Shown here: piece by piece, positions 1 to 7,323 of the stretch | Numbering within the stretch: position 1 is the stretch's first letter | Layout of the letters: each line of letters opens with the position of its first letter | Source of the DNA: a virus | Taxonomy: Duplodnaviria; Heunggongvirae; Uroviricota; Caudoviricetes | Reading direction: 5' to 3' (one strand) | IMG/VR virus record: IMGVR_UViG_2671180577_000007 | DNA: 7,323 nt | The notes under the pieces: model-generated | What the model was told of the DNA's origin: nothing | The model's database searches: none | The model's input: the letters and a program-made list of their open reading frames with translations, nothing else | Position numbers and translations under genes: made by a program

Positions 1-1
1 G

Positions 2-742
2 ACACAGACAGAATCAGCGATTCTGGCGCACGCCCGGCGATGTGCGCCAGCGGAGTCGTGCGGCTTCGTGGTAAGCACGCCGGAGGGGGAAAGATATTTT
101 CCCTGCGTGAATATCTCCGGTGAGCCGGAGGCGTATTTCCGTATGTCGCCGGAAGACTGGCTGCAGGCAGAGATGCAGGGTGAGATTGTGGCGCTGGTCC
201 ACAGCCACCCCGGTGGTCTGCCCTGGCTGAGTGAGGCCGACCGGCGGCTGCAGGTGCAGAGTGATTTGCCGTGGTGGCTGGTCTGCCGGGGGACGATTCA
301 TAAGTTCCGCTGTGTGCCGCATCTCACCGGGCGGCGCTTTGAGCACGGGGTGACGGACTGTTACACACTGTTCCGGGATGCTTATCATCTGGCGGGGATT
401 GAGATGCCGGACTTTCATCGTGAGGATGACTGGTGGCGTAACGGCCAGAATCTCTATCTGGATAATCTGGAGGCGACGGGGCTGTATCAGGTGCCGTTGT
501 CAGCGGCACAGCCGGGCGATGTGCTGCTGTGCTGTTTTGGTTCATCAGTGCCGAATCACGCCGCCATTTACTGCGGCGACGGCGAGCTGCTGCACCATAT
601 TCCTGAACAACTGAGCAAACGAGAGAGGTATACAGACAAATGGCAGCGACGCACACACTCCCTCTGGCGTCACCGGGCATGGCGCGCATCTGCCTTTACG
701 GGGATTTACAACGATTTGGTCGCCGCATCGACCTTCGTGTGA
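2..742 (+). CDS. K: Tail tip assembly protein K (MPN/JAMM + NlpC/P60 domains), 5'-partial; reading frame is open from the window edge
   Basis: Frame 2 is open from nt 2 to the TGA at 740-742. The translation carries a JAMM-type motif (HSHPGG...SEAD) and an NlpC/P60-like Cys/His region (GVTDCYTLF...HAAIYCGDGELLHH). A candidate catalytic Glu (PAESCGFVV) lies upstream of both in-window starts (GTG 68, ATG 143), so the true start is probably upstream of the window. The 103-nt overlap with the next gene matches the lambda K/I arrangement as I recall it. Confidence 0.85.
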   Translation, partial: TQTESAILAHARRCAPAESCGFVVSTPEGERYFPCVNISGEPEAYFRMSPEDWLQAEMQGEIVALVHSHPGGLPWLSEADRRLQVQSDLPWWLVCRGTIHKFRCVPHLTGRRFEHGVTDCYTLFRDAYHLAGIEMPDFHREDDWWRNGQNLYLDNLEATGLYQVPLSAAQPGDVLLCCFGSSVPNHAAIYCGDGELLHHIPEQLSKRERYTDKWQRRTHSLWRHRAWRASAFTGIYNDLVAASTFV

Positions 743-1311
743 AAACGGGGGCTGAAGCCATCCGGGCACTGGCCACACAGCTCCCGGCGTTTCGTCAGAA
801 ACTGAGCGACGGCTGGTATCAGGTACGGATTGCCGGGCGGGACGTCAGCACGTCCGGGTTAACGGCGCAGTTACATGAGACTCTGCCTGATGGCGCTGTG
901 ATTCATATTGTTCCCAGAGTCGCCGGGGCCAAGTCAGGTGGCGTATTCCAGATTGTCCTGGGGGCTGCCGCCATTGCCGGATCATTCTTTACCGCCGGAG
1001 CCACCCTTGCAGCATGGGGGGCAGCCATTGGGGCCGGTAGTATGACCGGCATCCTGTTTTCTCTCGGTGCCAGTATGGTGCTCGGTGGTGTGGCGCAGAT
1101 GCTGGCACCGAAAGCCAGAACTCCCCGTACACAGACAACGGATAACGGTAAGCAGAACACCTATTTCTCCTCACTGGATAACATGGTTGCCCAGGGCAAT
1201 GTTCTGCCTGTTCTGTACGGGGAAATGCGCGTGGGGTCTCGCGTGGTTTCTCAGGAGATCAGCACGGCAGACGAAGGGGACGGTGGTCAGGTTGTGGTGA
1301 TTGGTCGCTGA
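640..1311 (+). CDS. I: Tail tip assembly protein I (223 aa)
   Basis: ATG at 640 preceded by GAGAGAGG; 223-aa product with an N-terminal ubiquitin-like region and a Gly/Ala-rich hydrophobic segment (GAAAIAGSFFTAGATLAAWGAAIGAG). Length, overlap with K and sequence are near-identical to lambda gpI as I recall it. Stop TGA 1309-1311. Confidence 0.9.
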   Translation: MAATHTLPLASPGMARICLYGDLQRFGRRIDLRVKTGAEAIRALATQLPAFRQKLSDGWYQVRIAGRDVSTSGLTAQLHETLPDGAVIHIVPRVAGAKSGGVFQIVLGAAAIAGSFFTAGATLAAWGAAIGAGSMTGILFSLGASMVLGGVAQMLAPKARTPRTQTTDNGKQNTYFSSLDNMVAQGNVLPVLYGEMRVGSRVVSQEISTADEGDGGQVVVIGR

Positions 1312-1329
1312 TGCAAAATGTTTTATGTG

Positions 1330-1350
1330 AAACCGCCTGCGGGCGGTTTT
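1330..1350 (+). other. GC-rich RNA hairpin in the I-J intergenic region (terminator-like; probably read through in the late operon)
   Basis: AAACCGCC (1330-1337), loop TGCG, GGCGGTTT (1342-1349), followed by T-rich sequence; sits in the 60-nt gap just upstream of the J RBS (GGAG 1361-1364). Confidence 0.35.
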
Positions 1351-1368
1351 ATCGTTTATGGAGCATGA

Positions 1369-4770
<3,402 letters not shown>

Positions 4771-4789
4771 ATTTTATAACCCATATACG

Positions 4790-4813
4790 GGCGCCAGAAA
4801 TGACGCCTTTTTT
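4790..4813 (+). terminator. Weak hairpin plus T6 tract between J and lom (possible partial terminator)
   Basis: GGCG (4790-4793) pairs with CGCC (4804-4807) around a 10-nt loop, followed by TTTTTT (4808-4813). The stem is short, so activity is uncertain. Confidence 0.25.
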
Positions 4814-4837
4814 ATTGCAGAAAAGCGAGAGGTAATT

Positions 4838-5437
4838 ATGCGTAAACTTTATGCCGCCATTTTGTCCGCAGCCATTTGTCTGGCCGTATCCGGTGCGTCT
4901 GCATGGGCGTCTGAACATCAGTCCACGCTGAGCGCGGGCTATCTTCATGCCTCGACGAACGTTTCCGGCAGCGATGATCTGAACGGGATTAACGTGAAAT
5001 ACCGTTATGAGTTTACGGACACGCTGGGAATGGTGACGTCATTCAGCTATGCAGGAGACAAGAATCGCCAGCTTACCCGTTACAGCGATACCCGCTGGCA
5101 TGAAGATTCCGTGCGTAACCGCTGGTTCAGCGTAATGGCGGGGCCGTCTGTGCGCGTGAATGAATGGTTCAGCGCGTATGCGATGGCGGGTGTGGCTTAC
5201 AGCCGTGTGTCGACTTTCTCCGGGGATTATCTCCGCGTAATTGACAACAAGGGGAAAACGCACGACGTGCTGACCGGAAGTGATGACGGTCGCCACAGCA
5301 ACACGTCTCTGGCGTGGGGAGCTGGCGTGCAGTTTAACCCGACCGAATCCGTGGCCATTGATATTGCTTATGAAGGCTCCGGCAGTGGTGACTGGCGCAC
5401 TGACGGTTTCATCGTGGGTGTCGGTTATAAATTCTGA
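4838..5437 (+). CDS. lom: Lom outer-membrane protein (Ail/Lom/PagC family 8-stranded beta-barrel), 199 aa
   Basis: ATG at 4838 with GAGAGG RBS; N-terminal signal peptide ([24 protein letters not shown]). The C-terminus [25 protein letters not shown] matches the Lom/Ail family and ends in the aromatic residue typical of outer-membrane barrels. Position immediately after J matches lambda lom. Confidence 0.9.
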
Positions 5438-5463
5438 TTAGCCAGGTAACACAGTGTTATGAC

Positions 5464-5490
5464 AGCCCGCCGGTTCAGGCGGGCTTTTTT
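5464..5490 (+). terminator. Rho-independent terminator downstream of lom
   Basis: Perfect 8-bp GC-rich stem AGCCCGCC (5464-5471) / GGCGGGCT (5478-5485) with loop GGTTCA, followed immediately by a T6 run (5485-5490). Confidence 0.8.
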
Positions 5491-5501
5491 GTGGGGTGAA
5501 T

Positions 5502-6815
5502 ATGGCAGTAAAGATTTCAGGTGTACTGAAAGACGGCACAGGAAAACCGGTACAGAACTGCACAATCCAGCTGAAAGCAAAACGTAACAGCACCACGGTG
5601 GTGGTGAACACGCTGGCCTCAGAAAATCCGGATGAAGCCGGGCGTTACAGCATGGACGTTGAGTACGGTCAGTACAGCGTTATTCTGTTGGTGGAAGGAT
5701 TCCCGCCGTCACATGCTGGGACCATCACCGTGTATGAAGATTCCCGACCCGGTACGCTGAATGATTTTCTCGGAGCCATGTCGGAGGATGACGTCCGGCC
5801 GGAGGCACTGCGCCGTTTTGAACTGATGGTGGAAGAGGTGGCGCGTCACGCTGAGGAGGCGAAGAAGAATGCCGGAGAGGCGGAGACGTCAGCGAGGAAT
5901 GCCGGCATATCAGCCAGTCAGGCAGAAGAGAGCGCTGCAAATGCTGACACTTCAGCAGGGGAGGCATCGGAGTCAGCCCGGCAGGCGGCAGAAAGTGCAG
6001 CCTCAGCAAAGCAGTCAGAGGAGGCGTCCTCGTCCTCGGCTTCTGCGGCCGCTCAAAAAGCCAGTGAGTCATCACAAAGTGCAGCAGAAGCTGAATTGTC
6101 AAGAAAGACGGCAGAAAGTGCAGCCGGTAATGCAGCCAGGGATGCAACGACCGCAACAGAAAAAGCCCGGGAGTCAGCAGAAAGCGCACAGTCAGCGGAA
6201 CAAAGCAGGATAGCGGCGGAAGAAGCCGTAAACAGAATCCCCACCGTGGTGGGACCTCCCGGGCCAAAGGGGGAACAGGGGCCCGCGGGTCCTCAGGGGC
6301 CGAAGGGTGATAAGGGAGAGCGCGGTGACACCGGCCCTGTCGGGGCAACCGGCGAACGGGGACCGGCAGGTGATGCTGGTCCGGCAGGCCCGCAGGGGCC
6401 GAAAGGTGACAGGGGAGAGCGGGGAGAGACCGGTCTGACGGGAAATGCAGGTCCACAGGGTCCAAAGGGAGATACCGGTGCGGCAGGCCCGGCAGGCCCA
6501 CAGGGACCGAAAGGAGAAACAGGTGCGGCTGGCCCGGTGGGGGCAACCGGACCTCAGGGACCGAAGGGCGACCCGGGGGAGACACAAATCCGTTTTCGTC
6601 TGGGGCCGGGAAACATTATTGAGACAAACAGCAATGGCTGGTTCCCGGATACAGATGGCGCACTCATCACCGGACTGACCTTTCTTGCCCCCAAAGATAC
6701 CACACGGGTTCAGGGTTTTTTTCAGCATTTGCAGGTCAGGTTTGGTGACGGGCCGTGGCAGGATGTTAAGGGGCTGGATGAAGTGGGCAGTGATACAGGC
6801 AGAACAGGAGAATGA
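5502..6815 (+). CDS. stf: Side-tail-fibre-like protein with lambda-Stf-type N-terminus, Ala/Ser/Glu-rich repeat region, collagen-like (Gly-X-Y)37 domain and a short distinct C-terminal domain (437 aa)
   Basis: ATG at 5502 gives [37 protein letters not shown]..., matching the lambda Stf N-terminus as recalled; the ORF track starts 2 codons earlier at GTG 5496. It lies 64 nt after lom, as in lambda. An A/S/E-rich low-complexity region spans ~5850-6240, the uninterrupted Gly-X-Y run spans 6252-6584, and a 76-aa C-terminal domain follows before TGA 6813-6815. Confidence 0.85.
6252..6584 (+). repeat. Collagen-like triple-helix repeat: 37 consecutive Gly-X-Y triplets with a recurring GPQGPKGD/E unit
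   Basis: Translation [111 protein letters not shown], with Gly at every third residue and no interruption. The unit GPQGPKG recurs at least four times, with matching near-repeats at DNA level. Confidence 0.9.
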
Positions 6816-6816
6816 C

Positions 6817-7086
6817 ATGAACATATTAAAAAAAATTATGCAGCGTCTGTGCGGTTGCGGAAAGCATGATGACCGTGAAGACGGGGAGTTACTTACAGCA
6901 CAGCTGCGACTGGGACCGGCAGACATTCTGGAGTCAGATGAGAATGGCATTATCCCGGAGCAGGACAGGGTAATCACGCAGGTGGTGATACTGGATGCGG
7001 ATAAAAAGCAGATACAGTGTGTGGTAAGACCGCTGCAAATCCTGCGTGCTGACGGGAGGTGGGAAAATATTGGCGGGATGAAGTAA
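6817..7086 (+). CDS. Small hypothetical protein (89 aa), translationally coupled to the fibre gene; function unknown (candidate fibre chaperone/assembly factor or cargo gene)
   Basis: ATG at 6817 lies 1 nt after the fibre stop, with AGGAG (6806-6810) 6 nt upstream. Product MNILKKIMQRLCGCGKHDDREDGELLTAQLRLGPADILESDENGIIPEQDRVITQVVILDADKKQIQCVVRPLQILRADGRWENIGGMK is acidic with no signal peptide. The ORF track extends it upstream to 6685, but that part overlaps the fibre gene out of frame and lacks an RBS. A terminator follows. Confidence 0.55.
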   Translation: MNILKKIMQRLCGCGKHDDREDGELLTAQLRLGPADILESDENGIIPEQDRVITQVVILDADKKQIQCVVRPLQILRADGRWENIGGMK

Positions 7087-7100
7087 CCCGACAGCTTCAC

Positions 7101-7126
7101 AAAACCGGAGTCCGGCTCCGGTTTTT
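7101..7126 (+). terminator. Rho-independent terminator after the small ORF
   Basis: AAAACCGGAG (7101-7110) / CTCCGGTTTT (7116-7125) form a 10-bp stem with loop TCCGG and a T5 run (7122-7126), 15 nt after the TAA at 7084-7086. The A-tract/T-tract symmetry suggests it could work in both directions. Confidence 0.65.
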
Positions 7127-7171
7127 GTTGTCATGTAAGGCAGATGTTTGTTAAAGCTATTTAAGTCTGGA

Positions 7172-7198
7172 GTTTAAATGTAACCGGCTCATTTAAAC
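7172..7198. repeat. Perfect 9-bp inverted repeat (GTTTAAATG / CATTTAAAC) with 9-nt spacer in an AT-rich intergenic region
   Basis: Left arm 7172-7180 and right arm 7190-7198 are exact reverse complements; spacer TAACCGGCT. Neighbouring sequence has further TTAAA/TTTAA motifs (7151-7165). Confidence 0.5.
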
Positions 7199-7233
7199 CG
7201 TCTGGTCTGTTTCCTCCGGCTCTACAAAAATAA

Positions 7234-7255
7234 TGTCCATCATTTTTAATGGACA
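7234..7255. promoter_or_regulatory. 7-bp inverted repeat (TGTCCAT / ATGGACA) next to a -10-like AATAAT, immediately upstream of a new ORF start; candidate operator/promoter
   Basis: Arms at 7234-7240 and 7249-7255 with an 8-nt T-rich spacer; AATAAT at 7229-7234. No convincing -35 was found, so the promoter call is weak. Confidence 0.3.
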
Positions 7256-7262
7256 CTATCGT

Positions 7263-7323
7263 ATGAAACACCGGACCTGGATCACTGAAGCTTTACGTCT
7301 TCACTTTGAAGAACATTTACCCC
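7263..7323 (+). CDS. Possible 5' end of a downstream gene (partial; runs off the window)
   Basis: ATG at 7263 opens frame 3 (MKHRTWITEALRLHFEEHLP...), open to the window end. It follows the terminator and AT-rich palindromic region. Only 20 codons are visible and the RBS is weak (GGACA), so this is tentative. Confidence 0.25.
   Translation, partial: MKHRTWITEALRLHFEEHLP

What the first reader, a model, noticed from the sequence alone, without database searches (positions are those of the whole stretch)
2..142. K reading frame extends upstream of the canonical lambda-type ATG and encodes the likely catalytic Glu of the JAMM domain
The ATG at 143 gives a 199-aa product matching the annotated lambda K length as recalled. 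However, the frame is open back to the window edge and encodes ...AILAHARRCAPAESCGFVV..., which resembles the N-terminal Glu-containing strand of MPN/JAMM metalloproteases about 55 residues upstream of HSHP...SEAD. Starting at 143 would remove that residue, so the functional K probably starts upstream and overlaps the end of L.
Basis: partly seen in the sequence, partly recalled or inferred. Interest (0 to 1): 0.4.

Follow-up and report, generated by a model that had tools for sequence, protein, structure and literature searches.

The report
Lambda tail gene K starts earlier
The phage lambda tail-assembly gene K really begins 48 codons upstream of its textbook start, which restores a complete metalloprotease domain; the short version traces to one missing base in the 1982 reference sequence, and databases already annotate the long form elsewhere.

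Summary
The K frame is open from window base 2. Relatives show that base 1 is the G of an ATG lying 5 nt after the stop of gene L, giving a 247-aa protein.

The extra 48 residues are coding. Alone they hit phage tail families at E 4e-31 to 1e-21. They raise the Pfam Prok-JAB match from 23 bits (below cut-off, half the profile) to 52 bits (whole profile). They also carry Glu19 in PAESCG, which aligns with the JAMM glutamate of solved JAB proteins and is kept in 102 of 109 diverged homologues. AlphaFold2 gives pLDDT 97 over the whole chain.

The ATG at 143 is not a conserved start: that column is mostly Ile, and it is CTG or ATC even in close relatives.

The 199-aa annotation exists because J02459/NC_001416 lacks one G (window 133). 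At least ten independent lambda-identical assemblies have that G.

This is not new biology. The JAB + NlpC/P60 architecture was published in 2006, and RefSeq annotates this exact gene as 247 aa in E. coli prophages. It is a persistent reference-annotation error that recent lambda papers still repeat.

The parts
1..1 (+). Last base (G) of the true K start codon. The A and T lie just outside the window, and L's stop TAA is 5 nt upstream of the ATG.
   Evidence: Upstream sequence in 10 related records reads ...CAGTAAATCCCATG|ACACAG. PGAP starts the CDS there. No Shine-Dalgarno match (dG +0.7 kcal/mol), so coupling to L termination is inferred.
2..142 (+). Codons 2-48 of K, the N-terminal extension missing from the 199-aa annotation. 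In the model it forms helix 1 (res 2-14) and strands 20-26 and 29-35 of the MPN/JAB fold.
   Evidence: PHROG hits for the 47 aa alone, E 4e-31 to 1e-21. Pfam Prok-JAB coverage 4-112/114 only when included. pLDDT 97-98. dN/dS 0.06-0.7 against relatives, with changes mostly at third positions.
53..55 (+). GAG = Glu19 (247-aa numbering), the candidate catalytic glutamate of the JAMM motif, within P17-A-E19-S-C21-G22.
   Evidence: Aligned to the Glu of the PNEACG, PEEGCG and VEVCG motifs in PDB 2kks, 2kcq and 5ld9/5lda. Conserved in 102/109 homologues of 35-60% identity; C21 97/109, G22 105/109, P17 95/109.
127..131 (+). GGAGG inside the coding sequence (codons Pro-Glu-Ala), 11 nt before the ATG at 143. 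It was taken as the ribosome-binding site of the 199-aa K in lambda records.
   Evidence: Anti-SD duplex -9.5 kcal/mol. Annotated as RBS in OM418625. Present in relatives whose codon 49 is CTG or ATC, and absent in Citrobacter relatives that keep the ATG.
133..133 (+). The G that is absent from the reference lambda sequence J02459/NC_001416 (between its positions 14266 and 14267). Its absence frameshifts the upstream part of K in that record.
   Evidence: Alignments. Present in LC730321, PV340536, KT232076, imm21 and HK629, and in 10 or more lambda-identical contigs with 0 mismatches to NC_001416 over up to 3.7 kb apart from this one gap.
143..145 (+). ATG = Met49, the start of the 199-aa annotation. 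It is an internal hydrophobic position of the MPN domain.
   Evidence: In 109 homologues the column is Ile 64, Met 15, Leu 14, Val 6. The codon is CTG in L026 and ATC in L035, at 96% and 87% amino-acid identity to the window K.
200..241 (+). JAMM zinc-site motif H68-S-H70-x7-S78-x2-D81.
   Evidence: Read directly from the sequence. Conserved H68 105, H70 103, S78 98 (+7 Thr) and D81 105 of 109.
329..670 (+). NlpC/P60 (C40) cysteine-peptidase domain with putative triad Cys121 (359-361), His187 (557-559) and His199 (593-595).
   Evidence: Pfam PF00877, E 6e-13, residues 110-223. C121 103/109, H187 104/109, H199 104/109. Fold matches to MepS/Spr and LytE.
740..742 (+). K stop codon TGA. It overlaps the GTG at 739-741 that PGAP uses as the start of gene I.

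Best explanation
**What it is.** Window 2-142 is the true 5' part of tail-assembly gene K.

**Start and product.** K is translated from an ATG that lies 5 nt after the stop of gene L. Its last base is window base 1. There is no Shine-Dalgarno sequence, so initiation is probably coupled to termination of L (inferred). The product is a 247-aa, two-domain peptidase:
- Residues 1 to about 105 form a complete JAMM/MPN+ (Prok-JAB) metalloprotease domain. Its predicted zinc/catalytic set is Glu19, His68, His70, Ser78 and Asp81.
- Residues about 110-225 form an NlpC/P60 cysteine peptidase with Cys121, His187 and His199.

**Why the short form exists.** The 199-aa K from ATG 143 is an annotation artefact. 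The 1982 reference sequence (J02459/NC_001416) lacks one G, 10 nt before that ATG. In that record the upstream part is therefore out of frame, and the next ATG with a GGAGG was chosen as the start.

**Function (inferred, not shown here).** K acts as a non-structural assembly protease at the tail tip. The published hypothesis is that its JAB domain cuts the ubiquitin-like N-terminal domain off gpI. It is also a candidate for the uncharacterised gpH to gpH* cleavage.
For: **Start position**
- ...TAA ATCCC ATG precedes the window in 10 records. It is the first start after an in-frame stop.
- PGAP annotates the identical DNA as the 247-aa WP_000194780.1 'C40 family peptidase'. Lambda record PV340536 also annotates 247 aa.
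- Homologues are mostly 242-249 aa and carry PF14464 + PF00877.
- In 17 diverged loci, an ATG lies 13-19 codons before the Glu in every case.

**Domain completeness**
- Prok-JAB scores 52.1 bits over profile 4-112 with the extension, against 23.3 bits over 63-112 without it.
- The family profile matches solved JAB proteins 2kks (E 8e-14), 2kcq and PfJAMM1 5ld9/5lda (E 1e-11), with the Glu aligned.
- AF2 gives pLDDT 97.4 and pTM 0.92, with residues 1-47 at 97-98.
- Foldseek hits PfJAMM1 (TM 0.67-0.71 normalised to the target, rmsd 2.5 A), CSN5, Rpn11 and AMSH, plus MepS/LytE for the C-terminal domain.

**Conservation**
- Glu19 is kept in 102 of 109 homologues, and the His/Ser/Asp positions in 98-105 of 109. 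Met49 is kept in only 15 of 109.
- dN/dS is below 1 in codons 2-48. The best-powered pair, L035, gives dS 0.51 and omega 0.057.

**Reference error**
- J02459 lacks the G.
- Ten or more independent contigs are otherwise identical to NC_001416 over up to 3.7 kb and carry the G.

**Function**
- Iyer, Burroughs and Aravind 2006 (PMC1779556) described K as JAB + NlpC/P60 next to a ubiquitin-like gpI.
- gpK is absent from virions by mass spectrometry (PMC10721106).
- Only gpI residues 134/135-223 are resolved in virions.
- How gpH cleavage is catalysed is unknown (PMC12617516).
Against: - No protein-level evidence was available here for the N-terminus of K: no N-terminal sequencing, proteomics or ribosome profiling.
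- The upstream ATG has no Shine-Dalgarno match, while ATG 143 has a strong one (-9.5 kcal/mol). Some initiation at 143 cannot be excluded.
- dN/dS for codons 2-48 is based on few sites and is noisy (0.06-0.7). It is often higher than for the rest of the gene (0.11-0.18).
- Two further lambda records (OR474059, OR974322) also lack the G. One is marked 'UNVERIFIED'. The other carries feature coordinates identical to NC_001416, which suggests reference-guided assembly, but I could not prove it.
- Catalytic activity of either domain, and any substrate, are untested.
Confidence: 0.9

Rival explanations
1. Two products. Both the 247-aa K and an N-terminally truncated 199-aa K' are made from ATG 143, using the internal GGAGG. 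The short form would have its own role as an NlpC/P60-only protein, much as lambda makes nested products from C/Nu3 or S107/S105.
For: - ATG 143 is preceded by GGAGG with the best anti-SD pairing of any in-frame start (-9.5 kcal/mol, against +0.7 for the upstream ATG).
- NlpC/P60-only K variants exist in some prophages (PMC1779556). phrog_2552 is an NlpC-only family.
Against: - Met49 is not conserved: Ile 64, Met 15, Leu 14 of 109.
- Two close relatives keep the GGAGG but have CTG (L026) or ATC (L035) at codon 49. Citrobacter relatives keep ATG but have lost the GGAGG. The start-plus-SD pair is therefore not under joint selection, and GGAGG is explained by the Pro-Glu-Ala codons.
- A 199-aa product would carry about 57 residues of a broken MPN fold, lacking helix 1 and the first hairpin.
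Confidence: 0.08
2. The canonical annotation is right for lambda itself. The sequenced laboratory strain would truly carry the 1-nt deletion and make only the 199-aa protein, so the JAMM domain would be dispensable (decayed) in lambda while intact in prophage relatives such as this window.
For: - J02459/NC_001416, OR474059 and OR974322 all lack the G.
- Lambda laboratory strains do carry a real frameshift in another tail gene, stf (PMC10721106).
Against: - Ten or more independent assemblies with 0 mismatches to NC_001416 over up to 3.7 kb carry the G.
- So do LC730321 (48,503 bp, exactly one base longer than J02459), PV340536, KT232076, lambda imm21/imm434 hybrids, HK629 and HK630.
- OR974322 reuses the reference feature coordinates, and OR474059 is flagged UNVERIFIED.
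- Apart from that G, the N-terminal region is identical between J02459 and the G-containing lambda records (0 mismatches), so nothing else marks it as decayed.
Confidence: 0.03
3. The upstream frame is open by chance or is a non-functional remnant, and the JAB-like half of K is an inactive pseudo-enzyme scaffold (MPN-minus) whose N-terminus does not matter.
For: - Many MPN domains, such as Rpn8 and CSN6, are catalytically dead scaffolds (established knowledge).
- No enzymatic activity has been reported for gpK in the papers read.
Against: - All five JAMM positions (E, H, H, S, D) are kept in 90-96% of 109 homologues at 35-60% identity. That is the MPN+ signature, not MPN-minus.
- The 47 aa alone have E 1e-21 to 4e-31 homology.
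- AF2 confidence is 97-98 for these residues.
Confidence: 0.04

Closest known systems
Lambdoid/T1-like tail assembly protein K family (TAPK; PGAP 'C40 family peptidase', e.g. WP_000194780.1; phrog_30)
   Same: The DNA is identical to the gene encoding WP_000194780.1 over window 1-800. It has the same 247-aa length, the same Prok-JAB + NlpC/P60 architecture, and the same position between L and I/J. The architecture and the proposed link to the ubiquitin-like gpI were published in 2006 (PMC1779556).
   Different: Nothing differs in the sequence. Only the lambda reference-derived records (NC_001416, J02459, HK629, imm21 and others) differ, by annotating 199 aa.
Prokaryotic JAMM/MPN+ deubiquitinase-like proteases (PfJAMM1 5ld9/5lda; AfJAMM 1oi0/1r5x; DSY2949 2kks; Pfam PF14464)
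   Same: The motif E-x48-HxH-x7-S-xx-D is present. The fold matches at TM 0.67-0.71 (normalised to the target) and rmsd 2.5 A to PfJAMM1. Profile matches are E 8e-14 to 1e-11 with the Glu aligned. PfJAMM1 acts on a ubiquitin-like protein (SAMP2), which parallels the proposed K-gpI pair.
   Different: The JAB domain is fused to a C-terminal NlpC/P60 domain and encoded in a phage tail module. Its substrate and activity are untested. It scores far below the NCBIfam desampylase cut-off (29.5 against 130 bits), so it is not an orthologue of those enzymes.
NlpC/P60 (C40) peptidoglycan endopeptidases (MepS/Spr, LytE, CwlO)
   Same: The C-terminal domain has the fold and the conserved Cys-His-His positions.
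   Different: gpK is not found in the virion. A cell-wall-digesting role during infection is therefore doubtful, and a role in processing a tail protein is equally possible.

Membership tests
JAMM/MPN+ metalloprotease (Pfam Prok-JAB PF14464) | Sequence match to the family profile above the curated cut-off, over the whole domain | tested here: met
   With the extension: 52.1 bits against a cut-off of 25, profile 4-112/114. The 199-aa form fails at 23.3 bits, profile 63-112 only.
JAMM/MPN+ metalloprotease (Pfam Prok-JAB PF14464) | Complete JAMM motif: Glu ... HxH-x7-S-x2-D | tested here: met
   E19, H68, H70, S78 and D81 are present with canonical spacing. The Glu aligns to that of 2kks, 2kcq and PfJAMM1. 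Conserved in 98-105 of 109 homologues.
JAMM/MPN+ metalloprotease (Pfam Prok-JAB PF14464) | MPN fold | tested here: met
   AF2 model with pLDDT 97.4. Foldseek hits to PfJAMM1, CSN5, Rpn11, AMSH and 2kks at probability 1.00.
JAMM/MPN+ metalloprotease (Pfam Prok-JAB PF14464) | Zinc binding and (iso)peptidase activity | not testable with these tools
   Needs purified 247-aa protein.
NlpC/P60 (C40) cysteine peptidase | Profile match above cut-off and a conserved Cys-His-His/polar triad | tested here: met
   PF00877 at 49.2 bits against a cut-off of 23. C121 103/109, H187 104/109, H199 104/109. Fold hits to MepS and LytE.
Lambda-type tail tip assembly protein K | Gene position between L (Fe-S minor tail protein) and I/J in a siphovirus tail module | tested here: met
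   The order L-K-I-J is seen in all annotated relatives. I, J and lom follow in the window.
Lambda-type tail tip assembly protein K | Length and start as in the family (about 245 aa, starting just after the L stop) | tested here: met
   Homologues are mostly 242-249 aa. An ATG lies 13-19 codons before the Glu in 17 of 17 diverged loci. The 199-aa form is the outlier.
Lambda-type tail tip assembly protein K | Required for tail assembly, absent from the virion | not testable with these tools
   Literature only: PMC12617516 and PMC10721106.

The most novel reading that the evidence does not exclude
The Glu19-containing JAMM domain, invisible in the 199-aa textbook protein, may be the missing protease of lambda tail maturation. 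In this reading it removes the ubiquitin-like N-terminal domain of gpI, of which only residues ~134-223 are resolved in virion structures, and/or it makes the unexplained gpH to gpH* cut. Experiments and models built on the 199-aa K, such as clone sets built from annotated ORFs and HHpred analyses, would have missed it because they used a protein lacking its catalytic glutamate.
Probability: 0.3. Interest if true: 0.6.

Novelty: already known. Interest (0 to 1): 0.25.

Why it matters
Lambda is the reference siphovirus, and its RefSeq record still encodes a K protein that lacks the first 48 residues, including the catalytic glutamate of its metalloprotease domain.

Recent work still relies on the short form or leaves K unexplained:
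- A 2020 review analyses K as '199 residues' and sees only one peptidase domain (PMC7291167).
- Cryo-EM papers from 2023-2025 leave K's role, and the protease that cuts gpH, unexplained (PMC10721106, PMC12617516).

Anyone who clones, models or mutates K from the reference annotation will work with a crippled protein. Correcting the start, and the missing G at 14266/14267, makes a ubiquitin-like/JAMM processing step in tail-tip assembly directly testable. The correction itself is routine curation. The domain architecture has been in the literature since 2006, and the 247-aa form is in RefSeq for thousands of E. coli prophages.

Tried and rejected
- **Published note of the error.** I looked for a published note of the sequence error or the corrected K start. 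Searches found none. The Casjens & Hendrix 2015 review (PMC4424060), Anantharaman & Aravind 2003 (PMC151301) and the lambda ribosome-profiling paper are not held. I have an unverified memory that position 14266 appears in lists of corrections to the lambda sequence; it is not used as evidence.
- **Broader locus search.** The search for related loci with the 93-sequence alignment failed because no stretch was conserved enough. I used the single protein instead.
- **Other signals near the start.** A promoter/terminator scan around the L-K junction gave nothing meaningful: 0 promoter-like sites and 1 weak terminator-like hairpin inside L, which is within shuffle expectation.
- **Active-site geometry.** Measuring the Glu19-His-Asp geometry in the model was not possible, because coordinates are not exposed.
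- **Overlap with L.** Considered and rejected; a 5-nt gap separates them.
- **Alternative starts.** The GTG at window 68 (224 aa, listed by the ORF finder) and the GTG at 107 (used in KT232076) were considered and rejected. Both lie after Glu19, and neither is conserved as a start.

Full report
**1. What is in the window**

Window 1-800 corresponds to phage lambda 14135-14933. It is 99.1-99.3% identical to lambda isolates and 100% identical to prophages in four E. coli genomes. The whole window matches an E. coli prophage best: NZ_CP148374.1, 99.7% over 1-7130.

The frame that holds the annotated K gene is open from base 2 to the TGA at 740-742. The ATG at 143-145 gives the 199-aa product annotated in lambda records.

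**2. What lies just upstream**

In ten related records the sequence before the window is ...TTTCGCAG TAA ATCCC ATG.
- TAA is the stop of gene L (lambda 14125-14127).
- Window base 1 is the G of the ATG (lambda 14133-14135).
- The next in-frame stop is 8 codons further up, with no other start codon between.

This ATG has no Shine-Dalgarno match (+0.7 kcal/mol). ATG 143 is preceded by GGAGG (-9.5 kcal/mol). Initiation at the upstream ATG is therefore probably coupled to termination of L. This is an inference, in line with the close-packed neighbouring genes of the same cluster: H/M overlap by 4 nt and M/L by 1 nt.

**3. Why the canonical start exists**

The reference sequence J02459/NC_001416 lacks one G, at window 133. 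It reads GGAGGC-TATTTCC where the other records read GGAGGCGTATTTCC. The gap falls between reference positions 14266 and 14267, 10 nt before ATG 143. In that record the upstream part is out of frame, and the first ATG after the shift, with its GGAGG, was taken as the start.

The G is present in:
- lambda records LC730321 (48,503 bp, one base longer than J02459), PV340536 and KT232076;
- imm21 and imm434 hybrids, HK629 and HK630.

A scan of one genome per bacterial species gave further evidence. It found contigs in assemblies of unrelated organisms (Neobacillus, Pseudomonas, Chromatium, Shewanella, Leeuwenhoekiella and others), several with about 1x coverage in their names and up to about 48.5 kb long. 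Ten of these have 0 mismatches to NC_001416 over 2.6-3.7 kb apart from exactly one gap, which is this G. I read them as lambda DNA contamination, and so as independent re-sequencings of lambda. That reading is inferred from the contig names and the identity.

Two more records lack the G. OR474059 is flagged UNVERIFIED. OR974322 reuses the reference feature coordinates. Both look reference-guided, though I cannot prove it. A sequencing error in the 1982 record is by far the likeliest explanation.

**4. Is the extension coding and functional?**

*Family matches*
- The 47 residues alone hit PHROG tail families at E 3.8e-31 to 1.1e-21.
- Pfam Prok-JAB (PF14464) scores 52.1 bits (E 7e-14) over profile positions 4-112 of 114 with the extension.
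- Without the extension it scores 23.3 bits over positions 63-112, below the 25-bit cut-off.

*Solved structures*
- A phmmer search of the PDB finds the JAB protein 2kks, with PAESCG aligned to PNEACG.
- A profile of 93 homologues finds 2kks (8e-14), 2kcq (8e-13) and Pyrococcus JAMM1 5ld9/5lda (1e-11). PfJAMM1 is a deubiquitinase homologue solved in complex with the ubiquitin-like SAMP2. In every case the family's 'pkEaCG' aligns with the Glu motif of the solved protein.

*Conservation in 109 cluster representatives of 35-60% identity*

| Position | Conserved |
|---|---|
| Glu19 | 102 |
| Cys21 | 97 |
| Gly22 | 105 |
| His68 | 105 |
| His70 | 103 |
| Ser78 | 98 (+7 Thr) |
| Asp81 | 105 |
| Cys121 (NlpC/P60) | 103 |
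| His187 (NlpC/P60) | 104 |
| His199 (NlpC/P60) | 104 |

*Structure prediction*
- AlphaFold2 with that alignment gives pLDDT 97.4 and pTM 0.92.
- Residues 1-47 score 97-98 and form a helix (2-14) and a hairpin (20-26, 29-35).
- Foldseek against the PDB returns PfJAMM1 (TM 0.67-0.71 on the target, rmsd 2.5 A), CSN5, Rpn11, AMSH and 2kks for the N-terminal half. It returns MepS/Spr and LytE for the C-terminal half.

*Codon-level comparison with relatives*
- Changes in codons 2-48 are mostly synonymous. For E. albertii L035: dS 0.51, dN 0.029, omega 0.06, with 12 of 16 changes at third positions.
- Other pairs are noisy, at omega 0.1-0.7.

**5. Is ATG 143 a real start as well?**
- Column 49 is Ile in 64, Met in 15, Leu in 14 and Val in 6 of 109 homologues.
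- Two relatives keep the GGAGG but have no start codon at position 49: CTG in L026 (96% amino-acid identity to the window K) and ATC in L035 (87%).
- Citrobacter relatives keep the ATG but have no GGAGG.
- In all 17 diverged loci examined, an ATG lies 13-19 codons before the Glu.

The GGAGG is explained by the Pro-Glu-Ala codons. A minor internal initiation in lambda cannot be excluded, but nothing indicates selection for it. The product would carry a broken MPN fold.

**6. What is already known**
- Iyer, Burroughs and Aravind (2006, PMC1779556) described the lambdoid/T1 'TAPK' as JAB + NlpC/P60, next to a ubiquitin-like gpI. They proposed that K processes I at the C-terminal glycine of the ubiquitin-like domain.
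- PGAP annotates this very gene as the 247-aa WP_000194780.1. One lambda record (PV340536) does the same.
- Database homologues are mostly 242-249 aa with both Pfam domains.

The finding is therefore an already-known protein family and an already-corrected annotation in many records.

What persists is the wrong K in NC_001416 and in records copied from it, and in the literature:
- A 2020 review analyses '199 residues' and finds only one peptidase domain (PMC7291167).
- Cryo-EM papers from 2023 and 2025 do not find gpK in the virion and leave its role open.
- The lambda two-hybrid map found no tail partners for K (PMC3224144). I could not check which ORF was cloned.

**7. Mechanism**

*Shown here:* the sequence, the start context, the domain architecture, active-site conservation and the predicted fold.

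*Inferred:* coupled translation from the ATG after L, and that both peptidase centres are active, because both motifs are conserved.

*Hypothesis from the literature:* the JAMM domain cleaves the ubiquitin-like domain off gpI.
- It is consistent with only gpI 134/135-223 being resolved in virions, though that is no proof of cleavage.
- K is also a candidate for the gpH to gpH* cut, whose catalyst is stated to be unknown.

**8. Verdict**

It is wrong on the overlap with L, and it misses the reference frameshift. The result is low in novelty and modest in interest. Its practical value is as a correction for anyone working on lambda K.

Noticed in passing
window 640-742 and 739-1311: The start of gene I is also annotated inconsistently. 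Lambda-derived records start I at the ATG at 640 (223 aa, overlapping K by 103 nt). PGAP and PV340536 start it at the GTG at 739 (GTGA overlap with the K stop, 190 aa). Cryo-EM papers number gpI on the 223-aa form and resolve only residues 134/135-223.
   Followed up: no
L011-L022, L028, L031, L036, L037 and others: Genome assemblies of many unrelated bacteria (Neobacillus, Pseudomonas, Chromatium, Shewanella, Leeuwenhoekiella, Bradyrhizobium, Paenibacillus and others) contain contigs identical to phage lambda, several with about 1x coverage in their names and up to ~48.5 kb long. This is apparently lambda DNA contamination in public assemblies. Here the contigs served as independent re-sequencing of lambda.
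   Followed up: partly
window 5496-6815: A 439-aa tail-fibre ORF with an Ala/Glu/Ser-rich coiled-coil-like stretch, followed by long collagen-like Gly-X-Y repeats ([22 protein letters not shown]...). PGAP calls the homologue 'prophage tail fiber N-terminal domain-containing protein'. It differs from lambda stf. The window is a lambda-like prophage, not lambda.
   Followed up: no
window 4838-5437: A Lom/Ail-family outer-membrane protein gene (199 aa) lies downstream of J. In the related prophage of L004 the homologue is annotated as frameshifted.
   Followed up: no
window 2-226 (K residues 1-75): phrog_7305, a 76-position family of 'unknown function', matches K residues 1-75. phrog_2635 (135 positions) covers the JAB half and phrog_2552 (142 positions) covers the NlpC/P60 half. 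Split or truncated K genes are frequent enough in phage records to have formed their own families, probably through frameshifts and mis-called starts like the one in the lambda reference.
   Followed up: no
L060, L061, L063: Several chromosomal copies in recent E. coli and Shigella assemblies (CP178302, CP182556) have K ORFs broken by many indels: 18-32 gap openings over 860 nt in the alignment to lambda K. These may be decaying prophages or indel-rich assemblies.
   Followed up: no

Follow-up and report, generated by a model that had tools for sequence, protein, structure and literature searches.

The stretch of DNA analysed here (hereafter the window; 7,323 nucleotides of a Caudoviricetes virus, IMG/VR record IMGVR_UViG_2671180577_000007) raises the question of what kind of fibre is encoded at positions 5502–6815 of the plus strand, and how the C-terminal end of this protein relates to known fibre tips. 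The initial annotation, made from the sequence alone, had described a chimeric side tail fibre in which a lambda-Stf-like anchor was fused to a collagen-like helix and to a tip that could not be assigned. We are highly confident that the product of this gene is a side tail fibre of the EPclA type from a lambda-like siphophage prophage, corresponding to lambda Stf in position and N-terminus while carrying a different distal module. As a discovery this is of little weight, since the family is named, curated in Pfam and biophysically characterised; its general importance is that of a host-range/adsorption element of lambdoid prophages that bear genes for Shiga toxin and type III effectors.

Open reading frames and Pfam matches identify the window as the distal portion of a tail operon of the lambda type, with the gene order K-I-J-lom-fibre-small ORF. 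K (68–742), I (640–1311) and J (1372–4770; 1132 aa with the complete gpJ Pfam domain set) lie upstream of the fibre gene, lom (4838–5437) directly precedes it, and the small ORF (6817–7086, plus strand, 89 aa) is a stand-alone paralogue of the C-terminal fibre domain (PfC). The fibre gene extends from an ATG at 5502 to a TGA at 6813–6815 (437 aa plus stop); a GTG at 5496, offered as a start by the ORF listing, was rejected in favour of this ATG, because the solved lambda Stf chain begins with MAVKIS. Between lom and the fibre gene, a GC-rich terminator-like hairpin with a T-run is present on the plus strand (5464–5485; 8-bp stem with 7 GC pairs, then TTTTTGTGGG), and a Shine-Dalgarno-like GGGGTGA lies 3' of it, ahead of the fibre gene. 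Judging by this pattern, the hairpin would halt lom transcription in the lysogen, and late anti-terminated transcription would need to continue past it; terminator-like sites were about as frequent as expected from shuffled sequences (3 found vs. 2.7 expected).

All parts of the fibre have Pfam families (PF08400, PF01391, and PF06820). The tail-attachment/collar domain PfN occupies aa 1–133 (5502–5900, plus strand) and matches PF08400 over profile positions 1–133 of 134 (E 1.1e−68). It is followed by an Ala/Ser/Glu-rich coiled-coil stretch (PCoil; aa 101–245, 5802–6236, plus strand), the composition of which (43 A, 25 S, and 24 E per 145 residues) bears out the initial description, and in which about 20 xxAxxAx heptads follow one another without a break; the 3.5-residue periodicity of alanine exceeded that of all 2000 shuffles. 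The collagen segment (Col; aa 251–361, 6252–6584, plus strand; PF01391) consists of exactly 37 uninterrupted Gly-X-Y triplets, the 111 residues originally reported, and would form a triple helix of ~32 nm. With glycine at 7.7% outside the run, the chance probability of 37 in-register glycines is ~1e−41. Two minus-strand ORFs over this segment (6192–7100, 302 aa; 5725–6585, 286 aa) had no Pfam match, and they were taken as by-products since the collagen repeat is 71% GC and poor in stop codons. The C-terminal end (aa 362–437) has the 76 residues quoted initially, yet its supposed unassignability did not survive a profile search: PfC (aa 363–426, 6588–6779, plus strand) matches PF06820 (Phage_fiber_C) over the full length of the profile (1–64/64, E 1.7e−36), leaving a short tail of aa 427–437 (6780–6812, plus strand). 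No PF13884 domain (the PfC2/S74-type end) was found by Pfam in the window protein.

The domain order and dimensions are those of EPclA (EHEC prophage collagen-like protein A; e.g., ECs2717 of the Sakai prophage Sp14) as described by Ghosh et al. 2012 (PMC3368898). EPclA has the same PfN-PCoil-Col-PfC layout with the same lengths and is also located in a lambdoid prophage tail block; the PfN, the PCoil, the single Col, the PfC and the tail-block location of this type are all found in the window. For most copies of O157:H7 EDL933 and Sakai, the dimensions given are 437 aa in total, 116 aa for the PCoil and 111 aa for the Col (PMC3368898), and the PfN-to-Col spacing of the window protein equals this PCoil length. 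The gene is therefore EPclA, the named and most common architecture, in a protein class that was already known and experimentally characterised, and the combination that had seemed novel is a described one. Aligned with the recombinant protein rEPclA, whose sequence was machine-read from the supplement of PMC3368898, the window protein differs by ~15 scattered substitutions in 437 residues (~96.6% identity), with Col identical at 111 of 111 positions and three differences in PfC (G372A, N373S, and T402A in rEPclA). Construct boundaries (PfN-PCoil 1–250, PfC 363–426) and PCR primers of the same study fit the window sequence. The host of the window prophage is not O157, in contrast to that of the published EPclA, and the closest genomes are from human isolates from South Korea.

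Owing to this near-identity, much of the fibre's structure has already been shown experimentally, namely the trimer, the collagen and coiled-coil conformations, the trimerisation by PfC and the dumbbell shape, and the initial proposal of a side fibre with a collagen helix and a trimerising C-terminus had thus been demonstrated beforehand. rEPclA was trimeric by AUC and MALLS, its Col showed the collagen CD signature with a Tm of 42 °C, and its Ala-rich coiled coil was helical and trimeric with a Tm of 52 °C (PMC3368898). PfC alone was trimeric as well and permitted fast refolding of the collagen helix, a Col-PfC fragment could also be produced, and electron microscopy revealed a hinged dumbbell of ~50–62 nm (PMC3368898), with which our geometric estimate for the window protein (~21 nm of coiled coil plus ~32 nm of collagen) agrees. 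The collagen is also of note for its unusual heat stability in the absence of proline hydroxylation. Streptococcus Scl1/2 and Bacillus BclA (PDB 1WCK) likewise have unhydroxylated Gly-X-Y helices stabilised by charged residues and X-position Pro, and their helices are also nucleated by a globular trimerisation domain (N-terminal in Scl2, where it nucleates refolding), but the flanking domains and the cellular location are unrelated.

How far the resemblance to lambda extends was judged from alignments with lambda Stf. In Ur-lambda (PDB 9E7M/9MGH), Stf is also encoded after lom, and its collar domain is ~91% identical to aa 1–93 of the window protein (9E7M chain Ta), which confirms the lambda-Stf-like N-terminus described in the initial annotation. 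Identity is ~90% over aa 1–116, and with low-complexity masking switched off the alignment with lambda Stf (orf401) spans aa 1–251 at 59% identity; the coiled-coil stalk is accordingly common to both proteins and divergence begins at the collagen segment, so that the statement that the remainder is not lambda-like applies from Col onwards and not to the stalk. The distal part of lambda Stf is T4 gp37-like, binds OmpC and requires the Tfa chaperone, whereas the much shorter window fibre has collagen plus PfC. Within the window, Pfam matched neither a PF03406 repeat in the fibre protein nor a Tfa gene downstream of it, the downstream gene being the PfC paralogue, and for this reason it is only through its anchor and position that the window protein corresponds to Stf.

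The other half of the protein has its relatives among the short-tailed Stx phages, in whose fibres (EPclB / 933W L0121 / Sp5 ORF67 / phi24B gp61) the Col-PfC module is ~95% identical to aa 249–437 and which share the 89-aa PfC gene downstream of the fibre gene. The EPclB-type fibre is otherwise different, with 645 aa, two or three collagen segments split by a Pf2 repeat, and an N-terminal adaptor to the podovirus tail; in Sp5 the fibre (ORF67) is essential. The label chimeric is hence fair in the sense of ordinary phage mosaicism, with aa 1–116 like lambda and aa 249–437 like the short-tailed Stx fibres. In Shigella and E. coli homologues of the EPclD type (P0073–P0110), the PfN-PCoil-Col front is combined with a PF13884 peptidase S74 chaperone domain in place of PfC, and the tip is therefore an exchangeable module. 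The side tail fibre of phage 434 (UMO75364.1, OL657227) has 437 aa and is 95.4% identical to the window protein; the order lom-fibre-89-aa ORF is the same as here, type III effector genes lie downstream, and the two proteins differ most in PfC (89.5% identity vs. 99.1% in Col).

Taken together with the experimental work on rEPclA, these comparisons are consistent with the following assembly. One fibre would consist of three chains, the PfN domains of which would dock at the tail tube/tip junction in the manner of the 91%-identical lambda Stf domain; in Ur-lambda, the collar at the gpV/gpM junction has 12 subunits contributed by four Stf trimers (PMC12617516), and we infer the docking geometry on this tail by analogy. 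The Ala-zipper coiled coil (~21 nm), a hinge (NRIPTVV) and the 37-triplet collagen (~32 nm) would then extend a small, beta-rich PfC knob, which would self-trimerise and both nucleate and register the collagen helix from its C-terminal end. PfC is thus the C-terminal trimerisation knob and presumably the receptor-binding tip as well: it would probably be the first part to engage a cell-surface receptor, reversibly, and so allow the central J fibre to meet its own receptor faster. By analogy with lambda Stf, the fibre would be a non-essential adsorption accelerator. An antibody against the related Sp5 fibre marks the tail ends, and the same gene is present in the viable phage 434.

As regards the receptor, the full-length alignment of the tip to a characterised tip domain realises one part of the outcome that the initial annotation had named as reducing the novelty to the combination, but the other part, a known receptor for that domain, does not hold. 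BamA (YaeT) has been proposed as the receptor of the related short-tailed Stx phage fibre (EPclB). A 2026 preprint disputes this role: it argues against the collagen fibre as the BamA binder, pointing to lambda_2B8, the fibres of which carry a related Col-PfC yet fail to recognise BamA.

Structural searches with the tip gave little. A PDB sequence search with the last 80 aa returned no solved structure better than E 0.5. An AlphaFold2 model of the last 4 triplets plus PfC (28-sequence alignment) was beta-rich, with a mean pLDDT of 60 and a pTM of 0.48, and it is a monomer although PfC is an obligate trimer. Foldseek of this weak monomer model against the PDB found no match below E 1, the top entry (Cas1, probability 0.16) being meaningless.

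The PfC family is very narrow and comprises effectively two sequence types. An exhaustive HMMER search yielded 90 PfC hits, mostly fragments, among 1.84 billion representatives, and a word-indexed search for PfC relatives gave 291 clusters, in which all named members were Escherichia or Shigella. Several long hits (P0254, P0303, and P0311) were rejected, as they gave numerous partial matches to Pfam families of other kinds and resemble artefacts of repetition or composition. In two further proteins, parts of the domain appear as repeats: P0283 (565 aa) has four tandem ~70-aa modules resembling the C-terminal half of PfC together with a collagen segment, and P0291 (856 aa) has ~12 'NTFNTAGNLLKLDANGKLPAVDGSLVTNI' repeats resembling its N-terminal half. 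By these resemblances, PfC may be composed of two motifs which other phage fibres contain in repeated form.

The second PfC type is that of the 89-aa ORF (6817–7086), which begins a single nucleotide past the fibre stop codon and has an AGGAG 6 nt upstream of its ATG. The protein has a conserved 27-aa N-terminal leader with a C-x-C motif followed by PfC at aa 28–89, matches PF06820 (E 1e−36) and, over its full length, phrog_576, and its PfC is 34% identical to that of the fibre at the protein level. The gene follows the fibre gene in phages 434, 933W and AU5Stx1, and accompanies it in every locus examined. Published annotations are inconsistent (‘tail fiber assembly chaperone’, ‘tail fiber protein’, and, in AU5Stx1, ‘alternate tail fiber tip’), and the Sp5 homologue (ORF68) was found to be non-essential for plaque formation and lysogenisation and was proposed to be a sequence reservoir. 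In five copies compared as non-independent pairs, pN/pS was 0.04 for the PfC part of the 89-aa protein vs. 0.24 for the PfC of the fibre, which suggests, as a lead from a small sample, that the ORF encodes a working protein.

This companion gene bears on the receptor-binding role presumed for PfC. PfC could be only a folding nucleus (‘foldon’), with the receptor contacted by a separate putative partner, most plausibly the co-transcribed 89-aa paralogue, placed on the tip or assembled together with it, comparable to T2-type gp38 capping gp37. Such a division of labour would fit with PfC being a proven trimerisation and refolding module, with the paralogue always lying beside the fibre gene in the examined loci and appearing translationally coupled to it, and with the much stronger purifying selection on the PfC of the paralogue. 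We nevertheless consider it rather unlikely, as Sp5 forms plaques and lysogens without ORF68, the greater amino-acid variability of the fibre PfC is what a receptor-contacting surface would show, and the selection estimate comes from just the five non-independent copies. A further proposal, that the 89-aa protein is no silent spare and no general chaperone but a strongly constrained structural partner on or with the PfC knob (a cap or a chain-registration template) that sets the binding target of the fibre, is in our view unlikely; if true, it would explain why a receptor has not been pinned on PfC. We retain the presumption that the PfC of the fibre itself is the receptor-binding tip.

More doubtful still is a silent-cassette role for the 89-aa gene, in which it would act as an ‘intragenomic reservoir’ and the fibre tip would be swapped periodically by recombination; this was suggested before for Sp5 ORF68, and the AU5Stx1 annotation fits it. 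Its own Shine-Dalgarno, ATG and conserved 27-aa leader, together with the strong purifying selection, point instead to a translated protein, while the two PfC types are, at their level of protein identity, too diverged for efficient homologous exchange, and no fibre with a stand-alone-type PfC occurs among the 120 full-length homologues listed. Recombinants between the PfC types do seem to exist in the form of P0141, in which the leader and first PfC strand are of the stand-alone type (MNILKK...LRLGPADILES) and the C-terminal PfC part is of the fibre type (...GRTGE); this sequence is either evidence of recombination between the PfC types or an assembly artefact.

That the fibre serves the bacterium, acting like the streptococcal Scl proteins as an adhesin or virulence factor of collagen-like build, was left open by Ghosh et al. 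(PMC3368898) and would suit the enrichment of the gene in prophages of pathogenic E. coli and its position adjoining type III effector loci, but is highly improbable given that the protein has no signal peptide or anchor, that its N-terminus is a virion collar domain, that the gene follows J and lom within the late tail operon, that the expression evidence is linked to phage induction (PMC3368898), and that phage 434, a non-pathogen phage, has the gene too. A tail fibre of the virion is the role we assign to it.

Variation of the helix length had been anticipated from recurring GPQGPKGD/E units. Five GPQGPKG[D/E] units are indeed present in the collagen segment, but they are weak as DNA repeats: the GPQGPKG units are 74–87% identical at the DNA level over 23 nt, a single tandem pair (45 nt, 84% identity) was found, and the longest exact direct repeat within the segment measures 11 nt, for which reason highly repetitive DNA was rejected as the driver of length change. 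The predicted lability itself was confirmed by comparison of homologues, as the full-length ones sampled have 4, 8, 14–16, 19–21, 25, 26, 32, 34 or 37 triplets, and the stalk too comes in several lengths. Collagen lengths of 63–144 aa, corresponding to 21 to 48 triplets, were tabulated earlier (PMC3368898). Our guess is that the length changes when diverged units, or different prophage copies, recombine out of register.

About one complete E. coli genome in eight carries the family (693 of 5426, with a copy counted if at least 80% of the fibre-plus-small-ORF query was covered), often in multiple copies, with up to 18 matching places per genome and roughly 15,000 in total. Among phage records, 141 had at least 80% protein coverage, many Stx-converting phages included. 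Within this family, the window offers a clean substrate for studying the PfC receptor, the atomic structure of the PfC trimer and the role of the stand-alone PfC gene.

The closest complete-genome copy (NZ_CP148374.1, 11502–12814) lies in a segment 99.7% identical to the window over 7130 nt, in a genome that carries the full lambda-type tail operon upstream of the fibre gene. Its fibre gene is annotated as frameshifted, unlike the intact fibre ORF of the window. As frame-disrupted EPclA copies were also tabulated by Ghosh et al. 2012 (PMC3368898), the EPclA gene evidently decays often. In the window, the last ~160 bases (~7160–7323, plus strand), some 75 nt downstream of the 89-aa gene, correspond to the left end of an element of the IS66 family, with the ATG of an accessory tnpA near 7265 (MKHRTWITEALRLHFEEHLP...). 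Because of this element and the frameshift in the closest copy, the prophage of the window may be defective, though its fibre ORF is intact. Similarity to the closest prophage copy ends at 7130–7154, where that copy continues instead with the remnant of an EspF-repeat effector.

Follow-up and report, generated by a model that had tools for sequence, protein, structure and literature searches.

A free-standing Phage_fiber_C protein encoded directly behind a collagen-like side tail-fibre gene of lambdoid prophages

The window, that is, the whole stretch of 7,323 nucleotides analysed here, corresponds to the distal part of the tail module in a lambdoid prophage. It includes the genes K (68-742), I (640-1311), J (1372-4770), and lom (4838-5437; Pfam Ail_Lom, E = 6e-117), followed by an EPclA-type gene for a side tail fibre (5502..6815, plus strand). 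The fibre ORF encodes 437 aa from ATG 5502, and the ORF listing begins at GTG 5496. From its N-terminus, the fibre includes a PfN domain (PF08400, E = 1e-68), a coiled coil rich in Ala and Glu, Gly-X-Y repeats of collagen (PF01391, E = 4e-18), and a PfC domain (PF06820, E = 2e-36). The same architecture was described for EPclA by Ghosh et al. 2012 (PMC3368898). The PfC domain forms the C-terminal knob of the fibre, which we call PfC1 (6588..6779, plus strand; residues 365-428 when numbered from 5496). It matched model positions 1-64 of 64 of PF06820 and is followed by an 11-residue tail that ends the fibre.

Directly behind the fibre gene lies the gene under study, which encodes a free-standing PfC protein of 89 aa (6817..7086 with the stop included, plus strand; ATG 6817-6819, TAA 7084-7086). 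The fibre stop codon TGA (6813..6815, plus strand) ends 1 base before this ATG, and an AGGAG ribosome-binding site (RBS; 6806..6810, plus strand) lies within the final codons of the fibre gene, 6 nt upstream of ATG 6817. An earlier note on this DNA had described a start 1 nt after the fibre stop with an AGGAG, and this description is exact. The same note had placed the ORF in the position where lambda has tfa. Indeed, the 89-aa gene directly follows the fibre gene and is tightly coupled to it. Downstream, we found an intrinsic-terminator-like hairpin with a U-run (7101..7130, plus strand), in which an 11-bp stem (7101-7125) with a 3-nt loop is followed by UUUUUGUUGU. When 7087-7140 was folded, the free energy was -21.2 kcal/mol, with a z of -3.8, and none of 200 shuffled sequences folded equally well. 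Thus, a terminator-like hairpin does follow the gene where a terminator had been proposed. The consensus terminator scan missed this hairpin, probably because the A/U-extended stem takes up part of the U-run. Similar hairpins are found 3' of the orthologues in a divergent locus (L083) and in Citrobacter rodentium (C. rodentium, locus L086). It should be noted that Q-antiterminated late transcription need not stop at the hairpin at 7101-7125.

The reading frame of the 89-aa gene stays open upstream to 6679, 138 nt before ATG 6817, which gives a 133-aa ORF starting with TTG. A longer form of about 130 aa with an upstream start is annotated in some records of the gene. However, in the divergent orthologue a stop closes this frame two codons ahead of the ATG, and thus we regard ATG 6817 as the true start. 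Codons 4-7 of the gene contain a slippage-prone run of eight A residues (6832..6839, plus strand), which is a run of seven in most alleles. Frameshifts in this run were found in the sole broken copy among the 83 copies described below and in the C. rodentium copy. In addition, a promoter-like site at 6812-6839 was disregarded, because transcription from it would begin inside the 89-aa gene.

The earlier note had described the protein as unrecognised and without any known motif. This description cannot be kept, because residues 28-89 are a full PF06820 (Phage_fiber_C, PfC) domain and public records already name the gene. The domain, which we call PfC2 (6898..7083, plus strand), matched model positions 1-64 of 64 with 125.5 bits (E = 1e-36), and the gathering score of PF06820 is 25 bits. 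Furthermore, PHROG 576, which comprises free-standing PfC proteins labelled 'tail fiber protein', matched 89 of the 89 positions (198.7 bits, E = 2e-59). PfC2 and PfC1 of the upstream fibre could be aligned over 62 residues with 34% identity (E = 2e-10). Both have the RLGP motif, and they also share Gly and Trp in the DG-x-W motif near the C-terminus. Judged from this alignment, PfC2 is a paralogue of the trimerising knob that ends the upstream fibre. PfC2 and the PfC of EPclA and EPclB belong to the same family PF06820 with the same RLGP motif and invariant positions, and they presumably have the same trimeric knob fold. However, PfC2 is only 34% identical, stands alone, caps no shaft, and is more conserved.

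The N-terminal 27 residues (6817..6897, plus strand) have no counterpart in the fibre. They comprise a helix predicted to be amphipathic (approximately residues 3-11), the motif C-G-C-G-K, and an acidic linker. The hydrophobic moment of the helix is 0.69, and an AlphaFold2 monomer model built from a 12-row alignment also placed a helix at residues 3-11, with low confidence (pLDDT 55, pTM 0.38). Thus, the protein differs from the fibre knob by its unique N-terminal helix and Cys-Gly-Cys piece, and it is without the 11-residue C-terminal tail of the fibre. No signal peptide, lipobox, or transmembrane segment was found in the 89-aa protein, and its maximum 19-residue hydropathy was 0.87. The L-C-G-C sequence was considered as a lipoprotein signal and rejected, because charged residues surround Cys12 and Cys14 and the hydrophobic core is missing. 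A Pfam scan at E up to 1 gave PF06820 alone, without a Tfa/Caudo_TAP match, and NCBIfam gave nothing. Meanwhile, PADLOC, which does not cover anti-defence proteins, gave no family at E up to 1. A PDB sequence search with the 89-aa protein returned no match, and a search with the fibre returned collagens and the N-terminal fragment 9e7m, and nothing else. The authors of the phi24B structure reported the fibre knob without a confident model (bioRxiv 10.64898/2026.04.10.717836). Homologue searches with either knob recovered only short or fragmentary proteins, many of them frameshift junk.

The gene family is already known (PF06820, PHROG 576) and is widely annotated. For instance, the same gene is present in phi24B as ADN68460 ('hypothetical tail fiber protein' with the RLGP motif; gp59 in the 2026 preprint), in AU5Stx1 as atfT ('alternate tail fiber tip'), and in lambda h434 imm21 as CPT_lambdah434imm21_024 ('tail fiber assembly chaperone'). 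PGAP names it 'phage tail fiber C-terminal domain-containing protein'. In these three phages, the gene has the same slot after a PfC-ended fibre and the same 89-aa core as in the window. However, the shaft and even the virion type differ, with a podovirus lateral fibre on the one side and the siphovirus side fibre here on the other. Two of the three records annotate the form of about 130 aa, and the three product names contradict each other. The curated name 'tail fiber assembly chaperone' is apparently based on gene position. In the literature, we found no functional study of the gene under its locus tags or product names, and the free-standing PfC gene is not mentioned in Ghosh et al. 2012 (PMC3368898).

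To describe the conservation of the gene, we used 83 copies, which came from 80 IMG/VR loci, AU5Stx1, and the window, with one locus carrying two copies. An ATG and exactly 89 codons were found in 82 of the 83 copies, and the remaining copy was frameshifted. In addition, the string at the junction of the fibre gene and the 89-aa gene was identical in 79 of the 83. The pN/pS ratio of the gene was 0.11 (pN 0.012, pS 0.106; 52 nucleotide alleles), with 0.066 for PfC2 and 0.22 for the N-terminal 27 codons. Across the same 77 loci, PfC1 had a pN/pS of 0.22 and 31 distinct protein forms, and PfC2 had 0.066 and 12 forms. The counts of nonsynonymous and synonymous variants were 20:16 in PfC1 and 10:20 in PfC2 (Fisher p = 0.087), and thus the difference in selection between the two knobs is suggestive, not decisive, by variant counts. 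This pattern would fit a fibre knob that faces outward and varies, alongside a partner in contact with something constant.

These data also bear on the possibility that the gene is a decaying, functionless leftover of an older fibre 3' end. Fragments and chimeras are common at prophage tail ends, and the neighbouring fibre gene was broken in 15 of 76 cases, as would suit such a leftover. The 89-aa gene was broken in 1 of 83; per nucleotide, this difference in breakage falls short of significance (P about 0.15, with about 3.4 broken copies expected). However, nearly all copies are intact (82/83), the pN/pS of 0.11 indicates purifying selection, conservation extends to the RBS and ATG, the same layout is found in an orthologue with 54-62% identity, and the protein was detected in virions of a related phage (see below). 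Thus, a leftover is extremely improbable, and the selection and proteomic data bring it close to refutation.

The gene and PfC-ended fibres occur together almost one to one. Of 50,697 phage records, 296 had PfC1 and 296-297 had PfC2, and the two sets were distributed in the same way over phage names. Among 5,426 complete Escherichia coli genomes, PfC2 DNA was present in 698 and PfC1 DNA in 697, with about 10-11 copies per genome. The coupled arrangement of the pair is present in the window, in the IMG/VR copies with upstream sequence, and in phi24B, AU5Stx1, and lambda h434. Thus, in the refutation test set beforehand, namely whether the ORF is conserved beside homologous fibre genes, the pair was kept across prophages. 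The module, which comprises the end of the fibre gene plus the 89-aa gene, has at least 94% nucleotide identity in most copies. It should be noted that the one-to-one co-occurrence is partly linkage, since every copy derives from a single pool of recombining phages in Escherichia and C. rodentium. The host range of the gene is narrow and comprises Escherichia, including E. albertii, and C. rodentium, in which the pair of fibre and small gene is decayed. A contig scan with a PfC2-only alignment added just E. albertii and a probable contaminant.

The pairing spans at least four fibre architectures, namely the siphovirus EPclA type, the podovirus EPclB type, the non-collagen fibre of L083, and the PfN-coil-Pf2 fibre of L092. 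The EPclA fibres bearing the module vary among themselves, with several N-terminal variants and several collagen lengths. In the podoviral Stx phages, the module lies behind a lateral fibre of 635-649 aa. In L083, the small gene follows a 212-aa non-collagen fibre, with AGGAGG at the same spacing, an overlap of 14 nt, and a similar terminator. Its small protein is 54% identical to that of the window by BLASTP and 62% in a MAFFT alignment, and the PfC1 of its fibre is only 40% identical to the PfC1 of the window. The pattern M-x-I-[LF]-K-K-I-x3-L-x-G-C-x-K at the N-terminus is kept in the L083 orthologue, and the acidic linker is deleted there. In addition, L092, an extra divergent locus from a metagenome scan, has a similar small gene behind a fibre made of PfN, a coil, and Pf2 repeats.

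The distribution is also relevant to the suggestion of the earlier note that the gene may be cargo riding on late transcription, such as a superinfection-exclusion or anti-defence factor. One form of this idea would be a soluble knob mimic that is freed at lysis and then masks the receptor of the fibre on debris or nearby cells, or excludes superinfecting phages with the same fibre. The 89-aa gene does sit where the structural genes give way to the variable region of cargo genes, its product resembles the fibre knob, and this product is scarce in virions, all of which would agree with such cargo. However, the 89-aa gene was never found apart from a PfC-ended fibre, and the true cargo genes (nleG, nleB, nleC, and sopA-like genes) lie beyond its terminator and vary by locus. 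Furthermore, the gene uses coupled translation, not a promoter of its own, and PADLOC gave no match. A protein without signal peptide, lipobox, and transmembrane segment could not reach an outer-membrane receptor before lysis. Given this, together with the homology to the fibre, we consider a cargo, exclusion, or anti-defence function quite unlikely.

Another explanation starts from a short direct repeat, D10. One copy of 14 nt (ACGGGGACCGGCAG, coding for R-G-P-A) lies in the collagen region at 6356..6369 (plus strand) and the other (ACTGGGACCGGCAG, coding for L-G-P-A) in the 89-aa gene at 6909..6922 (plus strand). The two copies are identical at 13 of 14 positions and are 553 nt apart. Since 553 is 1 mod 3, a deletion between them would restore the frame and fuse the collagen repeats to PfC2. 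Thus, the small gene might be a stored alternative fibre tip that is swapped onto the shaft by deletion between short homologies. Natural chimeras exist. The database protein P0060, found in two samples, has exactly this collagen/PfC2 junction (GERGP joined to ADILESD), although its contig begins inside the gene. Moreover, P0128 is a chimera in which the N-terminal half of PfC2 is joined to the C-terminal half of PfC1. However, no one-piece collagen/PfC2 junction was seen among the best-ranked matches from the 5,426 complete E. coli genomes. In an exhaustive phmmer search, which covered 1.84 billion representative proteins, sequences of the PfC2 type were confined to proteins of at most 121 aa, with the caveat that clustering at 50% could hide chimeric fibres inside the EPclA cluster.

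In addition, the gene has its own RBS, its own ATG, and an N-terminal extension under purifying selection, and its product is translated separately, which argues against a silent store. We found no invertase or recombinase in the window and no notable inverted repeats flanking the PfC2 copy, which is in direct orientation; no inverted copy is present, and the DNA of PfC1 and PfC2 is too dissimilar for homologous exchange. The invertible G and C segments of phages Mu, P1, and P2-like phages likewise keep a second segment coding for a fibre tip beside the fibre gene, a notion that also underlies the name 'alternate tail fiber tip'. However, the 89-aa gene is unlike the Mu Gin and P1 Cin type in its direct orientation, its own start and RBS, its separate translation, and the absence of an invertase and inverted repeats. 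Thus, storage of an alternative tip is very unlikely. Meanwhile, other debris was seen at prophage tail ends, including partial repeats of the 3' end of the 89-aa gene (for example, L021 4044-4193) and lom::PfC2 and cII::PfC2 chimeras.

Evidence for expression comes from the virion proteome of phi24B, whose gene was confirmed as a homologue of the 89-aa gene. For their search of the spectra, the authors of that study used ORFs from all six frames together with hypothetical fusion proteins that join the fibre and the small protein (bioRxiv 10.64898/2026.04.10.717836). Their protein table implies 6 peptides and 11 spectra for the homologue (bioRxiv 10.64898/2026.04.10.717836). Among these, the peptides VITQVVILDADKK and ADGTWENIGGMK, the latter C-terminal, had 3 spectra each and are exclusive to the small protein (bioRxiv 10.64898/2026.04.10.717836). 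Thus, the proteomic refutation test set beforehand favours translation, as the phi24B homologue was detected. The ORF is a real late gene that codes for a soluble 89-aa protein and is translationally coupled to the fibre gene.

The same data bear on a programmed +1 frameshift near the fibre stop, which would produce a fibre-PfC2 fusion with tandem knobs and would make the small ORF mainly an extension of the fibre. Such a fusion could be imagined since the frame of the 89-aa gene is open for 138 nt before ATG 6817, the phi24B authors included fusion sequences in their search database, and one natural copy has a 1-nt deletion that would create it. The fusion entry indeed had a single 'unique' peptide, SVVVSGTLK at positions 2-10, with 88 spectra (bioRxiv 10.64898/2026.04.10.717836). 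We rejected this peptide as a frameshift signal, because SVVVSGTLK is the true N-terminus of the fibre and not a junction, and it looks unique to the fusion only because of how the database entry was constructed. The normal C-terminal peptide of the phi24B fibre (11 residues) is abundant, with 47 spectra (bioRxiv 10.64898/2026.04.10.717836), and no junction peptide of the fibre and the small protein was found in the phi24B data. In addition, the sequence GAA-UGA-C has no shift-prone codon, and the divergent orthologue has an in-frame stop two codons ahead of its ATG. A frameshift product is thus highly improbable.

The level of the small protein is informative for its role. The phi24B fibre (gp61) had 2,559 spectra (bioRxiv 10.64898/2026.04.10.717836), and from the phi24B counts we computed that the small protein has about 3% of the spectra of the fibre per residue. 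This level would fit a mostly non-structural helper. It is below what we would expect of a stoichiometric virion part, which is indicative only, as it comes from one data set, a stored sample, and a related phage. The sample had been stored for six months, and mass spectrometry tends to miss small proteins; these counts are therefore still compatible with a structural protein that is loosely bound.

Such a role would be that of a structural accessory tip, in which a small trimer docks on the distal knob or the virion as a second knob or adaptor and is mostly lost on purification. PfC2 is homologous to the presumed receptor-binding knob, six distinct peptides were recovered from phi24B virions purified in a sucrose gradient, the conserved N-terminal helix could be a docking peptide, and the AU5Stx1 annotation names the product as a tip. 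However, the per-residue level of about 3% is like that of proteins that the phi24B authors treat as contaminants, and the 89-aa protein is without a virion-attachment domain of the PfN type. Furthermore, PfC2 is more conserved than the fibre knob (0.066 vs 0.22), which is the opposite of what would be expected for a host-range determinant. The phi24B study also reports no extra density and no second type of lateral fibre (bioRxiv 10.64898/2026.04.10.717836). We thus regard an accessory tip as rather unlikely.

Some properties of the presumed client are known from EPclA. Its PfC trimerises autonomously and, once the collagen helix has melted, renucleates it (PMC3368898). Full-length EPclA produced alone in E. 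coli gave trimeric dumbbells plus monomer and aggregate (PMC3368898). In addition, the Col-PfC fragment trimerises and refolds in E. coli without the 89-aa protein (PMC3368898), and PfC alone was not expressed unless it was fused to thioredoxin (PMC3368898). Since recombinant EPclA trimerises without the 89-aa protein (PMC3368898), any chaperone role would be auxiliary and not obligatory for trimerisation.

We favour a role in assembly or quality control, since virions contain little of the 89-aa protein, which is also better conserved than the knob and does not occur apart from PfC-ended fibres. Tentatively, and at somewhat short of an even chance, we propose that it is a knob-mimicking assembly or partner protein of the fibre and not a stoichiometric part of the virion. 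By its homology with the fibre knob, the protein would trimerise by itself. Through coupled translation it would be made beside the nascent fibre, where it may engage three fibre C-termini, or a newly formed knob, via PfC-like contacts. This engagement would favour a knob in proper register, and from this knob the shaft of collagen and coiled coil could zip up. The protein would then be largely released, so that only traces stay on virions. In that case, it would be a functional analogue of lambda Tfa, non-homologous to it and not strictly required for trimerisation. A chaperone role is plausible. A more specific version, in which a duplication of the knob gave rise to a client-mimic chaperone or cap that pairs transiently with the nascent knob by a mechanism unrelated to Tfa, gp38, and gp57A and is required for efficient display of the conserved collagen-like fibres on Shiga-toxin phages and on phages that carry effector genes, is somewhat doubtful.

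The comparison with lambda Tfa and the other Caudo_TAP proteins (P2 G, Mu U, and T4 gp38) shows likeness in position and possible role, not in sequence. There, too, a small gene comes right behind that of the fibre and is expressed along with it, and a possible common role would be to help the distal end of the fibre fold. However, the 89-aa protein is unrelated to them in sequence and has less than half the size of Tfa, which in lambda is about 194 aa. Moreover, unlike the Tfa proteins, it shares homology with its presumed client, and this client can trimerise without it. If the 89-aa protein is a knob-mimicking helper, it would be a second, unrelated solution to fibre folding beside the chaperones of the Tfa type.

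Most Shiga-toxin phages bear collagen-like fibres of this kind, and so do about 10 lambdoid prophages per EHEC/EPEC genome, which spread toxin and type III effector genes. The role of these fibres is an openly stated question in the phi24B structure paper of 2026 (bioRxiv 10.64898/2026.04.10.717836). A partner that accompanies every such fibre would be a handle on fibre display and hence on the spread of these phages. Why each PfC-ended fibre has a better-conserved, free-standing copy of its knob adjoining it is thus a modestly interesting question. Finally, there is a point for annotation, namely that the gene bears at least four conflicting product names.

The results of the breakage survey showed that frameshifts occurred in both genes at this tail end. 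Most alleles of the small gene carry seven A residues in the run spanning codons 4-7, versus eight (A8) in the window (6832-6839), and a frameshift in this run accounted for the only broken copy among 83 small genes. In addition, the Citrobacter rodentium copy (locus L086, about 5983-6000) was likewise frameshifted in the A-run. Meanwhile, about 15 of the 76 assessable fibre genes that precede the small gene (IMG/VR loci L002-L081) were frameshifted, and the difference between fibre and small-gene breakage was not significant when compared per nucleotide. These fibre frameshifts fell mostly within the collagen or coiled-coil repeats, and the adjoining small gene was intact. Furthermore, one locus of this set has a 1-nt deletion in the AGGAG immediately 5′ of the fibre stop (upstream string TACAGGCAGAACAGAGAATGAC), which would bring the small gene into frame with the fibre gene. 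Such a tandem-knob fusion may be natural, or the deletion may be a sequencing error.

Single-copy chimeras of the small gene or its knob with other proteins were also found in the protein databases (P0128, P0089, P0035, and P0010). In the chimera with the fibre knob, the N-terminal half of PfC2 (the small-gene knob) is joined to the C-terminal half of PfC1 (the fibre knob), and the other partners are lom, a cII-like protein, and a tape-measure fragment. These chimeras are evidence that prophage tail ends are often rearranged. In addition, type III effector genes (nleG-like, nleB, nleC, and sopA/nleL-like) lie 3′ of the small gene, and in several loci the small-gene 3′ end and its terminator recur beyond the effector genes as a partial repeat with 85% identity. 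Loci with effector genes or the partial repeat include L021 (3429-3959 and 4044-4193), L016, L022, L035, L038, L040, L054, and L091 (3177-5210). This arrangement resembles the outcome of effector-cassette insertion through duplication of the segment containing the small-gene 3′ end and terminator.

A terminator-like hairpin (5464-5485; 8-bp GC-rich stem followed by TTTTTTG) lies between lom and the fibre gene. Thus, expression of the fibre and small genes may require either read-through under Q antitermination or initiation at a separate start. The sole sigma-70-like match in the region (6812-6839; ATGACA, 16-nt spacer, AATTAT; 9 of 12 positions) overlaps the start codon of the small gene. Because a transcript from this site would lack that start codon, the match probably arose by chance.

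ORF calling placed the fibre start at GTG 5496 (439 aa), and ATG 5502 (MAVKISG, 437 aa) is the start in the homologues and in the published EPclA. Fibre residues 1-93 are matched by a 94-residue chain named "Tail fiber protein" in PDB 9e7m/9mgh (E 7e-52).

A 725-bp contig labelled Xanthomonas pisi DSM 18956 (NZ_JPLE01000138.1) contains a small-gene copy with 91% identity. This copy most likely reflects E. coli contamination of that assembly.

Finally, two long ORFs on the minus strand (302 aa, 6192-7100; 286 aa, 5725-6585) are antisense to the sequence encoding the collagen repeats and the knob. Both seem to be by-products of the GC-rich repeat. The equivalent antisense CDS is nevertheless annotated as vb_24B_37c in the record of the Stx phage phi24B, and clones were assigned to this CDS in a 2012 expression screen.

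Follow-up and report, generated by a model that had tools for sequence, protein, structure and literature searches.

What lies beyond the tail genes at the right-hand end of this viral DNA, and does the open reading frame that begins there belong to the prophage? In the window, which is the whole stretch of 7,323 nucleotides analysed, the last late gene is followed by a segment (7087-7323) that the initial annotation described as an abrupt switch to AT-rich, palindrome-dense DNA, a probable module or cargo junction and the start of an ORF that is a candidate accessory gene. A cargo hotspot after the tail-fibre terminator has been established for about two decades. Taken as a whole, the best explanation, in which we have high confidence, has the window run to the far end of a lambda-like prophage carried by an E. 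coli of the attaching/effacing type, and holds that the insertion sequence ISCro1 very probably transposed into the effector-locus spacer of this prophage at 7179|7180, the 'new ORF' being its tnpA. Every component is of a known kind with known behaviour, and nothing in the arrangement is new.

Tail module and terminator

According to Pfam searches, the genes of the window make up the distal tail module of a lambda-like phage, and bases 1 to ~7130-7154 are 97-99.7% identical to E. coli prophages. The genes (Pfam assignments) and the hairpin that follows them are listed below.

68-742: NlpC/P60 and JAB protein, K-like
640-1311 as listed: tail assembly protein I
1372-4770: tip attachment protein J, 1132 aa
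4838-5437: Ail/Lom
5496-6815: tail fibre, 439 aa, with a prophage N-terminal domain, collagen repeats and a Phage_fiber_C domain
6817-7086, + strand: last late gene, encoding an 89-aa 'phage tail fiber C-terminal domain' protein (PF06820 Phage_fiber_C, E = 1e-36)
7101-7132, + strand: intrinsic-terminator-like hairpin, arms 7101-7110 and 7116-7125, loop TCCGG, T-rich tail

The 89-aa protein carries an identical annotation in relatives. Its gene begins one base past the stop codon of the 439-aa fibre, and PF06820 occurs twice in tandem, at the fibre C-terminus (residues 365-428) and then over most of the 89-aa protein; orphan Phage_fiber_C fragments are also found farther downstream in several relatives (L004, 8287-8358; L011, 12789-12908). 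Within the tail-fibre gene, GC peaks at 0.70 with a strong positive AT skew at 6200-6500, overlapping the collagen triple-helix repeats (protein residues 253-311, ~6252-6428).

The arms of the hairpin, which was found as repeat I2 in an inverted-repeat search, are 10 nt long and 100% complementary. As RNA it folds at -21.2 kcal/mol (z = -4.7), a stability equalled by 0 of 200 shuffles, and it is kept in all relatives aligned. The sequence 3' of the hairpin is TGTTGTC, and the tail reads TTTTTGTTG when counted from inside the stem end, so that 7101-7132 has the make-up of an intrinsic (rho-independent) terminator, a GC-rich hairpin with a U-rich tract behind it where an operon ends. Judged from these sequence features, the hairpin at 7101-7125 would end the late operon (K, I, J, lom, tail fibre and the small fibre-C-domain gene). 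A simple promoter/terminator consensus scan did not list it on the + strand; the scan returned one promoter-like site in coding sequence and one minus-strand terminator-like site (7200-7185), neither count being above the shuffle expectation (mean 0.5). A search of 6700-7323 against Rfam, with E up to 1, found no known RNA family; the only hit, to the H19 lncRNA, scored 15 bits (gathering score 50) and is meaningless.

The junction at 7179|7180 and the ISCro1 end

When 6800-7323 was compared with 5426 complete E. coli genomes, many prophage matches at 99.7% identity were found, all ending at query position 384 (~7183), and the features under the few longer matches include "IS66-like element accessory protein TnpA". 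When the window is aligned with two copies of the insertion sequence, L002 and L003, and with L004, a prophage lacking the insertion, the boundary falls at 7179|7180: the empty site in L004 reads ...GGAGTTTAAAT|TAAAATAGGGAG..., and the window reads ...GGAGTTTAAAT|GTAACCGGCTC.... Phage homology (99.7%) ends at ~7179-7183, where 100% homology to the IS starts, and this precise fit to both the IS terminus and the empty site argues strongly that the junction is a genuine insertion. By the same alignments, 7087-7179 is native lambdoid-prophage DNA, that is, the terminator and then ~54 nt of AT-rich spacer, which as far as 7179 is of the FORC_042/Sp9 type, being identical in L004, L005 and L007 and differing at one position in L006. 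The module junction proposed earlier is thus real, and the change of origin lies at 7179|7180, not at the terminator. The features of this part are as follows.

7126-7179, + strand: native AT-rich prophage spacer, GC 0.315, putative start of the exchangeable effector locus
7172-7179, no strand assigned: target octamer GTTTAAAT, the predicted 8-bp target-site duplication, deduced from the L004 empty site
7180-7323, + strand: left end (first 144 nt) of ISCro1, IS66 family, identical at 144/144 nt to the 2699-bp copies L002 and L003
7180-7205, + strand: left terminal inverted repeat (IRL) GTAACCGGCTCATTTAAACCGTCTGG, starting GTAA
7230-7259, + strand: imperfect hairpin I3 within the IS, over the annotated tnpA start codon, arms 7230-7240 and 7249-7259
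7233-7323, + strand: 5' part of tnpA, an IS66-type accessory gene, 30 codons, with ATG 7263 as codon 11

The boundary also divides the compositional change. GC falls from 0.570 in 1-7086 to 0.426 in 7087-7323, and the lowest 200-nt value of the whole window (0.415) lies at 7101-7300, followed by a tie at 0.455 between 4701-4900 (the J-lom spacer) and 7001-7200. The reported AT-rich switch is therefore confirmed as a drop in GC that is real yet modest; it is not one type of DNA, however, but two unrelated pieces, the native spacer (7126-7179, 0.315) and the IS end (7180-7323, 0.424), and full-length ISCro1, at 0.551, is overall not AT-rich.

Both of the inverted repeats noted after the terminator exist. 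Repeat I4 (7172-7180/7190-7198, 9 nt, perfect) spans 7179|7180: phage DNA supplies its left arm, and the left repeat of the IS the right one. Its fold is ordinary (z = -1.28; 19 of 200 shuffles equally good); since it straddles the junction and folds no better than this, it is a phage/IS chimera and a by-product of the insertion. The minus-strand terminator-like site at 7200-7185 is this chimeric palindrome. Repeat I3 is internal to the IS, with 10 of 11 positions (91%) complementary, a folding energy of -8.6 kcal/mol and z = -2.86 (1 of 200 shuffles as stable); by analogy with other IS elements, it might be speculated that this hairpin restrains tnpA translation of read-through transcripts.

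The window covers only the first 5% of ISCro1 and ends inside the element, so to speak at its threshold, and the identity of the element was established from its end and from identical copies. In a search of 7176-7323 against the 5426 E. coli genomes, 1451 of them had a 100% match over at least 80% of the query, and in total the IS end was matched at 5343 places, chromosomal and plasmid-borne, in 1746 genomes. These copies adjoin unrelated genes (trbJ, finO, ogr, gspO and a tolC-like gene), with one in an F-type tra region, and 37 distinct upstream flanks were collected; the sequence is thus found in multiple unrelated contexts, as expected of a mobile element. The terminal inverted repeats of the IS66 family are reportedly ~20-30 bp long and begin with 5'-GTAA. 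Here GTAA begins both ends, the left one in the window and the right one in the identical copies, and the IRL matches the reverse complement of the right end at 18 of 26 positions in full copies.

The element in L002 and L003 is 2699 bp long, begins with GTAACCGGCTC and ends with ...GAGTCGCTTAC. Perfect 8-bp duplications flank identical copies (CCGTAAAT within an ogr gene and GTAGAAAT within an F-type trbJ/trbB region), and most of the ISCro1 copies surveyed are full-length with duplications. IS66-family elements consist of three genes in a row, namely tnpA (an HTH accessory protein), tnpB (IS66 Orf2) and a DDE transposase gene whose product has zinc-finger and leucine-zipper regions. Full copies encode a 225-aa TnpA (NCBIfam IS66_access_TnpA, E = 1.1e-88, aligned from residue 13; Pfam HTH_Tnp_1), an IS66 TnpB (IS66_TnpB, E = 5.2e-38) and a 523-aa IS66 DDE transposase (E = 2.4e-143), and the transposase of identical copies is named 'IS66-like element ISCro1 family' (PGAP/RefSeq). 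The published ISCro1 is likewise 2699 bp long with an 8-bp duplication (PMC12115866), and the expansion of the element in Citrobacter rodentium has been pointed out (PMC3072379). ISCro1, first named in Citrobacter rodentium ICC168 and widespread in E. coli chromosomes and plasmids, shares with the window all 144 of 144 nt, including the GTAA inverted repeat and the tnpA start; the tnpA-tnpB-transposase order and the 8-bp duplications are seen in the known copies. Compared with these, the only detectable difference of the window is the insertion site, which was seen in no other sequence searched.

The open reading frame is real and remains open to the window end, as reported. The frame reading MKHRTWITEALRLHFEEHLP starts at 7263, and an in-frame ATG upstream, at 7233 (MSIIFNGHYR MKHRTW...), is the start annotated in RefSeq copies; read from there, the window ORF is identical to residues 1-30 of the 225-aa TnpA of L002. 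Because the NCBIfam TnpA model aligns from residue 13, either 7233 or 7263 could be the true tnpA start. The 20 codons that had seemed unrecognisable are those of ISCro1 tnpA, not of an accessory gene of the prophage. That the ORF at 7263 (or 7233) is instead a novel accessory or cargo gene has a negligible probability: it does sit exactly where this lambdoid group carries cargo, and its 20 visible codons are not self-explanatory, yet the DNA from 7180 onwards is 100% identical to an IS present in at least 1451 E. coli genomes, elsewhere this IS is flanked by its own inverted repeats and target duplications, and the protein belongs to the IS66 accessory TnpA equivalog of NCBIfam. The IS identity, the equivalog match and the duplications of the full copies refute a novel cargo gene, and the correct annotation of the candidate "accessory gene" is ISCro1 tnpA.

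The effector locus and its probable interruption

The relatives that share the K-I-J-lom-tail-fibre module (97-99.7% identity) lose homology to the window at ~7127, ~7154 or 7180. Their gene content after the terminator is listed below.

FORC_042, JNE132847, O157:H7 strain 4276 and Z1323PEC0011: a frameshifted nleG-like (DUF1076) gene and nleA
JNE132847, O157:H7 strain 4276 and Z1323PEC0011: nleH1-2 next, within the segment retrieved
Z1323HEC0108: an EspF-repeat remnant
Z1322HEC0009: espS and two nleG-family genes
Z1322HEC0001: nleH, cif, an nleG-like gene and espJ
22-245: remnants, then an nleG-like gene and nleA

The view that the region behind the fibre genes is a module junction and a hotspot for cargo was thus borne out, since the relatives carry different type III secretion effector genes there, and the expected variation of content downstream of the terminator was found as five gene sets and three homology breakpoints among relatives of 97-99.7% identity. 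An exchangeable effector locus was reportedly described by Tobe et al. in 2006 in lambda-like prophages of EPEC and EHEC. The spacer of the window lies directly after the last fibre gene and the terminator, with K, I, J, Lom and the fibre recognised by Pfam, and by sequence comparison the region after the terminator is most readily identified as such a locus. Previous study placed the exchangeable effector locus at the very end of lambda-like prophages, found IS elements in all effector loci examined, and regarded the arrangement in FORC_042 and Sakai as ancestral (Nakamura et al. 2021, PMC8112680). The locus of the Sp9/CP-933P-type prophages at ompW has the same position after fibre and terminator, the same AT-richness, variable content and frequent IS elements; unlike these loci, the window shows only the first 54 nt before the IS, and the effector genes are known from the relatives. 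In Sp9/FORC_042-type prophages (L004, 7299-8358; L005, 8301-9360; L006; L007), nleA is separated from nleH1-2 by a degraded tyrosine integrase and a fragment of the tail-fibre C-domain. This looks as if the end of a second prophage had been left behind within the effector locus and fits the prophage-in-prophage model (PMC8112680).

In the Sp9/FORC_042-type relatives, the spacer corresponding to 7126-7179 is the upstream region of the nleG-like (DUF1076) gene. The ATG of this gene in L004 lies 19 nt past the insertion point and is preceded by AGGGAG, so the IS would come between its ribosome-binding site and the upstream DNA. In relatives, the nleG-like gene is often already a frameshifted pseudogene.

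The course of events suggested by these data is as follows. The late operon would finish at the hairpin terminator (7101-7125), and 54 nt of native AT-rich DNA would open the effector locus. ISCro1 would then have transposed into this spacer at 7179|7180, 19 nt upstream of the nleG-like start of the Sp9/FORC_042-type relatives, in the orientation in which tnpA, the first of tnpA, tnpB and the DDE transposase gene, reads away from the tail genes. Beyond the window, the 2699-bp ISCro1 is predicted to end with ...GACGAGTCGCTTAC and to be followed by GTTTAAAT and then TAAAATAGGGAGTTTTATAATG...; we infer that the IS copy is complete and flanked by the GTTTAAAT duplication, that effector genes still follow it, and that it separates the nleG-like gene from its upstream signals. 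The junction should accordingly be annotated as the point where an IS has inserted at the beginning of a prophage's exchangeable effector locus.

Such an insertion may silence or uncouple the downstream nleG-like gene. A comparable case, at a different locus, is known from E. coli ST131, in which ISCro1 occupies the intergenic afa/dr regulatory region upstream of a virulence gene and reduced transcription of the gene downstream (PMC8764528).

Completeness of the copy and choice of site

The uninterrupted site is present in 464 of the 5426 complete E. coli genomes, and the occupied junction in 0 of them; exact searches with a 37-mer in genome_contigs and with a 26-mer in viral_contigs and metagenome_contigs also gave no match to the occupied junction. 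The ISCro1 insertion at this position is strain-specific and could for that reason serve as a strain marker. The absence of the exact junction from the complete E. coli genomes and from all three contig collections, together with the end of the window inside a multicopy repeat, is what an assembly artefact would also produce, in which a contig end was wrongly extended into a repeat. This reading is highly improbable, however, because the IS repeat (GTAA) starts right at the join, and the join itself lies precisely in a known empty site, a pattern that transposition predicts and a chimeric join does not. Less improbable, though still unlikely, is that the insertion is real and the IS piece is a truncated or solo end, or marks one edge of a composite structure or of a deletion or inversion mediated by the IS, in which case the effector locus would no longer come after it. 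Effector-repertoire variation at such loci has been attributed to IS-associated events (PMC8112680), and L001 (E. coli SCPM-O-B-7615, 6300-8500) contains nested and truncated ISCro1 copies very close to the corresponding position, followed by IS1 and IS2; against this, the 144 nt in the window are undamaged and match full copies at every position, and most copies surveyed are of full length with duplications. A complete ISCro1 copy at 7179|7180 remains the preferred reading, and its end also explains why the window, or its contig, would stop here, in that short-read assemblies probably break at such multicopy repeats.

L001 is a diverged locus (92.9% identity) that carries an independent ISCro1 22-23 bp downstream of the window site, directly before the nleG-like start, and the tnpB of this copy is itself interrupted by a second, nested ISCro1; the leader of the effector locus is thus a repeated IS target. 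These two independent insertions, 22-23 bp apart, are the basis of a further idea, namely that ISCro1 preferentially and repeatedly inserts within a few tens of bases upstream of the first nleG-like gene and switches effector expression off, or on via an outward promoter, which we consider very doubtful. If such a preference existed, a loose target pattern, or a resemblance of the target to inverted IRL positions 11-19, might guide it.

Insertion sites were surveyed by scanning genome_contigs with the left repeat, which gave 33 loci (L012-L044), about 30 of them contig ends of Escherichia sp. MOD1-EC7003 (NZ_PTRE01...). The 37 distinct upstream flanks, that is, those of the window, L001-L003 and L012-L044, come mostly from this one genome, and L002 and L003 were selected for AAAT, since matches had been ranked by full coverage of a query starting at 7176; the AAAT in these two is therefore a selection effect. 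Across the 37 flanks, no fixed target, no conserved AAAT and no inverted-repeat-like motif was found. Mild biases were observed (C at -10 in 24/37, G at -8 in 17/37, T at -6 in 21/37, and A/T at -4 and -3), and these positional biases of ISCro1 flanks are tentative because most sites are from one genome. Target choice through similarity to the IS end, as the junction palindrome GTTTAAATG/CATTTAAAC might suggest, was rejected in view of its z of -1.28 and the lack of such a motif in the 37 sites.

In the draft genome of MOD1-EC7003, the ISCro1 left repeat of these ~30 loci lies ~25 nt in from an end of the retrieved DNA, and the flank differs each time, which implies a large expansion of ISCro1 in this strain, and these contig ends show that assemblies break at the element. 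ISCro1 was also met in metagenome-assembled genomes labelled as Segatella copri (L016) and Clostridiales bacterium (L035), that is, Bacteroidota and Firmicutes. The L035 contig is exactly the IS (2699 bp) and differs from the E. coli element at 2 of 2699 positions; most likely, both are mis-binned Enterobacteriaceae repeat contigs and do not reflect a real host range.

Follow-up and report, generated by a model that had tools for sequence, protein, structure and literature searches.

Insertion sequences of the IS66 family carry terminal repeats of 20-30 bp whose first bases are GTAAGCG, together with an 8-bp direct repeat (PMC11946415, citing Ross et al. 2021), and 8-bp direct repeats are also listed for IS66-family elements in PMC3281130. 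An 'ISCro1' copy was given as 2,824 bp (PMC8764528). The left end of such an element (7180-7323, plus strand) closes the stretch of viral DNA analyzed here, a window of 7,323 nucleotides (IMG/VR record IMGVR_UViG_2671180577_000007) which holds the first 144 bp of an IS66-family insertion sequence 2699 bp long, labeled by PGAP as ISCro1 family. A palindrome at 7172-7198, in which the earlier note had seen the site of a dimeric DNA-binding protein or a recombination site, straddles the junction. It is very probably a by-product of transposition, produced where a known IS66-family end was joined by chance to its target.

The window covers the tail end of a lambdoid prophage, with genes confirmed using Pfam: a K-like NlpC/P60 protein (68-742), tail assembly protein I (640-1311), J (1372-4770; 1132 aa), Lom (4838-5437) and two tail-fibre proteins (5496-6815 and 6817-7086). 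After the tail-fibre genes, in prophage DNA of the plus strand, there is a hairpin of the intrinsic-terminator type, AAAACCGGAG-N5-CTCCGGTTTT (7101-7125). The terminator which had been claimed upstream of the palindrome was confirmed by its perfect stem (10/10 bp), by an RNA folding energy of -15.6 kcal/mol (z = -3.9) and by its conservation in all relatives. The DNA from 7126 to 7179 (plus strand) is prophage intergenic sequence, which from ~7157 onward forms the 5' leader of a cassette for an NleG-type (PF06416/DUF1076) effector and is ended at 7179 by the insertion sequence.

The palindrome has the form GTTTAAATG-N9-CATTTAAAC, with arms at 7172-7180 and 7190-7198 that are complementary at 9/9 positions across a 9-nt spacer, as had been described. 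The order across the site is GTCTGGA, GTTTAAATG, the spacer TAACCGGCT, CATTTAAAC and CGTCTGG. The left boundary of the IS, 7179/7180, falls inside this structure. Bases 1-8 of the left arm (7172-7179) are the target octamer GTTTAAAT, which is prophage DNA and is found also in the uninterrupted site; base 9 (G7180) is IS base 1, the first base of the left terminal inverted repeat (IRL). The right arm (7190-7198) comprises IS bases 11-19, within the IRL. The target octamer is matched in reverse complement by IS bases 12-19 (ATTTAAAC), and a ninth pair, between IS base 1 (G) and IS base 11 (C), completes the 9/9 match. The window's only two copies of TTTAAA are those in the arms, and because TTTAAA is self-complementary two copies are automatically a 6-bp inverted repeat, for which three further pairs suffice. 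As single-stranded DNA the palindrome folds at -5.8 kcal/mol (z = -2.67), above most shuffles, which is just what a 9-bp perfect repeat yields.

The palindrome was also considered as an intrinsic terminator and rejected, having an A+T-rich stem (2/9 G-C pairs) followed by CGTCTGG and no T-run, and an RNA folding energy of -8.6 kcal/mol (z = -1.28) that was equaled by 19/200 shuffles. A minus-strand 'terminator-like' site in the IRL (7200-7185), returned by a consensus scan, was likewise discarded as weak and mismatched, with an A+T-rich stem and no supporting context. An Rfam scan of 6900-7323 (E up to 1) placed no family at the palindrome and gave only a meaningless snoRNA match elsewhere. 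GTCTGG occurs both in the prophage flank (7165-7170) and in the IS right after the right arm (7200-7205); this pair extends the RNA hairpin by five G-U-containing pairs, probably by chance.

The boundary was located from both sides. When 6800-7323 was compared by megablast with 5426 complete E. coli genomes, there were many prophage matches with identity up to 99.7%, all of them ending at query base 384 (~7183), and the remainder of the query matched 'IS66-like element accessory protein TnpA'; phage records showed the same break pattern. The apparent overlap to 7183 consists of one gap and a chance TAA, and the true break is at 7179/7180. This particular IS/prophage junction was found by megablast in none of the 5426 complete E. 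coli genomes. On the IS side, 7175-7323 matched with 100% identity copies of the element in ogr, in gspO, in a glycosyltransferase gene and in a phage terminase gene, all of them unrelated loci. A 30-nt exact pattern served to gather IS left ends in IMG/VR (79 loci) and in species-representative genomes (35 loci; L007-L120 in all), and the start of the IS was defined as the point at which the 108 distinct 20-bp left flanks of the sampled copies diverge. Every copy begins GTAACCGGCTCATTTAAACCGT, and divergence sets in directly upstream of its first G.

The type of element was established from complete copies, which have terminal repeats, three genes including an IS66-type DDE transposase gene, and an 8-bp duplication. 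The IRL, GTAACCGGCTCATTTAAACCGT, occupies 7180-7201 of the plus strand (end approximate). Complete copies with the same left end as the window have a right terminal repeat (IRR) that reads GTAAGCGACTCGTCAGAACCGT in reverse complement and matches the IRL at 16/22 positions; the IRR begins exactly GTAAGCG, and the IRL begins GTAACCG, with one mismatch. The first four complete copies all had 8-bp duplications (CCGTAAAT, CATTAAAT, TCATAAAT and GATTAAAT); three were 2699 bp long and the fourth (L006) was 2681 bp with frameshifted genes. In a sample unbiased by flank bases, 16 of 22 complete copies had perfect 8-bp duplications and 19/22 were exactly 2699 bp. Complete copies encode tnpA (HTH_Tnp_1), tnpB (TnpB_IS66) and tnpC (DDE_Tnp_IS66, zf-IS66, LZ_Tnp_IS66 and the IS66 C-terminal element). 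For the copy L003, which is 100% identical to the window over 7175-7323, Pfam gave PF01527 (8.6e-15), PF05717 TnpB_IS66 (4.7e-40) and PF03050 DDE_Tnp_IS66 (1.5e-103) together with PF13005, PF13007 and PF13817, and PGAP labels TnpC an 'IS66-like element ISCro1 family transposase'.

The gene start that had been noticed downstream of the palindrome is genuine and belongs to tnpA, the IS66-family accessory gene, whose 5' part (7233-7323, plus strand; beginning MSIIFNGHYRMKHRTWITEALRLHFEEHLP) is in the window as its first 30 codons. The PGAP coding sequence in L003 begins 53 nt after IS base 1, at the window's ATG 7233 (MSIIFNGHYRMKHRTW...), and its translation matches that of the window; an alternative ATG lies in frame at 7263. 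The tnpA start codon is covered by an inverted repeat internal to the IS, ATAATGTCCAT / ATGGACACTAT (7230-7259, plus strand; 10/11). Its RNA hairpin (-8.6 kcal/mol, z = -2.66) ends 4 nt before the ATG at 7263, and it sits in a left-end stretch that is 100% identical across many copies. This repeat might gate tnpA translation or the choice of start codon.

Ten places encoding an identical J protein, none with the IS, were used for comparison of the empty site and of the cargo. In uninterrupted relatives the site reads ...GGAGTTTAAAT/TAAAATAGGGAG..ATG; this is an NleG-type effector gene's leader, and it has the left arm only. The empty site of E. coli FORC_042 (L001) is ...GTCTGGAGTTTAAAT/TAAAATAGGGAGTTTTATAATGCCG..., followed by a DUF1076 (NleG-type) gene and then nleA; its junction region is ...GAGTTTAAAT/TAAAATAGGGAGTTTTATAATG, given also as GGAGTTTAAAT/TAAAATAGGGAGTTTTATAATG. 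The same NleG-type leader occurs in L001, L002, L125 and L127, and the gene downstream is DUF1076 / T3SS_NleG. Related leaders have GTTTAAAT or GTTCAAAT, then TAAAA(T/C)AGGGAG, and lack the right arm; the left arm is GTTCAAAT in 3/5 of them. The neighboring TTAAAG and TTTAAG, which had been suggested as half-sites, are both present as strings. TTAAAG (7152-7157) is not conserved, being replaced in relatives by TTATAG, TTACAG or TTATGG; TTTAAG (7161-7166) is kept among relatives, but as part of the leader of the NleG-type gene.

The relatives with the identical 1132-aa J (L001, L002 and L121-L129) have in common the terminator and a short linker ending ..GATGTTTGTTA. Past this linker their cargo varies (NleG-type genes, NleB/SseK, NleF, IS3 or unrelated DNA), the switch point being ~7147-7156, right behind GATGTTTGTTA and not at the palindrome. 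The leader GCTATTTAAGTCTGGAGTT(T/C)AAATTAAAA(T/C)AGGGAGTTTT..ATG accompanies NleG-type cassettes. Independent insertions of the same 2699-bp IS occur elsewhere in this prophage region too (L002 4403, E. coli SCPM-O-B-7615; L065 and L049, IMG/VR). One of these insertions falls on the nleG-type start codon, 22 bp downstream of the site in the window, with the duplication TTTTGTTA and then a second, nested copy; another lies at GAATGACA (window 6808-6815), where the stop of one tail-fibre gene meets the start of the other.

The two arms were not found together outside the window. Among the 108 left flanks the best match to GTTTAAAT was 6/8, in five sites, and in this sample, unbiased by flank bases, none of the 108 ended in TAAAT. 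The right arm was present in every retrieved copy, the 30-nt retrieval pattern itself containing it. Empty prophage sites have the left arm only, and other IS copies have the right arm only, beside unrelated flanks. The exact 27-mer gave 0 matches in each of three collections (genome_contigs, viral_contigs and metagenome_contigs). By these sequence comparisons the arms belong to different DNAs and are never conserved together. The earlier note had named absence of the palindrome from homologous loci as one half of what would tell against a functional site, and that absence is what was found.

Chance was assessed with 500 first-order Markov shuffles of the window, in which perfect inverted repeats of at least 9 bp were counted. 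Spacers of 3-20 nt gave 0.59 repeats per window, with a probability of 0.37 for one or more; spacers of up to 12 nt gave 0.32 per window and a probability of 0.21. The view that an exact repeat of this kind is unlikely by chance in 7 kb does not hold, since about 37% of shuffled windows contain one (spacer 3-20 nt). A second perfect 9-bp inverted repeat, CTGGCGCAC / GTGCGCCAG with a 10-nt spacer, is found inside coding sequence at 23-50; repeats this large are evidently no rarity in the window. Chance is adequate to explain the palindrome.

The 108 flanks also showed that the IS weakly prefers targets of the palindromic form CN[GNTTAANC]NG, no position carrying more than 0.37 bit. The preference comprises C at -10 and, in the duplication, G at -8, T/A at -6, T at -5, A at -4, A/T at -3 and C at -1. 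Of the sites, 44% had G at duplication position 1, 53% had A at -4 and 49% had C at -10. The octamer of the window fits 5/6 of the positions specified within the duplication, and the position-weight matrix gives GTTTAAAT a probability of 2.5e-4 per insertion against 1.5e-5 for uniform choice (~16 times likelier), so that the coincidence was partly helped along by target preference. At least four independent E. coli insertions had flanks or duplications ending in TAAAT, cases selected by a query that began six bases before the start of the IS (five flank bases and T7179). The matrix predicts ~0.5% of sites ending in TAAAT, in agreement with 0/108 in the unbiased sample, and the number of TAAAT cases seems about as predicted. 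The coincidence is unremarkable because TTTAAA is self-complementary, because the IS weakly prefers GNTTAANC-like targets and because such repeats are common in 7 kb.

The geometry that had suggested an operator, with a dimeric regulator binding both arms and controlling the downstream tnpA, is real enough: arms of 9 bp and a 9-nt spacer fit a dimeric helix-turn-helix protein, the palindrome lies 35 nt upstream of the tnpA start, and TnpA itself has a helix-turn-helix domain. The left arm, however, lies outside the IS, and tnpA cannot depend on it because all 108 other sampled copies have unrelated sequence there; the uninterrupted prophage site has no right arm, and the exact sequence occurs nowhere else in the three collections. 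As the arms come from different DNAs and are never together elsewhere, neither an operator nor another protein site with two arms can be upheld, and we regard control of tnpA from this palindrome as highly improbable. Still harder to credit is a phage or island attachment site, or another site of site-specific recombination, at a prophage module junction. The location after the last tail gene, where relatives with identical J carry different cargo (NleG, NleB/SseK, NleF, IS3), would suit such a site, but the cargo of relatives switches after GATGTTTGTTA at ~7147-7156, the adjacent genes are IS66-family tnpA, tnpB and tnpC and not an integrase or recombinase gene, and the IS end wholly explains the discontinuity at 7179/7180. 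The place is moreover internal to the prophage, between the tail-fibre genes and the effector cargo, and the prophage sequence of relatives continues past it. What survives of the recombination-type boundary is the edge of a mobile element at 7179/7180, with the right arm inside its terminal repeat; the recombination site is the repeat at 7180-~7201 and not the palindrome. The module boundary, similarly, is a mobile-element boundary, but the element is an insertion sequence and neither a phage attachment site nor a prophage module junction.

It is also conceivable, if very unlikely, that the IS is drawn to targets resembling the inverse of its own left-end subterminal sequence (ATTTAAAC against the preference GNTTAANC). 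A transposase or TnpA bound at the IRL that also recognized TTTAAA-type targets, and so favored junction palindromes, would be a cause of comparably slight probability. Were this so, junction palindromes would be the footprint of a transposase-end complex reading the target DNA. The palindromic form of the preference CN[GNTTAANC]NG points this way, as do the 7/8 match of ATTTAAAC in the IRL to the idealized target GTTTAAAC, several E. coli insertions, independent of one another, whose duplications end in TAAAT, and a mean identity of duplications to GTTTAAAT of 3.05/8 against ~2.3 expected from base composition. The TAAAT cases, however, came from the design of the query; the unbiased sample had none, and its best matches to GTTTAAAT were those five sites at 6/8. 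At the corresponding position the right terminal repeat reads GTCAGAAC, so the resemblance exists at one end only, and the low-information matrix fully describes the preference. Since the observed TAAAT frequency agrees with that matrix, no steering by the element's own end needs to be supposed.

The palindrome is thus best read as a chance junction of IS end and target. The 2699-bp IS66-family element, with tnpA, tnpB and tnpC, inserted at 7179/7180 in the lambdoid prophage, just past its tail-fibre genes, and so lies in the leader of an NleG-type effector gene. The octamer GTTTAAAT (7172-7179) is the pre-existing target, and by the rule of the family a second copy is predicted at the far end of the IS, ~2.56 kb beyond the window. 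The far junction is expected to consist of the IS right end, ...ACGGTTCTGACGAGTCGCTTAC, and then GTTTAAAT-TAAAATAGGGAGTTTT..ATG of the nleG-type gene, the part after the right end being written also as GTTTAAAT-TAAAATAGGG. The IRL which starts at 7180, GTAACCGGCTCATTTAAACCGT, is presumably bound by the DDE transposase TnpC, which would act on this end. The palindrome arises only from the complementarity of IS bases 12-19 to the target octamer of this one copy. Comparison with the empty site places the insertion 20 bp upstream of the NleG-type start codon, between any upstream promoter and the AGGGAG ribosome-binding site, and it probably uncouples this type III effector gene from its native transcription.

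The finding is ordinary and already known, and it matters little. It removes a false lead, there being no operator or attachment site here, and it lets the end of the window be annotated correctly as a common IS66-family element. The weak palindromic target preference CN[GNTTAANC]NG, drawn from 108 insertion sites of this IS, is a mildly useful by-product.

Among known systems the nearest is the IS66 family of the canonical tnpA/tnpB/tnpC type, with which the complete 2699-bp copies share the three genes, the GTAA(G/C)CG ends and the 8-bp duplications. Nothing of substance differs, the IRL in the window beginning GTAACCG where GTAAGCG is usual. ISCro1 (Citrobacter rodentium, E. coli) is the nearest named relative by PGAP labeling, at 2699 bp here versus the 2,824 bp of PMC8764528. 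The operators of dimeric helix-turn-helix repressors, for example those of lambdoid phages, are alike in geometry only, having two inverted 9-bp arms with centers 18 bp apart; in contrast to such operators, the present site has no joint conservation of its arms and no cognate regulator, and its arms are of different evolutionary origin. The closest parallel to the palindrome itself is found in the chance repeats that transposon insertion creates at junctions, a generic explanation and not a named family, in which likewise one arm is target DNA, the other is element DNA and the whole is unique to one event.
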